A DNA stretch of 64,000 nt from an uncultured Bifidobacteriaceae bacterium (GTDB lineage: Bacteria > Actinomycetota > Acidimicrobiia > IMCC26256 > DASPTH01), in contig CAZDJK010000010.1 of assembly GCA_964505725.1 (NCBI GenBank), forward strand, positions 49,158 to 113,157. The letters are read 5' to 3'. Below the pieces are notes generated by a model that searched no databases, had not been told where the DNA came from, and saw only the letters and a program-made list of their open reading frames with translations. This document shows positions 1-64,000 of this stretch, piece by piece. Position 1 is the stretch's first letter. Each line of letters begins with the position of its first letter. The position numbers were made by a program, and so were the translations under genes.

Positions 1-1311
1 CGCGCGGCGGCGGTCTGCTTCCCGCAGAGCGCGGACGACGTGGTCGCCGCGGTGCGGGTAGCGGCGCGCCACGATCGGCCGTTCGTCGCGCGCGGGAGCG
101 GCACCGGCCTCGCAGGCGGTGCCACACCCGTGGACGACCCCGTCGTGATCGTCACGACCCAGCTCGACCACATCCTCGAGGTGAACGAGGTGGAGCGCTA
201 CGCGTGGGTCGAGCCGGGCGTCCTCAACCTCGATCTCACGCGCGCGGTCGCGCACCTCGGGCTCCACTACGCGCCCGACCCCTCGTCGCAGCAGGCCTGC
301 ACCATCGGGGGCAACGTGGCCACCAACGCCGGGGGACCGCACTGTCTGGCGTCGGGCGTCACCGCGGCGCACGTGCTCGCGCTCGACGTCGTGCTCGCCG
401 ACGGATCCGTCGCGTGCCTGGGCGGCCTCGAGCCCGACCAGCCGGGCTACGACCTGCGGGGGTGCTTCGTCGGGAGCGAGGGCACGATGGGGATCGCGAC
501 CCGCATCGCGGTTCGCCTGCTTCCCGACGCTCCGGCGCTGCGAACGATGCTGCTGGACTTCGCCTCGATCGAAGACGCCGCGGCCACCGTCAGCGGGATC
601 ATCGCCGCCGGGGTGGTGCCGGCGGCGCTCGAGATGATGGACGCGGAGATCACGCGGGCGGTGGAGGACTTCGTCGGCGCGGGCTACCCGCGCGACGCGG
701 CCGCGGTGCTCCTGGTCGAGCTCGACGGGCTCCCGGGCGGAGTCGACCACGAAAGCGCGGTGGTCGCCTCCGTCGGGCGCGCGCACCATGCGCGCGCGGT
801 GCGGGTCGCGGCGAACGATGCCGAACGCGCCCTGCTGTGGAAGGGGCGCAAGTCGGCGTTCGGAGCGATCGCGCGCCTCGCTCCCGACTACTACCTGCAC
901 GACGCCGTCGTCCCGCGGACGCAGCTCGTGCCCGTCCTGCGGCAGGTCTACGCGATCGCAGAGGAGCAACGGCTCACCATGATGAACGTGTTCCACGCGG
1001 GCGACGGCAACCTGCACCCGCTGATCGTGTTCGACGCGCGTGAACCGGGGGTCTGGGCACGGGTCGAACGCGCCGGGGACCAGATCCTCGCGGCGTGCGT
1101 CGCCGCGGGCGGTGTGCTCTCGGGCGAGCACGGGATCGGCCTCGAGAAGCGCGAGGCCATGCCGCTCGTGTTCACACCAGCGGACCTCGACGCGCAGGCG
1201 CGACTCCGCGACGCGTTCGATCCCTCGGGTCGCGCGAACCCGCGCAAGGTGCTCCCGAGCGGGAGTCGTTGCGGAGAGCTGCAGCGCGTCCCCGAGGGAG
1301 CATGGATCTGA
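1..1311 (+). CDS. glcD: FAD-linked oxidase, glycolate oxidase subunit GlcD-like (5-prime end lies outside the window)
   Basis: The frame is open from base 1 (track ORF 40..1311). It has an FAD-binding PCMH-type N-terminal region (ARGSGTGLAGGA) and a C-terminal SGEHGIGLEKR-type motif. GlcE- and GlcF-like genes follow with overlapping stop/start. Confidence 0.8.
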   Translation, partial: RAAAVCFPQSADDVVAAVRVAARHDRPFVARGSGTGLAGGATPVDDPVVIVTTQLDHILEVNEVERYAWVEPGVLNLDLTRAVAHLGLHYAPDPSSQQACTIGGNVATNAGGPHCLASGVTAAHVLALDVVLADGSVACLGGLEPDQPGYDLRGCFVGSEGTMGIATRIAVRLLPDAPALRTMLLDFASIEDAAATVSGIIAAGVVPAALEMMDAEITRAVEDFVGAGYPRDAAAVLLVELDGLPGGVDHESAVVASVGRAHHARAVRVAANDAERALLWKGRKSAFGAIARLAPDYYLHDAVVPRTQLVPVLRQVYAIAEEQRLTMMNVFHAGDGNLHPLIVFDAREPGVWARVERAGDQILAACVAAGGVLSGEHGIGLEKREAMPLVFTPADLDAQARLRDAFDPSGRANPRKVLPSGSRCGELQRVPEGAWI

Positions 1312-2366
1312 TGCCTCCGGTACCTGCGACGGTCGAGGAGCTCGGCGACGCGATTCGCCACGCGGCCGTCGTCGTGCCGGTGGGGAGCCGGACCCACTGG
1401 GAGGTGGGAGGCCGCCTCACCGTCGAGGCGGGCGCGCAGGGGATCCGGGCTCCTGCCGGCATCGTGAGCTACGAACCCGCCGATCTGACCGTTCGTGTGC
1501 ACGCCGGCACGACCGTCGCCGAGCTCGACGCGGTCCTGGGCGAACGCGGTCAGGAATGCCCCCTCGACCCTCGCGATCCGGCGGCCACCGTCGGCGGGGT
1601 GCTCGCCACCGGCCTGTCGGGGATCCGCCGTCTCGGCGCGGGCCCCGTGCGCGACCACCTTCTCGAGGTGCGGTTCCTCACTGCCGACGGCGAGCTCGTC
1701 AAGGGTGGCGGGCCGACGGTCAAGAACGTCACCGGCTTCGACATCCCCCGTCTACTGGTCGGCTCGCTCGGGACCATCGGCGTCATCGTCCAGGCGATCC
1801 TCCGGTGCCGCCCGCGTCCCGCGCATGCGGAGTGGACCGTCGGCGACGGCGACCCCGACCGCGTGCGGACGAGCGCTTTTCGCCCGTCGAGCGTCCTCTG
1901 GGACGGCCGTTCGACCTCCGTGCTCGTCGAGGGCGCTCCGGCGGACGTGGACGCGCAACGGCAGGCCCTCGGGACGACGCCGGTCGCGGCCGCCCCGCCG
2001 CTTCCGGTGGGCCCCCACCGCGGCCGGGTGTCGGTCCGTCCGTCCGCGCCGCGCGCGCTCGGCCCGGAGCTGGACGCGATCGGGGTGCGCTGGCTGGCGG
2101 AGATCGGCGTCGGCACCGTGCACGTCGCCGCGGATCACGAACAAGACCTCGTCGCCGTGCGTGCGCTCGCGGAGTCGCGCGGCGGCTGGATGCTCCGGGA
2201 GGCGGGCGCCCACGGCATATCGGGCTTCGGGCGCGCCATCCCGAACGTCCGGCTCCAGGAGCGCGTACGCGCAGCCTACGATCCCACGCGCAAGCTGTCG
2301 CCAGGAAGGCTCGACCTCGACGTGAACCCTGAACCTCGAGTGCAGCCCGAGGTCCAACGTGCCTGA
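1302..2366 (+). CDS. glcE: FAD-binding oxidoreductase, glycolate oxidase subunit GlcE-like
   Basis: An internal ATG at 1302 of track ORF 1095..2366 overlaps the glcD stop (1309-1311). The protein starts MDLMPPVPATVEELGDAIRH and resembles an FAD-binding domain. Its position between glcD-like and glcF-like genes supports the call. Confidence 0.7.
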   Translation: MDLMPPVPATVEELGDAIRHAAVVVPVGSRTHWEVGGRLTVEAGAQGIRAPAGIVSYEPADLTVRVHAGTTVAELDAVLGERGQECPLDPRDPAATVGGVLATGLSGIRRLGAGPVRDHLLEVRFLTADGELVKGGGPTVKNVTGFDIPRLLVGSLGTIGVIVQAILRCRPRPAHAEWTVGDGDPDRVRTSAFRPSSVLWDGRSTSVLVEGAPADVDAQRQALGTTPVAAAPPLPVGPHRGRVSVRPSAPRALGPELDAIGVRWLAEIGVGTVHVAADHEQDLVAVRALAESRGGWMLREAGAHGISGFGRAIPNVRLQERVRAAYDPTRKLSPGRLDLDVNPEPRVQPEVQRA

Positions 2367-3585
2367 ACCTCTGGTGCACGTCGAGATTCCCCGGGCGCGT
2401 GGGGTGCTGCCGGTCGACGAGGACGAGCTCGTGGCCTGTGTCGCGTGTGGCCTGTGCCTTCCGCACTGCCCGACCTACCGGGTCAGCGGCAAGGAGATCC
2501 TGTCGCCCCGCGGGCGCATCGCGGCCATGCGCGAGGTCGAGCTGGGCGGCGCACCGATCGACGACAGCTTCGTCGCCGCCATGGAGACGTGTGTGCAGTG
2601 CCGCGGGTGCGAGGCCGCGTGCCCGTCCTCGGTCCCGTTCGGCCACCTCATGGAGGGTGCGCGCGTCGCGATCGCTGACCGACCGGCGACGCGCTCGCGT
2701 CTTCGGCGAGGGGTCGAGTGGATCGCGTACCGCCTGGTGCTACCCCGCCACGGCGTGCTCGTCGGCCTGAGCCTGCTCCTCGCGTGGGCGGAGCGCTTCC
2801 ACCTCGTACCGCGCCGGCTCGGCCTCCCGACCATCCCGGTCGAGTCGCTGCGCGAGCCGCTGCGCGCCGACGCGCAACCAACCGCGTTCCTGTTCACCGG
2901 CTGCGTGATGGACGCGTGGCAACGCGACGTGCACCGTGCGGCGACCATGGTGATGCGCGCGACCGGCGCCCGCGTCGGGCTCCCCGGACGCGGGGGCGAC
3001 TGTTGCGGTGCGTTGCACGCGCACAGCGGCCGCCTCGCCGAGGCGCGCCGGCTGGCGCGTCGGGTCATCTCGTCGATGCCCGGTGAGGCGCCGGTCGTCG
3101 TCGACAGCGCGGGGTGCGGCGCGGCGATGAAGGACTACGGCCACCTGCTCGGCACCGAGGTGGCGAACGCGTTCGCGGCCCGCGTGCGCGACTTCTCCGA
3201 GTGGCTGGCCGACCAACCCGCGCTCGCGGTGCGCCCGACGGGTCGGTCGGTGGTGGTCCAGGACCCCTGTCACCTCCGTCACGTCCAGCGCCGCGAGGGC
3301 GCGGTGCGCACCGTGCTCGCGCCCGCCTACGACCTGAGGGAGACCGCCGACGACGGCCTCTGCTGCGGCGCGGGAGGTGCGTACTCGGTCCTCCAGCCCG
3401 AGCTGGCGAACGACATCCGCGCCCGCAAGGTCGCCGCCATCCAGCTCGCGGCGGGCAATGGACGCGCGCCGCTCGTGGCGTCCCCGAACCCCGGGTGCGC
3501 GATGCACCTGGCAGCGGCCGGCCTCGACGTGCGCCACCCGGCCGAGCTGCTCGCGGCGGCGCTCGACCCGCTCGCCGATGGCTGA
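2359..3585 (+). CDS. glcF: (Fe-S)-binding protein, glycolate oxidase subunit GlcF-like
   Basis: Track ORF 2359..3585. It has two ferredoxin-type cysteine clusters (CVACGLCLPHCP and CVQCRGCEAACP) plus C-terminal cysteine-rich CCG-type repeats (DCCGA, GLCCGAGG). Its start overlaps the glcE stop. Confidence 0.8.
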   Translation: MPEPLVHVEIPRARGVLPVDEDELVACVACGLCLPHCPTYRVSGKEILSPRGRIAAMREVELGGAPIDDSFVAAMETCVQCRGCEAACPSSVPFGHLMEGARVAIADRPATRSRLRRGVEWIAYRLVLPRHGVLVGLSLLLAWAERFHLVPRRLGLPTIPVESLREPLRADAQPTAFLFTGCVMDAWQRDVHRAATMVMRATGARVGLPGRGGDCCGALHAHSGRLAEARRLARRVISSMPGEAPVVVDSAGCGAAMKDYGHLLGTEVANAFAARVRDFSEWLADQPALAVRPTGRSVVVQDPCHLRHVQRREGAVRTVLAPAYDLRETADDGLCCGAGGAYSVLQPELANDIRARKVAAIQLAAGNGRAPLVASPNPGCAMHLAAAGLDVRHPAELLAAALDPLADG

Positions 3586-3772
3586 CCTCGACGGGATCGT
3601 GGGGGAGCTCCAGGCGATCGAGGAGCGGCTCCGCGATCTCGCGTACGAGCGCCTGCGAGCCGCCACCGAGGACGGCGATGCCGACGCCGCCGCCGACGAG
3701 AAGAAGCTCCTGCAGGCGCGCCGCGCCGTCGAGCGCGCCATCACCGCGCTCTCGGGTAGGAGTGAGGGGTGA
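3578..3772 (+). CDS. Small hypothetical helical protein (64 aa)
   Basis: ATG at 3578 inside track ORF 3377..3772 overlaps the glcF stop by 8 nt. The sequence MADLDGIVGELQAIEERLRDLAYERL looks like an acidic coiled-coil. I recognise no domain. Confidence 0.4.
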   Translation: MADLDGIVGELQAIEERLRDLAYERLRAATEDGDADAAADEKKLLQARRAVERAITALSGRSEG

Positions 3773-3803
3773 CGGGCGCGACCGACCACAGGGAGATCCC
3801 GCC

Positions 3804-4100
3804 GTGACCGACCCGTGCTCACACCTCGGCCTGGTGGCCGACATCACGCCCTCGAGCACCGGGTGCGAGGACTGCCAGCGCATCGGCGCCCGCTGGGTGC
3901 ACCTCAGGCTCTGCATTATCTGCGGCCACGTCGGATGCGGCGACAACTCGCCCAACCGGCACGCGACCGCGCACTGGAACGCCCACGCCGATCATCCGCT
4001 CGTCCGGTCCTACGAGCCGGGGGAGAACTGGTGGTGGTGCTACGCCGACGAGTTGCTCTTCGATGTGCGCGGCGCGCCTCCCGCTCCGTCGCACCCGTAG
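3804..4100 (+). CDS. UBP-type zinc-finger domain protein
   Basis: GTG at 3804 is in frame with the tail of track ORF 3114..4100. The Cys/His pattern CEDC...CIICGHVGCGD...H..H...WWWCY is typical of zf-UBP. Confidence 0.7.
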   Translation: MTDPCSHLGLVADITPSSTGCEDCQRIGARWVHLRLCIICGHVGCGDNSPNRHATAHWNAHADHPLVRSYEPGENWWWCYADELLFDVRGAPPAPSHP

Positions 4101-4141
4101 CATCGGCGTCTCTCGGACCGGCCGACTGGAGGGGGTTCTCG

Positions 4142-5071
4142 ATGGACACGCCGAGCGGGCTCCCGCCCTATTCCGAGCTCCCGGTCGCCGACGGCGCGCC
4201 ACCCGGCTCGTCATGGGGGCTGTGGGGCGAGCACGACGTCCTCGGCGCGTTGAACCTCCAGACCCCGGAGCGGGCACTGCGCGCGGCCGCCAGCATCCGC
4301 ACCGGCCGTTGGTACTCGCTCGACCTCGACCTCGGAATGCCCGACCCGCCGTTGTTCGGGAGGCCGCGCCTGCGCCACGAAGTCACCGGCGAGATCGGCG
4401 GCGGCCACGACGACCTCCTGCACAACTGGAACACCCAGTCGTCGACGCAGTGGGACGGCTTCCGTCACTTCGCCCACCGGCACCACGGCCACTACGGCGG
4501 GCTGCCCGACGAGGAGCACGGGATCGACCACTGGGCGGCGCGCGGTCTCGTGGGCCGGTGCGTGCTCGTCGACGTCGACCGCTGGCGGACCGCCCAGGGT
4601 CGGCCGCTGCACCAGGGCACAGGCGATCCCATCCCGGTGGCCGACCTGCGCGCCTGCATCGAGGACCAGGGAACCGCGGTCGTCACCGGCGACGTGGTCC
4701 TGGTGCGGACGGGTTGGCTCACGTGGTACCGGTCGCTCGACGGCGACGCCCGGGCGCGGTACGCGGCGGGCGACGCGTCGAGCCCGGGCCCGGCGGGTGA
4801 CGACCTGCCCGAGTTCATCTGGGACCTCCACGTGAGCGCGTTGGCGGCCGACAACCCGGGCGTCGAGATGATGCCGCCGGCGGCCGGCTACGGCTTCCTG
4901 CACCCGGCCGCGCTGCCGCTCCTCGGCATCCCGCTCGGCGAGCTCTTCGACCTCGACGGTCTCGCCGCCGACTGCGCGGACGCGCGCACCTACGACGCGT
5001 TCTTCACCTCGGCGCCCATCAGCGTGCGTGGGGGAGTGGGCTCGCCTCCCAACGCGATCGCGATCCGCTAG
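4142..5071 (+). CDS. Cyclase family protein (kynurenine formamidase-like fold)
   Basis: ATG at 4142 within track ORF 3815..5071. The STQWDGFRHF motif and overall layout (about 309 aa) match the putative-cyclase family as I remember it. Confidence 0.65.
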   Translation: MDTPSGLPPYSELPVADGAPPGSSWGLWGEHDVLGALNLQTPERALRAAASIRTGRWYSLDLDLGMPDPPLFGRPRLRHEVTGEIGGGHDDLLHNWNTQSSTQWDGFRHFAHRHHGHYGGLPDEEHGIDHWAARGLVGRCVLVDVDRWRTAQGRPLHQGTGDPIPVADLRACIEDQGTAVVTGDVVLVRTGWLTWYRSLDGDARARYAAGDASSPGPAGDDLPEFIWDLHVSALAADNPGVEMMPPAAGYGFLHPAALPLLGIPLGELFDLDGLAADCADARTYDAFFTSAPISVRGGVGSPPNAIAIR

Positions 5072-5080
5072 CCGCCGTCA

Positions 5081-6136
5081 TCATCCGGCGGCCGCGTGAC
5101 CGTCGGGAGCGTTGAGCCGGTCGATCAGCTGGCGCAGTCGCGACCAGCCGCGACGGTTGAAGCGGAACGAGACGCGCGACAGGTTGACGTGGTCGTCGTC
5201 GTCGAGCTCCGCCGGCGTCACGGGGATCACCGAGAGCTCCCCCCGGACCACGATGTCGGAGAAGTCGCGGCCCAGCACTGCGAGCTCGGCGGGGGTCGGC
5301 GCGCGCTGCATCCGGAGCACGAGCTCGCCGTCGACGAAGCGGAGCGAGTGGTAGTTCGCGTAGAAGCCGAACACCTCGTCGACCGCGGCGTCGATGGAGT
5401 CGGTCACGAGGAAGAGGCATTCGTCGTCAGGTGAGATGTAGTTGCCACGCTCGATCTCGCCGGCGATGAAGCTGCGCCAGGTCGCCCAGAACGTGCCTCC
5501 GGGCACGTCGAGGAGCACGACCGGCGCCGGCTGCGCCTTCCCCGTCTGCAGGAGGGTCAGCAGCTCGAACGCCTCGTCCATGGTGCCGAAACCGCCCGGC
5601 AACAGCACGAACGCGTCCGACTCCTTGATGAACTCGAGCTTGCGGGTGAAGAAGTAGCGGAAGTTCAGCAGCTTCGGGTCGCCCTGGATGAACTGGCTGG
5701 TCGTGGACTCGAACGGGAGCTTGATGCTCACGCCGAAGGCCCGCTCGGGCCCGGCACCCTCGATGCCGGCCTCCATGATCCCCGGCCCGGCGCCGGTCAC
5801 GACCATCCAGTCGTGCGACGCAACAACCGACGCCAGCTCGCGTGCCTGCTCGTAGAGCGGATCGTCGGGCTGCGTGCGTGCCGAGCCGAAGATGGCGAGC
5901 TTGCGCGCGGAGCGATACGGCGCAAACACGTGGAACGCGTCACGGAGCTCCTTGAGTGCCGCGTTCGCGATCTTCAGGTCGCCGCGGTCCGCGTGGTCGA
6001 GGGCCAGGCGCGCCGACGATACGAGCAGCTCGAACACGAGATCGGCATCGTCGGGATCCGCGGTCCGGGTCGCGACGTCGGCCAGCACGCGGTCGAGCTC
6101 GGTGTCGCCGGTGCGGTAGCGCGGGAGCTTCTCCAC
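5081..6136 (-). CDS. LOG family protein (TIGR00730-type, lysine-decarboxylase-like nucleotide hydrolase), long form
   Basis: Track ORF 5081..6136 (351 aa). It has the PGGFGTMDEAFE signature (PGGxGTxxE) and a Rossmann-like core (AIFGSART...VVTGAGPGIMEA). Confidence 0.8.
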   Translation of the reverse strand: MEKLPRYRTGDTELDRVLADVATRTADPDDADLVFELLVSSARLALDHADRGDLKIANAALKELRDAFHVFAPYRSARKLAIFGSARTQPDDPLYEQARELASVVASHDWMVVTGAGPGIMEAGIEGAGPERAFGVSIKLPFESTTSQFIQGDPKLLNFRYFFTRKLEFIKESDAFVLLPGGFGTMDEAFELLTLLQTGKAQPAPVVLLDVPGGTFWATWRSFIAGEIERGNYISPDDECLFLVTDSIDAAVDEVFGFYANYHSLRFVDGELVLRMQRAPTPAELAVLGRDFSDIVVRGELSVIPVTPAELDDDDHVNLSRVSFRFNRRGWSRLRQLIDRLNAPDGHAAAG

Positions 6137-6148
6137 CGACCGGTCTCG

Positions 6149-7132
6149 CTAGCCGAGCAGATCCCGCGAGAGCTCGCGGAGCGCCGCGTCGGGTCGGGCC
6201 CCGAGATGGCCGATCACCTCGGCCGCCGCGAGCGCACCGAGGCGCCCGCAGGTGCCGAGGTCGTAGCCGTGGGTCAGGCCGTGCAGAAAGCCCGCGGCGA
6301 AGAGGTCGCCGGCGCCGGTGGTGTCGACCACCCTCGCCACGGGACGGGCGTCGATCACGTGCACCTCGTCGCGGGTCACGATCAACGCGCCCTTCTCGCT
6401 GCGCGTGAGCGCGGCGATCTCGACCGCGCGGTCGACGCGTTGGAGCGCGTCGTCGAAGTTGTCCACCTCGTACAACGACGTGATCTCCGCCTCGTTGGCG
6501 AACAGCACGTCGACGAGGTCGTCGACGAGATCGAGGAACTCGGCGCGGTGGCGGTCGACGCAGAAGCCGTCGGACAGCGTGAACGCCACCCGGTTGCCGG
6601 CGTCGTGGGCCGCCTGCGCCGCGTGGCGGAACGCAGCCTTCGCCTCGGGCTCGTCCCACAGGTAGCCCTCGAGGTACAGCACCTGCGCGCCGCCGATTAC
6701 CGCCTCGTCGATGTCGTCCGGCCCGAGCTGGGCCGACGCGCCGAGGAAGGTGTTCAGCGTGCGCTGGGCGTCGGGCGTGACGACGATCAGGCACCGCCCG
6801 GTGGGCTCGCCGCCCGTCGCCGGTGTGGACCGGTAGTCGACGCCCGCGGCGCGGATGTCGTGGGCGAACACGCGCCCGAGGTCGTCGTCGCTGACGCGGC
6901 CGATGAACGCGGCCTGCCCGCCGAGCTGCGCGATGCCGACCATCGTGTTCGCCGCGGATCCACCCGAGATCTCGGTGGCGGGGCCCATCGCCGCGTAGAG
7001 CTTCTCGGCCCGCTCGGTGTCGATCAGCGACATCGAGCCCTTGACCAGCTCGTGCTCGGCGAGGAAGTCGTCACGCTCGTGCGAGAGCACGTCGACCAGC
7101 GCGTTGCCGATGCCGACGACGTCGAGCTTCAC
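6149..7132 (-). CDS. PfkB-family carbohydrate/adenosine kinase
   Basis: This is the C-terminal 327 aa of track ORF 6149..7981. Its GTG start at 7132 forms a GTGA overlap with the fbiC stop. It carries the GGSAANT and DTTGAGDLFAAGF (PfkB signature 2) motifs. The upstream part of the track ORF is Arg/Pro-rich shadow of fbiC. Confidence 0.8.
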   Translation of the reverse strand: MKLDVVGIGNALVDVLSHERDDFLAEHELVKGSMSLIDTERAEKLYAAMGPATEISGGSAANTMVGIAQLGGQAAFIGRVSDDDLGRVFAHDIRAAGVDYRSTPATGGEPTGRCLIVVTPDAQRTLNTFLGASAQLGPDDIDEAVIGGAQVLYLEGYLWDEPEAKAAFRHAAQAAHDAGNRVAFTLSDGFCVDRHRAEFLDLVDDLVDVLFANEAEITSLYEVDNFDDALQRVDRAVEIAALTRSEKGALIVTRDEVHVIDARPVARVVDTTGAGDLFAAGFLHGLTHGYDLGTCGRLGALAAAEVIGHLGARPDAALRELSRDLLG

Positions 7133-9495
7133 GAGCGGTGGGAGAGGGTCACCGGGACCGCGTCGACGCGGGGGCGCAGGCGCCGACCGACGGTCGAGAC
7201 CCTTCCGTAGAGCGTGGTGCGCTGCTCGAGTGGGCGCCCGAGCGGCTCGACGATGGCGCGGAAGTCGTCGTCGTCGAGCTCCTGGCCGTGGCTGGCGCCC
7301 GCCGCGCGCGAGATGTTCTCGTCCATCAGGGTGCCGCCGAGGTCGTTGCAGCCCGCCTGGAGCGCCTCCCGGGCGCCGTCCATCCCGCACTTCGGCCACG
7401 ACACCTGCACGTTGTCGATCCAGCCGCGGTACGCGATGCGCCCCGCCGCGTGGACGAGCAGCACCTCGCGCATCGTCGGGCCCTTGCGGGCGCGGCCCTG
7501 GAGGTACAGCGGCGTCGCCATGTGCACGTACGGCAGCGGCACGAACTCGGTGAACCCGCCGGTCTCCTTCTGGAGCGCGCGCGTGCGCACCAGGTGGCGC
7601 GCGACGTGGACCGGCTGTTCGACGCTGCCGAACATGATGGTGACGTTGGACCGCAGACCCACCGAGTGCGCGAGGCGGTGGGCCTCCAGCCACTCCTCGG
7701 TGTTCACCTTGTCGGGGCAGATCACCGCCCGGACCTCGTCGTCGAGGATCTCCGCCGCGGTGCCGGGCAGGGTCGAGAGCCCCGCTTCCTTCGCCAGCGC
7801 CAGATACTCGCGGAGGGGCGTGCCCAGACGGCGGGCGCCCTCCGTGACCTCGAGCGCCGTGAACCCGTGCACGTGGATGTCGGGAGCGGCCTCCTTCGCG
7901 GCCCGCGCCACCTCGAGGTAGTAGCTGCCGTCGAAGTCGGGATGGATGCCGCCCTGGAGGCACACCTCGGTGGCGCCGCACTCGGCGGCTTCGGCGACGC
8001 GGCGCCTGATCTCGTCGAGGTCGAGCAGGTACGGGTCACCGCGCAGGTTGAGCGACAGCGGTCCCTTCGAGAACGCGCAGAACCGACACTTGTACGTGCA
8101 GATGTTGGTGTAGTTGATGTTGCGCGTCCGCACGAACGTCACCGTGTCGCCCACGATCTGCCGCCGGAGCTGGTCGGCGACCGCGCAGACGTCGAGGAAC
8201 TCGGCCCCACGCGCGCCGAGGAGGGTGACGATCTCGTCCACGTCGACCTCCTGGCCCGCGAGCACGCCCTGGAGCACCTCGCCGACCGGCGACTCCGCAC
8301 GTGCGGGAACCGAAGGGGGAGCGAGGGTGGAGAGCAGCGTGGGCGGCGCGTCGTCACCGCCCGCGGCCCAGGTGTCGTCGCGGGCGAGCGCCTCGGAGTC
8401 GGAGGCCTGCAGCACCGCGGCCCGCACGTCGGGGTGGAGCCAGCGCGTGGCGTCGATCGCGAACTCCGGGTACACGGTGAGCCGAGGCGCGAGCGTGTGG
8501 CCCGAAGCCTCGGTGACCGCCCGGAGACGGTCGAGGGCGGGCCACGGCCGTTCCGGGTTCACGTGGTCGGGCGTCACCGGCGACACCCCACCCCAGTCGT
8601 CGATGCCGGCCGCGATCAGCGGGTCGAGATCCGACGCGAGGTTGGGAGGCGCCTGCAGATGGACGCCGGGCGGGAGCAGCAGCCGGGCGACCGCGACCGT
8701 CCAGTGCATCTCTTCGTCGGGGCACGGGTCATGGCGCCACATCGTGGTACCGGGCTTGGGCAGGAAGTTCTGGACGATCACCTCTTGGACGTGCCCGTGC
8801 CGAGCGTGGGCCGCCGCGATGGCCATGAGGGCCTCGATCCGTTCGGCCCGCGTCTCGCCGATCCCGACCAGGATCCCGGTGGTGAACGGCACCGACGCCT
8901 CGCCCGCGGCCTCCAGGGTCGCGAGGCGGCGCTCGGGCGTCTTGTCCGGCGCGCCCGCGTGCGGACCGCCGGGCCCGGCGAGGCGGGCGGCGAGCGTCTC
9001 GATCATCATCCCCTGCGACGGCGAGACGGCGCGTAGGCGCTCGAGCTCGGCGCGACCGAGCGCGCCGGCGTTGGCGTGGGGGAGTAGGCCCGTCTCGTCG
9101 AGGACCGTGCGCGCCGCGTGCACGAGGTAGTCGACCGTGCTGGAGTAGCCGTTGACCGTGAGCCATTCGGCCGCCACCGGGTACCGCGCCTCCGGCGCCT
9201 CCCCGAGGGTGAACAGCGCCTCGTGGCATCCGAGCGCGGCGCCCGCCCGCGCGATGCCCAGCACCTCGTCGAGCGAGAGGTACGGAGACGCGAGATGGGC
9301 GGGGGGCTTCGCAAAGGTGCAGTAGCCGCACCGGTCCCGGCACAGCATCGTGAGCGGGATGAACACCTTCGGCGAGAACGTCATCCGCGTACCGTGCGCC
9401 GCGTCGCGCACGCGTCCCGCCTCGCGGACCAGTTCGTCGAGGGGTGCCGAGAGGAGCGCTTCGGGCGTGGGCGGCATCCGCGGCAGCCTAGGCAA
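7129..9495 (-). CDS. fbiC: FO synthase (7,8-didemethyl-8-hydroxy-5-deazariboflavin synthase), fused CofG/CofH
   Basis: Track ORF 7129..9495 (788 aa). It has two radical-SAM CxxxCxxC motifs (CRDRCGYCTF and CTYKCRFCAF) in the two-domain arrangement typical of actinobacterial FbiC. Confidence 0.9.
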   Translation of the reverse strand: MPRLPRMPPTPEALLSAPLDELVREAGRVRDAAHGTRMTFSPKVFIPLTMLCRDRCGYCTFAKPPAHLASPYLSLDEVLGIARAGAALGCHEALFTLGEAPEARYPVAAEWLTVNGYSSTVDYLVHAARTVLDETGLLPHANAGALGRAELERLRAVSPSQGMMIETLAARLAGPGGPHAGAPDKTPERRLATLEAAGEASVPFTTGILVGIGETRAERIEALMAIAAAHARHGHVQEVIVQNFLPKPGTTMWRHDPCPDEEMHWTVAVARLLLPPGVHLQAPPNLASDLDPLIAAGIDDWGGVSPVTPDHVNPERPWPALDRLRAVTEASGHTLAPRLTVYPEFAIDATRWLHPDVRAAVLQASDSEALARDDTWAAGGDDAPPTLLSTLAPPSVPARAESPVGEVLQGVLAGQEVDVDEIVTLLGARGAEFLDVCAVADQLRRQIVGDTVTFVRTRNINYTNICTYKCRFCAFSKGPLSLNLRGDPYLLDLDEIRRRVAEAAECGATEVCLQGGIHPDFDGSYYLEVARAAKEAAPDIHVHGFTALEVTEGARRLGTPLREYLALAKEAGLSTLPGTAAEILDDEVRAVICPDKVNTEEWLEAHRLAHSVGLRSNVTIMFGSVEQPVHVARHLVRTRALQKETGGFTEFVPLPYVHMATPLYLQGRARKGPTMREVLLVHAAGRIAYRGWIDNVQVSWPKCGMDGAREALQAGCNDLGGTLMDENISRAAGASHGQELDDDDFRAIVEPLGRPLEQRTTLYGRVSTVGRRLRPRVDAVPVTLSHRS

Positions 9496-10132
9496 CGCCC
9501 GCGGCGGTGGGATCGACCAGCCACACGATCCGCTCCGCCTCGACGTGCGCGGCCGGCACGTCGTCTCCGTCGCGCACCCGCGCGAACGCTTCGGCCTTGC
9601 CCGGGCCGGCCACCGTGAACACGACCAGTCGGCTCCGCGCGATCGCGGGGTAGGTGAAGGTGAGCCGCGGGTGCGGATGAAGCTTGTCGCCGTTGGTCAC
9701 GACGAAGCGCTCGCGCTCGTGGAGCGCGGCCGAGCCCGGGAACAACGACGCGGTGTGCGCGTCGGGCCCCAGGCCGAGGTGCAGCAGGTCGATGGGCGGC
9801 TCTTCGCGCACGAGCTTGTCGTACGCGGCGGCGGCGGAGTCGACGGTGTCACCCGCGTCGCGGAGGGAGTGGATGGTGCCGGGTGTGACGGCCCCGAGCA
9901 GCACGACGCGCGCCATGCCTTCGTTGGAATCAGGGTCGTCCACGGGGACCCACCGCTCGTCGCCGAAGAACACGGAGACCGCGCTCCAGTCCAAGGCGCC
10001 GACGGCGGCGAGACGCGCGTAGCACCGGCGGGCGGTGTCGCCTCCCGACAGCGCGATCGAGCGGGGCGCCTCCGTCGCCACGAGGTCGGCGAAGGCACGC
10101 GAGACGTGCTCGACGACCTGCACCTCTCCCAT
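9488..10132 (-). CDS. pgl: 6-phosphogluconolactonase
   Basis: ATG at 10132 inside track ORF 9488..10558 gives 214 aa. The motifs ALSGGDT, FFGDERWVP and LGLGPDAHTASLFPG are typical of Pgl/DevB. Its stop overlaps the fbiC start by 8 nt. Confidence 0.85.
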   Translation of the reverse strand: MGEVQVVEHVSRAFADLVATEAPRSIALSGGDTARRCYARLAAVGALDWSAVSVFFGDERWVPVDDPDSNEGMARVVLLGAVTPGTIHSLRDAGDTVDSAAAAYDKLVREEPPIDLLHLGLGPDAHTASLFPGSAALHERERFVVTNGDKLHPHPRLTFTYPAIARSRLVVFTVAGPGKAEAFARVRDGDDVPAAHVEAERIVWLVDPTAAGVA

Positions 10133-10195
10133 GGAGCTGCTCACGCCGCGTCCCCGTGCACGCGGCGATGATACGGGCGCGGCGATGATGAGGCC

Positions 10196-11275
10196 ATGGA
10201 GCGCGACACCGTCGCGGTGTACGAGGCGCGGGCCGAGGAGTGGCGCGCTCGCCGGAGCGCCCGGTACGCGGACCGGGCCGCCGCACTCGCGGGCCTCGTC
10301 GAGCCGGGGACCCCCACCGCCGATCTCGGGTCCGGGCCGGGCCAGTACCTCGCGCACCTCGGCCGCCCGGCGGTCGCGGTGGACGCGGCCATCGCCATGC
10401 TGCGGCTGGCGGCGGAGGCTACGCCCGACGTACCCGGGGTGCAGGCCGACCTCGAGCTCCTGCCCTTCCGGCGCGGCGTTCTCGGCGGGGCGTGGGCGCG
10501 CGCGAGCTACGTGCACGTCCCGGCGGGTCGGCTCCCGCTGGCGCTCGCCGACCTGCACCGGGCGATGCGCCCGGGCGCTCCCGCGCGCCTCACCATGATG
10601 GTGGGCGACGGCGACGGGCCCTTCCCCGGCGACGACTTCCCGGGTCGCGTCTTCACGCGATGGCAGCCCGACGTCTGGCGGGACGTGCTCCTCGGCGCAG
10701 GCTTCGAGCTGGAGGCGTTCGAGGAGGATCCGGGGGAGGGCCCCGACCGCTGGATGGACGCGACTGTGCGCCGCGCGCGCACGCTCCCCGACTTCGTCGC
10801 GCCGGACATGCGCATTCTCGTGTGCGGCCTCAACCCCAGCCTCTACGCGGCCGACCGCGGCATCGGCTTCGCCCGTCCCGGCAACCGCTTCTGGCCCGCC
10901 GCCCTGGCCGCGGGCGTGGTGTCACGGGACCGCGACCCCACGGACGCGTTGCTCGGTCACGGCGTCGGCATGACCGACCTGGTGAAGCGCGCCACGTCGC
11001 GCGCCGACGAGCTCACCAGAGCCGAGTACGTCGCCGGCGCGGCGCGCGTCGAGCGGCTCGCGGCCCGGCTCCGGCCCCGGGTCGTGTGCTTCGTCGGGCT
11101 CGCGGGGTACCGGGCCGCCGTCGACCGGCAGGCCGTTGCAGGCCTCCAGCCGCTCCGGTTCGGCGGCGTCGCGGCCTACGTGATGCCCAATCCGAGCGGC
11201 GTGAACGCGCACGCGACCGTCGCCTCGCTCACCGACCACCTCCGCGCGGTCGCGTCGCTCGCCCGGTCCGTGTAA
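10196..11275 (+). CDS. Fusion protein: class I SAM-dependent methyltransferase domain + G/U mismatch-specific DNA glycosylase (Mug, UDG family 2) domain
   Basis: Track ORF 10196..11275 (359 aa). The N-terminal half has SAM motif I (DLGSGPGQY). The C-terminal half aligns by eye with E. coli Mug (ILVCGLNPS...GNRFW...GMTDLVKR...MPNPSG against GINPG...NRFW...GVTKLVDR...LPNPSG). Confidence 0.75.
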   Translation: MERDTVAVYEARAEEWRARRSARYADRAAALAGLVEPGTPTADLGSGPGQYLAHLGRPAVAVDAAIAMLRLAAEATPDVPGVQADLELLPFRRGVLGGAWARASYVHVPAGRLPLALADLHRAMRPGAPARLTMMVGDGDGPFPGDDFPGRVFTRWQPDVWRDVLLGAGFELEAFEEDPGEGPDRWMDATVRRARTLPDFVAPDMRILVCGLNPSLYAADRGIGFARPGNRFWPAALAAGVVSRDRDPTDALLGHGVGMTDLVKRATSRADELTRAEYVAGAARVERLAARLRPRVVCFVGLAGYRAAVDRQAVAGLQPLRFGGVAAYVMPNPSGVNAHATVASLTDHLRAVASLARSV

Positions 11276-11307
11276 TCCCCGGGAGGCAGCGCTCCTTCGT
11301 GCTCCGA

Positions 11308-11343
11308 TTCATTGTCGAATTCGCGTTCATTGTCGAATTCGCG
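11308..11343. repeat. Perfect 18-bp tandem duplication (ttcattgtcgaattcgcg x2) in an AT-richer spacer
   Basis: Read directly: 11308-11325 equals 11326-11343. Related copies are cgattcattgtc at 11305 and its near-perfect inverted copy gacaacgaatcg at 11364-11375. attgtcgg recurs at 11378-11385. Confidence 0.9.
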
Positions 11344-11413
11344 CTCTCCACGATCGCGTACATGACAACGAATCGAGATTGTCGGTCGGCGACCGCAGAG
11401 TGGGGTCAGCTGG

Positions 11414-12511
11414 TCAGTCGGTGACCTCGGCTCGGCGCTTCTCGATGGTCTGGAGCGCGTCGCGGTACGAGTTGGCGAAGGAGTCGACGCCTTCGCGCTC
11501 GAGGGTGGCGGTGACGTCGGCGAAGTCGATCCCTGCGGCCGCGAGGTCGTCCATCACCTGGTGCGCCCGGTCGACGCCGGCCATGATGGTGTCGGCCCGT
11601 TGCGTGCCCTCGCCGCGCCGCAACGCCTCGACCGAGGCGTCGGCCAGCGTGTTGACCGTGTGCGGTCCGATGAGCTCGTCGACGTAGAGCGTGGAGGAGT
11701 ACGCCGGGTTCTTGGTCGACGTCGACGCCCACAGCGGCCGCTGGAGCCGCGCGCCGCGGGCCGAGAGCTTGCCCCAACGGTCGCCCGAGAACCGGTCCTG
11801 GAACAGCCGGTACGCGAGCCTGGCGTTGGCCACCGCGGCCTTGCCCCGGAGCGCGTCGCCCTCCGGCAGCCGGCGGTCGGTCTCGGTGTCGACGCGGCTC
11901 ACGAAGAACGAGGCCACCGACGACACCGTCGACGGGTCGCCGCCGCTCCCGACCAGGCGGTCGAGCCCAGTCAGGTACGCCTCGATCACCTGACCGTGGC
12001 GTTCGAGCGAGAAGATCAGCGTGACGTTCACGTTGATGCCCGCCGCGATCGACGCCTCGATGGCAGGGAGGCCCTCGACGGTGGCCGGGATCTTGATCAT
12101 CACGTTCGGACGCGCGACGCGCGTGAACAGGGAGCGCGCGGCCTCGATGGTGCCGGCGGTGTCGTGGGCAAGCTCGGGCGACACCTCGATCGACACGAAG
12201 CCGTCGCCGTGCCCGGTGGCCTCGTGCACCGGGCGCAGCAGGTCGGCGGCGTCGGTGATGTCGGAGAGCACGACGGCCCAGTACGTGTCCTCCACCGACT
12301 GCCCCTGCTTCGCGCACTCGACGAGCTGCTCGTCGTAGCCCTCGCCGGCGTCGATCGCCTTGTCGAGGATGGTCGGGTTCGAGGTGACCCCGTGGATCCC
12401 GTCCTCGTCCACCAGACGCTGGAGGCCCCCGTCGCGAACGAGGGCACGCGAGAGGTTGTCGTACCAGGGGCTCTGGCCGAACTCGTTGAGCCGGGCGATC
12501 GCACTCGTCAT
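11414..12511 (-). CDS. tal: Transaldolase
   Basis: Track ORF 11414..12511 (365 aa). The N-terminus LNEFGQSPWYDNLSR and overall similarity match actinobacterial-type transaldolase. It lies directly downstream of tkt. Confidence 0.95.
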   Translation of the reverse strand: MTSAIARLNEFGQSPWYDNLSRALVRDGGLQRLVDEDGIHGVTSNPTILDKAIDAGEGYDEQLVECAKQGQSVEDTYWAVVLSDITDAADLLRPVHEATGHGDGFVSIEVSPELAHDTAGTIEAARSLFTRVARPNVMIKIPATVEGLPAIEASIAAGINVNVTLIFSLERHGQVIEAYLTGLDRLVGSGGDPSTVSSVASFFVSRVDTETDRRLPEGDALRGKAAVANARLAYRLFQDRFSGDRWGKLSARGARLQRPLWASTSTKNPAYSSTLYVDELIGPHTVNTLADASVEALRRGEGTQRADTIMAGVDRAHQVMDDLAAAGIDFADVTATLEREGVDSFANSYRDALQTIEKRRAEVTD

Positions 12512-12551
12512 CTGCGGCTGCTCTCCTTCTTCGAGGCCACGGCGGCGCGCG

Positions 12552-14558
12552 TCAGCCCGACGCCTCGAGACCGAGCTCGAGGAGGTCGCGCGCGCGGTCG
12601 ACCACGTGCTGGGGGGTGATCCCGAGCTCGGCCATCACCACCCCGCCCGGCGCGGAGGCGCCGAAGCGGTCAATGGCGACGACGTCGTCGGCGTAGCGCT
12701 CCCAGCCCAGGCTCGCACCGGCCTCCACCGCGAGCGCGGGCGCGTCCGGGGGGAGCACCGAGTCGCAGTACTCGTCGGGCTGGGCGTCGAACAGGTCCCA
12801 TGACGGCATCGACACCACCCGCACCGAGTAGCCCTCGGCCGCCAGCGACTGCTGCGCCTCGACGCACACCGCGACCTCCGACCCGGTCCCGATCAGCACG
12901 AGATCGACGTCGTTTCCCGGTTCGTCGACGAGCACGTAGGCGCCGCGCGGCACACCGGCCGGCGCGCGCTCGGCGGTTGCAGGGAGGACCGGGACGTCCT
13001 GGCGACTCAGGACGATGCCCGTCGGGCCCCGGCCGTCGACGTGGATGCGCCACGCCTCGGTGACCTCGTTCGCGTCCGCGGGACGGATGAGCCGCAGACC
13101 CGGCATGGCGCGGAGCGACGCCAGCTGCTCGATCGGCTGGTGCGTCGGCCCGTCCTGGCCGAGCCCCACGGAATCGTGGGTCCAGACGAACGCGACCTTG
13201 TAACCGGAGAGCGCGGCGAGCCGAACCGCGCCGCGCATGTAGTCGCTGAACACGAAGAACGTCCCGCCGACGGGGAGGGTACCGCTCACCGCCATGCCGT
13301 TCATCACCGAGCCCATCCCGTGCTCGCGCACGCCGAAATGGAGTTGGCGGCCGCGGAACTGGTGGGTGTCGATCCGCTCGGCGTCGTCGAGGAGCGTGCC
13401 GGTGTTGCCGCTCAGGTCGGCGCCTCCCGCCAGCACGCCGGGCACGACGTCGACCATGGCGTTGAGGACCTTGCCCGACGCGCGCCGTGTCGCGAGCGAC
13501 TCGCCGGGCTCCCAGTGCGGGAGCTTCGCCTCCCAGTTGGGCAGGCCGCGCTGAGCGAGGCACGCGTCGAGCTCGCCCGCGAGCTCGGGCTCCGACTGAG
13601 CGAACGCGGCCATGCGCCGCTGCCAGTCGGCTCGGACCTCCGCGCCCCTCGCACCGGCGGCGCGGTAGTACGCGACCACGTCGTCGGGCGAGTAGAACGC
13701 CTCGGTCGGCATGCCGAGGATCTCATTCACCGCCGCGATCTCGTCATCGCCGAGCGGATCCCCGTGCGCGTGCGCGGTGTCGGTGTACTTGGGGGACGGC
13801 CAGCCGATGTGACTGCGCAGCACGATCACGCTGGGCCGCTCGGCCTCGGCGATTCCCTCCCGGAGCGCTCCCTCGAGCGCGTCCAGGTCGTTGGCGTGCT
13901 CGCCCAGCTCGACGACGTGCCAGCCGTAGGCTGCGAACCGCTCGGGCACGTTGTCGCTGTAGGCGAGCTCGGTGGCGCCGTCGATCGTGATGTGGTTGTC
14001 GTCGTAGACGTAGACCAGGCGCCCGAGCCCGAGGTGGCCGGCCAGCGAGGCCGCCTCGTGGCTCACACCCTCTTCGAGGCAGCCGTCGCCGCAGACCACG
14101 AACACGTGGTGGTCGACGACCTCGGGGCCGAAGCGGGCGCGCAGGTTGGCCTCCGCGATCCCCATGCCGACGCCGTTGGCGAAGCCCTGGCCGAGGGGGC
14201 CGGTGGTCACCTCGACGCCGGGAGTGTGCCGGTACTCCGGGTGGCCGGGCGTGCGCGAGTCCCACTGGCGGAACTGGAGGATGTCGTCGAGCTCCAGGCC
14301 GTAGCCGGTCAGGTAGAGCATCGCGTAGAGGAGCATCGACGCGTGCCCGTTCGAGAGCACGAACCGGTCGCGGTCGGGCCAGTCGGGCGCGGCCGCGTCG
14401 TAGCGCATGACGCGCGTCCAGAGCACGTGCGCGAGCGGCGCCAGCGCCATCGGCGTGCCCGGGTGACCCGAGTTCGCCTTCTGGACCGCGTCCATCGCGA
14501 GGCCGCGTATGACGTCGATCCCGCGCTGTTCGATGGTGGCCGAGTCGGTGACCGTCAT
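12552..14558 (-). CDS. tkt: Transketolase
   Basis: ATG at 14558 (MTVTDSATIEQRGIDVIRGLAMDAVQKANSGHPG) lies within track ORF 12552..14783. It has the thiamine-diphosphate motifs (GDGCLEEGVSHEA). The upstream 75 codons of the track ORF look non-coding. Confidence 0.95.
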   Translation of the reverse strand: MTVTDSATIEQRGIDVIRGLAMDAVQKANSGHPGTPMALAPLAHVLWTRVMRYDAAAPDWPDRDRFVLSNGHASMLLYAMLYLTGYGLELDDILQFRQWDSRTPGHPEYRHTPGVEVTTGPLGQGFANGVGMGIAEANLRARFGPEVVDHHVFVVCGDGCLEEGVSHEAASLAGHLGLGRLVYVYDDNHITIDGATELAYSDNVPERFAAYGWHVVELGEHANDLDALEGALREGIAEAERPSVIVLRSHIGWPSPKYTDTAHAHGDPLGDDEIAAVNEILGMPTEAFYSPDDVVAYYRAAGARGAEVRADWQRRMAAFAQSEPELAGELDACLAQRGLPNWEAKLPHWEPGESLATRRASGKVLNAMVDVVPGVLAGGADLSGNTGTLLDDAERIDTHQFRGRQLHFGVREHGMGSVMNGMAVSGTLPVGGTFFVFSDYMRGAVRLAALSGYKVAFVWTHDSVGLGQDGPTHQPIEQLASLRAMPGLRLIRPADANEVTEAWRIHVDGRGPTGIVLSRQDVPVLPATAERAPAGVPRGAYVLVDEPGNDVDLVLIGTGSEVAVCVEAQQSLAAEGYSVRVVSMPSWDLFDAQPDEYCDSVLPPDAPALAVEAGASLGWERYADDVVAIDRFGASAPGGVVMAELGITPQHVVDRARDLLELGLEASG

Positions 14559-14590
14559 CGCACTCCCTCTGTGCCCTCTTGCCGCGCAGC

Positions 14591-15307
14591 CTATGCATCC
14601 TCCCGGAACAGGGTGATGCGAAGGCGCACGAGACCGACGGCGCTGCGCGCGGCCCGACGGAGCAGCGGCGTGCGCGACGGCCGCAGCTCCCTGACCTCGA
14701 CCGGCAGCTCGGCGACGCGGAGCCCGGCGCGGTCGGCCCGTATCACGAGCTCGGTGTCGAACAGGTCGGTGCCGCTGCGGCACGCGCGAGCGATCGGCTC
14801 GATCGGGCCGCGCCGCAACACCTTCATGCCGTGCGTGTCCGACACCGTCAGCCCGAAGCCCACGCGGAGGATCCCGGCGAACGCAGCGGTCACGAGCCTG
14901 CGCACCAACGGTCGGTGGTCACCCGCTCCGGGCGCGCGCTTCGAGCCGAGCACGACGACGAGCGCGGGATCGTCCTCGAAGCACGCTATCGCCCGGTCGA
15001 GGAACGAGAGGTCGTAGTAGTCCACGTCGAACATCGCGACGAGGTCGCCACCCGCCGCGAGCAGGCCGCTGCGCAGCGACTCGCCGTAATCGGCCAGCGC
15101 ACGGCTCTGCACGTGGACCTCCGGTGCCTCGGCGGCGAAGGCGCGCGCCACGTCTGCGGTGGTGTCGGTCGAGCCGTTCTCGACCACGAAGACCTCGAAC
15201 GCGAGGCTGCGCACGCGGAGCCCTGCGACGATCGTCGTCAGCGTGTCGTCCAGGAACTGAGCCTCGTTGTGCGCGGGCAGCACGACCGAGAGTGCGGGGG
15301 ACACCAC
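14591..15307 (-). CDS. Family 2 glycosyltransferase (polyprenol-phosphate sugar transferase-like)
   Basis: Track ORF 14591..15307 (238 aa). It has an LSVVLPAHNE start, DGSTD-like ENGSTDTT and a DVD (DxD) motif. Confidence 0.75.
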   Translation of the reverse strand: MVSPALSVVLPAHNEAQFLDDTLTTIVAGLRVRSLAFEVFVVENGSTDTTADVARAFAAEAPEVHVQSRALADYGESLRSGLLAAGGDLVAMFDVDYYDLSFLDRAIACFEDDPALVVVLGSKRAPGAGDHRPLVRRLVTAAFAGILRVGFGLTVSDTHGMKVLRRGPIEPIARACRSGTDLFDTELVIRADRAGLRVAELPVEVRELRPSRTPLLRRAARSAVGLVRLRITLFREDA

Positions 15308-15324
15308 GGTAGGCTACCGACCTC

Positions 15325-16743
15325 ATGAGCGGTCGCACGCGTGCGCTCGTCGCGAGCGGGCTCGCCGTCACCGCGATCGTCGTGCTCGTGCTCGCGTTCA
15401 CCGGTGAGGCGGTGCCCGCGCCATCCGACGCTGGTCAGGTGACGACCCCGTTGTGGTCGGCGCGTCGCGTGCCCGAGCCGATCGCGAGCGCGGTCGGCGC
15501 GCAACGGCTCCAGCACGCGCTCGACCAGAGCTTCGGAGGCTCCGGCGTGTGTTTCGTCGTCGATGCGGATGGACGCCCGGTCGCGTCGCACGCGCCCGAC
15601 ACGCCACTGATCCCTGCGTCGACCCAGAAGCTCCTCGTGGGCGCAGCCGCGCTCGCGATCCTGGGCGACGGCTTCACGTACGAGACCAGGGTCACCGCGC
15701 CCGCCGCGTCCAGCAACGGGAGCGTCGATCGCCTCTACCTCGTGGGCGCGGGCGATCCCGAGCTCGCGACCGCCGCGTACGCGTCGTACCTCGACGGCAA
15801 GGGCGACACGCACGGCACCGTCGTCACCAGCGTCGACGCGCTGGCGGACGCGATCGTCGCCAAGGGCATCCGGCGGGTGCCGGGCGGCATCGTGACCGAC
15901 GACAGCCGCTACGACGCGCAGCGGTACGTGCCGACCTGGAGCACCGGCTACCGCGGGAGCGACATCGGCCCGATGGGCGCGTTGGTCGTGAACGGCAGCC
16001 TCTCGTCCTGGAAGCCGCGCAAGGTCGCCGCCGCCGACCCCGCGCTGTCCGCGGGGACCGCGCTCGCCCAGGCGCTCGCCGCACGCGGCGTGCAGGTGGG
16101 CGCGGTCACGCGCGGGCCCGCGCCGGCCGACGCGCCGCTGGTCGCGTCGGCCCAGTCGTCGCCGCTCCGCCAGATCGTCACGAACATGCTCAGCTCGAGC
16201 GACAACCTCGCGGCCGAGCTGCTGGTGAAGGAGCTGGCGGTGCACGCGGGCCGGCCGGGCACGACCGCCGACGGCACCGCGGTGGTGCTCGCCGAGCTGC
16301 ACTCGCTCGGGATTCCCACCGAGCAGGTCACGATGGTGGACGGGTCGGGCCTCGACCGGGGCGACCGGCTGAGCTGCCGCGCGCTGACGGCCGTCCTGTC
16401 GTTCGGGACCCGCCCCGGGATGGCGCCTCTGCTCGGCGGCCTCCCGGTCGCCGCCCAGACCGGCACGCTCTTCGACCAGTTCACCGGGACCCCGCTCGCG
16501 GGGAAGCTCCGGGCCAAGACGGGCACGCTGGACGGCGTGAGCGGCTTCGCCGGGGTCGTGGACGTCGGCGGGAACCTCCAGTTCGCCTTCCTCGACAACG
16601 GCAACTTCCCGGAGGCCGCGGCCGACGGGGTCCGCACCCGCCTCGGCGGCATCCTCGCCACCTACCCGGACGCGCCGCCCGTCGAAGCCCTTGTCCCGGC
16701 GCCCGCGGCGCCGAGCTCCTTGCATCCGGCGGGTGGGCATTAG
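15325..16743 (+). CDS. dacB: D-alanyl-D-alanine carboxypeptidase/endopeptidase, PBP4 (peptidase S13) family
   Basis: Track ORF 15325..16743 (472 aa). It has an N-terminal signal/anchor, SxxK (ASTQK), SxN (SSSDN) and KTG (AKTGTL) motifs. Confidence 0.85.
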   Translation: MSGRTRALVASGLAVTAIVVLVLAFTGEAVPAPSDAGQVTTPLWSARRVPEPIASAVGAQRLQHALDQSFGGSGVCFVVDADGRPVASHAPDTPLIPASTQKLLVGAAALAILGDGFTYETRVTAPAASSNGSVDRLYLVGAGDPELATAAYASYLDGKGDTHGTVVTSVDALADAIVAKGIRRVPGGIVTDDSRYDAQRYVPTWSTGYRGSDIGPMGALVVNGSLSSWKPRKVAAADPALSAGTALAQALAARGVQVGAVTRGPAPADAPLVASAQSSPLRQIVTNMLSSSDNLAAELLVKELAVHAGRPGTTADGTAVVLAELHSLGIPTEQVTMVDGSGLDRGDRLSCRALTAVLSFGTRPGMAPLLGGLPVAAQTGTLFDQFTGTPLAGKLRAKTGTLDGVSGFAGVVDVGGNLQFAFLDNGNFPEAAADGVRTRLGGILATYPDAPPVEALVPAPAAPSSLHPAGGH

Positions 16744-16759
16744 AGAATCAGCAACTTCT

Positions 16760-17146
16760 ATGGACAGCCCGCCCGCCGATCCCGCGCCGCCGCTCCCCGT
16801 GCTCGACCCCGCCGCGGGCCGGACGCGCACCCCGCCCCTGCCGCAGCTGGTCACCGAGCTGAAGGACCTCGTCGTCACCTACGTCCGCGAGCAGACGCTC
16901 GTGCCCTTGCAACGGCTCGGGCGCTACGTCGGTTTCGGGCTCCTCGGCTCGCTCCTGCTGGGATTCGGCGTGCTGTTCCTCTCCCTCTCGGCCCTACGCG
17001 CCCTCCAGACCGAGACCGGCACGACGTTCGCCGACGACTGGTCGTGGGTCCCGTACGTGATCGTGATCGTCGCACTGCTCCTCGGCGGTGCCCTGGTGTG
17101 GTTCGCCCGCGGTGCGCGCCGCCCGAAGGAGGGAGCACCCCGATGA
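16760..17146 (+). CDS. Small two-TM membrane protein, actinobacterial holin-X-like (phage holin superfamily III-like)
   Basis: ATG at 16760 within track ORF 16691..17146 gives 128 aa. A Pro-rich N-terminus is followed by two hydrophobic helices (YVGFGLLGSLLLGFGVLFLSL and VPYVIVIVALLLGGALVWF). The family assignment is from memory and tentative. Confidence 0.5.
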   Translation: MDSPPADPAPPLPVLDPAAGRTRTPPLPQLVTELKDLVVTYVREQTLVPLQRLGRYVGFGLLGSLLLGFGVLFLSLSALRALQTETGTTFADDWSWVPYVIVIVALLLGGALVWFARGARRPKEGAPR

Positions 17147-17373
17147 GCACGAGCACCAGCGCGCGCAACGGCCGGGGGTCGGTGTCCCGGGGCGACATCG
17201 AGGCGAAGCTGCGCGAGATCAAAGATGTCGCCGAGCGCACCACCGAGCCGGCGGCCGACGTGGGTCGCAACGCGCTCATCGGTGGCCTCGTCGTGCTCGT
17301 CGTGCTCGCGTTCCTCTTCGGCCGTCGGCGGGGACGCAAGCGCAGCACCATCGTCGAGATCCGGCGCATCTGA
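17143..17373 (+). CDS. Small single-TM protein (76 aa)
   Basis: ATG at 17143 overlaps the previous stop (ATGA). It has a hydrophobic helix LIGGLVVLVVLAFLF followed by a basic stretch (GRRRGRKR). Confidence 0.45.
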   Translation: MSTSTSARNGRGSVSRGDIEAKLREIKDVAERTTEPAADVGRNALIGGLVVLVVLAFLFGRRRGRKRSTIVEIRRI

Positions 17374-17639
17374 TGCCACAACGCTCCGACGGCCTCGGGA
17401 CCGTCGAATCGACCCGCGCGGCACGTCCGAAGCGCGTGAACGCCGCCGTCGCGTCGTACGCGAAGCGGTCGTGGCGTCGCGCGCTGGGAGGTGGTGGTCG
17501 CGGGTGGCTCTACATGGCGCTGGTCGCCACCGGCGTGCGGGTCACGCTCCGCGCCATCGAGCGCAAGGAGGACGTCCTCTCGTTCCGGCTCCGCCCCGGC
17601 GACGCGGTCGAGATCCACCACCTCGCGCGACGGAAGTAG
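17373..17639 (+). CDS. Small basic hypothetical protein (88 aa)
   Basis: ATG at 17373 overlaps the previous stop by 1 nt (TGATG). It lies within track ORF 17088..17639. I recognise no domain. Confidence 0.35.
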   Translation: MPQRSDGLGTVESTRAARPKRVNAAVASYAKRSWRRALGGGGRGWLYMALVATGVRVTLRAIERKEDVLSFRLRPGDAVEIHHLARRK

Positions 17640-17666
17640 CGGACGCGCCCCGATACGCTGGGCACG

Positions 17667-17867
17667 GTGAAGGTGCTGCTGCGCAACCCGCGGCGCGAGG
17701 TCGACGTGCCCGGCCCCACGACGGTGCGCGCACTGCTCGAGCGCCTCGACCTCAATCCCGAAGCGGTGCTCGTGATCGTCGACGACGAGCTCGTCACGCG
17801 TGACGCCCGGCTCGCCGACGCCGCGGCCGTCGAGATCCGCCCGGTGATCTCTGGAGGCGGCGCATGA
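17667..17867 (+). CDS. ttuB: Ubiquitin-like sulfur-carrier protein, ThiS/MoaD fold, TtuB-like
   Basis: Track ORF 17667..17867 (66 aa, GTG start). The pattern LNPEAVLVIV...VEIRPVISGG matches my recollection of Thermus TtuB (LNPETVV...ISGG). Here the chain ends ISGGGA. The stop overlaps the ttuA-like ATG (ATGA). Confidence 0.7.
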   Translation: MKVLLRNPRREVDVPGPTTVRALLERLDLNPEAVLVIVDDELVTRDARLADAAAVEIRPVISGGGA

Positions 17868-18811
17868 AGTGCCGGGTGTGCCGCGGGCCGGCAATGATCG
17901 ACGTCCCGCGGCACAACGCGGGCTTCTGCCTCGAACACTTCGTGCGGCACTGCGAGGAGCAGGTACGGCGCGCGATCGAGCAGCACGAGATGTTCGATCG
18001 GAGCGCGCAGGTCCTCGTGGCGGTGTCGGGCGGCAAGGACTCGCTCGCGCTCTGGGACATCCTCACCCGGCTCGGCTACCGGTCCGACGGCCTCTACCTC
18101 GGTCTCGGCATCGGTGAGTACTCGGACGACTCGGGCGCGTACGCGCGCGGTTACGCGGCCGACCGCGGCCTCACGCTGGTCGAGGTCGATCTCGCGGGGG
18201 AGCTCGGGTACGACATCCCGCGGGCGGCGGCGGCGACACACCGCTCGCCGTGCGGCGCGTGCGGCCTCTCGAAGCGCCACCTGTTCAACGCGGTGGCGCT
18301 CGAACGCGGCTACGACGTCGTCGCGACCGGGCACAACCTCGACGACGAGGCGGCAGTGCTGCTCGGGAACGTCCTCCGCTGGGACGCCGAGTACCTCGGG
18401 CGCCAGCAACCCGTGCTCCCCGCGGCGCCGGGCTTCGTCCGCAAGGTCAAGCCCCTCGTGCGCCTCGGCGAGCGCGAGTCCGCGGCCTACTGCGTCGCGC
18501 GGGGCATCGACTACCAAGTCGAGGAGTGCCCCATGGCGGCGGGGAACCGCCACCTCGTCTTGAAGGAGCTCCTGAACGGGCTCGAGGCGCGCTCGCCGGG
18601 CACGAAGGCCGCGTTCCTGGGCGGCTTCATCGAACGGGGCCACGAGCGCTTCGCATCCGACGCGGTCGAACCGCGTGCGCACCTCGGCACGTGCACGGTG
18701 TGCGGGGCACCGACGCCGGGCTCGGTCTGCGCGTTCTGTCGCCTGCGGGAGCGGGTCGCGGTCGGCGGGGCGGTGCCGGTGTCGGTGCGCGGCCCCCGGG
18801 CGCGTCCTTAG
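17864..18811 (+). CDS. ttuA: tRNA 2-thiolation PP-loop ATPase, TtuA/Ncs6 family (predicted tRNA-5-methyluridine54 2-sulfurtransferase)
   Basis: Track ORF 17864..18811 (315 aa). It has N- and C-terminal zinc-finger CxxC pairs (CRVC...C..H and CTVCG...CAFC) and the PP-loop SGGKDS. It also has Fe-S ligand candidates CGACG and EECP, plus ATGHNLDDEAAV. Confidence 0.75.
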   Translation: MKCRVCRGPAMIDVPRHNAGFCLEHFVRHCEEQVRRAIEQHEMFDRSAQVLVAVSGGKDSLALWDILTRLGYRSDGLYLGLGIGEYSDDSGAYARGYAADRGLTLVEVDLAGELGYDIPRAAAATHRSPCGACGLSKRHLFNAVALERGYDVVATGHNLDDEAAVLLGNVLRWDAEYLGRQQPVLPAAPGFVRKVKPLVRLGERESAAYCVARGIDYQVEECPMAAGNRHLVLKELLNGLEARSPGTKAAFLGGFIERGHERFASDAVEPRAHLGTCTVCGAPTPGSVCAFCRLRERVAVGGAVPVSVRGPRARP

Positions 18812-18824
18812 GCCGGCCGGCGCC

Positions 18825-19604
18825 ATGGCCCGCGACTTCGCGGCGGGAGACCGCGTCCTCCTCGTCGACGCCAAACGGCGCCGCCACCTCGTGACCCTCG
18901 CCGCCGGCGGCCAGTTCCACACCCACAGCGGGGTCCTCGAGCACGACGCGCTCATCGGGCGGCCCGAGGGGATCACCGTGCGCACTGCGCTCGGGGCGAA
19001 GCTGGTGGCGGTCCGGCCGACGCTCGCGGAGTACGTGCTCGAGATGCCGCGCGGCGCGCAAGTGATCTACCCGAAGGACCTCGGCCCGATCCTCGTGCTC
19101 GCCGACGTGTTCCCCGGTGCCCGCGTGCTCGAGTCGGGCATGGGCTCCGGTGCCCTGACGCTCGCGCTCCTGCGTGCGGTGGGCGCCACGGGCCACGTCA
19201 CCGGGTACGAGATCCGCGACGACTTCGCGCGTCGCGCGCGCGCGAACATCGACAGCTTCCTCGGTCCGGACGTCCCGCTCACCGTCGAGGTGCGCGACGT
19301 GTACGCGGGCATCGACGCCGACGAGCTCGACCGCGTGCTGCTCGATCTCCCCGAGCCGTGGCGGGTGGTCAAGCATGCCGAGGCGGCGCTGCGTCCGGGC
19401 GGGATCCTCCTCGCGTACCTGCCGACCATCGGCCAGGTCGCACGACTGCGGGAGGAGCTCGCCGACTCGTCGTTCGGCATGATCGAGACGCTCGAGGTGC
19501 TGCAGCGCACCTGGCACGTGGACGGCCAATCGGTGCGGCCCGACCATCGGATGGTCGCGCACACCGGTTTCCTCACCCACGCACGCCTCCTCGACCGCGC
19601 GTGA
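18825..19604 (+). CDS. trmI: tRNA (adenine58-N1)-methyltransferase
   Basis: ATG at 18825 within track ORF 18675..19604. It has GCD14/TrmI family features (VIYPKD, ESGMGSGALT, LDLPEPW). Mycobacterial trmI (Rv2118c) sits in the same position relative to mpa. Confidence 0.85.
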   Translation: MARDFAAGDRVLLVDAKRRRHLVTLAAGGQFHTHSGVLEHDALIGRPEGITVRTALGAKLVAVRPTLAEYVLEMPRGAQVIYPKDLGPILVLADVFPGARVLESGMGSGALTLALLRAVGATGHVTGYEIRDDFARRARANIDSFLGPDVPLTVEVRDVYAGIDADELDRVLLDLPEPWRVVKHAEAALRPGGILLAYLPTIGQVARLREELADSSFGMIETLEVLQRTWHVDGQSVRPDHRMVAHTGFLTHARLLDRA

Positions 19605-20782
19605 ACTTCCTCGACTTCGTCGTCGTCCTCACCGCGGCCGGTGCCGCCTTCCTCGGCTACCGGCTGGGATTCGTGCGGCGGCTCGCGTCGTGGGCGGGAC
19701 TGGCGGCAGGGCTCGCGCTCGCGATCGCGGTAGCGCCGGACGTCGTCGACCTGCTCAAGGCGTCGCCTCCTCGCACCCGCCTGCTGGTGGCGCTCGGCAT
19801 GGTCCTCGTGCTCGCGGTGGGCGGGCAGGGGATCGGACTCGCACTCGGGAGCGCGCTGCACCGCACCCTGCGCGTCGGCCGGTCGCCGGCGTTGCGCAAG
19901 GGCGACCAGGTCGCGGGCGGCGTGCTCGGCGCGGCGGGGATCGTCGTGCTCGTCTGGTTGCTCATTCCCGCGCTCGCGAGCTCGCCGGGGTGGCCCGCGC
20001 AGGCCGTGCGCAACTCGACCGTCGCCCGCGCGATCGACCGGCTCGCGCCGAGCCCGCCATCACCCGCGCAGGATCTCGGTCGCCTCGTCGGCGACGAGAG
20101 CTTCCCCGAGGTGCTCGACACGCTCACGACGCCCGACGCGGGCTCGCCGCCCGAGGGCGGTCTCCCGGCGGCGGTCTCGGCCCGCGTCCGCCAGGCGGTG
20201 GTGAAGGTGGAGGGCGTGGCGTGCGACACCGTGCAGGAGGGGACCGGGTTCGTTGCGGCCCCCGACCTCGTGGTGACCAACGCGCACGTGATCGCGGGCG
20301 AGAGCCGTCCGCGCGTGGACACGCCCGACGGGCGCGTGCTGGGCGTGCAGGTCGCCGCGTTCGACCCCGACCGCGACCTCGCGGTGCTGCGGGTCCCGGG
20401 CCTCGGCATGCCGGCGCTCGTACGCGGCGACGGCAGGGTCGACGAGCAGGGCTCGCTGTTCGGTCATCCCGGCGGCGGCCCGCTCCGCGAGTCGCCGATG
20501 CGCATCGCAGAGCAGATCGAGGCGCGGGGCACCGACATCACGCACTCGCACTCGACGACGCGCGACGTGTTCGTGCTCGCGGCGGTCACGGAGCCCGGCG
20601 ACTCCGGCGGGCCGGTCGTGGACGACTCCGGCCACGTGGTGGGCGTGGTGTTCGCGTTCGACCTCACCCGCGCGACGACCGCGTACGCCCTCACGGGCTC
20701 GGAGCTCGCAGCGGTGCTCGACCCGGTGCTCGCGGGCACTGCGCCCGCGCCGCGCGGCACGGGCCCCTGCCTTTCCGACTAG
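19601..20782 (+). CDS. CvpA-domain membrane serine protease, MarP (Rv3671c)-like
   Basis: GTG at 19601 forms a GTGA overlap with the trmI stop. Four N-terminal TM helices are followed by a trypsin-like domain with TNAHV (His), DLAVLRV (Asp) and GDSGGPVV (Ser). Confidence 0.8.
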   Translation: MNFLDFVVVLTAAGAAFLGYRLGFVRRLASWAGLAAGLALAIAVAPDVVDLLKASPPRTRLLVALGMVLVLAVGGQGIGLALGSALHRTLRVGRSPALRKGDQVAGGVLGAAGIVVLVWLLIPALASSPGWPAQAVRNSTVARAIDRLAPSPPSPAQDLGRLVGDESFPEVLDTLTTPDAGSPPEGGLPAAVSARVRQAVVKVEGVACDTVQEGTGFVAAPDLVVTNAHVIAGESRPRVDTPDGRVLGVQVAAFDPDRDLAVLRVPGLGMPALVRGDGRVDEQGSLFGHPGGGPLRESPMRIAEQIEARGTDITHSHSTTRDVFVLAAVTEPGDSGGPVVDDSGHVVGVVFAFDLTRATTAYALTGSELAAVLDPVLAGTAPAPRGTGPCLSD

Positions 20783-20843
20783 ACCACCGGCGAGACCCCG
20801 GCCGTCGGTGTCACGGGGCGGCTGCGGGGTGGGTGCGGAGAGG

Positions 20844-21080
20844 TCAGTCGACCTCGATGAAGATGCACTCGCCGGGGCATTCCTCGGCCGACTCGATCAC
20901 GGCCTCTTCCATGCCGCTGGGGACGTTCGCGAGCCCGTCGGCGCCACCGGGGTCGCTGAAGACCTTGTCGCTTTCCTTGACGTAGGCGAGGCCGTCGTCG
21001 AGCAGCGTGAAGACGGCGGGCGCGATCTCCTCGCACAGACCGTCTCCGGTGCACAGGTCCTGGTCGATCCAGACCTTCAT
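20844..21080 (-). CDS. Ferredoxin (single-cluster, actinobacterial type)
   Basis: Track ORF 20844..21080 (78 aa). It has the CTGDGLC...CP pattern. Confidence 0.8.
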   Translation of the reverse strand: MKVWIDQDLCTGDGLCEEIAPAVFTLLDDGLAYVKESDKVFSDPGGADGLANVPSGMEEAVIESAEECPGECIFIEVD

Positions 21081-21357
21081 GGCGTCGGTGGGTCCTTCCC
21101 TCTCGGGCTCTCTCGGGCTCCGGTATGCGTAGCGTTCCTCGCCGTCCAGGGTACGCGCGCGGTCGAGGATTTCTCAAGCCAAAGCGGGGGAAATCTCGTG
21201 ACCGGTTCCGGGCAAGGGGACGCCACGTCATCGGATCGTCACGAAACGTGTCACGGTGGGCCGGCGGGCCCGGTGTAGTGTCCGAAGCCAGGCCCACGAG
21301 GGGACGAAGCGCCCGGAACCCCCGGGCGGGCGGCGACCAGGCGGGGAGGTGAACCAC

Positions 21358-23112
21358 GTGGCTTCCGAGCACGACCGGCGGCTCGCCGAGTACGAGCGCC
21401 AGGTGGGGGATCTCCAGGGCCAGCTCAAGTCGCTGGAGGAGGAGGTGGTGGTGCTCCGCCGCCGCCTCCAGGACGCTCCGAAGCGGGTCCGGACGCTCGA
21501 GGAGAAGATCCTCGAGACCAAGGGCCAGCTCGCCCAGGCCGTCTCCCAGAACGAGCGGCTCTCGGCGACCCTCCGCGAGGCACGCGAGCACATCGCGGCG
21601 CTCCGGGAGGAGGTCGAGAAGCTCACCATGCCGCCCTCGGCCTACGGCACGTACCTCGGCTCCAACGATGACGGCACCGTCGACGTGTTCACGGCGGGGC
21701 GCAAGATGCGGGTGTCGGTCCACCCGGAGGTCGAGCTCGAGCAGCTCACACGGGGCCAGGAGGTCGCGCTCAACGAGTCGCTCAACGTCGTGCTCGCCCG
21801 TGCCGCCGATGTCGCCGGTGAGGTGGTCACGCTCAAGGAGCTCCTCGGCGACGGCATGCGCGCCCTGATCGTCGGCCGCGCCGATGAGGAGCGGGTGTGC
21901 GAGCTCGCGGACACCCTGCTCGGCGAGCCGCTGCGCGCCGGCGACCACGTGCTGATGGACTCCCGCTCGGGCATGCTCGTGGAGCGCCTCCCGCGCCCGG
22001 AGGTCGAGGAGCTCGTGCTCGAGGAGGTCCCCGACGTCACCTACGCCGACGTCGGCGGCCTCGACGACCAGATCGACGCGATCAAGGACGCGGTGGAGCT
22101 CCCGTACCTCTACGCCGAGATGTTCCACGAGCACGAGCTGCAACCGCCCAAGGGCATCCTCCTCTACGGGCCGCCCGGCTGCGGCAAGACGCTCATCGCC
22201 AAGGCGGTCGCCAACTCGCTCGCCACCCGGGTCGCCGAGCGCACCGGCGACGCCGCCGCCCGCTCGTTCTTCCTCAACGTCAAGGGCCCGGAGCTCCAGA
22301 ACAAGTACGTGGGGGAGACCGAGCGCCAGATCCGCCTCATCTTCCAGCGGGCGCGCGAGAAGTCGGAGGCGGGCTACCCGGTCATCGTGTTCTTCGACGA
22401 GATGGACTCGCTGTTCCGCACCCGGGGCACCGGGATCTCGTCCGACATCGAGAGCACGATCGTGCCGCAGCTACTCGCCGAGATCGACGGCGTGGAGAGT
22501 CTGAAGAACGTGATCGTGATCGGCGCGTCGAACCGCGAGGATCTGATCGACCCCGCGATCCTGCGCCCCGGCCGTCTCGACGTGAAGATCAAGATCGAGC
22601 GCCCCGACCAGCAGAGCGCGACGCAAATCTTCCGGCGGTACCTCACCGCGAACCTCCCTCTGGCGGACCAGGAGACCAGCGCGCACGGCGGCCCCGACAA
22701 GGCGGTCGAGGCGATGATCGAATCGGCCGTGTCGCACATGTACGAGGTCCACGACGCCAACCGGTTCCTCGAGGTCACGTACCAGAACGGCGACAAGGAG
22801 GTCCTGTACTTCAAGGACTTCGCGTCCGGTGCGATGATCGAGAACATCGTGCGCCGGGCCAAGAAGCTCTCGATCAAGCGGCAGATCGAGGGCGGCGGCA
22901 AGGGCATCTCCACCCAGGATCTCCACGACTCGATCCGCCAGGAGTTCCGGGAGCACGAGGACCTGCCGAACACGACCAACCCCGACGACTGGGCCAAGAT
23001 CTCGGGCAAGAAGGGCGAGCGCATCGTCTTCGTGCGCACGCTGATGGCCGAGGGCGACGAGGCGAAAGGCGGCCGTCAGATCGAACGGGTCACGACCGGC
23101 CAGTACCTGTAG
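21358..23112 (+). CDS. arc: Proteasome-associated AAA ATPase ARC/Mpa
   Basis: GTG at 21358 is preceded by gggaggtg. It has an N-terminal coiled coil, Walker A GPPGCGKT and a C-terminal GQYL motif that ends the protein. Confidence 0.95.
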
Positions 23113-23161
23113 GCGGATGGCCGCGTGAGCGGCACGTGAGCCCGGCCAGTACGTCTAGCGC

Positions 23162-24052
23162 TCAGTTGGCGGCGACGCAGGTGACGTGGCCGATGGCGGA
23201 CGCGAGGTGCCGCCAGGAGTCCTCGCCCCGGGGGCGGACCCACACCTCTCCGGCCCGCGACGCAAGCGCGATCGTGCCGTTGCGCGCTGTCACGAAACGC
23301 GTGTCGATCATGCCGTCGACCGTCTCCGGGAGCCCGTCGCCTACGGGCTCGAGCGGACCGCCGTCGACCTTGCTGCGGTAGAGCGCGGACTCCTTCGAGA
23401 ACGGGCCCGCCGCGTTCGACACGTACAGCTCGTCGCCAACAGAAGTGACGGCGCGGCAGTAGGTCCCGGGAAGGCCGCGGACCTCCTGCTCCCAGGTTGC
23501 ACCGCCGTCGTGGGAGCGCAACAGCCCCACGGCCGCGGCCGCGATCACGACCTCAGGGCGGTCGGGGTGGGCCGACACCTCGTGGACGTCGTTGTCGACC
23601 GGCATGGTGGGGAGCCACGAGCCGCCGGCGTCGGTCGAACGGAGCACGCCGCCGACGTGCACGTTCGCGAGCACGGTCGCGCCGTCACACGTCGCGGTGA
23701 GCGACCGCACCTGGATCGGCGAACCGACCTGGTGCCATTCGTCGCGTGACGGAGCCCGGTCGAAGGAGGGGAGCGCGACGAGCCCGTGCCCATCGACCTC
23801 CAGCATGCGGGCGTCGTTCGTTCCGGCGAACACGGTGTCACCGGCCGTCGTGAGCGACACGAGGTCGTGGTCGCCGGTCGCGAGCTCGGTCCAGTCTCCG
23901 TCGGTGTAGGACCACACCGCCCGCCCGTCGACGATCGCGACCCAGGTACCGGCGGGCCCCGGCGTCAGCGCGTCGACCGCGCGACCCGCCAACGCGTGAT
24001 CGCGCATACCCGACGAAGCGAAGGTGTGGTACCCGTCGGTGGTGCCGACCAT
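23162..24052 (-). CDS. BNR/Asp-box repeat beta-propeller protein (sialidase-like/Ycf48-like fold)
   Basis: ATG at 24052 within track ORF 23162..25549 gives 296 aa. It has Asp-box motifs STDAGGSW and SHDGGATW. The rest of the track ORF is antisense shadow of dop. Confidence 0.6.
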   Translation of the reverse strand: MVGTTDGYHTFASSGMRDHALAGRAVDALTPGPAGTWVAIVDGRAVWSYTDGDWTELATGDHDLVSLTTAGDTVFAGTNDARMLEVDGHGLVALPSFDRAPSRDEWHQVGSPIQVRSLTATCDGATVLANVHVGGVLRSTDAGGSWLPTMPVDNDVHEVSAHPDRPEVVIAAAAVGLLRSHDGGATWEQEVRGLPGTYCRAVTSVGDELYVSNAAGPFSKESALYRSKVDGGPLEPVGDGLPETVDGMIDTRFVTARNGTIALASRAGEVWVRPRGEDSWRHLASAIGHVTCVAAN

Positions 24053-24124
24053 CACGGCCACGACCCCGATCGTAGGGCGCGGATGCGCCGATCGGAAGCG
24101 GAGGCGTGCAGGTAGGCTGCATGC

Positions 24125-25612
24125 GTGGCGATCCCCAAGGTCTGCGGCATCGAGACCGAGTACGGCGTCACGATGCGGGGCGTGGCGGATCCCAATCCGG
24201 TGCTCGCGTCGTCGATGCTGATCAACAGCTACGTGGAGCACCACAAGGTCGGTTGGGACTTCGAGGACGAGTCCCCGGGCCGCGACGCGCGAGGATTCGC
24301 GCGCGACGGCTCGCTCCCGCCCGAGGTCGAGACCCATCTCGTGAACGCGGTGCTCACCAACGGCGCGCGCTACTACCTGGACCACGCCCACCCCGAGTAC
24401 TCGACCCCCGAGTGCGCGGACGCGCTCGAGCTCGTGTGTGCCGACAAGGCGGGAGAGCGAATCCTGGCCCGGTCGATGCTGGCGTCGCGCCGTGTCGTGG
24501 AACCGGGGCAGGAGATCGTCGTCTACAAGAACAACTCGGACGGCAAGGGCAACTCGTACGGCACACACGAGAACTACCTCGTCGACCGGCGCGTACCCTT
24601 CGCCGCTCTGGTGCGCCACCTCCTTCCCTGGCTGGTGAGCCGCCAGGTGTTCACCGGCGCAGGCAAGACCGGATCCGAGAACGGCGCCGACCCCGTGGAC
24701 TTCCAGATCAGCCAGCGCGCGGACTTCTTCGAGGAGGAAGTCGGCCTCGAGACGACGCTGAAGCGCCCCATCGTCAACACGCGCGACGAGCCGCATGCGG
24801 ATCCGCAGCTGTACCGCCGACTGCACGTGATCGCAGGCGACGCGAACCTCTGCGAGGTGGCGACGTTCCTCAAGGTCGGCACCACCGCGATCGTCCTGGC
24901 GATGATCGAGGACGACTTCTTCGACAAGGACCTGTCGATCGTCGGGCCCGTGGCCGCGATGCGAACGGTGTCGCACGATCCCACCTGCCGCGCCGTCGTC
25001 GAGCTGCACGAAGGCGGCAGCATCACCGCGGTGGAGCTGCAGTGGGAGTTCCTGAGGCTCGCCCAGAAGTACGCCGACGAGATCGGGCTCGAGCACTGCG
25101 GTGGTGACGAGGTCGGGAGCAGCGTGCTGACCCGCTGGGAAGCCGCGCTCGTCGCGCTCGAGCGTGACCCGATGGCGTTGAGCGGCCAGCTGGACTGGGT
25201 CACGAAGCTCGAGCTGCTGCGCGCCTACGCCGACCGTGACCGCCTGGCGTGGGACAACCCCAAGCTCGCGCTCCTCGACCTCCAGTACCACGACGTGAGG
25301 CCCGACCGCTCGCTGTACGAGCGCCTGGCGCGCGCGGGGAAGATCGAGCGGCTCGTCGAGGAGGAGGCCGTGCTGGCGGGGATGACCCAGCCGCCCGGTT
25401 CGACCCGCGCCTACTTCCGCGGTGGGTGCCTCGCGCGGTGGCCCGAGGCGGTCGTCGCCGCCAACTGGGACAGCGTGATCCTCGACGTCGGCACCGACCC
25501 GTTGCGGCGGATCCCGATGATGGAGCCCCTGCGGGGAACGAAGGCCCACGTGGAGCCGTTGTTCTCTTCCGTGAGCACGCCCGCGGAGCTGGTGGCCCGA
25601 CTTCAGGCCTAG
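24125..25612 (+). CDS. dop: Pup deamidase/depupylase
   Basis: Track ORF 24125..25612 (495 aa). It is close to Mtb Dop by eye (GIETEYG, NGARYYLDHAHPEYSTPEC, a Dop-specific loop GAGKTGSENGADPVDFQISQR, TRAYFRG). It sits directly upstream of pup. Confidence 0.9.
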   Translation: MAIPKVCGIETEYGVTMRGVADPNPVLASSMLINSYVEHHKVGWDFEDESPGRDARGFARDGSLPPEVETHLVNAVLTNGARYYLDHAHPEYSTPECADALELVCADKAGERILARSMLASRRVVEPGQEIVVYKNNSDGKGNSYGTHENYLVDRRVPFAALVRHLLPWLVSRQVFTGAGKTGSENGADPVDFQISQRADFFEEEVGLETTLKRPIVNTRDEPHADPQLYRRLHVIAGDANLCEVATFLKVGTTAIVLAMIEDDFFDKDLSIVGPVAAMRTVSHDPTCRAVVELHEGGSITAVELQWEFLRLAQKYADEIGLEHCGGDEVGSSVLTRWEAALVALERDPMALSGQLDWVTKLELLRAYADRDRLAWDNPKLALLDLQYHDVRPDRSLYERLARAGKIERLVEEEAVLAGMTQPPGSTRAYFRGGCLARWPEAVVAANWDSVILDVGTDPLRRIPMMEPLRGTKAHVEPLFSSVSTPAELVARLQA

Positions 25613-25682
25613 GCGTGCTAGGCAGGTAGTGAGAAGGACCCCGGAGGCGGTTGCTCCGGGTCACGGGTGAGGAGCGATCGTC

Positions 25683-25877
25683 ATGCCCGAGCGTGAGCGC
25701 AAGCAGAGGCCGGCCCCGAAGGAACGGGCCCAGGAAGCCGCCGACGTCGACGCACCTGCGAAGCAGGGCGAGGCGCTCAAGGAAGAGCTCGACGACCTGC
25801 TCGACGAGATCGACTCCGTGCTCGAGACGAACGCGGAGGAGTTCGTGAAGTCCTACGTCCAGAAGGGCGGAGAGTGA
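25683..25877 (+). CDS. pup: Prokaryotic ubiquitin-like protein Pup (C-terminal GGE form)
   Basis: Track ORF 25683..25877 (64 aa). It has the [30 protein letters not shown]-terminus. Confidence 0.95.
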
Positions 25878-25882
25878 CCTCG

Positions 25883-25951
25883 TCGACGCGCCGCGCCGGT
25901 CACCCCGCAGCCTGAGCGCCCGGCCCATCCTCGACGCGCGCGCCGCGTCGA
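25883..25951 (+). promoter_or_regulatory. Imperfect inverted repeat / stem-loop immediately downstream of pup
   Basis: tcgacgcgccgcgc (25883-25896) pairs with gcgcgccgcgtcga (25938-25951) at 13 of 14 positions, with a 41-nt loop. It starts 6 nt after the pup stop, inside an unusually long pup-prcB spacer. Confidence 0.3.
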
Positions 25952-26030
25952 TCGCGACGGCACGACGGTGCGAGGCGACGATCCTGCGGGCAGGTGCCGT
26001 ATAGGCTCGCCCGTTGTGAGCGAGTCGCCA

Positions 26031-26843
26031 ATGCCGTTCTTCGCGCCCGCGAACGATCCCGGCCCGTCGTTCGTCGATCTCCTGCGGAAGGTCGCGCCGC
26101 ACGAGCTCCCCGGCGCGGGCGCCGCGGGAACCGTCTCGGGAAGTCCCATGCTGCCGGTCGAGGCGGTGCACGGCACCACGGTGCTCGCCATCCGCTACGA
26201 CGCCGGCGTGGTGCTCGCCGGGGACCGGCGCGCCACCGCGGGGAGCTTCATCGCGAGCCGCCGGATCGAGAAGGTCTTCCCGGCCGACGACTTCTCCGGG
26301 GTCGCGATCGCGGGTGCCGCGGGCCCCGCCGTCGACCTCGTGCGCCTCTTCCAGCTCCAGCTCGAGCACTACGAGAAGATCGAGGGCGAGCTGCTGTCGC
26401 TCGAGGGGAAGGCCAACCAGCTCGCGATGCTCGTGAAGACCAACCTCCCGGCCGCGATGCAGGGCCTCGTGGTGGTCCCGCTCTTCGCCGGCTACGACGA
26501 ACGGCGCCAGATCGGCCGGGTGTTCAGCTACGACGTCACCGGCGGCAAGTACGAAGAGGCCGACTTCCAGACCAACGGCTCGGGCGGCGTCCACGCCCGC
26601 AACTGGATCAAGGCGATCTGGCGTGACGGCCTGTCGCGTGACGACACCGTCGACCTCGCACTCCGGGCGCTGTTCGCCGCGGCCGACGAGGACTCCGCGA
26701 CCGGCGGGCCCGACATCGTGCGTGGCATCTACCCGACGGTGGCCGTGATCTCGGCCGAGGGGTACGAGCCCGTCCCCGAAGCCGATGTCGCGGCGCGGGC
26801 CCAGGTGCTGATCGGCGGGCGAGAGGAGGGGTCGGGCCTGTGA
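26031..26843 (+). CDS. prcB: 20S proteasome beta subunit
   Basis: ATG at 26031 (alternative GTG at 26016) lies within track ORF 25968..26843. The propeptide ends ...AVHG, followed by the catalytic TTVLAIRY. Confidence 0.9.
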   Translation: MPFFAPANDPGPSFVDLLRKVAPHELPGAGAAGTVSGSPMLPVEAVHGTTVLAIRYDAGVVLAGDRRATAGSFIASRRIEKVFPADDFSGVAIAGAAGPAVDLVRLFQLQLEHYEKIEGELLSLEGKANQLAMLVKTNLPAAMQGLVVVPLFAGYDERRQIGRVFSYDVTGGKYEEADFQTNGSGGVHARNWIKAIWRDGLSRDDTVDLALRALFAAADEDSATGGPDIVRGIYPTVAVISAEGYEPVPEADVAARAQVLIGGREEGSGL

Positions 26844-27523
26844 GCATGCCCTTCTACGTGCCGCCGGAACAGATGATGAAGGACCGCGCCGACTACGCGC
26901 GCAAGGGCATCGCGCGCGGGCGCAGCCTGGTGGCGTTCAGCGCGACGGACGGCATCGTCCTCGTGGCGGAGAACCAGTACCGCACGCTGCACAAGATCAG
27001 CGAGATCTACGACCGGATCGCGTTCGCCGGAGTCGGCAAGTACAACGAGTTCGAGATGCTGCGGGTCGCCGGGGTGCGCCAGGCCGACCTCAAGGGTTAC
27101 TCGTTCGCGCGCGAGGACGTGAACGCGCGCGCCCTCGCGAACGCGTACGGCCAGATCCTGGGCCAGGTGTTCACGCACGAGATGAAGCCGTACGAGGTGG
27201 AGATCCTCCTCGCGCAGGTCGGCGGCTCCCAGGACGACGACGAGCTGTATCACATCACCTACGACGGCACCGTGATGGACGAGCAGGGGAGCGCGGTCCT
27301 CGGCGGCCAGGCCGAGCAGATCGCGGAGGCGATGGCGACGCGCTACGAGCCGGGCATCGACTCCTCGGCCGCCATCCGCCTCGGCGCGTCGCTGCTCGCC
27401 GACGCCGACGGCGGCGCCCTCACCGCCGAGCAGCTCGAGGTCGGCCTGCTCGCCCGTACCCGGCCGCGGCGTGCCTTCCGGCGCATCGACGGCACCGAGT
27501 TGGAGGCGATCCTCGCCGGCTGA
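26840..27523 (+). CDS. prcA: 20S proteasome alpha subunit
   Basis: Track ORF 26840..27523. Its GTG start forms a GTGA overlap with the prcB stop. The N-terminus [27 protein letters not shown] parallels Mtb PrcA. Confidence 0.9.
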   Translation: [227 protein letters not shown]

Positions 27524-27559
27524 CCCGCCGCCGGATCCCCGTGCGTCGGCGCGGGGGAG

Positions 27560-27925
27560 CTAGAGCAGCCGCTGCACGTAGCCGAAGAACGGCGCGACGA
27601 CGGCGACGGTCAGCAGCACCAGCGCGACCACCCACGGCCAGCGCTTGCGCTTACGAGCAGGGGCGCCGGCGTGCCACCAGTCGCTCGGGGCCGCCAGGCT
27701 CGCGTCCACCTCGTCCGCGAGCAGCACGTACCGCGCGTCGTCGAGCTGCTCCGCGGGGACGAACACGTCGACCCGGGCCATGGCGCCGACGGTGAGCCCG
27801 TAGGGCCCGTCGAGCGCGCCCCGCAGCTGCGCGTCGATCCCCTCCGACTCGAGGCGGGCGGCCATCACGTGGGCCTCGAACGACCCGCTGACCGTGGTCA
27901 GGGGCACCATCGAGCGCGCGTCCAT
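27560..27925 (-). CDS. Hypothetical protein, DUF2007-like N-terminal domain with C-terminal TM helix
   Basis: ATG at 27925 (alternative at 27910) lies within track ORF 27560..28045. It has a small alpha/beta domain ([19 protein letters not shown]) plus the helix [19 protein letters not shown]. The family call is tentative. Confidence 0.4.
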
Positions 27926-27995
27926 CGCGGCCCATGCTAGGCCCGGCCCGGGGAACGGCGCGGGTGCTCGCTGGCGCCGCAGTACCGTGGGCGCG

Positions 27996-29354
27996 GTGGA
28001 ACGTCGGATCTTCGGGCTCGAGAACGAGTACGGGGTCACGTGCACGCTGCGCGGCCAGCGCCGACTGAGCCCGGACGAGGTCGCCCGCTACCTGTTCCGC
28101 CGTGTGGTGTCGTGGGGCCGCTCGAGCAACGTGTTCCTCGAGAACGGCGCCCGCCTCTACCTCGACGTCGGCAGCCATCCCGAGTACGCGACGCCCGAGT
28201 GCGACACCATCCTCGACCTCGTCGTGCACGACAAGGCGGGCGAGCGGATCCTCGAGGGCCTCGTCCGCAGCGCCGAGCAGCGGCTGCGCGAGGAGGGCAT
28301 CCGCGGCGAGGTGTACCTGTTCAAGAACAACACCGACTCCGCGGGGAACTCCTACGGCTGCCACGAGAACTACCTCGTGGAGCGCGACGGCGACTTCACC
28401 AAGTTCACCGACGTCCTGATCCCGTTCCTCGTCACCCGGCAGGTGTACGCGGGAGCGGGCAAGGTCCTCCAGACCGCACGTGGCGCGATGTACTGCGTCA
28501 GCCAGCGTGCGGAGCACATCTGGGAGGGCGTGTCGAGCGCGACCACCCGCTCCCGCCCGATCATCAACACGCGCGACGAGCCGCACGCCGACGCCGAGCG
28601 CTTCCGACGGCTCCATGTGATCGTCGGCGACTCGAACATGAGCGAGTTCACGACGTTCCTGAAGATCGGCGCGACCTCGATCATGCTGCGGATGCTGGAG
28701 GAGGATCCGCGCCCGTGGCGCGACCTCACGCTCGAGAACCCCATCCGGGCGATCCGCGAGATCAGCCACGACATCACGTGCCGCCGGCGGGTGCGCCTCG
28801 CCAACGGGCGCGAGCTCTCCGCGGTCGACGTGCAGGCCGAGTACCTCAACCGCGCTTTGCAGTTCGCGAAGCGAAAGGGCCTCTCGCCGCTCGAGGAGCA
28901 GGCGCTCGCGATGTGGGAGCACGTGATGACCCACCTCGAGAACGACCCGCTCAAGCTCTCCACCGAGGTCGACTGGGTCATCAAGTACCACATGATCGAG
29001 TCGTACCGCGAGAAGCACGACCTCCCACTCACGCACCCGCGCGTCGCGCTGCTCGACCTCGCGTACCACGACGTCACACGCGCGCGCTCGCTCTACTACC
29101 TGCTCGAACGGCGCGGCTCGGTCGATCGCATGGCGACCGACGAGGCGATCGACGAGGCGGTCAACACGCCGCCGCAGACGACACGTGCCCGCCTCCGCGG
29201 GGCGTTCATCAAGCGCGCGAAGGAGCGGAAGCGCGACTACACGGTCGACTGGGTGCACCTCAAGCTCAACGACCAGGCTCAGCGCACCGTGCTCTGCAAG
29301 GACCCGTTCCGTGCGCGCGACGAGCGCGTCGAGCGACTCATCGCCAGTCTCTAG
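27996..29354 (+). CDS. pafA: Pup-protein ligase
   Basis: GTG at 27996 (alternative 27987) lies within track ORF 27894..29354. The N-terminus [48 protein letters not shown] is nearly identical in pattern to Mtb PafA. The 452 aa length matches what I recall for Mtb PafA. Confidence 0.95.
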
Positions 29355-29365
29355 GCCCTGCCCCG

Positions 29366-30433
29366 GTGCCGTCGTTCCGGACCGGCAAGGTCGTGCGCCT
29401 GCTCGAGGAGCGTCCGGGGCTCCAGCGCATCCATGTCGACCTCGGCGACGGTCTGGAGCGCGCGTACGCGCTCACGCAGCTCACTGGTCCCGTGGGCACG
29501 GGCGACCACGTCGTCGTGAACACCACCGCGGTCGAGCTGGGTCTCGGCACGGGCGGCTGGCACGTCGTGCACTGGAACCTCAGCCGCGACGAATGGCACG
29601 AGCGTGGCCCGGGCCACATCATTAAGGGCCGCTACACGAGCATCCAGACCGACGTGGGCAGCAGCGAGGAGCACGCCGAGGCACTGGCCGAGGTCGAGAC
29701 CGTCGACGGGCTGCCGGTGGTGGCGGCCGCGCTCCACAGCCAGCTCCCGGCGGTGGCGGCGGCGTTCGCCGCCCGCGCGCCGGGCCGGCGTCTGGCGTAC
29801 GTGATGACCGACGGCGCGGGGCTGCCGATCGCGCTCTCGGATCTTGTCGCCGCGCTCCGGGCGGAGGAGCTCCTCCACACCACGGTCACCTGCGGTCACG
29901 CGTTCGGCGGCGACTACGAAGCGGTGTCGATCTACTCGGCCCTCGCCGTGGCGCGGCACGTCGCGGACGCCGACGCCGCGGTCGTGGCGATGGGACCCGG
30001 CATCGTCGGGACCAACACGCGGCTCGGGTTCAGCGGCATGGAGGTCGGCACCATCCTGGACGCAGCCCACGCCCTCGGCGGTGTGCCCATCGCGTGCCTA
30101 CGCATCTCGTTCGCCGACGACCGACCGCGGCACTACGGGCTCTCGCACCACACCGCGACCGCCCTGCGCCTGGCGACCCGCGAGCGGGTCCTGGTCGCGG
30201 TGCCGCACCTCGGTGACCCGGCCCAAGACGACCGCTTGCGCGCCGACCTCGTCGAGGCGGGCGTCGCGGCGCGACACGACCTCGTCGAGGTGGAGGCGCC
30301 GGACGCCATCGAGCTGTTCTCGCGCTACGGCCTCGCCGTCGAGTCGATGGGGCGGCCGGCCGCCGCCGACCCCGCGCTCTTCCAGGCGGCGGCGGCCGCG
30401 GGCGTGCTCGCGGCCGGCCGCGTCGACGGCTGA
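29366..30433 (+). CDS. Uncharacterised conserved protein, DUF3866-like
   Basis: GTG at 29366 is in frame with the tail of track ORF 28040..30433 and gives 355 aa. NTTAVELGLGTGGWHVV and the general layout fit my memory of DUF3866. The assignment needs an HMM check. Confidence 0.55.
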   Translation: MPSFRTGKVVRLLEERPGLQRIHVDLGDGLERAYALTQLTGPVGTGDHVVVNTTAVELGLGTGGWHVVHWNLSRDEWHERGPGHIIKGRYTSIQTDVGSSEEHAEALAEVETVDGLPVVAAALHSQLPAVAAAFAARAPGRRLAYVMTDGAGLPIALSDLVAALRAEELLHTTVTCGHAFGGDYEAVSIYSALAVARHVADADAAVVAMGPGIVGTNTRLGFSGMEVGTILDAAHALGGVPIACLRISFADDRPRHYGLSHHTATALRLATRERVLVAVPHLGDPAQDDRLRADLVEAGVAARHDLVEVEAPDAIELFSRYGLAVESMGRPAAADPALFQAAAAAGVLAAGRVDG

Positions 30434-30440
30434 GGCGCCG

Positions 30441-31373
30441 GTGCCCGACCGCCTCGAGCGCCTGGTGAACCTCACCGCGACGCTGCTCGACACGCGGCGC
30501 GCCCTGACCCTCGACGAGCTCGTCGAGCGGGTCGAGCCGCGCTACCCCGACGAGAAGGTCGCTCGCCGGCGCCAATTCGAGCGCGACAAGGAGACCCTGC
30601 GCGAGCTCGGCATCCCGATCCGGGTGGAGAGCGTCGGTGGCTTCGGCTCCGAGCAGGCGTACCGCATCGACGCGCGCGACTACTACCTCCCCGAGCTGGA
30701 GCTCACCGACGCCGAGCTCGCCGCGCTCCACGTCGCGGTCACCGCCGTCCGGCTGGAAGGCGATGCCGCGCGCGACGCGTTGCAGAAGCTCGGAGGGTTC
30801 GCCGGTGAGGCAGCCGACCCGGTGGCCGACGTGCCGGTCGTACCCGTGCTCCCGAAGCTGTTCGAGGCGGTGAGCACACACGCCCCGGTGTCGTTCACCT
30901 ACCGCGGCGAGGCGCGCGACATCGACCCCTACGGCGTGGTCCTGCGCTGGGGTCACTGGTATCTGGTGGGACACGACCACGACCGCGACGCCCCGAGGGC
31001 ATTCCGGGTCGACCGCATCGAGCGCTCGCCGGAGGTGGGGGAGGCGGGCAGCTTCGAGCCGCCGCGGGGCATCGAACCCGGGGACCTCGTGCGCGACGAC
31101 CCGCTCACCTACGGAGAGGACCAACCGGTCGAGGCTCGGGTGCTGGTCGACGCGCCGCGCGCCGCGTGGGTCGTCGAGCAGCTGGGGGACGACGCGGTCG
31201 TCGATCGGCGCGCCGATGGAGCCGTGGTCGTCGCGCTGGCGGTGGTGAACCGCCCGGCGCTCCGGCGGTGGGTGCTCGACCTGCTCGAGCACGCGGAGGT
31301 GCTCGCGCCGGCGGAGCTGCGCGCCGACATGGTGGCGTGGCTCGACGCCATCGTCGACGGAGCGGCCCGGTGA
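30441..31373 (+). CDS. pafB: WYL-domain transcriptional regulator PafB
   Basis: GTG at 30441 within track ORF 29844..31373. It has an N-terminal HTH, a WYL region (VLRWGHWYLVGHD) and sits after pafA. Confidence 0.85.
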   Translation: MPDRLERLVNLTATLLDTRRALTLDELVERVEPRYPDEKVARRRQFERDKETLRELGIPIRVESVGGFGSEQAYRIDARDYYLPELELTDAELAALHVAVTAVRLEGDAARDALQKLGGFAGEAADPVADVPVVPVLPKLFEAVSTHAPVSFTYRGEARDIDPYGVVLRWGHWYLVGHDHDRDAPRAFRVDRIERSPEVGEAGSFEPPRGIEPGDLVRDDPLTYGEDQPVEARVLVDAPRAAWVVEQLGDDAVVDRRADGAVVVALAVVNRPALRRWVLDLLEHAEVLAPAELRADMVAWLDAIVDGAAR

Positions 31374-32311
31374 GCCCGCGGCCGCTCGTCGCGCCGCGGC
31401 TCCGACGGGTGCTCGCGGTCGTGCCGTACGTGCTGGCGCATCCTCACGTGACCATCGCCGAGCTCGCAGAGCGCTTCGAGGTGTCCGAGGCCGAGCTCGA
31501 GCGCGAGCTGGAGCTGCTCCCGATGTGCGGGCTTGCGCCGTACACCGCCGACCGCCTCATCGACGTGGAGGTCGCCGACGGCGAAGTCGTCATCCGGCTC
31601 GCCGAGTACTTCGATCGTCCCCTCCGGCTCACACCCGCGGAAGGTCTCGCCCTCCTGGCCGCAGGTCGGGCGCTGCTCGCCGTGCCCGGGTCCGACGTGA
31701 GGGGGCCGCTCGCGAGCGCGCTCGACAAGCTCGAGGGGGTGTTGGGCGCCGCCGGTCGGCTCGCGGTCGACGTGGGCGGGAGCGACCACCTCGAGGTCCT
31801 GACCGACGCGGTCGCGGTGCGCGAACGCGTCGAGATCGAGTACTACTCGTTCGCGCGCGACGAGATGACGGTGCGCACGGTCGACCCGTGGCGCGTGTTC
31901 CACGCGTTCGGCGCCTGGTATCTCGCGGCGTGGTGCCACCGGGCCGACGGGGAGCGGTTGTTCCGCGTCGATCGCGTGCGCGCGGTACACCCGACGGGCG
32001 AGCACTTCGACGCACCTCCGGGTGCCGACGACGACCTGCCCCGGCTGGTGTACTCGCCCCGTCCGGACGACCCGCGGGTCACCTTGCGCATCGGCCGCGA
32101 CGCGTCATGGGTGGTGGAGAGCTACCCGCACGAACGCGCCGACCGTGGCGACGACGGTTCCTGGCGCGTCGTGCTCGCGGTGAGCGAGCCCGCGTGGCTC
32201 ACGCGCCTCCTGCTTGCCCTGGGCCCCGACGCGGTGGTGGAGGACCCACCCGCGCTCGTCGGCCTCGCTGCGTCGGCCGCGGCGGGGATACGCGCCCGCT
32301 ACCGCGAGTGA
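31370..32311 (+). CDS. pafC: WYL-domain transcriptional regulator PafC
   Basis: GTG at 31370 forms a GTGA overlap with the pafB stop. It has an HTH and a WYL region (FHAFGAWYLAAWCH). Confidence 0.85.
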   Translation: MSPRPLVAPRLRRVLAVVPYVLAHPHVTIAELAERFEVSEAELERELELLPMCGLAPYTADRLIDVEVADGEVVIRLAEYFDRPLRLTPAEGLALLAAGRALLAVPGSDVRGPLASALDKLEGVLGAAGRLAVDVGGSDHLEVLTDAVAVRERVEIEYYSFARDEMTVRTVDPWRVFHAFGAWYLAAWCHRADGERLFRVDRVRAVHPTGEHFDAPPGADDDLPRLVYSPRPDDPRVTLRIGRDASWVVESYPHERADRGDDGSWRVVLAVSEPAWLTRLLLALGPDAVVEDPPALVGLAASAAAGIRARYRE

Positions 32312-32384
32312 CCGGCGGAGGGTCGCCGCCCGCGTCGGGGTGGCGCGCTCCCACGTGCTTGGATGTGGCGATGGAGCTGCGCCC

Positions 32385-33149
32385 GTGACGGACGAGACCG
32401 CCGAGGCGACCGAAGCGGGTCGTCCCCCCGAGCGTGCGATCTCCCCCGACGGCGCCGGAACCGCGGTTGCGCCGTCCCCGTCCGGCACCGACGGCCCCGG
32501 TGCCCCCGACGGCACCGACGGGCCGTCGACCGAGCCGGCCCCCGCGCCCTCCACCGGGGAGCGCAAGCGGAACCTGCGGCGCACCCTCATCGAGTGGGGC
32601 GTGCTCCTGCTCGCTGCAGTCGGGCTCGCCCTCCTCATCAAGGCCGTCCTCTTCCAGGCCTTCTACATCCCGTCGGAGTCGATGGAGCCCACACTCGACA
32701 TCGGCGACCGCTTGCTGGTGAACAAGCTGAGCTACGACCTGCACGACGTGCACCGCGGCGACATCGTCGTGTTCACCGCCGACCCCAACCCGGGCTGGCG
32801 CGACACCGGCATCACCGACCTCGTCAAGCGCGTCGTCGGGCTGCCGGGAGAGACGGTCACGGGCTGCGCCGTGCCCAACGAGGGCAAGGTGTGCATCAAC
32901 GGCCGGGTGCTCGACGAGAGCTATCTCCCGAAGGGCACGACGACGACCTTCCCCGACAGTCCGCCACCCGGGTGTGCCGCCGACAGCCCCGCGAACGGCT
33001 GCAAGGTCCCGCCCGGTCACTACTTCGTCATGGGCGACAACCGGCCCCGTTCGGCTGACTCGCGCCTGCACGGGCCGATCAAGGGCTCGAGCATCGTGGG
33101 ACGGGTCTTCGTGCGGATCTGGCCGCTCAACCGCCTGGGGTTCCTCTAA
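32385..33149 (+). CDS. lepB: Signal peptidase I
   Basis: Tail of track ORF 32214..33149. It has the catalytic motifs IPSESMEPTL (Ser) and GDNRPRSADSR. The start is uncertain (GTG at 32385, 32355 or 32334). Confidence 0.85.
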   Translation: MTDETAEATEAGRPPERAISPDGAGTAVAPSPSGTDGPGAPDGTDGPSTEPAPAPSTGERKRNLRRTLIEWGVLLLAAVGLALLIKAVLFQAFYIPSESMEPTLDIGDRLLVNKLSYDLHDVHRGDIVVFTADPNPGWRDTGITDLVKRVVGLPGETVTGCAVPNEGKVCINGRVLDESYLPKGTTTTFPDSPPPGCAADSPANGCKVPPGHYFVMGDNRPRSADSRLHGPIKGSSIVGRVFVRIWPLNRLGFL

Positions 33150-33156
33150 CCCTCCC

Positions 33157-33849
33157 TCAGCGCTCGCTCCACTCCGCGACCGTCGCCACCATCCGGTCGA
33201 CGTGGTCTGAGTAGACGCCGTCGATGCCCATGGCGAGTACCGCGCGCAGGTGGCGGACCTCCTGCACGTCCCATGCGAAGGCGCGCCGGCCGAAGCGGTG
33301 GAACAGCTCGACCAGGCCGGCGGTCCACTCGGTGTGGTGCACGTTGACCGCGTCCACGTTCCACTCCGCGAGCTCGGCGGCATAGCGCTCCAGAGGCTCC
33401 GCCCGGGTCTGGCGTCGCGAGGAGTGGACCAGACGCACGGTCGCGTCCCGCTCCCTGATCTCGCGCAGCTCGCCGGTCCTGCCCGCGCACAGCCAGAGCC
33501 GACCGACGGCGCCCGCGGCCGCAGCCCGGTCGAGCACGGCCGCGGCCACGCCCGGCGCCTCGAGGTCGAGCGACAGCTCGTAGTCGGTGCCGAGCTCGCG
33601 GTAGAGGTCAACGAGGCGGGGCACGCCCAGCTCCGCGAGCCGGTCCGAGCCGGTCGTGGCCACCCGCATGCGACGCAAGCCCCTCCGCAGCACCGGATCG
33701 TGCACGAGTACGACCTCGCCGTCGGCCGAGAGGTGCGCGTCGCTCTCGAGACCGGTCGCCCGAGCCTCGAGCGCCCGCCGGAACGCCGGGAGGGTGTTCT
33801 CCGGCAGCTCGGAGCGGGCGCCCCGGTGGGCGAAGGTGATCGGCGTCAC
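33157..33849 (-). CDS. Glycerophosphodiester phosphodiesterase family protein
   Basis: GTG at 33849 within track ORF 33157..34524 gives 230 aa. It has the FAHRGA...PENTL...ESD motif set of the GDPD family. Confidence 0.75.
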   Translation of the reverse strand: MTPITFAHRGARSELPENTLPAFRRALEARATGLESDAHLSADGEVVLVHDPVLRRGLRRMRVATTGSDRLAELGVPRLVDLYRELGTDYELSLDLEAPGVAAAVLDRAAAAGAVGRLWLCAGRTGELREIRERDATVRLVHSSRRQTRAEPLERYAAELAEWNVDAVNVHHTEWTAGLVELFHRFGRRAFAWDVQEVRHLRAVLAMGIDGVYSDHVDRMVATVAEWSER

Positions 33850-33999
33850 CGCTGGATTCTGGCCGCGGCGAGGCCGGCGGGGCACTGCCGCCTCAAGTGC
33901 GTTGTCGAGACTGCCGATGGGCGTTGCAACAGCGGTGAGCACCGGCGGCGGCCACGGGAGACGGCGCCGGTCCGATGGGATGCGGGAGACGAGCGCACG

Positions 34000-34344
34000 A
34001 TGACGACGGTGAAGGCGCAGTGCCCGACATGCGGCGACGTGTCGCTCGGGATCGAGCACCTCACGGTCCGCACGTGCTCGGACGGCGACACGCCGGCGAC
34101 GTACCGGTTCCGGTGCCCCTCGTGTGCCGAGACGGTCACCCGTGACGCGAGCCCTCGCATCGTCGACCTCCTGGTCTCGGCGGGAGCACCCGAGGAGCAG
34201 TGGCACTGGCCCGCCGAGCTGAGCGAGCGCCCGGGCGGCCCGCCGCTCACCGCCGACGACCTCCTCGACCTGCACATGCTCCTGCGCGACGACGGCTGGT
34301 ACGACCGGCTCGTCGCATTGGTCCGCCGCACGACCCCTCAGTAG
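34000..34344 (+). CDS. Hypothetical zinc-ribbon protein (114 aa)
   Basis: ATG at 34000 within track ORF 33250..34344. It has two CxxC pairs (CPTCG and CPSCA). Confidence 0.5.
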   Translation: MTTVKAQCPTCGDVSLGIEHLTVRTCSDGDTPATYRFRCPSCAETVTRDASPRIVDLLVSAGAPEEQWHWPAELSERPGGPPLTADDLLDLHMLLRDDGWYDRLVALVRRTTPQ

Positions 34345-34353
34345 GCTCCGTCC

Positions 34354-34578
34354 ATGGCGGTCTGGATCGTGGTAGGGGTCCTCGGAGCCGGAGTCGCCGT
34401 GACCGCCGCCCTGGCCCGCCGACGCGAAGTCGAGCCCACCGTCCGCGAGTTCGCGGACTTCCGTGACGCCATCGGACGCCAGGTCGCAGGCGTCCGAGGC
34501 GAGACCACTGCGGTGCGTCGCCACCTCGACCCACCCGCCGACCCGGTCCCGCCCGGTCCCGGCTCCGAACCCGCCTGA
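34354..34578 (+). CDS. Small N-terminally anchored membrane protein (74 aa)
   Basis: Track ORF 34354..34578. It has the hydrophobic N-terminus MAVWIVVGVLGAGVAVTAAL and starts 9 nt after the previous stop. Confidence 0.4.
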   Translation: MAVWIVVGVLGAGVAVTAALARRREVEPTVREFADFRDAIGRQVAGVRGETTAVRRHLDPPADPVPPGPGSEPA

Positions 34579-34674
34579 CCAACCACCTCACGCCGCGGGC
34601 GCAGACCGCGTGCCCGCGGAGCGACGAGGGCGGAAATAGTCTGGGTGGCGGGTACGGCCCGGAAAGGAATCGCG

Positions 34675-35073
34675 ATGCCCTCGCTCGGCCCAGCCGAGAT
34701 CCTCGTCATCCTCGTCGTCGCCCTGCTCGTGTTCGGCCCCAACAAGATGCCGGAGATCGCACGGCAGGTGGGGCGGGGGATGCGCGAGCTGCGCCGGGTG
34801 CAGCAGCACCTGAGCAGCGAGCTCCACGACGTGGTGGCGGAGTTCGGCCCCGACGACGCGCCGCCGCCCGGCGGTGACGCACCCACCGTGCTCCAGCCGC
34901 CGGTGCCGCCTGTCGCGGCGACCCCCCCGCCCGCGTCGATGGGGCCGCCGCCCGCGTCGCCTTCGCCGGCCGAGTCCCCGCGGCCGGCCACGTCCGCTCC
35001 GGCATCCGCGGCCGACGACGCCGAGGCGCGGGGCCGCCGGGTGTGGCCGCCCCGCCCCGACCCCACCGCCTGA
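34675..35073 (+). CDS. tatA: Twin-arginine translocase TatA/TatE family subunit (long Pro/Ala-rich tail)
   Basis: ATG at 34675 within track ORF 34645..35073. It has the canonical N-terminus MPSLGPAEILVILVVALLVFGPNKMPE. Confidence 0.8.
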   Translation: MPSLGPAEILVILVVALLVFGPNKMPEIARQVGRGMRELRRVQQHLSSELHDVVAEFGPDDAPPPGGDAPTVLQPPVPPVAATPPPASMGPPPASPSPAESPRPATSAPASAADDAEARGRRVWPPRPDPTA

Positions 35074-35142
35074 TCGCCCCGGCGCACGCCCCGCACTGTG
35101 CTCCTGTTCCAACGCCGCCGTCGGAGCAATCCCGACGCCCGC

Positions 35143-35847
35143 ATGCCGGTCGTCGAGCACCTCGCCGAGCTGCGGCGCCGGCTGTTCGTCTCGTTGATCG
35201 CGGTCGCGGTCGCGGCGACGATCTGCTTCTTCCTCTCCACGCGGATCATCTCGTTCCTCGTCGGCTTCTACAACGAAGCCGCGCCGAAGGGGACGCCCGA
35301 CCATCTGATCTTCACCGGGCCCCTCGACGCGTTCATCACCCGGCTCAAGATCGCGACCTACGGCGGGATCGTGCTCGCGCTGCCGGTGTGGTTGTACGAG
35401 CTCTGGCGCTTCATCACGCCCGGCCTGAACCGCACCGAGAAGCGCTACGCGGTGCCGTTCGTGCTCTCTTCCATCCTGCTGTTCGTCATGGGCGGGGTCG
35501 TGGCGCTCCTGATCCTCCCTCCCGCGCTGCACTTCCTGCTGAACATCGGAGGCTCCGACCTCCAACCGCTCCTCACCGCCGACAAGTACATCTCGCTCGT
35601 CGCGTTGATGATCGTGGCCTTCGGGCTGTCGTTCGAGTTTCCGGTCGTGATCGTGTTCCTCCTGATCGCGCGGATCCTGACGACCGCCCAGCTCCGGCGC
35701 TGGCGCCGCTACGCGATCGTGATCATCGTGACCTTCGCGGCCGTGATCACGCCGAGCCAGGATCCCTACTCGCTGTTCGCGATGGCGATACCCATGTACG
35801 TGTTCTACGAGGGCGCGATCATCATCGGGAGGATGCTGCATCGATGA
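35143..35847 (+). CDS. tatC: Twin-arginine translocase subunit TatC
   Basis: Track ORF 35098..35847. The ATG at 35143 gives the typical MPVVEHLAELRRRL start. The protein is multi-TM. The 35098 start is also possible. Confidence 0.9.
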   Translation: MPVVEHLAELRRRLFVSLIAVAVAATICFFLSTRIISFLVGFYNEAAPKGTPDHLIFTGPLDAFITRLKIATYGGIVLALPVWLYELWRFITPGLNRTEKRYAVPFVLSSILLFVMGGVVALLILPPALHFLLNIGGSDLQPLLTADKYISLVALMIVAFGLSFEFPVVIVFLLIARILTTAQLRRWRRYAIVIIVTFAAVITPSQDPYSLFAMAIPMYVFYEGAIIIGRMLHR

Positions 35848-36113
35848 GCCGACGACGAAGCACCTACAAGCCGCCGCGCAACCGTCGCGAGCTCCTCCAG
35901 GCCATCATGTGCGCGGTGACGATCGTCGTGGTCACCGCGGTGCTGGTCTGGGTGTTCCGGCCGAACAAGAGCTCGGGTTCCTCGTCGACACCGCCGGCGA
36001 CGGCCACCACCGCTCCCGCCTCGACACCCCCCGCCAGCTCCACGCCCGCGAGCTCGGCACCGACCGCGAGCTCCACGCCCGCGAGCTCGGCGCCGGCCGC
36101 TTCGACTCCTTGA
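35844..36113 (+). CDS. Small membrane-anchored protein with Ser/Thr/Pro/Ala-rich tail (89 aa)
   Basis: ATG at 35844 forms an ATGA overlap with the tatC stop and lies in the tail of track ORF 35043..36113. It has the TM helix AIMCAVTIVVVTAVLVWVF followed by low-complexity STPASSAP repeats. Confidence 0.45.
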   Translation: MSRRRSTYKPPRNRRELLQAIMCAVTIVVVTAVLVWVFRPNKSSGSSSTPPATATTAPASTPPASSTPASSAPTASSTPASSAPAASTP

Positions 36114-36120
36114 GCCGGGT

Positions 36121-38754
36121 GTGGCCGGGACACTTCGCGCCTCGTTCGCGGCCGAGCGGCACTTCCCGCTCGACCCGTTCCAGGAGCAGGCACTCGACGC
36201 GCTCGACGGGGGCACCCACGTGCTTGTCGCTGCGCCGACCGGGTCGGGCAAGACGCTGGTCGCGGAGTACGCGATCGAGCAGGCGCTCGCCATCGGCTCG
36301 AAGGCCTTCTACACCACACCGCTGAAGGCGCTCTCGAACCAGAAGTACAGCGACCTGGCACGCGCGTACGGGGCTTCCCGTGTCGGTCTCCTGACCGGTG
36401 ACAACTCGGTCAACGGCGACGCCCCGCTCGTGGTCATGACGACCGAGGTGCTCCGCAACATGATCTACGCGGCGTCCCCGGCGCTCGACGGCCTGCGCGT
36501 GGTCGTGCTCGACGAGGTGCACTACCTCCAGGACCGCTACCGGGGACCGGTGTGGGAAGAGGTGATCGTGCACCTCGATGCAGCCGTGCGGCTCGTGTGC
36601 CTCTCGGCGACGGTCTCGAACGCCGAGGAGGTCGCCGCGTGGATCGAGACCGTGCGCGGCCCGACCACCGCGGTCATCGAGGAGCGACGCCCGGTGCGCC
36701 TGGAGCATCGCTACCTGGTCGCCGAGCGCGGCCGCGACGACCTCATGCTTCTCCCGACCTTCGTCGCGGACGGCGACGATGTCCGGCCCAACCCGGAGGC
36801 CCACGCGCTCGACTCGCGGGGCAGCCGCGGCCGCAACCCCCGGATGCGCGACCGGGGACGGCTCCGTACCCCGGGAAGGGTCGAGACCGTGGAGCGGCTC
36901 TGGTCCGAAGGCATGCTGCCGGCGATCGAGTTCGTGTTCAGCCGCGCCGGTTGCGACCAGGCGGTCGAGCAGTGTGTCGCCGCGGGCCTGCGGCTCACAG
37001 ACCCGGACGAGCGGCCGCGCATCCGTGAGATCGCGGAGGCCGAGACCGCGTCGCTCGAAGACGCCGACCTCGAGGTGCTGCGCTACGGCCGGTGGCTCAG
37101 CGCGCTCGAAGCCGGCTTCGCGGCCCACCACGCCGGGATGGTGCCGCCCATGAAGGAAGGGGTGGAGAAGGCGTTCGCGGCGGGGCTCGTCAAGGTCGTG
37201 TTCGCCACGGAGACCCTCGCGCTCGGCATCAACATGCCCGCGAAGTCGGTCGTGATCGAGAAGCTCTCGAAGTTCACCGGGGAGCGCCACGAGTTCCTCA
37301 CGCCGGGGGAGTACACCCAACTCACCGGGCGCGCGGGTCGACGGGGGATCGACGAGCTCGGCTACGCGGTCGTGTGCTGGAGCCCCTTCGTCCCGTTCGA
37401 CCAGGTCGCCTCGCTCGCGGCGCGCCGAACCGACGCGTTGCGCTCGTCGTTCCGCCCCACGTACAACATGGCCGCCAACCTCGTGCGCCGCTACGACGCC
37501 GCCGAGGCCCACCACCTGTTGAACCTGTCCTTCGCGCAGTTCCACGCCGATCGCGACGTCGTGGCGCTCGAGCGCCAGCTCGAGCGGAGCAACGAGATGC
37601 TTGCCCGGGCCCGTGAACGCGCGCACAGCGACTTCGGGGACCTCGAGGACTACCGGCGCCTCTCCGCCGAGCTCGACGAGCTCCGACGCCACCGGGGAAC
37701 CGCTCGGCGCATCGCGGGCGCGATGGAGGCGCTCCGACCGGGGGACGTGATCGTGGTGCCGCGGCGGGGCGGTCGCCTCGTCGTCCTCGCCCACGACCAC
37801 CGCCGCAACGGGAGCACGCGCGTGCTCGCGCTCGGCACCGGTCGCAGCCTCGTGCGCGTCGGCCCGGACGACTTCGACGCGCCTCCGCAGCGCCTGGCGA
37901 CGATCGAGCTCCCGCAACCATTCGCACCCCGTAACCCCGCGTTTCGCCGGGTGGCGACCGAGCGCCTCCGACGGGCGCGACTCGCCGACGGCGGCGGGCG
38001 CGACCGCGGCGCGGACCGACGCGAGAGCGACCTCGTCGACCGGCTCGCGGCCCACCCGGTCGCCCGCGATCCGGACCTCGCGGCCAAGCTCCGCGCCGCC
38101 GATGCGGTGGCGCGCCTGTCGCGTGACGTGGCGCGGAGCGAGCGGCGCGTGCGCGGCCGGAGCGAGAGCCTGGCGCGGCAGTTCGACCGGGTCCTCCGCG
38201 TGCTCGAGGCATGGGGGTATGTCGACGGCTGGTCGTTGACCGACGACGGCCAGTGCCTGGCGCGGATCTACACCGAGACCGACCTGATGCTCGCCGAGGC
38301 GTTGCGTGAGGACCTGCTCGACGGCCTGCAGCCGGCGGAGCTCGCGGCCGTGGTGTCGTGCTTCACCTACGAACGGCGGGGTCCCGACGGCCAGGGACCG
38401 GTCGCACCCCCGCGCTGGCCGACCAAAACCGTCGCCCAGCGCGCGCGGGCGATCGAGCGCATCGCGGGTGGGCTCAACCAGAACGAGGACGACGCCGGTC
38501 TCCCGGAGACCCGCGCACCCGACCCCGGCTTCACCCCGTACGCGTACGAGTGGGCCTCGGGCGACCCCCTGGGCGACGTGCTCGACGACGACGAGATGAC
38601 GGGTGGCGACTTCGTGCGCAACGTCAAGCAGGTGGTCGACCTCCTCGGCCAGGTCGGGGAGGTCGCGCCGAACGAGCACACCCGCTCGACGGCGCGTGCC
38701 GCGGTGCAGGCGTGCCTACGCGGCGTCGTCGCGGCCTCGAGCATGACAGCATGA
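36121..38754 (+). CDS. helY: Ski2-like DEAD/DEAH-box RNA helicase HelY
   Basis: Track ORF 36121..38754 (877 aa). It has Walker A APTGSGKT, DEVH and SAT motifs. Its position after tatC matches mycobacteria (tatA-tatC-helY). Confidence 0.9.
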   Translation: MAGTLRASFAAERHFPLDPFQEQALDALDGGTHVLVAAPTGSGKTLVAEYAIEQALAIGSKAFYTTPLKALSNQKYSDLARAYGASRVGLLTGDNSVNGDAPLVVMTTEVLRNMIYAASPALDGLRVVVLDEVHYLQDRYRGPVWEEVIVHLDAAVRLVCLSATVSNAEEVAAWIETVRGPTTAVIEERRPVRLEHRYLVAERGRDDLMLLPTFVADGDDVRPNPEAHALDSRGSRGRNPRMRDRGRLRTPGRVETVERLWSEGMLPAIEFVFSRAGCDQAVEQCVAAGLRLTDPDERPRIREIAEAETASLEDADLEVLRYGRWLSALEAGFAAHHAGMVPPMKEGVEKAFAAGLVKVVFATETLALGINMPAKSVVIEKLSKFTGERHEFLTPGEYTQLTGRAGRRGIDELGYAVVCWSPFVPFDQVASLAARRTDALRSSFRPTYNMAANLVRRYDAAEAHHLLNLSFAQFHADRDVVALERQLERSNEMLARARERAHSDFGDLEDYRRLSAELDELRRHRGTARRIAGAMEALRPGDVIVVPRRGGRLVVLAHDHRRNGSTRVLALGTGRSLVRVGPDDFDAPPQRLATIELPQPFAPRNPAFRRVATERLRRARLADGGGRDRGADRRESDLVDRLAAHPVARDPDLAAKLRAADAVARLSRDVARSERRVRGRSESLARQFDRVLRVLEAWGYVDGWSLTDDGQCLARIYTETDLMLAEALREDLLDGLQPAELAAVVSCFTYERRGPDGQGPVAPPRWPTKTVAQRARAIERIAGGLNQNEDDAGLPETRAPDPGFTPYAYEWASGDPLGDVLDDDEMTGGDFVRNVKQVVDLLGQVGEVAPNEHTRSTARAAVQACLRGVVAASSMTA

Positions 38755-38770
38755 ACCCCGCGGGCTGCCG

Positions 38771-39442
38771 GTGATCACCCGGGGCCAGCCGTGGGGAGGG
38801 CCGGCGCGGGGATCTCCGGACGTCGTCGTGGAGGGCGATGACGCCGCGCTCGCCGCGGCGGTCGGTGGGCGCCCGGGGGCCCGCGTCGCGTTCGTACCGG
38901 CTTCAGCGTCGGACCTCGCGCGCGCAATCGGGATGGTCGCCGGTGGGGCACCGGCGCACGGCTACTCGACCGAGCTGCCCTGCGACCTCATCCGGGCGGA
39001 CGCGGACGCGCGCCCTTTCGTCGCGGTGAACATGATCGTCCTCGGCGTCGCGCCGGATCGCCAGCGCCGGTGGTCGCGCACGATCCGCGTGCGCGTCACG
39101 GTCGACGGGCGCACGTGCCACGACGGCGATGCGAACGCGGTGGTGTGCGCGAGCGGCGAGTACCTGCGCGGCGCGGATGTCGTGCCGCGCGGTCATCCCG
39201 GCGACGGCCGGCTCGAGGTCCAGGTGTACGCACTCGCCGGACGCGACCGGGCCCGGCTCCGCGGCAGGGTGTCCGCGGGTGTGCACCTCCCGCATCCCGG
39301 CATCCGCACCGTCGCCGGCCGGATGGTCGAGATCGAGTCGCTCGGGGCCGCCGTCCCGCTCGAGGCCGACGGCCACCCGCTCGATCCGGCCCGCGCCCTC
39401 AGGGCCGAGGTCGTCCCGGAGGCCTTCTCCCTGCTGGTCTGA
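38771..39442 (+). CDS. Diacylglycerol-kinase-fold-like protein, short and apparently degenerate
   Basis: Track ORF 38771..39442 (223 aa). The C-terminal part (GDGRLEVQVY...LEADGHPL) resembles the DAGK/YegS accessory domain. The position expected for GGDGT reads EGDDA. Confidence 0.4.
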   Translation: MITRGQPWGGPARGSPDVVVEGDDAALAAAVGGRPGARVAFVPASASDLARAIGMVAGGAPAHGYSTELPCDLIRADADARPFVAVNMIVLGVAPDRQRRWSRTIRVRVTVDGRTCHDGDANAVVCASGEYLRGADVVPRGHPGDGRLEVQVYALAGRDRARLRGRVSAGVHLPHPGIRTVAGRMVEIESLGAAVPLEADGHPLDPARALRAEVVPEAFSLLV

Positions 39443-39538
39443 TCCGGGGGGCCGGGCCGCGGGTGCCGCGGCGTCCGCGGACCCGGCTCGAGCCGCCGAT
39501 ACCATCGGCCGTCCACAGGCGACGGAGGCCAGGGACCG

Positions 39539-41143
39539 GTGGGCGTGTACACCTCGGAGCAGTTCACCGACGACGAGGCCGCGGTCCTTCGCCCCTATTT
39601 CACCAACCTCGACCAGCCCGTCTTCGCGCTGGTCAACCTTCCCGAGGTCGTGAAGGGCGCGCTGTTCGCGCGCTACTCGCGCACCCACAAGAGCCTGCGC
39701 CGGCTGTTCCTCGACGAGTTCGTCTCCGATCTCGACCTCACCGGCGACCTCACCGTCGACGCCACCGTCGGCCTCAGGCGCGCCGAGGAGCTCTACGAAC
39801 GGGTCTTCTTCGAGTACGGCGACGACTCCGTCGCGCAGCTCGGCGGCGTGCACCTCGCCTGCGAGCAGGCTTCGAACCTGCTCACGAAGATCCTCGAGTG
39901 GGGACGCCTCATGTCCTACCTCGAGCAGTCGACGCGGTACATCCCGTACGACGCCAAGCTTGGCGGTCGGTATCGCTACTACCGGGACACCGCGGTGCTC
40001 GCGAACCGGGACCTCGCGTGGCGCTACATCGCCGATCTCGACTCGTTGTTCGAGACCTATCGAGGGATGCTCCCGGTACTCACGGACTGGGCGCGCGAGC
40101 GCTACCCCAAGGACCCGGCCGACTCGCACTTCGTGTACAAGCAGACGATCCGGGCCAAGGCCTGTGACGCGGCCCGCGGCGTGCTCCCCGCGGCGACGCT
40201 GTCGAACGTCGGCGTCTACGGCACCGGGCAGGCGTTCGAGGCGCTCCTGCTCCGGATGCGCGCCCACCCCCTGCCCGAGGCGCGCAGCTACGCCGCGCTC
40301 ATGCTGGAGGAGCTGCGCAAGGTGATCCCGTCGTTCCTCACCCGGGTCGACCGTGAGGACCGCGGGATCGCCTGGAGCGCTTACCTCGCGGAGACCCGCC
40401 ACGCGACCGCCGCCCTGGTGGCACGCCTCTTCGACGGGGAGACGGCGGAGCCCCGCCCGTCGGTGACCCTCACCGACTTCGACCCCGAGGCCGAGGACAA
40501 GCTCCTCGCGGCGGTCTGCTACCCGCACACCAGCCTGCCCGAGGACCAGGTGCTCGCCCGGGTCCGCCTGATGGGGCACGACGAGCGGGTCGCGTTGCTG
40601 CGGGCGTACGTCGGCGAGCGGCGCAACCGCCGTCACAAGCCGGGGCGCGGCTTCGAGCGCGTGGGGTACCGCTTCGACGTGCTCGCCGACTACGGGGCGT
40701 TCCGCGACCTGCAACGCCACCGCATGCTCACGATCGAGTGGCAGGCGCTCTCGACGATGCACGGCTACGAGGTGCCGGACCCGGTCGCGGAGGCCGGGCT
40801 CCGCCCTGCGTTCGAGACCGCGATGGCGACGTCGGCCGCGTTGTACGACGCGCTGTCCGACGACTACCCGGGCCAGGCTCCGTATGCGGTGTCGCTCGCG
40901 TACCGGGTGCGCTTCGTCATGCAGATGAACGCGCGCGAAGCGATGCACCTGCTCGAGCTGCGGACCGCGCCCGCGGGACACGCCGCGTACCGGTTCGTGG
41001 GGCAGGAGATGCACCGGCTCATCGCCGAGCAGGCCGGCCACCGCGCGATCGCCGACGCCATGATGTACGTCGACCACCGGGAGTACGACCTCGAGCGCCT
41101 GGACGCGGAGCGCGCCGCGGAGGCGCGCCGCGACGCGGAGTGA
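39539..41143 (+). CDS. Long ThyX-like (FAD-dependent thymidylate synthase family) protein
   Basis: Track ORF 39539..41143 (534 aa). It has an RHR motif (LQRHRMLT) and an ARYSR element reminiscent of ThyX, but at about twice the length of canonical ThyX. Confidence 0.5.
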   Translation: MGVYTSEQFTDDEAAVLRPYFTNLDQPVFALVNLPEVVKGALFARYSRTHKSLRRLFLDEFVSDLDLTGDLTVDATVGLRRAEELYERVFFEYGDDSVAQLGGVHLACEQASNLLTKILEWGRLMSYLEQSTRYIPYDAKLGGRYRYYRDTAVLANRDLAWRYIADLDSLFETYRGMLPVLTDWARERYPKDPADSHFVYKQTIRAKACDAARGVLPAATLSNVGVYGTGQAFEALLLRMRAHPLPEARSYAALMLEELRKVIPSFLTRVDREDRGIAWSAYLAETRHATAALVARLFDGETAEPRPSVTLTDFDPEAEDKLLAAVCYPHTSLPEDQVLARVRLMGHDERVALLRAYVGERRNRRHKPGRGFERVGYRFDVLADYGAFRDLQRHRMLTIEWQALSTMHGYEVPDPVAEAGLRPAFETAMATSAALYDALSDDYPGQAPYAVSLAYRVRFVMQMNAREAMHLLELRTAPAGHAAYRFVGQEMHRLIAEQAGHRAIADAMMYVDHREYDLERLDAERAAEARRDAE

Positions 41144-41191
41144 TCCGGGCTGCTCCGGACGGTGGCCGAGCGAAAAAATTCGCGTGACCCC

Positions 41192-41223
41192 TGACCAGGA
41201 TCGACGCGCGTCGGCGCTGGTCA
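41192..41223 (+). terminator. GC-rich hairpin downstream of the ThyX-like gene
   Basis: tgaccag (41192-41198) pairs with ctggtca (41217-41223). The stem encloses the 12-nt palindrome cgacgcgcgtcg (41202-41213). A smaller hairpin, gcgaa-aaaa-ttcgc, lies at 41169-41182. There is no U-tract. Confidence 0.4.
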
Positions 41224-41284
41224 CGGCGCTCTGCGGTGGCTCCGCCGGCCTTGACAGCGACCCCCGCGGTAGGGCGTACTACGG

Positions 41285-41695
41285 GTCGTCCTGAACCGGG
41301 CGGCAGAGCGGCCTCGGCAAGAGGGTACCGAGCACACTGCGCACGATTCGTGCCATCGGGGGTGAGGTTCCGTGTCCTCGGGGCCGCCGCGGCCGGGAAC
41401 GGACGCGGGGGTTCAGGAGACCAAGTAGAGAACGCTGGAATAACCCCGTCTGCACGGCAGGCAGGGCCAAACAGTGGCCCCAACGGTCTCCTGGACCCCT
41501 CTCCTTTCTCCTGGACCCTCTCTTCGCGCCGGTGTGTCGCGCTGACCAAGGGCACCGACAGTCTGGGCCCCAACGGTCTCCTGGACCCCTCTGTCATTCC
41601 TCTCGCACCGGTGTGTCCGCCGACCAGGGCACCGACGGACTGGACCTTTCTTCTTCCTGTCCGTCCGACGCTCGTACCGACCGCGTCGGGCGGTG
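41285..41695 (+). ncRNA. Candidate structured non-coding RNA / regulatory repeat array (family unknown)
   Basis: There is no credible ORF. TTGACA sits at 41251. The segment 41408-41422 is complementary to three downstream sites and one upstream site. It contains a 27-bp perfect direct repeat with 90-bp period and a terminal hairpin at 41661-41693. Strand and boundaries are guesses. Confidence 0.3.
41476..41592. repeat. 27-bp perfect direct repeat pair (ggccccaacggtctcctggacccctct), 90-bp period, part of a longer imperfect tandem duplication
   Basis: The copies are at 41476-41502 and 41566-41592. The units also share ccggtgtgtc and gaccaRgggcaccgac blocks. The first unit carries an extra internal copy, tctcctggaccc, at 41507-41518. 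Confidence 0.9.
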
Positions 41696-41747
41696 GGAAT
41701 ACCGGGATGACGGCGGCGGTTCGGGACGCGACGCGCCGGATGTGCGG

Positions 41748-41756
41748 TGTTATATT
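41748..41756 (+). promoter_or_regulatory. Putative extended -10 promoter element (tgtTATATT) for the DUF4193-like gene
   Basis: TATATT at 41751-41756 is preceded by TGt, about 30 nt upstream of the ATG at 41786. GGAG lies at 41777-41780. Confidence 0.35.
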
Positions 41757-41785
41757 CCGCGGCCCTTCACCCGCTCGGAGCCCCC

Positions 41786-42271
41786 ATGAGCGACGACGAA
41801 TTCGACGATCCGAACGACATGGAGCTGGAAGAGTTCGACGAGGACGACCTCGACGAGCAGGACCTCGCAGACGACTCCGACGACGTCGACGACCTCATCA
41901 CGGACGACGCCGAGGACGACGACATCGAGCTCCTGCCCGAGGTACCGGTCGCGGTCGTCACCGATGATCCCAGCACCGAGACCGCCGAGGAAGAGGAGGA
42001 CGACGTCCTCGACCTCGACGAGGAGCTCCACCCCGACGACGTCGAGGAGCCGCTCGACGTGCTCCTCCAGGAGCGCACCGCGAGTGCGACCCTGGAGGAC
42101 GATGAGGAAGAGCTCGAAGACGAGGACGTGGATGCCGATGACCGCGGGGATGGGCCCACCCGTATCGTCCCACGGCGTGCCGACGAGTTCCTCTGCCAGT
42201 CCTGCTTCCTCCTCCTCCCGCTGCGCCGACTCGCCGACGAGGAGCGGCAGTACTGCGACGACTGCGCCTGA
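41786..42271 (+). CDS. Highly acidic protein with C-terminal zinc ribbon, DUF4193-like
   Basis: ATG at 41786 within track ORF 41747..42271 gives 161 aa. A long Asp/Glu-rich region is followed by CQSC...CDDC. Confidence 0.7.
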   Translation: MSDDEFDDPNDMELEEFDEDDLDEQDLADDSDDVDDLITDDAEDDDIELLPEVPVAVVTDDPSTETAEEEEDDVLDLDEELHPDDVEEPLDVLLQERTASATLEDDEEELEDEDVDADDRGDGPTRIVPRRADEFLCQSCFLLLPLRRLADEERQYCDDCA

Positions 42272-42278
42272 TACCCGG

Positions 42279-43820
42279 CTGACCGCCGCCTCCTCGCCGG
42301 GCCCGGGGCCCACGCGGCCGCGACGCAGGTTCTGGTGGCGTTCCCGGGCCCACTGGGTCCGGATCGGCGCGTCGCTCGCAGGCGGGGTGCTGACCGGGTT
42401 CTGCTTCCCCCCGTACGACCTCGGCCCCGTTGTGCTGGTCGCACTGGTGCCGCTGCTGTGGGCGTGGCGCGCGGCGCGGCCACGCCACGCCGCGCTGTAC
42501 GGATTCGCGTTCGGGATCGGCTGCTACGGCGTCGTGCTCGAGTGGGTGCGGTACTTCGGTGCGGTCGCGATCGTGCCCCTGGTGGGCGTCATGACCCTCG
42601 CGGTCGCGGTGGCGGGCGCAACGGTCGCGGCGCTGGCCCGGCGACGGGTGTCGTCGCCGCTGCTGACGGCCGCGGTCTGGGTGGTGCTCGAGTACATCCG
42701 GGGGCGCTGGCCCCTCGGCGGCTTCCCCTGGGCCGACCTCGGCGTCGCGCTCCACGGCAGCGGCGCGGCCCGTGCGATCGCGAGCCTCGGCGGCACGCTG
42801 CTCGTGTCGTTCGTCGTGGTCGTGACCAACGGCTTCGTGCTCGATGCGCTGCTGGCGGTCCGCGACCATCGCCGGAAGGCGGGTCTGGTCGCCGCGGCCG
42901 GCCTGGTCGGGGTGGTCGCGTTCGCGGGGATCGCGGTCGTCGCGCGGTACGACCCGACGCCGACCGGCCACCTGCGATTCGCGCTGCTCCAAGGCGACGA
43001 CCGCGAGCTCCCGCTCGCGCGGCAGACCACGCAACGGCTCACCGCGGCGCACCTCGCCCTCGCCGACCAGCTCCGCGGGCACTACGACCTGATCGTGTTC
43101 CCCGAGTCGGCCCTCGACACCGACCCTCAGCTCGATCCCGCGCTCGCCGTTTCGCTCACGCGCATCGCAAGAGCGCACGGCGCGAGCGTGCTCGTGAACG
43201 CACGCACTCCCGCACCCGACGGCCTCGTCCGCAACTCCAACCTGCTCTACGGCCCCGACGGCACGCTCGAGGGCGTCTACTCGAAGCAGCACCTGGTGCC
43301 GTTCGGCGAGTACGTCCCATGGCGCAACGAGCTCGGGTTCATCGGTGAGCTCCGCCAGATCCCGTACGACTTCGCGCCCGGCCATCGCAACGTGATGTTC
43401 CGCGTCGCCGGCCACCGCGTCGGCTCGGTGATCTGCTTCGAGTCCGCATTCGCGCCGCTCGTGCGCGACTACGTGCGCGACGGCGCGGAGGCGATCGTGG
43501 TGAGCACGAGCAACCGCTCCTATCGCCGCTCCGGCAACGCGGCCCAACACCTGGCGCTGAGCCAGATGCGCGCCGCCGAGACCGCGCGCCCGGTGCTCCA
43601 GGCGTCGGTGTCGGGGATCAGCGGCGTCATCGATGCGCAGGGCAACGTGCACGACACGACGCGCCTCTTCGAGCGGGCTCTCGTGCGGGGCGAGATCACG
43701 ACGACGACCGGGGAGACTCCGTACGTGCGCTTCGGCGACTGGATCGTGCTGCTCTCCGCAATGGGGGTCGTTGCCGCCGCGGTCCTCGCGCTCACGCGGT
43801 CGCGCGGACGCACCCACTGA
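42279..43820 (+). CDS. lnt: Apolipoprotein N-acyltransferase
   Basis: Tail of track ORF 41964..43820. It has N-terminal TM helices (FCFPPYDLGP...) and a C-terminal CN-hydrolase domain (FPESAL, KQHLVPFGEYVP, ICFESAF). The start is unresolved. There is no ATG/GTG/TTG between 42180 and 42386. CTG at 42279 is used here as a placeholder; GTG 42177 and GTG 42387 are the alternatives. Confidence 0.8.
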   Translation: MTAASSPGPGPTRPRRRFWWRSRAHWVRIGASLAGGVLTGFCFPPYDLGPVVLVALVPLLWAWRAARPRHAALYGFAFGIGCYGVVLEWVRYFGAVAIVPLVGVMTLAVAVAGATVAALARRRVSSPLLTAAVWVVLEYIRGRWPLGGFPWADLGVALHGSGAARAIASLGGTLLVSFVVVVTNGFVLDALLAVRDHRRKAGLVAAAGLVGVVAFAGIAVVARYDPTPTGHLRFALLQGDDRELPLARQTTQRLTAAHLALADQLRGHYDLIVFPESALDTDPQLDPALAVSLTRIARAHGASVLVNARTPAPDGLVRNSNLLYGPDGTLEGVYSKQHLVPFGEYVPWRNELGFIGELRQIPYDFAPGHRNVMFRVAGHRVGSVICFESAFAPLVRDYVRDGAEAIVVSTSNRSYRRSGNAAQHLALSQMRAAETARPVLQASVSGISGVIDAQGNVHDTTRLFERALVRGEITTTTGETPYVRFGDWIVLLSAMGVVAAAVLALTRSRGRTH

Positions 43821-43830
43821 GCCCGTTCGA

Positions 43831-44583
43831 TCAGACCAGCAGCCGGATCGCGGCCACGAGGCCGACGGCAACGATCACGACCCTCAACAGCCCTGCGTCC
43901 AACCGACGCCCGACGTGGGCACCGAGCTGGCCACCGAGGACCGAGCCGACCGCGATCAGCGCCGACACCTCCCACACGACGTGGGCGGCGAAGACGAAGA
44001 TCAGCGCCGCGACCCCGTTGGCGATCATCGCGAGGACGTTCTTGACGCCGTTGAGCCGCTGCAGGTCGTCGACGATGAAGATGCCGAGCAGCGCCAGCAG
44101 GATGACGCCCTGGCCGGCGCCGAAGTAGCCGCCGTACACCCCGGTGACGAAGATGCAGGCGTACAACACGGGCCCACCGTGTTCCATCGGTTGGCGCCGT
44201 CGCTTGACGACCCACGTGCTCACGCGGGGCTGCACGATCACCAGTCCGCAGGCGATCAGGATCAGCACGGGGACGACGGCGTCGAACACCGAGCTCGGCA
44301 GCGTGAGCAGCAGGATCCCGCCGATGATCCCACCAAGGAGCGAGGCGCTCCCGAGGAGCAACACCCGGCGGCGCTGGCCCTGCAGCTCGCGCCGGTAGCC
44401 CACTGCACCGCTCATCGCCCCGAACACGAGCCCGACGGTGTTGCTGACGTTGGCCGTCACCGGCGCGTAGCCGAACGCGAGCAAGGTGGGGAAGGTGATG
44501 AGGGAGCCCGAACCCACGACGGTGTTGATCGTCCCCGCGCAGAGCCCGGCGCCGAAGATGGCCAGCGCCTCGAGAACCGACAT
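43831..44583 (-). CDS. Sulfite exporter TauE/SafE family membrane protein
   Basis: Track ORF 43831..44583 (250 aa). It is multi-TM and starts with the typical GAGLCAGTINTVVGSGSLITFP motif. Confidence 0.8.
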   Translation of the reverse strand: MSVLEALAIFGAGLCAGTINTVVGSGSLITFPTLLAFGYAPVTANVSNTVGLVFGAMSGAVGYRRELQGQRRRVLLLGSASLLGGIIGGILLLTLPSSVFDAVVPVLILIACGLVIVQPRVSTWVVKRRRQPMEHGGPVLYACIFVTGVYGGYFGAGQGVILLALLGIFIVDDLQRLNGVKNVLAMIANGVAALIFVFAAHVVWEVSALIAVGSVLGGQLGAHVGRRLDAGLLRVVIVAVGLVAAIRLLV

Positions 44584-44619
44584 GGGCCTCGTAGACTACG
44601 GGCGGAAAGGGAGGTGGCT

Positions 44620-45300
44620 GTGCCCGAAGAGAAGGCGCCGACCGACCGCGCGGTCGAGCTCATCCTCTACGCGCCACTCGGTGCCGCGATGTACGCGCGC
44701 GACATGTTCCCGACGATGCTCGGCATCTTCGTGAGCCGCGGCAAGCGCGAGGTGCAGTCCCGCCAGCCGACGAGGCCGTCGGCCCCGAACCCCGATGAGG
44801 TACGCAGCCGCGTCGAGGACGGTCTCGGCGCCGCGAAGGGCGCGGCGGCCGGGGGAGTCGAGATCGCCAAGGGCGCCGCCGCCGGCGGAGTGGACATCGC
44901 CAAGGGCGCCGCCGCCGGCGGAGTCGAGATGGCGAAGGGCGCGGCCGCGACCGGTGTGGGGCTCGCGCGCGACGTGGCGGGTACCGCGCTCGCGGGGTTC
45001 CTCCAACGGCGCGCCAGCGAGCCGGCACCGCGGCCGACGCAGCCTGCTCGCGGCACACCCGGCCCCTCGAGCGACGCGGCGGCGGCCGCGCCCTCGGCAC
45101 CGGCGGCCGACACGCCCGTGCCGCCCGACGCACCCGACGTCGACTCGCTGCCGATCCCGGGATACGACGAGCTGTCCGCGTCGCAGGTCGTCGAGCGACT
45201 CGAGGGCCTCGACGGCCCGTCGCTCGACGCGATCCGCCGCTACGAGACGGCCCACCGCGGTCGCAACACGATCCTCGGCAAGATCGCCCAGCTGTCCTGA
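44620..45300 (+). CDS. Hypothetical protein with four 11-aa Ala/Gly-rich tandem repeats and a conserved C-terminal helical segment
   Basis: GTG at 44620 follows ggaaagggagg. The repeats are AKGAAAGGVEI / AKGAAAGGVDI / AKGAAAGGVEM / AKGAAATGVGL. The C-terminal IPGYDELSASQVVERL...RNTILGKIAQL recalls actinobacterial proteins sometimes annotated as lipid-droplet-associated. This is a weak recollection. Confidence 0.5.
   Translation: MPEEKAPTDRAVELILYAPLGAAMYARDMFPTMLGIFVSRGKREVQSRQPTRPSAPNPDEVRSRVEDGLGAAKGAAAGGVEIAKGAAAGGVDIAKGAAAGGVEMAKGAAATGVGLARDVAGTALAGFLQRRASEPAPRPTQPARGTPGPSSDAAAAAPSAPAADTPVPPDAPDVDSLPIPGYDELSASQVVERLEGLDGPSLDAIRRYETAHRGRNTILGKIAQLS
44833..44964. repeat. 33-bp tandem repeat x4 (coding, in frame)
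   Basis: Read from the DNA. The units start at 44833, 44866, 44899 and 44932 and encode the AKGAAAGGV(E/D)(I/M) repeats. Confidence 0.85.
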
Positions 45301-45301
45301 G

Positions 45302-45790
45302 GTGGAAGCGAGCCGACCGGCCCGCGCCGAAGACATCCCGCGCGTCGTCGAGTTGGCGCGCGCAATGCGCGCGGAGCTCGCTCCGATGAGGGGGGGCGAG
45401 CGTCTGCTCGATCACGAGGCATGGCCCGAGCCGCTCGACGACGCCTATCGTCGGCTGCTCGACCGCACTGACGCGCGGCTCGTGGTCGGCACCATCGACG
45501 ACGTCGTCCTCGGCTTCGCCGCGCTCGTCGTCGAACCGCTCGCTTCAGGGCGTCTGCTGGCGGTGGTCACCGATCTGTTCGTCGAGCCCGAGGCGCGCGA
45601 GGTCGGGATCGGCGAGGCGATGCTCGAGCAGCTCGTCGACCACGCGCGAGCCGAGGGCTGCGTGGGGATCGACGCCCGGGCCCTGCCGGGACACCGCGCG
45701 GCGAAGAACTTCTTCGAGGACCAGGGGTTCACCGCCCGCGCCCTCGTGATGCACCAGGACCTGAGCCGGAGTCGACCGCCGACACCCTGA
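45302..45790 (+). CDS. GNAT family N-acetyltransferase
   Basis: GTG at 45302 is 2 nt after the previous stop, in the tail of track ORF 44795..45790. It has the acetyl-CoA motif EAREVGIGEAMLEQLVDHARAEG. Confidence 0.75.
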   Translation: MEASRPARAEDIPRVVELARAMRAELAPMRGGERLLDHEAWPEPLDDAYRRLLDRTDARLVVGTIDDVVLGFAALVVEPLASGRLLAVVTDLFVEPEAREVGIGEAMLEQLVDHARAEGCVGIDARALPGHRAAKNFFEDQGFTARALVMHQDLSRSRPPTP

Positions 45791-45899
45791 GCGCCGGCCG
45801 GTGGGGCTACCACCAACCCCGGGGGCGTGCTGCCGGCCTTGCGCGCGAACGCGGCGAGACCGCGGAATTGGGGTCAGTCGACGTTGAGGGGCCGGTGGA

Positions 45900-48287
45900 T
45901 TGAGCGCGCTGGGCATGGTGGCGCGGTGCGAGATGCGGCGACGCCGCGGTTCGCTGCTGCTGCTGACGCTGCTCGTCGGCGTGATCGGCGCGGTCGTGCT
46001 CGCGGTGGCCGCGGGCGCCCGGCGCAGCGACTCGTCGCTCGCGCGGTTCAACGCCTACAGCCGGTCGGCCGACGTCGAGCTCTACATCAAGGACCCCACG
46101 CCCGCGCAGCTTCGTGCGCTGCGGCACGCGCCGTCGATCCGGGACGTGGCCGAGCTCTACGGTTTCGCAGTCCAGTCGGATCGGTTCCCCGACCTCGCCA
46201 TCGCGGGCGCAGTCGACGAGCGGTTCGGCCGCACGGTCGACCGCCCCGAGCTGGTCGCGGGACGCCTCGCCAACCCCGGCCGCGCCGACGAGATCACGAT
46301 CGGCGAGGGCCTCCAGGCCCAGCAGCATCTCCGAGTCGGTGACCGCATCACCCTCAGCTCGTTCACACCCGAGCAGATCGCGACCTACGAGGCCGGCGGG
46401 AACGGGGGACCGGCGGCCGGCCCGACGACCCGGCTCCGCATCGTCGGGATCGTGCGCCGCCCCCTCGACCTCGGTGACCGCGCCGCGACCGGCGGCGTGA
46501 CCGTGATGACCCCCGCGTTCACCGGCCGCTACCGCGACGACATCGGTACCTTCATCGGCTCCGTGCTCCGGATCCGGGCGCGCCACGGCGCGGCGGGCGT
46601 GCCGGAGGTGCTCGCGACCGTGCGGTCCGTCTTCGGGCGCTCGGCGGGCTTCAACCTGCAGTCGCTCGCGATCGAGAGCCAGGGCGCGCAAGATGCGATC
46701 AACGTGCTCACGGTCGCGCTCTGGATCTTCGCTGGGGTCGCCGCGCTCGCCGGGACGGTCGCCGTCGTCATCATCCTGTCGCGCGAGCTCGTGATCCTGA
46801 ACGCCGACCAACCGACGCTCCGCGCGCTCGGCCTGAACAAGCGTCAGCGCATCTTGCTGAGCGCGCCCCTCGGCGCGCTCGTCGCGTCGGGCGGCGCGCT
46901 CCTGGCATGCGTCGGAGCAATCGCACTATCGCCACTGTTCCCGATCGGGGTCGCCAGCCGCGCTGACCCCGACGTCGGCTTGCACGCGGACTGGACGGTG
47001 CTCGTCGTCGGTGCCGCGGCACTCGTCGCGGTGGTGCTCGCCATCACCGCGGCGGTGGCGCTCCGTGTCACCTGGCAGGCCTCCCACCCGGACGTGCCGG
47101 CCGCCCGCGCGCGTACGTCGCGCCTCGCCGACATCGCGACCGCGTTCGGCCTCGCGCCCTCGGCGACCACCGGTCTGCGGATGGCGTTCCAGCCCGGCCA
47201 GTGGCCGCGCTCGGTTCCCGTGCGATCCGCGCTGTTGGGCGCGGTCGTCGGCGTGCTCGGCGTCACTTCGCTGTCGGTGTTCGCGGCCAACGTGCACACA
47301 CTGCGCGTCACGCCGGCGCGCTACGGGTGGACGTGGGACTTCGCGGTCGAAGACCAGAGCGGCAACGCGGCATGCGTGCTGCAACACCCGGCGCTGGAGC
47401 AGGTTCCCGGCGTTGGGGCGTTGGCCTCGGTGTGCACGCAGTCGGTCCAGCTCGACGGCTCGCCCGTGAGCGCGTGGGGCATCGCCCGGCTGCGGGGGAG
47501 CATCCGACCGGCGATCGTCGCGGGACGGGCGCCGCGCAACCGGGGCGAGGTCGCGCTCGGCGCGGTCACCCTGGACCGGCTCGGCAAGCGGATCGGGGAC
47601 CACGTGCGGGGGAGGGGCCCGAACGGCGCCGTCACGTACCTGATCGTGGGGCGCATGGTGTTGCCCATCATGTCGGAGTCGCAGCCGCTCGCGGACGGCG
47701 CGCTCCTGACCGCGCGCGGCTTCGACCGTGTCTTCGATCCGAGCTCCAACCAGACCGGTTACTACCTGGGCCGGTTCAGCCCCGGCGCCGACCGCGCTGC
47801 GGTCGCGCGTCGGATCAGCACCGACCGATCCCTGACCGGCTTCACCGGCCCCATGGTGTCGGTGGAGGTGGGGCGATTGGGCGAGATCGACTGGTTCCCA
47901 CTCACGCTCGCCGCGCTCCTCACCTCACTGGCCCTCCTCGCGGTGGGCCACGCGCTGGTCACCTCGGTCCGGAGGCGCCGTCACGATCTCGCGGTGCTGA
48001 AGACGCTCGGCTTCGAGCGGCGCCAGGTACGCGCCGCGGTCGCGTGGGAGGCAACGGCGTTGGCGGTCGTCGGCGTCCTCGTGGGCCTCCCGATCGGCGT
48101 CGTCGTGGGCGGGCGGGCGTGGATGCTCCTCGCCGACGACCTCGGGGTTGCGTCGTCGTGGTCGGTTCCGGCCTGGGCCGTCGTCGGCGTGGTGGCGGGC
48201 GCACTCGTCCTCGTCAACGCGGTCGCGTGGTTCCCAGCACGCGCGGCCGCCCGCACCCGGCCCGCGATCGCGCTCCGGGCGGAGTAG
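45900..48287 (+). CDS. ABC transporter permease, FtsX/MacB-type with two FtsX domains
   Basis: Track ORF 45900..48287 (795 aa; TTG start, alternative ATG at 45915). It has an N-terminal TM helix followed by an extracytoplasmic domain, repeated twice, with 4-TM FtsX-like bundles. No ATPase gene is adjacent. Confidence 0.7.
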   Translation: MSALGMVARCEMRRRRGSLLLLTLLVGVIGAVVLAVAAGARRSDSSLARFNAYSRSADVELYIKDPTPAQLRALRHAPSIRDVAELYGFAVQSDRFPDLAIAGAVDERFGRTVDRPELVAGRLANPGRADEITIGEGLQAQQHLRVGDRITLSSFTPEQIATYEAGGNGGPAAGPTTRLRIVGIVRRPLDLGDRAATGGVTVMTPAFTGRYRDDIGTFIGSVLRIRARHGAAGVPEVLATVRSVFGRSAGFNLQSLAIESQGAQDAINVLTVALWIFAGVAALAGTVAVVIILSRELVILNADQPTLRALGLNKRQRILLSAPLGALVASGGALLACVGAIALSPLFPIGVASRADPDVGLHADWTVLVVGAAALVAVVLAITAAVALRVTWQASHPDVPAARARTSRLADIATAFGLAPSATTGLRMAFQPGQWPRSVPVRSALLGAVVGVLGVTSLSVFAANVHTLRVTPARYGWTWDFAVEDQSGNAACVLQHPALEQVPGVGALASVCTQSVQLDGSPVSAWGIARLRGSIRPAIVAGRAPRNRGEVALGAVTLDRLGKRIGDHVRGRGPNGAVTYLIVGRMVLPIMSESQPLADGALLTARGFDRVFDPSSNQTGYYLGRFSPGADRAAVARRISTDRSLTGFTGPMVSVEVGRLGEIDWFPLTLAALLTSLALLAVGHALVTSVRRRRHDLAVLKTLGFERRQVRAAVAWEATALAVVGVLVGLPIGVVVGGRAWMLLADDLGVASSWSVPAWAVVGVVAGALVLVNAVAWFPARAAARTRPAIALRAE

Positions 48288-48402
48288 CGGCGCGGGGGAG
48301 TAAGAAGAGCGCGATGAACGAGGCGCCCGGACAGTGGAACGGCACGCAGGTTGATTTCGACTCGGACCCGGCCGCCGACGGCTGGGGGCGGGTGCGAACC
48401 TG

Positions 48403-49323
48403 ATGCACATCGGGATCAGCCGCCCGCCGACGCCACCGGAGCCCATACCCGACGTCGACGGCTCCTACGTCGCCGCGTACGCGGAGGAGCTCGGCTTCGA
48501 GTCGGTCTTCTACGGCGAGCACCCGGTCCGGCCGGTCGGCGAGCCGGGCGTCGGCGTCCACGCGCCCGGCGTCCCGTTCTTCCAGGACACGCTCGTCACC
48601 CTCGCGCGAGCGTCGGCCCGCACCACCCGCATCAGGCTCGGCAGCGCGGTGTTCCTCATCCCCCAGCACCATCCGGTGCTGTTCGCCAAGCAGCTCGCCT
48701 CGCTCGACTTCTACAGCGGGGGACGGCTCGTCATCGGCGCCGGCGTGGGCTGGAGCCGGGTCGAGTGCGAGACCAACGGCGGCAATTTCGACCGGCGCTG
48801 GGCGCAGTCGCTCGAGATTGTCGAGATCATGAAGAGGCTCTGGCGCGAGGAAACGGTCGAGTTCCACGGGGAGTTCTACGACTTCCCGCCGGTGCAGCTG
48901 TTCCCGAAACCGGCCACCGACGTGACGCCCCCCGTGCTCCTCGGTGTCCGCCCGCCGGCCGACGATGCCGCGACTCCGCCGGTCGGGTTCCGGCGCATCG
49001 CCCGCGCCGCCGACGGCTGGATCCCGGCATTCGTGGGCCAGGAGGCCATCAGCCGCGGCCCCGACGTCGTCGCCACCGGCCGCCGACTCCTCGCGCAGCT
49101 CGCGCCCGAGCACGGACGCGATCCGGACGACTTCCAGATCACGGCGATCCTGCGGTCCGACCTCGTCGACGGCGACATGCGGGCCGCGGTTCCGGTCGGA
49201 CGGGACGTCCTTCGTCGCTACGAGAACGCCGGCACCGAACGGGTGGCGATCTCCCTGCCGACGCTCACGAACGAGGCCGACGCCCGAGCGGCGCTGGAGC
49301 AGATCGCCGAGGCGTCGCTGTAG
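48403..49323 (+). CDS. Luciferase-like monooxygenase (LLM) class oxidoreductase, probably F420-dependent
   Basis: Track ORF 48403..49323 (306 aa). It has a TIM-barrel LLM pattern (FESVFYGEHP, RLGSAVFLIPQHHP, GGRLVIGAGVGW). The cofactor assignment is inferred from family resemblance only. Confidence 0.65.
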   Translation: MHIGISRPPTPPEPIPDVDGSYVAAYAEELGFESVFYGEHPVRPVGEPGVGVHAPGVPFFQDTLVTLARASARTTRIRLGSAVFLIPQHHPVLFAKQLASLDFYSGGRLVIGAGVGWSRVECETNGGNFDRRWAQSLEIVEIMKRLWREETVEFHGEFYDFPPVQLFPKPATDVTPPVLLGVRPPADDAATPPVGFRRIARAADGWIPAFVGQEAISRGPDVVATGRRLLAQLAPEHGRDPDDFQITAILRSDLVDGDMRAAVPVGRDVLRRYENAGTERVAISLPTLTNEADARAALEQIAEASL

Positions 49324-49463
49324 CGACACCTTCCCGCCTCACCCATCCTGCGCCGATCCCAGCACCGCCCATAATCCTCGTTATGTCAAATACCCAGAGT
49401 GGGGGCTGCCGCGGGCCGCAGCCGGGACCTGGGGTGAGCGCCCCTCCCCCGAGGGCTCGGCGC

Positions 49464-50360
49464 TCAGGTGGGCAGGCAGCGCTCGAGGTCCTCGAGCGAG
49501 GGTGCGAAGTAGAACGAGCCGCTCACGGGCCGGGTGAAGTCGGTCAGGCGGTCGTGGAGGCCGTCACCGGTGCGGCCGAACATGCGGTCCAGCATCCTGG
49601 TGAACCGGCTCCGATCCGCGCTGAAGGCGACGAAGTACAGCCCGTGCTCCCCCACCGTCCCGTAGGGGACGCTGCGACGGTAGATCTCGAGCTCCTCGCC
49701 GTCCTCCTCGATCACCACGCGAGCGATGTGCGCGGTGGGCGGCTTGGGGTCGAGCTCGAGGCTGTCGGGCTTCGTGCGCCCGATGGTGGCCTCCTGGTCC
49801 TCGACCGACAGCGCGTGGAACGCGGCAAGGTCGTGGATCCAGCGCATGGTGATCACGTGCGATCCGCCGGCCCCCGGCTCGCCGTCGGGGATGATCGCGA
49901 CCTCGGTCGCCGTCTCGACCGGCGGGTTCTCGGTGCCGTCGATGAAGCCGGTGAGGTCGCGGCTGTCCCGGTAGACGAATCCCGGCTGCTCGAGCGCGAG
50001 GGTGGCGATCGGGGCGAGCGCGGCGGCCACCGCACGTGCGACGTCGAGCTCGACGTCCTCTCCGGTGCCGTGCGTCCACACCCAGAGGTCGTGCTGCGTC
50101 GCCGGCACGCGCCTCCCCTCGCCCTCGACCGCCTCGAAGGGCGAGAGTGAGTCGGGCGCGGCGTCCGGTTCCAGCCACTGCCAGAGCGTGGCGCCGAAGC
50201 CGACGACGATGTTCGACCCTCCCACGGTCACCGCGGGCTCGCGCAGACCGTGGAGCGCGGCACGGATCTGGTCGTCGGTCACGCCGGCCCGCAGGTCGAG
50301 CTCGAGGTGGAAGTGCGAGCGGGTCCCCTGGGCGAAGATGCCCGGCTGTGGCGTGGCGAT
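49464..50360 (-). CDS. Dyp-type peroxidase
   Basis: Tail of track ORF 49464..50561. It has TPQPGIF near the N-terminus and the GxxDG motif (GFIDGTENP). The conserved protein begins about at IATPQPGIF. The only nearby candidate start is ATC at 50360, 5 nt after aagggagg. The canonical start at 50561 would overlap gcvP by 158 nt. Confidence 0.8.
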   Translation of the reverse strand: MATPQPGIFAQGTRSHFHLELDLRAGVTDDQIRAALHGLREPAVTVGGSNIVVGFGATLWQWLEPDAAPDSLSPFEAVEGEGRRVPATQHDLWVWTHGTGEDVELDVARAVAAALAPIATLALEQPGFVYRDSRDLTGFIDGTENPPVETATEVAIIPDGEPGAGGSHVITMRWIHDLAAFHALSVEDQEATIGRTKPDSLELDPKPPTAHIARVVIEEDGEELEIYRRSVPYGTVGEHGLYFVAFSADRSRFTRMLDRMFGRTGDGLHDRLTDFTRPVSGSFYFAPSLEDLERCLPT

Positions 50361-50403
50361 GACGTCCTCCCTTCTCCGCGCTCGGTGCTCGCCCGGTGAC
50401 CGA

Positions 50404-53229
50404 TCAGTCGGTGTACGCCGAGAGCGGCGGGCACGAGCACATGAGGTTGCGGTCGCCGTAGGCGCCGTCGATGCGCGACACCGGCGGCCAGTACTTGTCC
50501 GCCGCCACCACCCCGGCCGGGAACGCGGCCTGCTCGCGTGAGTACGCGCGCGCCCAACCATCGGTCGCGGTGTCGGCTGCGGGGTGGGGCGCGTGGCGCA
50601 GCGGGCTCTCGTCGACGCTCCAACTGCCCGACTCGACCGCCGCGATCTCGGCCCGGATGGCGATCATGGCGTCGCAGAAGCGGTCGAGCTCGGCGAGGTC
50701 CTCGGATTCGGTCGGTTCCACCATCAGGGTCCCCGCCACCGGGAACGAAAGCGTCGGCGCGTGGAAGCCGTAGTCGATGAGGCGCTTGGCCACGTCCTCG
50801 GCGCTCACCCCCGTCGCCTGTGTTATCTGGCGCAGGTCGAGGATGCACTCGTGCGCCACGAGCCCTTCGGAACCCGTGTAGAGGACCGGGTAGTGCGGCG
50901 CGAGCCGGTACGCGAGGTAGTTGGCGTTCAGGATCGCGACCTCGGTGGCGCGCCGCAGGCCGTCCGGGCCCATCAGCATGATGTACGCCGCGGGAATGGG
51001 CAGGATCCCGGCCGAACCGTGGGGCGCGCCGGCGACGTGCTCGGGGAGGAACGGCGCGAGGTGCGCGCGCACCGCGACCGGGCCCACTCCCGGGCCGCCG
51101 CCGCCGTGGGGGATGCAGAACGTCTTGTGCAGGTTGAGGTGGGACACGTCGGCGCCGAAGCGCGCCGGCCGCGCGATCCCGACGAGCGCGTTCAGGTTCG
51201 CGCCGTCGAGGTACACCTGGCCGCCGTGCTCGTGCACGGTCGCGCAGACATCGCGGACGTGCGCCTCGAACACGCCGTGGGTCGACGGATACGTGATCAT
51301 GAGCGCGGCAAGGTCCGACGCGTGCTCCTGGACCTTGGCCCGGAGATCCTCGAGGTCGACGTTGCCGTCGTCGTCGCACTTGACCACGACCACGCGCATG
51401 CCGGCCATCACCGCGCTGGCGGCGTTGGTGCCGTGCGCGGACTCCGGGATCAGGCACACCGTGCGGGCGAGGTCACCCCGGCTCGCGTGATAGGCGCGGA
51501 TGGCCAGCAGGCCCGCGAGCTCGCCCTGTGAGCCCGCGTTGGGTTGCAGCGACACCGAGTCGTAGCCGGTGATCTCGCACAGCGCGGCTTCCAGCTCGGC
51601 GAAGAGCTCCTTGTAGCCCTGCGCCTGCTCCTCGGGCACGAAGGGGTGCAGGTCGGCGAACTCCGGCCACGTGATCGGCGTCATCTCGGTGGTGCCGTTG
51701 AGCTTCATCGTGCACGAGCCGAGCGGGATCATCGTGCGGTCGAGGGCGAGATCGCGGTCGGCGAGCCGGCGGAGGTACCGCAGCATCTGGGTCTCGGAGT
51801 GGTACGTGTGGAACACCGGGTGGATCAGGATGTCGGACCGCCGCCGCCACCACGGCATCACCAGCGTCTCGCCGTACACGCCGTCCTCCGGCGGCTCGAC
51901 CCCGAACGCCCGCACCACCTCGCGCACGACGACGTCGGTGGTGGTCTCGTCGAGCGTGACACCCACGCGGTCCGCGTCGACACGACGAAGGTTGATCCCG
52001 CGCGCGAGCGCCGCGGCGACGACGGCGTCGGCTCGACCGGGGACGAGCGCGGTCACGGTGTCGAACCAAGGGCCGGGAGCGAGGTCGACGCCCCCCTCAC
52101 GCAACAGGAGCGAGAGCTCGTTGGTGAGGTGATGGACCCGCTCCGCGATCGCGCGCAGGCCGTCGGGGCCGTGGTAGACCGCGTAGAAGCCCGCGATGTT
52201 GGCGAGGAGCACCTGCGCGGTGCAGATGTTGCTCGTGGCCTTCTCGCGGCGGATGTGCTGCTCCCGTGTCTGCAACGCGAGGCGGAGCGCGGGGCGGCCG
52301 GCGGCGTCGACCGACACGCCCACAAGGCGGCCGGGGAGCTGGCGGCGGTACTCGTCGCGCGTGGCGATGAACCCGGCGTGCGGGCCGCCGTAGCCCATCG
52401 GGACGCCGAAGCGCTGCGCGGACCCCACCACCACGTCGGCGCCCCACTCCCCCGGCGGCACCACGATGACCAGCGCGAGCAGGTCGGTCGCGACCGCGAC
52501 GAGCGTGCCCTGCGCGTGGAGGCTCGCGACGAGCTCGTGGTGGTCCCGGATGACGCCGGTGGTGCCCGGGTACTGGAGCAGCACGCCGAACACGCCCTCT
52601 GCGGGCATGTCGGGCTCGGGATCGCCGACGGTGACGTGGATGCCGACCGGCTCGGCCCGCGTGCGGACGACCTCGATGGTCTGCGGATGGCACTCGCGGT
52701 CCACGAAGAAGGTGTCGCCCGCCTTCGCGTTCACCCGGTGCAACAACGCCATCGCCTCCGCGGCGGCGGTGGGCTCGTCGAGCAGCGAGGCGTTCGCGAG
52801 GTCCATCGCGGTGAGGTCGCTCACCATGGTCTGAAAATTGAGGAGCGCCTCCAGGCGGCCCTGGGAGATCTCGGGCTGGTACGGGGTGTACGCCGTGTAC
52901 CACGCCGGGTTCTCGAGCACGTTCCGGCGGATCACCGGCGGCGTGACGGTGTTGGCGTAGCCCATCCCGACGAGCGAGGTGAGCACCCGGTTGCGGCCGG
53001 CGAGCTCGCGCAACCGTTCGACGGTCCCGGCCTCGCTCCGCGCCGCCGGGAGACGGAGCTCGTCATGGTCGCGGATCGCCCGGGGCACGGCACGGTCGAC
53101 GAGCTCCTCGAGCGAGCCGATCTCCAGCGTCGCGAGCATGGCGTCGATCTCCGCGGGCGACGGCCCGATGTGCCGCGCCACGAAGTCGCCCAACGGTGCC
53201 TGCTTCGTCTCGCCCACCGATCGCTCCAC
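50404..53229 (-). CDS. gcvP: Glycine dehydrogenase (decarboxylating), glycine cleavage P protein
   Basis: Track ORF 50404..53229 (941 aa). It is a single-chain P protein (FVARHIGPS..., [21 protein letters not shown]). Confidence 0.95.
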
Positions 53230-53240
53230 GCCGGTCGAAT

Positions 53241-54317
53241 CTACCGGCGCACGAACGGCAGCTTCGTGACGGCCATGGCCGCCATCCGGCCACGCACGTC
53301 GACCGCGAGCTCCTCGCCGTCGGCGGTGTCGGGCGGCAGGAACGCCATCGCGACGCCGCGCCCGAGCACGGGCGAGAAGTTCCCGCTCGTGACCTCGCCC
53401 ACGACGGTGTCGCCCCTGAGCACGTGGTACCCGGCGCGGGGGAAGACGCGGTCCGCGCTCAGCAAACCCCGCAGGCGCCGTCGGACGCCGCGTTCACGTT
53501 CCGCCTCGAGCGGCGCCCGGCCGCGGAAGTCGCCCTTGTCCCAGCGGACCACCCACGACAGTCCCGCCTGGAGCGGCGTGATGCCAGGGCCGAGCTCGTG
53601 GCCGTGCAGTGGGAGACCGGCCTCGAGGCGCAGGGTGTCGCGGGCGCCGAGACCGGCGGGCGTAATGCCTGCCGCCAGCAGTGCCCGCCAGGTGGAGACG
53701 GCGTCGTCGGCGGGAACGTGGAGCTCCACGCCGTCCTCCCCCGTGTAGCCGGTGCCGGCGGTGTATCCGCCCGGCGGCGCGCCGCGTGCGACCGCGAACC
53801 GGGCGATGCCCGCGGACTCGTGGCTCACGGTCCCGAGGAGCTCACGGGCGCGGGGCCCCTGCACCGCGAGCACCGCACGGGTCGCGGTGATGTCCTCGAC
53901 CGCGCACTCCCCTCCCCCGCGGGTGTCCGCAGCGTCCGTGATCGCGGAGACGAGCGGTGTGGTGTTCGATGCATTCGGCATCACGAGGAACTCGCCGGGC
54001 GCGACCCACCACACGATGATGTCGTCGACCACGTGCGCGTCGTCGGGATCGAGCAGGTGCGTGTACTGCGCACGCCCGGGGCCGATGCGGTCGAGATCGT
54101 TCGTGAACGCCCACTGGAGCGTGGCGAACGCGCCAGCGCCCGCGACCCGCACCGACCCGAGGTGCGACACGTCGAACACGACCGCGCGGTCCCGGCACGC
54201 GCGATGCTCAGCGACGACTCCGGCGTACTGGATCGGCATCTCCCAACCGCCGAACTCGGCCATGCGCGCCCCGAGCTCGTGGTGCTCCGCGTCGAGCACG
54301 CTCCGACGGAGCACCAC
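53241..54317 (-). CDS. gcvT: Aminomethyltransferase, glycine cleavage T protein
   Basis: Track ORF 53241..54317 (358 aa). It has [25 protein letters not shown] and GYTGEDG. Confidence 0.9.
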
Positions 54318-54318
54318 C

Positions 54319-54762
54319 TCAGGCCGACTCGGCGCGGTGGCCCGGCTGCGCGCGCGGTCCGAGATCGAACGGCAGCGCAGCCGCCGCGGAGTCGGCGTTC
54401 CCCTCCGCCGCGAGCTGCGACGGCGGTTCGAGCCCGTACTTCACCAGGAGCTGCAGGTAGTCGCGCTGGTACAGCACCTTGATCTGCACCTCTGGGTGCT
54501 GCTCCCGGAGCCGGCGCGCCTTGCGGTTCTTCTTCGTGACGAGCTTCTGGTTCAGCGTGGTGATCTCGATGTAGAGGTCATAGGCAGGCAGGTAGAAGTC
54601 GGGCGTGAACGCCTGCACGGGATTCCCGGTGCGGTCGCGTTCGAGCATGAAGGTACGGGGCTCGTAGTGCCACGTGATGCCGTAGAAATCGAGGAGCTTC
54701 GCGAACTGCCGCTCGGAATTGTGCGCAAAGCGCACGAGCTCGTGCGGGAGCTGCTCCGCGAT
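54319..54762 (-). CDS. Conserved hypothetical protein (in the position of mycobacterial Rv1831)
   Basis: Tail of track ORF 54319..55008. The well-composed part starts near EADIAEQLPHELVRFAHNSERQFAKLLDFYGITWHYEP. The candidate start is ATC at 54762, 5 nt after gggagg and 1 nt after the MerR stop. The alternative is GTG at 54735. Confidence 0.55.
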   Translation of the reverse strand: MAEQLPHELVRFAHNSERQFAKLLDFYGITWHYEPRTFMLERDRTGNPVQAFTPDFYLPAYDLYIEITTLNQKLVTKKNRKARRLREQHPEVQIKVLYQRDYLQLLVKYGLEPPSQLAAEGNADSAAAALPFDLGPRAQPGHRAESA

Positions 54763-54763
54763 G

Positions 54764-55312
54764 TCAGCCTCCCGATGCCGCGCGCGTGCCGCGATCGTCG
54801 CCCGCGGCGGGAGCCGACTCGGTGGGCGCACCCAGCTCGTGGATGCGCGCGTCGAGCTCCTCGACGACGCTGCCGAGCGGAACGATGTTGAGCACGCCCT
54901 GGCCGTGCCGCACGATGTCGACGAGGTCGTCACCGGTACGCGCGAGCACCGAGTGCGGGCCGTTGAGCACGAGACTCGCGGTCGCCCAGTCGTCGCCGAG
55001 ATCCTCACGCAGGTACGCGATCGCGGTGCGCGCGGTCTGGAGCTTCACGCCCGCGTCGAGCAGGTTCTTGATCACCTTCAGTCGCACGAGGTCGCGCCAG
55101 GAGTAGCTCCGCTGGGTGCCGCTGCCGTGCGCGTCGGCGAGCGACGGCCGCACGAGATCCGTGCGCGCCCAGTAGTCGAGCTGGCGGTACGTGATGCCGA
55201 CGATCGCGCACACCTGCGGTCCGCGATAGCCCTGCTCCGGCAGGGTGGGCTCCATGCCCGCCAGGCTCGGTTGCGTGGCGTGCGACGACGGGCGCTTCGG
55301 TGATGCGGCCAT
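54764..55312 (-). CDS. MerR family transcriptional regulator (Rv1830-like)
   Basis: Track ORF 54764..55312 (182 aa). It has the HTH VCAIVGITYRQLDYWARTDLV. Confidence 0.8.
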   Translation of the reverse strand: MAASPKRPSSHATQPSLAGMEPTLPEQGYRGPQVCAIVGITYRQLDYWARTDLVRPSLADAHGSGTQRSYSWRDLVRLKVIKNLLDAGVKLQTARTAIAYLREDLGDDWATASLVLNGPHSVLARTGDDLVDIVRHGQGVLNIVPLGSVVEELDARIHELGAPTESAPAAGDDRGTRAASGG

Positions 55313-55390
55313 TGAGCTCCTCGGCCCCTCGCTCGACCCTCACCGTGAAGTACACGGTGGTAGTTACGGGAGGGTAAGCCTATACCACTC

Positions 55391-55415
55391 CGCGTCCCGG
55401 CGGGAGCGGGACGCG
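55391..55415 (-). terminator. GC-rich hairpin downstream of the DUF151 gene
   Basis: cgcgtcccg (55391-55399) pairs perfectly with cgggacgcg (55407-55415) around a 7-nt loop. It lies 29 nt after the 55444 stop on the minus strand. There is no U-tract. Confidence 0.35.
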
Positions 55416-55443
55416 CCGCCCGCGGAGCGTCCGGGAACGCCCG

Positions 55444-55938
55444 CTACTGCTCGGGACCGTGGGCGAAGTCCTCGGGGCGGACCTGGTCGAGGAACTCCCG
55501 GAATTCCTCGATCTGCTCCTCCTCCTCGTCCTGCTCGAAGACCACCCCGGCCTCGTCCAGCACGCCCTCGGCGGCGAAGATCGGCACCGGCTCGGGGTAC
55601 CGGACCGCGAGAGCGATGGCGTCGGAAGGCCGGGAGGACATGCGGTACGAGCCGCCGTCACGGGCGAGCTCGATCTCGGCGTAGAACGTCGCGTCGTGCA
55701 GCTCGGTGATGATCACCTGCACGATCCGGGCGCCGAGGTCGTCGAGGACCTTCTTGAACAGGTCGTGCGTCATGGGCCGGGGAGTCTCGAGGCCCTGGAG
55801 GGCGTAGACGATGGCCGTCGCCTCGGGCTGGCCGATGTAGATCGGGAGGTGGCGCTGCCCCTCGCTCTCGCGGAGGAGCACGATCGGCTGGTTCTGAGGG
55901 ACCTCGACTCGAACTCCGACCAGTGACATGGGGATCAC
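55444..55938 (-). CDS. Bifunctional nuclease family protein (DUF151, Rv1829-like)
   Basis: Track ORF 55444..55938 (164 aa). It has LVGVRVEVPQNQPIVLLRE...LPIYIG...ATAI...RPMTHDL. Confidence 0.8.
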   Translation of the reverse strand: MIPMSLVGVRVEVPQNQPIVLLRESEGQRHLPIYIGQPEATAIVYALQGLETPRPMTHDLFKKVLDDLGARIVQVIITELHDATFYAEIELARDGGSYRMSSRPSDAIALAVRYPEPVPIFAAEGVLDEAGVVFEQDEEEEQIEEFREFLDQVRPEDFAHGPEQ

Positions 55939-55986
55939 GGGCGCCTCCGTCCTCCGAAGCGCACCCTAGCACCGACCCCCGGGGCT

Positions 55987-56616
55987 TCACCCGGCGCCGT
56001 CGGCGCCCGAGGGCGGCGCGTTCCCGCTCCCGTAGAGCGCGCGCAGGTAGGCGCCGGGATCGCGCGTGAGCACCGCCCGGTCGGCGGTCACGACCATCGG
56101 CAGGTTGCGGTACAGGTCGGAGACGTGCTGCCCGTAGCCGAGCACGAACACGTCCGGTATCTCCGCGCCGACGTAGCGGACCGGCAGCGGCAGGATGCGT
56201 CGCGCGGGGCGGTCGAGCAGCGTGCACACGTCGACGCGGCGCGCGCCGCGCGCGCGGAAGTGCTCGAGCAGGTAGCCGAGCGTGAGCCCCGTGTCGACGA
56301 TGTCCTCCACCACGACCACGTCGCGGTCGGCGAGGTCGAGCACGAGATCGTGTGTGATGCGCACCCGCCCGCTGTCGGGCGCGTACCGCGAGATCGCGAT
56401 GAAGTCGACGAGCACGTCGATGCCGCGTATCTCGCGGACGAGATCGGCGACGAAGATCAGCGCGCCCTTGAGCACGCCGACGAGCAGCACCCCGTCGGGA
56501 TGGTCATCGGCGATCGCCTTCCCCAGCCGCTGGGCGCACTCGCGGAGCGCATGCTCGTCGAGCAGCGTCGCCGGCAGCGCGTCGTCCTGGGATACGACGG
56601 CGGGCGGCCCGCTCAC
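55987..56616 (-). CDS. hpt: Hypoxanthine phosphoribosyltransferase
   Basis: Track ORF 55987..56616 (209 aa). It has VLKGALIFVADL and the PRPP-binding loop VVVVEDIVDTGLTL. Its GTG start forms a GTGA overlap with the upstream MerR stop. Confidence 0.85.
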   Translation of the reverse strand: MSGPPAVVSQDDALPATLLDEHALRECAQRLGKAIADDHPDGVLLVGVLKGALIFVADLVREIRGIDVLVDFIAISRYAPDSGRVRITHDLVLDLADRDVVVVEDIVDTGLTLGYLLEHFRARGARRVDVCTLLDRPARRILPLPVRYVGAEIPDVFVLGYGQHVSDLYRNLPMVVTADRAVLTRDPGAYLRALYGSGNAPPSGADGAG

Positions 56617-57524
56617 TCCGCCAGCGTCTCGCCGATCGCGTCGCGCAGCAGGACGGTCCGCAGCCGTCGCCCCAGTGTCGCGAGCTGCGCGAGCTCGTCA
56701 TGGAGCCGGTCGCGGGCCTCGGGATTGCGCTGGCGGACGTAGGGCATCAGCACCTGGGCGAAGAGCACGGCTTCGCGCTCGGCGAAGGTGCGGTACATGC
56801 GGAGGTGACGGGCCTCCACGCCACGCCGGAAGAAGCCGGCGGCCGCGACCGCGACCTCGAGCGCGTCGTCGTCGTAGTACGGCTCGCCGTCGACCTCACG
56901 CACCGGACGGAGCAGGCCGTAGCCCTCGAGCTCGACGAGCTGACCGACCTCGAGGCCGCTCTCGGAGGCGAGCTCCGCGCGCGTGCGCGTCGCGGATTCG
57001 GAGGTGGCGGGCGCGACATCCTCGCGCGCGCCCTCGTCGGGAGGGAGCGTGGTCGCGAACGCGGGCCGACGACGCGGGCTCGGCGCTGCGGGCCGGGCCC
57101 GCGGCAGATCGGCCGACGCAGATGGGGGCTTCGCCGGCGGCGCCTTTGCCGCCAGCGGCTCCGAGGTGACGGGCTCCGCGTGCCCGGGCTCTTCCGTCTG
57201 CGGGGCTGCGCTCCCGGGCGAGACGGCCGCCGGTTCCGGCGAGGGATCGAGGAGCGACGGATCGCCTGGCGGGAGCTCGTCGAGACGCTCCTTGATTACC
57301 TTGAGCGGCAGGAAGTGCTCCTTCTGCTGGTAGAGGATCCATCGCAGGCGGGCGAGGTCGTCGTCATAGAACTTCCGGTACCCCGACGGAGTGCGTTCCG
57401 GGTCGATCAGTCCCTGGCTCTCGAGGAACCGGATCTTGGAGATGGTGATGTCGGGGAACTCGTCGCGGAGCTGCGCCAGCACCTCGCCGATCGACAGGTG
57501 CGGTCCCGCACCGCCCGCGCTCAC
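56613..57524 (-). CDS. MerR family transcriptional regulator (Rv1828/FtsR-like, two-domain)
   Basis: GTG at 57524 forms a GTGA overlap with the FHA gene stop and lies within track ORF 56613..58031. It has the HTH LSIGEVLAQLRDEFPDITISKIRFLESQGLI, a Pro/Ala-rich linker and a second MerR-like C-terminal domain. Confidence 0.8.
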   Translation of the reverse strand: MSAGGAGPHLSIGEVLAQLRDEFPDITISKIRFLESQGLIDPERTPSGYRKFYDDDLARLRWILYQQKEHFLPLKVIKERLDELPPGDPSLLDPSPEPAAVSPGSAAPQTEEPGHAEPVTSEPLAAKAPPAKPPSASADLPRARPAAPSPRRRPAFATTLPPDEGAREDVAPATSESATRTRAELASESGLEVGQLVELEGYGLLRPVREVDGEPYYDDDALEVAVAAAGFFRRGVEARHLRMYRTFAEREAVLFAQVLMPYVRQRNPEARDRLHDELAQLATLGRRLRTVLLRDAIGETLAE

Positions 57525-58003
57525 GCCGCGCTCCGGTGGTCGCCGGTGCCGAGGAGGAACACGAGCACGTAGCGACCGATCTGGAGGTCGGCGAGATGGT
57601 GCAGGGGCGCGGTGTCGACCCGCTCGTGGTCGACGTAGGTGCCGTTGAGGGAGCCCACGTCGCTCACCTCGTACCCGCTGTCGACATGGCGGACCACCGC
57701 GTGCCGCCGGGACACCGTGATGTCGTCGAGGAAGATGTCCGACTCGGGGTGGCGTCCGAGCGCGGTCGTGTCGGCGTCGAGCACGAACCGGCTGCCGGCG
57801 TTCGGGCCGCGCCGCACGACGAGCATGCCCATCCCTTCGGGGAGCTCGCCCAGGACCTCTCCCAGGTCCTCGTCGAGGTCGAGGCGCTCGGCCAGCTCGG
57901 ACAGGCTCATCGTTGTGTCGTCGTCGGGCGGGAGTGCGCTCCCGCACGACGAGCAGAAGTTGGCGCCCGTCTCGTTGTCGTGGCCGCACCGGCGGCAGCG
58001 CAT
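57521..58003 (-). CDS. FHA-domain protein with N-terminal zinc ribbon (GarA/OdhI position)
   Basis: Track ORF 57521..58003 (160 aa). It has CRRCGHDNETGANFCSSCG followed by the FHA core (LGRHPESDIFLDDITVSRRHA...SLNGTYV). Confidence 0.8.
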   Translation of the reverse strand: MRCRRCGHDNETGANFCSSCGSALPPDDDTTMSLSELAERLDLDEDLGEVLGELPEGMGMLVVRRGPNAGSRFVLDADTTALGRHPESDIFLDDITVSRRHAVVRHVDSGYEVSDVGSLNGTYVDHERVDTAPLHHLADLQIGRYVLVFLLGTGDHRSAA

Positions 58004-58059
58004 GGGGCAAGGGTATCCGAGCGATCCGCACCCCCCGAGCCTCTACGTCGACCAGAGGT

Positions 58060-58443
58060 TCAGCGCTGTTCCACGAGCTCCCGGTACGCAGCGGCGTCGA
58101 GCAGGTCGTCGAGCTCGGCCGGCTCCGCGAGCTCCACCGCGAAGATCCATCCGTCGCCGTAGGGGTCGTCGTTCACGCGCTCGGGAGTGTCGACCAGCGC
58201 GGCGTTGACCTCCACGATGGTCCCGCTCACCGGCGAGTAGATCTCCGAGACCGACTTGGTCGACTCCACCTCGGCGCACGTCGCGTGCGCGAGCACGTTG
58301 GCGCCGACATCGGGGAGCTGCACGTAGACGACGTCACCCAGCGCATCCTGCGCGAAGTCGGTGATGCCCACCCGCGCCCGGGCCCCGTCGACGGCGACCC
58401 ACTCGTGCTCGGTGCTGTAGCGCAGCTCCTCGGGAAATTGCAT
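58060..58443 (-). CDS. gcvH: Glycine cleavage system H protein
   Basis: Track ORF 58060..58443 (127 aa). It has the lipoyl-lysine motif VESTKSVSEIYSP. Confidence 0.95.
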   Translation of the reverse strand: MQFPEELRYSTEHEWVAVDGARARVGITDFAQDALGDVVYVQLPDVGANVLAHATCAEVESTKSVSEIYSPVSGTIVEVNAALVDTPERVNDDPYGDGWIFAVELAEPAELDDLLDAAAYRELVEQR

Positions 58444-58472
58444 GGGCGGAGGCTAGTGGTGCGGGGCGACTC

Positions 58473-60962
58473 TCAGCGCAGGCTGACGCGGATCCGTTGT
58501 GCCCACTCCTGGGCGAGGCGGCGGGAGTCGAGGTCGGTCGGGCCCTCCGCCCACACGTGGGTCAGCGCCTCGGCGGGATCGGGCAGCACCAGTACCCAGC
58601 GGTCGTCGAACAGGACCTTCACGCCGTCGACCAGGGCGACCTCGTGGTCGCCGGAGCGCTGCATCACCTCCCGCATCACCGTCCCCTTGCGCTCCCACGG
58701 GGTCACGACCGTCTCGTGAGCGACACGGGTGGCCGGGAGACCGGCGACCACCGACGAGAGCGGGCGCTCGGTGGCGGCCAGCAGGTCGAGGAGCTTGGCG
58801 AGGGTCGCGGCGGCGTCGAACGCGGGCAGGAAATCGGGCCAGATGCAGCCGCCGTCGGGCGTCCCGGCGAAGGTGATCGCGCCCGACGCGGCGGCCGACG
58901 TGAGGCCGTCGCCCCAGATGCGGGTCCGTACGACGCGGCCCCGGCCGGCCACGAGCTGGTCGACCGCGTCGGACACGTGGATGGGCACCGCGATGCCCGG
59001 ATCGTCGACCGCCTCGGTGACGAGCTCGACCAGCGCGAGGAGCAGCTCCTCCGGCTCGAGCACCCGCCCGGTGTCGTCGAGGACGGTGGCGAGCTCGGCG
59101 TCGGGGTCGATCACGAAGCCGAGGTCGCTCCCGGAGGCGCGCACGAGCTCCCCCACCTGCGCTACGTGCATGTCGTGCGTCTCCGCGAACTGGGTGGCCG
59201 ACGCGGTGCTCGTGTACGGGTTCACCGCGAGCACCTCGGCGCCGAAGCTGGAGAGGATGCTCGGCATCGCGATCGACACCGCACCGAACGAGTAGTCGAG
59301 CACGAGCTTGAACGATCGCTCGCGTACACGCTCGACGTCGACCGCGCGTTCCAGCGCGGCGGCGTAGAACTCGAGCGCGCGCGGCGGGAACACGATGTCG
59401 CCGATCTCACCGGCGAACGCCCGCCGATAGTCCTCGCGCGACAGGAGGCGCTCGACCTTGCGTTGGAACGACGAGTCGAGGTCGACGCCGTCGCGCCCGA
59501 AGAAGCGGATCTCGACCGTGTCGGGATCGCCCGGCGCGAGACGCACCGTGAGACCCCCCTGCGACCGGCTGTTGCGCACCTGAAAGCGCGTGAGCGGCAC
59601 GGTCGAGAGCTCGAGATCCTCCACGCTCACGCCGGCAAGGTTGAGCCCGGCGATCATGGCCCGCTTGAGTGCGCGTGCGATTCGGCTGGTGTCGCGGCTG
59701 GCGGTCACGGTGCTGCCCTTCGGCAGCGCCGTGCCGTACGCCATGGCGAGCCGCACCGCCGCCTCGGGCGTGACGTCGACGTTCGCCAGCCCCCGCACCC
59801 CACGCGACCCGAACAGGGTGCGGGCGCCGCGGCTCTCCCACACGATGGACGACGTGACGGTGGCGCCCGAGTCGACGGTCTTGAACGGGTACACCTTCAC
59901 GTTCGGGTTGATCACCGCGTCCTGGCCGATGAAGCACTCGTCTCCCACCACCGTGCCGTCCTCGACCCTCACGTGCGCACGGAGGTCGGTGTTGCGCCCG
60001 ATCACGCAGCCCCGCAGGTTGGCGCCGGGCCCCACGAACACGTGGTCGTGGCACACCGCGCGCTCGAGGAACGCGTCGGCCTTCACGATGACGTCGGTGC
60101 CGAGCACGGTGTACGGGCGCAGCACCGCGCCCGCCTCGACGCGGCAGCTCGGGCCGATCACGACCGGGCCCGTGATCTCGGCCTCGGGACTGATGACGAC
60201 TTCGCTGCCGACCCACAGGCTCTCGCCGAGCCGGAACCCGTCGATGTCGAACTTCACCTTGCCGTCGAGCACGTCGGCGTGGGCGCGGATGTAGGCCTCG
60301 AGCGTGCCGACATCCTCCCAGTAATCGTGCGCGATGTGTCCGTAGAGCACGCGGTCCTTGGCGAGCAGCGCGGGGAACACGTCGCTCGAGAAATCGACGA
60401 CCTCGCCCTCGGGGATGGAGTCGAAGACCTCGGGCTCGAGCACGTATATCCCGGTGTTGATGGTGTCGGAGAAGACCTGGCCCCACGTCGGCTTCTCCAG
60501 GAACCGCTCGATCGTGCCGTCGGGGCGCGTGATCACGATCCCGAACTCGAGTGGGTCCTCCACGTGCTTCAAGGCGATCGACGCGACCGCGCCCGCGTCG
60601 CGGTGTGCCTTCACCAGCGTCGTCAGATCGAGGTCGGTGAGGATGTCGCCCGAGATGACGAGGAACGTGTCGTCGAGCTCCGCGGACGCGTTGCGCACCG
60701 AGCCCGCGGTGCCCAGGGGAGTGTCCTCGGTCGCGTAGCGCATTCGCACGCCGAAGTCGGAGCCGTCGCCGAAGTAGTCGCGGATCTGGTTGGCGAGGAA
60801 GGCCACGGTGACGACGATGTCGTCGAACCCGTGCTGGGACAGCAGCCCGACGATGTGCTCCAGCATCGGCTTGTTCACGAGCGGAACCATCGGCTTGGGC
60901 GTGTTGCTGGTGAGCGGGCGCAGGCGGGTCCCCTCTCCCCCGGCCAGGATGACGGCCCTCAT
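58473..60962 (-). CDS. Fusion: sugar-1-phosphate nucleotidyltransferase (ManC/GlmU-like, with left-handed beta-helix) + phosphomannomutase/phosphoglucomutase-like domains
   Basis: ATG at 60962 (MRAVILAGGEGTRLRPLT) lies within track ORF 58473..61073 and gives 829 aa. A hexapeptide-repeat middle region is followed by a C-terminal alpha-D-phosphohexomutase-like four-domain region. Confidence 0.75.
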   Translation of the reverse strand: MRAVILAGGEGTRLRPLTSNTPKPMVPLVNKPMLEHIVGLLSQHGFDDIVVTVAFLANQIRDYFGDGSDFGVRMRYATEDTPLGTAGSVRNASAELDDTFLVISGDILTDLDLTTLVKAHRDAGAVASIALKHVEDPLEFGIVITRPDGTIERFLEKPTWGQVFSDTINTGIYVLEPEVFDSIPEGEVVDFSSDVFPALLAKDRVLYGHIAHDYWEDVGTLEAYIRAHADVLDGKVKFDIDGFRLGESLWVGSEVVISPEAEITGPVVIGPSCRVEAGAVLRPYTVLGTDVIVKADAFLERAVCHDHVFVGPGANLRGCVIGRNTDLRAHVRVEDGTVVGDECFIGQDAVINPNVKVYPFKTVDSGATVTSSIVWESRGARTLFGSRGVRGLANVDVTPEAAVRLAMAYGTALPKGSTVTASRDTSRIARALKRAMIAGLNLAGVSVEDLELSTVPLTRFQVRNSRSQGGLTVRLAPGDPDTVEIRFFGRDGVDLDSSFQRKVERLLSREDYRRAFAGEIGDIVFPPRALEFYAAALERAVDVERVRERSFKLVLDYSFGAVSIAMPSILSSFGAEVLAVNPYTSTASATQFAETHDMHVAQVGELVRASGSDLGFVIDPDAELATVLDDTGRVLEPEELLLALVELVTEAVDDPGIAVPIHVSDAVDQLVAGRGRVVRTRIWGDGLTSAAASGAITFAGTPDGGCIWPDFLPAFDAAATLAKLLDLLAATERPLSSVVAGLPATRVAHETVVTPWERKGTVMREVMQRSGDHEVALVDGVKVLFDDRWVLVLPDPAEALTHVWAEGPTDLDSRRLAQEWAQRIRVSLR

Positions 60963-60999
60963 CGCCTCTGCTCCCCGGCGCCGGCGGGTCCCGCGCCTC

Positions 61000-61623
61000 T
61001 CATCCGACCGCGCTCCCGACCCGGCTCGGTGGGTTGCCACCACGCGCCGCTCGTCCCTCGCGCAGCGCGGCACGGGCGAGCGGCACGTACTCGAACGCGG
61101 CGTAGTAGCTGAACGCGAGGCCGCTCACCGCGAACACCCACGCGGCCACCAGCGCGAGGTCGCGCGCGGAGCCGCCCGTGTGGTCGGCGGCGAGGAATAG
61201 CGGGAATGCGAACATCAGGGCGAGCGTGCCCGCCTTGCCCGACCATCGAACGTCGATCCGGCGGGCACCGGCGAGGGCGAGCAGCGCCACGGCGACGCAG
61301 ATCACGGCTTCGCGCGCGAGCACCAACACCCCGACCACGATCGGCACGCTCCCGTCCGCGAGCAGCGCGACTCCTGCGGTGATCAGCAGGACCCGGTCCG
61401 CGACCGGGTCGAGCACCTTCCCGAGATCGCTGCCCTGGTCGAAGTGACGCGCGATCCAGCCGTCGACCCAGTCGGAGGCGCCGAGCACCGCGAGGAGCAC
61501 GGCCGCGGCGATCGGCTCGTCGTCGACCAGCAGGACCACGAAGAGTGGCGCGCAGAGGAGTCGTACGAGCGAGATCAGGTTCGGGATCGTGGCGACCCGC
61601 GAATCCCGCGACATGGCCGTCAT
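61000..61623 (-). CDS. CDP-alcohol phosphatidyltransferase family protein (PgsA-like)
   Basis: Track ORF 61000..61623 (207 aa). It has the motif DWVDGWIAR...G...LDPVADRV (D-x2-DG-x2-AR...D-x3-D). Confidence 0.8.
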   Translation of the reverse strand: MTAMSRDSRVATIPNLISLVRLLCAPLFVVLLVDDEPIAAAVLLAVLGASDWVDGWIARHFDQGSDLGKVLDPVADRVLLITAGVALLADGSVPIVVGVLVLAREAVICVAVALLALAGARRIDVRWSGKAGTLALMFAFPLFLAADHTGGSARDLALVAAWVFAVSGLAFSYYAAFEYVPLARAALREGRAARGGNPPSRVGSAVG

Positions 61624-61677
61624 GCTACGCGGGGAGGACGCGCGCGTCTCCGGGCGCGCCCGAGCGCCGCAGTGGCC

Positions 61678-62493
61678 CTACGCGTGGATCGGCCCGCTCG
61701 CGTCGCGCAGCGAGCGGGCATCGCGTCCGGTGCGGGTCGCGATGATCTCGGCGCAGATGGAGACGGCGGTCTCCTCGGGGGTCCGGGCGCCGATGTCCAG
61801 GCCGATCGGCGCCATCAGCCGCGCGAGCTGGGCGTCGTCGACACCCGCCTCGCGCAACCGGGCGAGCCGGCGCTCGTGCGTCCGGCGCGACCCCATCGCC
61901 CCCAGGTAGCCGACCGCCGTGTCGAGCGCGCCGACGATGGCGGGGACGTCGAATTTGGCGTCGTGCGTGAGCACGCACACCGCGTCGTGGGCGCCGAGCC
62001 GATCACCGACCTTCGCCAGGTAGCGGTCGGGCCAGTCGTTCACCACCTCGTCGGCCATCGGGAAGCGCTGGACGGTGGCAAAGACCGGCCGCGCGTCGCA
62101 CACCACGACGTGGTAGCCGAGCACCTTCGCGATCCGGGCGAGGGCGGCCGTGAAGTCGACCGCACCGAAGATGATCATGCGCGGGGGCGGCGTGAACGAT
62201 TCGATGAAGACCGAGACCGTGTCCTCCCGCGCCTCGCCGTGCTCGCCGTAGTGCCGCATCGACGACAGCCCGGCGTCGAGCTCGCCCAGCGAGTCGCGCG
62301 CCACGACCCGGTCGAGGTCGGGGTCGCCGAGCGAGCCGAGGATCCTCGCCGGCTCCCCTCCGCGCGCCGGGAACGCGAGCAGCTTGGCGCCGATGTTGGT
62401 GCCCGCGGTCACCGTGGCGAGCACGACGGGGGCGTCGGCGCGCAGCGCCTCCCGGAGCGCGTCGAAGACGGGCGTGGCGCTCGGCTCGCTCAT
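61678..62493 (-). CDS. XdhC/CoxI family accessory protein, C-terminal Rossmann-like part
   Basis: Track ORF 61678..62493 (271 aa). It has RMIIFGAVDFTAALARIAKVLGYHVVVCDARP. Confidence 0.7.
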   Translation of the reverse strand: MSEPSATPVFDALREALRADAPVVLATVTAGTNIGAKLLAFPARGGEPARILGSLGDPDLDRVVARDSLGELDAGLSSMRHYGEHGEAREDTVSVFIESFTPPPRMIIFGAVDFTAALARIAKVLGYHVVVCDARPVFATVQRFPMADEVVNDWPDRYLAKVGDRLGAHDAVCVLTHDAKFDVPAIVGALDTAVGYLGAMGSRRTHERRLARLREAGVDDAQLARLMAPIGLDIGARTPEETAVSICAEIIATRTGRDARSLRDASGPIHA

Positions 62494-62502
62494 GACCGCC
62501 GG

Positions 62503-62820
62503 TTACCAGTCGAGCGGCTCGAGGTACAGGTGGATGGTCCCCCCGCACGTGAGCCCGACCGCGAACGCCTCGTCGTCGGAGTAGCCGAACGTCACGACGC
62601 CGCGTTCGCGGGTACCGGCGAGGACCTCGAGCGCGGCTTCGACGGTGGCGCCCTCCACACAACCGCCGGAGACCGAGCCGGCGACGGCGCCAACATCGTT
62701 CACCGCCATCGTGGCCCCGGGGTCGCGCGGGCCGGACCCGTCCAGCGCAACCACGCGCGCAATGGCGACGCGGTGACCTTGGGCGCGCCACCGGTCGATG
62801 TCGTCGAGAATCTCCTTCAT
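62503..62820 (-). CDS. XdhC/CoxI family accessory protein, N-terminal domain only
   Basis: ATG at 62820 within track ORF 62503..62934 gives 105 aa. It has GSGPRDPGATMAV...GSVSGGCVE. Confidence 0.65.
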   Translation of the reverse strand: MKEILDDIDRWRAQGHRVAIARVVALDGSGPRDPGATMAVNDVGAVAGSVSGGCVEGATVEAALEVLAGTRERGVVTFGYSDDEAFAVGLTCGGTIHLYLEPLDW

Positions 62821-62830
62821 ATCCCCCAGG

Positions 62831-63988
62831 CTATTGGCTCGACCGGGCACCCGCGCCGGGCCGGTCGCGCGAGACGATCTCGGCGAGCTGCTCGAGCGAG
62901 GCCAGTGAATGGCCCTCCACGAACTCGTCGACATGCGGCAGCGCCGCCGCCATCCCCCGCGCGAGCGGCGCGAAACCCGGTGACGCCTTCAGGGGGTTGA
63001 CCCACACGACCTTGTGCGCGACCCGGTGCAGCCGCTGCATCTGCTCGGCCAGCAGCTCCGGGTCGCCGCGGTCCCAACCGTCGGAGAGGATCACGACGAT
63101 GGCGCCCCGCGCGAGCCCGCGCACGCCCCACTCGTCGTTGAACGCACGGAGACCCTCCCCGAGGCGGGTGCCGCCCGACCAGTCGACGACGCGTCGCGCG
63201 GCCGCGGCGAGCGCGGCGTCGGGGTCGTGCGTCGAGAGGTCGCGGGTGAGACGCGTGAGACGGGTGCCGATCGCGAAGGCCTCGACCCGGCCCCGGCTCA
63301 CCACCGCGGCGTGGAGGAACCGCACGAGGGCGCGTGCGTAGGCCTCCATCGACCCGCTCACGTCGCAGAGCAGCACGAGCCGGCGGGGGCGTTCGCCCGG
63401 CTCGACGAACGCGCGGTCGATCGGCTCGCCCCCGGCGCGCAGCGCGCGCCGGACGGTTCGGCGCAGGTCGGGGGGCCCGGTCCGGCGGTGGCTCGCACGG
63501 GCTCGCCGCGACCGGCGGAGCGCACCCGCGAGGCGCAGGTCTGCCATCAGGCGCTGCGCCTGCGCGTGCTCGTCGGGCGTGTAGGTGGAGAAGTCCCGGT
63601 GGCGGAGGACCTCGGCCGGGCTGTAGCGCACGGTGACGGCGGGCGTGTCCTCGCCTTCGCCGTCGTCGCCCTCGTCGGGCGGCGGGCCGTCGTCGGTATC
63701 GAACGCGAGAGTGAGCTCGGCGGAGGGTGCCGGCGCGGGCGCGATGACCACCGTGCGGTCCCACCAGGCCGCGAACGCGCGGTCGTAGGTGGCGATGTCC
63801 TCGGGTCGGCGCACCAGCGTCGCGTGGCCCGCCCAGTACACCGCGTCGCGCGAGTCGATCCCGACCTCCGCGACCGCGCGCGCGAACACGAGCGTGCTGC
63901 CGACAGGTACGTCGAGCCCGGTGGCGCGCAGCAGTCGGGTGAAGCCGACGATCGCCCGCTCGGGTGCGAGCAGTCCCCCGTCGTGCAC
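62831..63988 (-). CDS. VWA-domain protein, CoxE-like
   Basis: Track ORF 62831..63988 (385 aa; GTG start). The frame stays open to the window edge, so the true start could lie outside. It has the MIDAS-type CDVSGSM and the general CoxE layout. Confidence 0.7.
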   Translation of the reverse strand: MHDGGLLAPERAIVGFTRLLRATGLDVPVGSTLVFARAVAEVGIDSRDAVYWAGHATLVRRPEDIATYDRAFAAWWDRTVVIAPAPAPSAELTLAFDTDDGPPPDEGDDGEGEDTPAVTVRYSPAEVLRHRDFSTYTPDEHAQAQRLMADLRLAGALRRSRRARASHRRTGPPDLRRTVRRALRAGGEPIDRAFVEPGERPRRLVLLCDVSGSMEAYARALVRFLHAAVVSRGRVEAFAIGTRLTRLTRDLSTHDPDAALAAAARRVVDWSGGTRLGEGLRAFNDEWGVRGLARGAIVVILSDGWDRGDPELLAEQMQRLHRVAHKVVWVNPLKASPGFAPLARGMAAALPHVDEFVEGHSLASLEQLAEIVSRDRPGAGARSSQ

Positions 63989-64000
63989 GCCGGCGGGGGT

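Follow-up and report, generated by a model that had tools for sequence, protein, structure and literature searches.

By comparative sequence evidence, positions 41407-41500 (plus strand) of a genome stretch from an uncultured bacterium are a real, conserved structured RNA, and more than 130 related sequences carry it. The window, that is, the whole stretch analyzed, is 64,000 nt of contig CAZDJK010000010.1 (GCA_964505725.1), and the RNA lies in a ~640-bp spacer (41144-41785) with a gene for a two-domain Thy1/ThyX-like protein upstream and a gene for a DUF4193 protein downstream. We favor, as the somewhat better than even interpretation, that the spacer is a self-contained gene for an independent structured sRNA that acts in trans as a protein-binding RNA. 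We estimate its length at ~225 nt here and at about 165-180 nt for close relatives. The features of the spacer are as follows.

41169-41182, plus strand: small hairpin GCGAAAAAATTCGC, just 3' of the ThyX-like stop codon
41189-41226, no strand assigned: conserved palindrome CTGACCAGnnnCGACGCGCGTCGnnnCTGGTCA, from a repeat scan and alignment of relatives
41250-41280, plus strand: promoter-like block, from conservation across relatives; -35 cTTGACa (41250-41256), 18-nt spacer, weak -10 CGTACT (41275-41280)
41287-41402, plus strand: putative 5' domain of the RNA, with an inferred start near a conserved CGUCC block
41407-41500, plus strand: conserved 94-nt rod, from covariance model, covariation, and folding
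41407-41422 paired with 41485-41500, plus strand: helix P1, 16 bp
41423-41432 opposite 41477-41484, plus strand: internal loop J1
41433-41437 paired with 41472-41476, plus strand: helix P2
41438-41443 opposite 41467-41471, plus strand: internal loop J2
41444-41466, plus strand: hairpin P3
41476-41646, plus strand: ~90-nt tandem duplication (copy 1, 41476-41565; copy 2, 41566 to about 41646)
41501-41512, plus strand: pyrimidine/U-rich tail CTCCTTTCTCCT, directly 3' of P1
41661-41693, plus strand: GC-rich hairpin with 11-nt arms (91% complementary), between the RNA and the DUF4193 promoter elements
41696-41721, plus strand: GGAAT-N18-GTT, a match to the SigH/SigR-type ECF promoter consensus
41748-41760, plus strand: extended -10 tgtTATATT (41748-41756) followed by CCGC, a putative housekeeping-type DUF4193 promoter

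All of the sequence features listed in an earlier, sequence-only reading of this DNA were recovered in place. That reading described the spacer as less GC-rich than its flanks, which holds relative to the upstream gene (0.645-0.685 versus 0.70-0.74, a modest drop) but not relative to the DUF4193 gene, whose GC content is equally low.

Structure and covariation of the conserved rod

The rod in the window scores 114.6 bits (E 1e-27) against our covariance model, R1, and has a minimum free energy of -53.9 kcal/mol (z -5.6). Of the pair cells in 100 aligned sequences, 95.9% hold standard pairs, and 19 of the 30 rod pairs show compensatory changes on both sides, in an alignment that was fitted to the model and is therefore biased toward the structure. 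An alignment made with MAFFT only (A2) already contains 11 compensatory pairs. None of 500 shuffled controls matched the rod on any covariation measure, and register-shifted controls were only 35-60% paired. P2 is paired in 100% of sequences, with variants that include CGCUG/CAGUG, CGUCU/GGGCG, and CGUUC/GAACG. P3 forms a single hairpin in 89/90 sequence variants and is variable in sequence and loop, the P3 region being 25 to 54 nt long.

Both J1 and J2 are nearly invariant on both strands (AAGUAGAGAA opposite GCCCCAAC; GNAAUAA opposite CCAAN), although for the metagenome loci this conservation is partly imposed, as the search pattern itself required the loops. The loops are also invariant in the 15 genome loci that were found independently via ThyX. 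The RNA can be assigned to the plus strand: reverse complements score 24-38 bits (27 bits for the reverse strand of the window) versus 81-124 bits for members, and the G-U pairs of the rod fit this strand. Together, the compensatory substitutions and strand-specific G-U pairs argue for selection at the RNA level.

Distribution and absence from described RNA families

We identified the RNA core in 17 of 80 related genomes, at their ThyX loci, and in at least 120 metagenome contigs; R1 detects it in all 85 metagenome loci searched. All family members come from metagenomes or metagenome-assembled genomes of uncultured, mostly soil-derived Acidimicrobiia. Core DNA is 82-91% identical between genomes in which ThyX protein identity is only 77-83%, and the rest of the spacer is mostly unalignable among those genomes. 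All 134 loci that match the search pattern share related genomic context, and a gene on the same strand always follows the RNA directly. Among 109 loci this gene encodes DUF4193 in 97 (89%) and an Mkl/MlaF-like ABC ATPase in 10. A cis-regulatory leader would likewise be found ahead of two different genes. A ThyX-like gene is adjacent upstream in 53/81 loci. The remaining 28 keep the module without an adjacent ThyX, which is 1-7 kb away or outside the available sequence. Thus, the unit stays intact when neighboring genes change.

A search with Rfam 15 (4227 models) returned no gathering-level match in the 64-kb window and none overlapping 41144-41785 at E<=10; for 20 other members, nothing overlapped the RNA at E<=1. 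Near-threshold Guanidine-II and miRNA matches were spurious and fall within the GAC-repeat coding region of DUF4193. A tRNA/tmRNA scan found none. Short resemblances to T-box, ZTP, a PyrR site, yybP, and SRP were considered and rejected, as none has an Rfam match, and the literature that we searched on DUF4193 and on structured RNAs of Acidimicrobiia does not describe the RNA. The sequence-only reading had suggested, among other options, a structured RNA that it could place in no known family, and had named an Rfam search and covariation among orthologs as checks. Both favor a structured RNA: Rfam is blank, and the orthologous spacers are conserved and covarying.

Like orphan motifs such as raiA (PMC8632094, PMC6429828, PMC10861870), this RNA combines covarying helices with invariant loop nucleotides. 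It also resembles these Weinberg/Breaker-type motifs, which were discovered through comparative genomics of long GC-rich intergenic regions, in its restriction to one lineage and its recurring gene neighborhood. Like the small bacterial 4.5S/SRP RNA (E. coli sequence), it is a ~100-nt hairpin with a GGGGG opening, a CCCCC closing, and conserved internal loops. Here, however, it is the mid-rod loops that are conserved, while the loop at the apex varies, and there is no GNAR tetraloop, domain IV motif, or Rfam SRP match.

Putative promoter, 5' domain, and 3' end

The TTGACA noted at 41251 in the sequence-only reading is present and belongs to a block conserved upstream of the core. TTGAC was identified in 118 of the 134 pattern-matching loci. 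For 15 of the 16 others the available upstream sequence is too short, and the one true exception has TTGAGG-N17-AAGACT. C precedes TTGAC in 100/106 sequences, and the hexamer that follows 17-18 nt later ends in A[C/A]T, giving the promoter-like consensus cTTGACa-N17/18-nnnA[C/A]T. The -10 element is poor, as the A at hexamer position 2 is often missing, and a consensus sigma-70 scan of this block called no promoter; the promoter assignment rests on cross-species conservation. The block lies 67 to 175 nt from the core, depending on the locus, yet keeps a fixed register to CGUCC. Transcription would begin ~7 nt past the weak -10, near 41287, which agrees with the 41260-41290 range guessed from sequence earlier.

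Two conserved elements precede this block. At the position of the small hairpin next to the ThyX-like stop codon, relatives also have a hairpin, its loop a run of A or T; this A/T run is flipped in four loci (L010, L013, L019, and L026). In most loci 49 nt separate the core of the palindrome from the TTGAC downstream of it; in others the distance is 39-40 nt. The palindrome's left half is degenerate in loci of the L083 type. The palindrome accompanies the RNA promoter even where there is no adjacent ThyX (L019, L075). It may be an I-shaped terminator/insulator for the upstream gene, or an operator of the RNA promoter.

In most relatives the 5' domain includes a C-rich/G-rich hairpin that bears the conserved motif GGUCGUGGG. 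In the window this motif is degenerate (AUUCGUGCC) and the domain has a ~53-nt insertion. The fold itself is tentative: the duplex energy of the two halves is no better than that of shuffled sequences (median z -0.64), a consequence of one being rich in C and the other in G, and RNAalifold run on MAFFT alignments of the 5' domain returned no consensus structure.

At the other end, 124 unique relatives have T at frequencies of 0.29-0.50 from +3 to +7 past P1, compared with ~0.13 farther downstream, along with a depletion of purines. P1 and the U/C-rich tail likely constitute an intrinsic terminator and the 3' end of the RNA. The 3' end had been placed near 41695 in the sequence-only reading; in our comparison the conserved RNA stops at about 41500-41512. 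As in intrinsic terminators of sRNA genes, a G+C-rich basal helix is followed at once by a U-enriched tract; unlike them, the helix encloses 60 nt of conserved structured RNA, an unusual arrangement for a terminator hairpin, and the U-tract is brief and interspersed with C.

Putative promoter elements of the DUF4193 gene

Between P1 and the DUF4193 start codon is a poorly conserved stretch of roughly 130-250 nt that includes two recurrent elements. The GGAAT-N18-GTT element fits the actinobacterial SigH/SigR promoter consensus. GGAAT-N17-19-GTT occurs in 67/122 unique downstream segments, whereas shuffles predict 0.2; its median distance from P1 is 41 nt, and it is likely a stress promoter of DUF4193. 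The other element, TAnnnTCCS, occurs in 96/122 relatives. The DUF4193 -10 is also kept in Acidimicrobiia families that lack the RNA, where ThyX-DUF4193 spacers are ~100-170 nt, and -10-like TAnnnTCC motifs are also found upstream of the ABC ATPase gene in two loci (L100, L119). DUF4193 thus has putative promoter elements of its own between the RNA and its ATG. The sequence-only reading's remark that the upstream ~400 nt need not be the DUF4193 leader is supported, given that the -10 is conserved even in RNA-less families.

A strain-variable duplication at the 3' end of the rod

The segment GGGGTTCAGGAGACC (41408-41422) has its reverse complement at 41485-41499 and again at 41575-41589 (each 15 nt, 93% complementary), and TCTCCTGGACCC occurs at 41487, 41507, and 41577. 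The 15-mer has four matches in the window at <=2 mismatches, versus 0.37 by chance. Upstream, the 9-mer TCCTGAACC (41289-41297) is a perfect complement of 41410-41418. From these matches, the sequence-only reading proposed one segment with several mutually exclusive helices. Comparison with relatives points to a different origin. The extra arms derive from two nested duplications, one of 20 nt within copy 1 (41487-41506 to 41507-41526) and the other the imperfect ~90-nt duplication (80% column identity, one 11-nt indel), whose unit repeats the 3' strand of J1, the 3' arm of P1, the tail, and a hairpin farther downstream. A 27-mer occurs exactly twice in the window (41476 and 41566; 0 expected). 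It is also present twice in L201 and three times in L202, near-identical strains with otherwise identical spacers, so the ~90-nt unit is polymorphic at 2 or 3 copies. The ~90-nt duplication is missing from all species-level relatives, which have a single 3' arm.

The only conserved partner of the four is therefore the P1 3' arm (41485-41500). Pairing with the upstream 9-mer fares no better as an alternative helix: across the family, the longest helix between the 5' end and the P1 arm averages 6.1 bp versus 6.0 bp for shuffled sequences, and 9 bp are reached only in the window. The extra 3'-arm copies stem from a recent, copy-number-variable duplication just past the putative terminator; they are probably left out of the transcribed RNA and are likely neutral. 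In the window, the 5' arm of P1 could also pair with the ribosome-binding region of DUF4193, an idea that was rejected because the target is not conserved in relatives. A general caution for reading sequence by eye is that "one segment, four partners" here reflects a strain-level duplication over a simple conserved hairpin, and no switch.

Interpretation and alternatives

The proposed sRNA would comprise a variable 5' domain and the highly conserved 94-nt 3' rod, with the 16-bp, G+C-rich P1 and its U/C-rich tail serving as the RNA's own intrinsic terminator, and could act in trans as a protein scaffold or decoy. Protein binding is suggested because the stems covary freely while the two internal loops are nearly invariant, a pattern that would fit a specific protein-binding or tertiary motif and no antisense seed. 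An independent transcription unit is suggested by the fixed promoter register, the U-rich tail, the separate promoter-like elements of DUF4193, and retention of the unit across changes of neighbor.

A credible though unlikely alternative is a role in cis, with the RNA as leader or attenuator of whichever gene follows, DUF4193 or the ABC ATPase. Transcripts from the TTGACA promoter would then either stop at P1 and its U-tail or read through, with the ratio set by a factor or ligand bound at the loops. The riboswitch-like gene association (same strand, directly upstream of DUF4193 in 97/109 loci and ABC ATPase in 10/109) and the terminator-like RNA end are consistent with this, and conserved internal loops with covarying stems would also suit a ligand or protein sensor. 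Against it, the conserved GGAAT-N18-GTT and TAnnnTCCS elements intervene, the same -10 serves DUF4193 where there is no RNA, and the ABC ATPase of L100 and L119 likewise has -10-like TAnnnTCC motifs upstream. Furthermore, P1 (16 bp, G+C-rich) is stable without help, no conserved competing (anti-terminator) pairing was found, 5'-end/P1 complementarity equaling that of shuffles, and the stretch of roughly 130-250 nt from P1 to the DUF4193 start is poorly conserved. Considerably less probable is that the element is only a 3' UTR and terminator/insulator of the ThyX-like gene, with no function as an RNA product, in which a large, stable hairpin blocks read-through into the stress-regulated DUF4193 promoters. 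Its position downstream of a ThyX-like gene in most loci (adjacent in 53/81) and the very stable rod with a U-rich tail fit such a role, yet a terminator needs no near-invariant loops, conserved 5' motif, or invariant TTGACA block, the module persists in 28/81 loci without adjacent ThyX, and a separate palindrome is already present at the ThyX 3' end.

We give very little weight to a DNA-level repeat, either the protein-binding array or the decayed miniature inverted-repeat/mobile element raised by the sequence-only reading. The inverted and direct repeats in the window and the strain-to-strain difference in copy number of the ~90-nt unit would be expected of such an element, but the 64-kb window has a single locus of the element, the 27-mer and 15-mer have no other copy beyond chance in 64 kb, species-level relatives have one 3' arm, context is related in 134/134 loci, and plasmid and phage searches gave no match; the compensatory substitutions and strand-specific G-U pairs also point to selection on the RNA. 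A small protein, such as the products of ORFs 41236-41967 (plus strand) or 41019-41597 (minus strand), is almost certainly not the explanation. Several frames across the core are open in most members, as expected at ~68% G+C, but neither long spacer ORF has a Pfam match and one plus-strand frame has stops in 100/100 members. Core length variation is not in threes (P3-region mod-3 classes 38/32/24), and substitutions are compensatory in helices, without periodicity. The earlier judgment that the spacer has no convincing ORF agrees with the lack of Pfam matches and with core indels that are not multiples of three.

Possible link to RNA polymerase

The RNA shares some features with 6S and Ms1 RNAs: it is a stable rod with internal bubbles between G+C-rich helices, and it probably binds protein and does not act by antisense pairing. 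It differs from 6S in that there is no RF00013 match in the window or in 20 other members. Whereas 6S forms one rod of 150-200 nt, with paired ends and a large bubble at its center, the rod here is 94 nt, its largest loop is ~10x8 nt, the RNA's ends are unpaired, and there are two tandem domains. Ms1 is ~300 nt long. The Ms1 gene is located between genes for a HAD-IB hydrolase and an oxidoreductase (PMC9130861). Identity with Ms1 is ruled out by this synteny, as the neighbors here are ThyX-like and DUF4193/ABC ATPase genes, and by size. We found no described 6S or Ms1 homologue in Acidimicrobiia in the literature, and the Ms1 survey does not mention Acidimicrobiia (PMC9130861).

An AlphaFold3 prediction places the mycobacterial DUF4193 homologue ML1026/Rv2699c on RNA polymerase, at the channel (bioRxiv 10.64898/2026.07.15.738315). 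The M. tuberculosis homologue is induced by starvation (PMC3898074) and has a strong CRP ChIP site at -62.5 (PMC4117774). The RNA could be a 6S/Ms1 functional analogue of Acidimicrobiia, bound to RNA polymerase or to polymerase together with the DUF4193 factor, and could tune transcription under stress, an idea that we consider speculative and improbable as it stands.

Overall, this is a new structured RNA family with >130 members and strong covariation, in a lineage with almost no described non-coding RNAs, and it now has a covariance model, a consensus structure, and a defined gene neighborhood. Its invariant internal loops appear to point to a specific partner. The usual neighbor, DUF4193, is an essential actinobacterial protein and a predicted RNA polymerase binder, which provides a testable hypothesis.

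A conserved structured RNA between thyX and DUF4193

Upstream of the 41144-41785 spacer is a Thy1/ThyX-like gene with two domains (39539-41143); downstream come DUF4193 (41786-42271) and then a gene for apolipoprotein N-acyltransferase. The ThyX-like product, of 534 aa with two Thy1 (ThyX) domains, is about twice the length of canonical ThyX (~250 aa). The two long ORFs in the spacer have no Pfam match. Every motif that a sequence-only reading had listed was confirmed in place in the window sequence.

Motifs of the spacer (window positions)
41251: TTGACA
41289-41297: 9-mer complementary to 41410-41418
41408-41422: 15-mer with reverse complements at 41485-41499 and 41575-41589
41476 and 41566: perfect 27-mer
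41487, 41507 and 41577: 12-mer
41661-41693: hairpin
41748-41756: tgtTATATT

The window contains four members of the 15-mer family (0.37 expected) and two copies of the 27-mer (0 expected).

With the ThyX-like protein as query against one genome for each species, we retained the 80 best-matching loci (67-83% identity, 82-83% at the top), mostly from MAGs labelled Acidimicrobiia or unclassified Actinomycetota. The closest relatives preserve the ThyX to DUF4193 order with spacers of 470-560 nt, and the 27-mer region is single-copy in them; a tandem duplication adds ~90 nt to the window's spacer, which also has a ~53-nt insertion upstream of the core. BLASTN and nhmmer give 82-91% identity over spacer positions 263-365 (window 41406-41508) where the ThyX proteins are 77-83% identical; much of the remaining spacer is unalignable. 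The multiple alignment orders the conserved blocks as an A/T-run-loop hairpin, a 33-bp palindrome, an invariant CTTGAC, a GGGCnTACTAC block and CGTCC, followed by a variable region, the ~100-nt core, a pyrimidine-rich tail, GGGAAT, GGTGTTATATTCCGCG and the DUF4193 start.

In the window the core folds as a single rod of -53.9 kcal/mol (z = -5.6 versus dinucleotide shuffles).

Parts of the rod (+ strand, window fold)
P1: helix, 41407-41422 paired with 41485-41500
J1: internal loop, AAGUAGAGAA opposite GCCCCAAC
P2: helix, CGCUG paired with CAGUG
J2: internal loop, GAAUAA opposite CCAAA
P3: hairpin closing the rod

A plain MAFFT alignment of 15 genomes, folded with RNAalifold, gave the same structure with 11 compensatory pairs. 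A covariance model (R1) built from this alignment scores the window at 114.6 bits and detects the element in 17 of the 80 ThyX loci, two of them divergent (L019 and L075). Scanning metagenome contigs with an exact pattern of the loop sequences yielded at least 120 loci, and R1 matched all 85 that were searched (64-121 bits). Reverse-strand scores are just 24-38 bits, and the frequent G-U pairs, which would become A-C mismatches on the opposite strand, establish + as the transcribed strand.

Covariation in orthologous ThyX-DUF4193 spacers had been proposed as a check, and compensatory pairing was found above both shuffles and slid registers. Among 100 sequences (92 distinct), standard pairs fill 95.9% of pair cells, both sides have changed in 19 of 30 pairs, and compensatory cells number 224 versus 62 in shuffles; the model-fitted alignment, A4, follows the model's own structure. 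None of 500 shuffles reached any covariation measure, and sliding the 3' partners by 1-3 columns lowers pairing to 35-60%. P2 is 100% paired in several distinct sequence forms. P3, which R1 treats mostly as insertion, forms one hairpin with 7 bp or more in 89/90 distinct variants. The helices vary freely and the apical loop is variable, while J1 and J2 are nearly invariant on both strands; metagenome members were chosen by loop sequence, so for this invariance the genome set, in which it likewise holds, is the sole independent evidence. A conserved small ORF, the alternative raised earlier, is rejected: every member has stops in one + frame, and P3-region lengths, which span 25 to 54 nt, show no bias towards multiples of three. 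These comparisons show that the element is conserved, structured and non-coding, occupies a single locus and pairs in a strand-specific way.

Origin of the alternative partners

The sequence-only reading had given one segment, here the 5' arm of P1, four alternative partners. The first, 41485-41500, is P1's own conserved 3' arm. Partners 2 and 3 derive from two nested tandem duplications that are absent from species-level relatives in the multiple alignment.

Duplications and the ~90-nt array
41487-41506, copied to 41507-41526: 20-nt duplication
41476-41565, copied to 41566-~41646: ~90-nt duplication, 80% column identity
Array in near-identical strains: L201 1189-1307; L202 847-1056; L203 1-190; window 41476-41646

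The ~90-nt unit is present in two copies in the window and L201 and three in L202; L203 begins within the first of three. These contigs (L201-L203), from JGI samples 3300036866, 3300036992 and 3300036996, encode an identical DUF4193 protein and their spacers are otherwise identical, so the array is a recent variable-number tandem repeat. A C-run indel, GTCG[CC]CGCTG, is likewise polymorphic among them. Partner 4 (41289-41297) lies within the conserved CGUCC 5' block, and its 9-bp match to the P1 5' arm is found in the window only; across 94 distinct members the longest helix between the two regions averages 6.1 versus 6.0 for shuffled 5' ends. Judged from these alignments, the array is not a conserved alternative-pairing device, and the eye-catching features are mostly by-products of recent duplications.

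Putative promoter, 5' domain and 3' end

We infer from conservation that the RNA has its own transcription-unit features. Among the matches listed, 118 of 134 pattern-matching loci have TTGAC upstream of the core; in 15 of the other 16 the upstream sequence is too short, and the sole real exception reads TTGAGG-N17-AAGACT. A C precedes TTGAC in 100/106 sequences, a hexamer ending A[C/A]T follows 17-18 nt on (e.g. CGTACT, CTGACT, TTCGAT, CCGAAT, GAGACT), and a conserved YCC (CGUCC) stands 7-9 nt after the hexamer. The internal register of this promoter-like block is fixed, yet its distance to the core ranges from 67 to 175 nt. In the window the putative -35 is at 41251-41256 and the -10 at 41275-41280, with a start near 41287. 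The candidate -10 is weak, and a generic promoter scanner called no promoter for the RNA in the window.

Further upstream, at 41189-41226, is a 33-38 bp palindrome (CTGACCAG...CGACGCGCGTCG...CTGGTCA), conserved at the sequence level. In most loci 49 nt separate its core from the RNA's -35 downstream; elsewhere the gap is 39-40 nt, shorter by about one helical turn. The palindrome accompanies the RNA promoter even at loci without an adjacent ThyX gene, and may serve as an operator or activator site, instead of or besides a thyX terminator.

Between promoter and core, a GGUCGUGGG motif followed by a variable hairpin occurs in 74 of 108 distinct sequences. Minimum free energy folds place the motif in an internal loop of a hairpin whose 5' half is C-rich and 3' half G-rich; this fold is tentative because duplex energies of the halves are no better than shuffles (median z -0.64) and no alignment-based consensus fold was obtained. 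The window has a degenerate motif (AUUCGUGCC) and the longest 5' domain seen (134 nt).

The 5-7 positions past P1 are purine-poor, with T at 0.29-0.50 versus about 0.13. P1 and its tail resemble an intrinsic terminator, which would put the 3' end near 41503-41512 and the ~90-nt array just beyond it. The tail (41501-41511, CUCCUUUCU) also resembles what we take to be the 16S rRNA 3' end, CCUCCUUUCU (the anti-Shine-Dalgarno region); this sequence is not conserved in relatives, so the likeness is probably chance in a pyrimidine-rich tail.

Neighbours and DUF4193 promoter elements

Neighbours were counted at loci with enough flanking sequence, among the matches listed. DUF4193 follows the RNA in 97/109, another gene in 2/109, and in the remaining 10/109 an Mkl/MlaF-like ABC ATPase with a YrbE/MlaE-like permease after it. 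The ATPase-permease pair (about 9%; L014, L015, L100, L113, L118, L119, L124, L159, L193 and L194) is the start of a Mce-type transporter operon, and L100 and L119 have a -10-like TAnnnTCC motif ahead of the ATPase. At L019 ThyX and the module are separated by a LysM/transglycosylase gene, and palindrome, TTGACA, RNA and DUF4193 promoter are still together. As judged from these gene orders, the module is independent of its neighbours.

Past the RNA, DUF4193 appears to have promoter elements of its own. Of 122 unique sequences among the matches listed, 67 contain GGAAT-N17-19-GTT in this stretch (0.2 expected); the window copy, with N18, is at 41696-41721 (GGAAT 41696-41700, GTT 41719-41721), upstream of DUF4193. 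We take it to match the SigH/SigR-type stress promoter consensus, which suggests that an ECF stress sigma factor controls DUF4193 in the RNA-bearing clade. TAnnnTCCS occurs in 96/122 of the same set, and the same -10 with CCGC precedes DUF4193 in other Acidimicrobiia families whose ThyX-DUF4193 spacers (~100-170 nt) have no RNA. This bears out the earlier assignment of the -10 at 41748-41756 to DUF4193 itself, and the -10 is presumably older than the RNA.

Six loci of such RNA-less families with 100-170-nt spacers (L038, L043, L048, L051, L072 and L074) have a CRP/GlxR-type palindrome, TGTGAC-N4-GTCACA, upstream of the DUF4193 -10. M. tuberculosis Rv2699c has a perfect CRP site at -62.5, among the strongest CRP ChIP sites (PMC4117774), and given this parallel CRP control of DUF4193 may be ancient; it appears to have been replaced or supplemented in the RNA-bearing clade. 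The GAC/GAG-repeat acidic coding region of DUF4193 (window 41836-41879; L084 1175-1221) gives near-threshold Rfam matches to Guanidine-II (in L084, 30.8 bits versus a gathering score of 32) and to several miRNA families, which we reject as coding-repeat artefacts.

Possible function of the RNA

The sequence-only reading could place the element in no RNA family; indeed, no Rfam 15 family matches the window or 20 diverse members. We consider an independent structured small RNA somewhat probable. Transcribed from its own promoter and ended by its own terminator, it would be ~165-225 nt long and would act in trans by binding protein. This trans-acting, protein-binding role is favoured by analogy, given free helices, invariant J1 and J2 and a variable apical loop: invariant loops with varying helices typify RNAs that a protein recognises or that hold a fixed tertiary motif (SRP, 6S and Y RNAs are examples). 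Antisense small RNAs do not usually look like this, since what they conserve is an accessible seed.

The main rival, a cis-acting attenuator of the downstream gene, is rather unlikely. A DUF4193 leader would fit the usual gene order, but the module stays intact when neighbours change. An RNA that is merely the thyX 3' UTR is weakened likewise, with the ThyX-like gene adjacent in only 53 of 81 loci among the matches listed (farther away in 14, not in the available sequence in 14). The single copy in the 64-kb window and the lack of anything similar in plasmid and phage collections count against both ideas and, with the neighbour changes, also argue against a dispersed repeat or MITE, an option the earlier reading had kept.

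The RNA finds its closest functional analogies in 6S and Ms1, rod-like polymerase-binding RNAs from which it differs in size, architecture and synteny, and in 4.5S RNA, a similar-sized GGGGG...CCCCC hairpin whose conserved apical motifs it lacks. M. leprae ML1026 and M. tuberculosis Rv2699c belong to the DUF4193 family. This protein is predicted to bind RNA polymerase at its beta' jaw and downstream DNA channel, and is stated to be essential, depletion sensitising cells to rifampicin (bioRxiv 10.64898/2026.07.15.738315); Rv2699c is starvation-induced (PMC3898074). With such polymerase, starvation and CRP links in the neighbour, a polymerase-linked role for the RNA is conceivable but a long shot. 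About 10% of loci among the matches listed have no DUF4193 downstream.

The element is a real RNA family of ordinary overall design, an orphan bacterial structured small RNA. What is new is a structured RNA family absent from Rfam 15 and from the searchable literature; the orphan-small-RNA design is already familiar.
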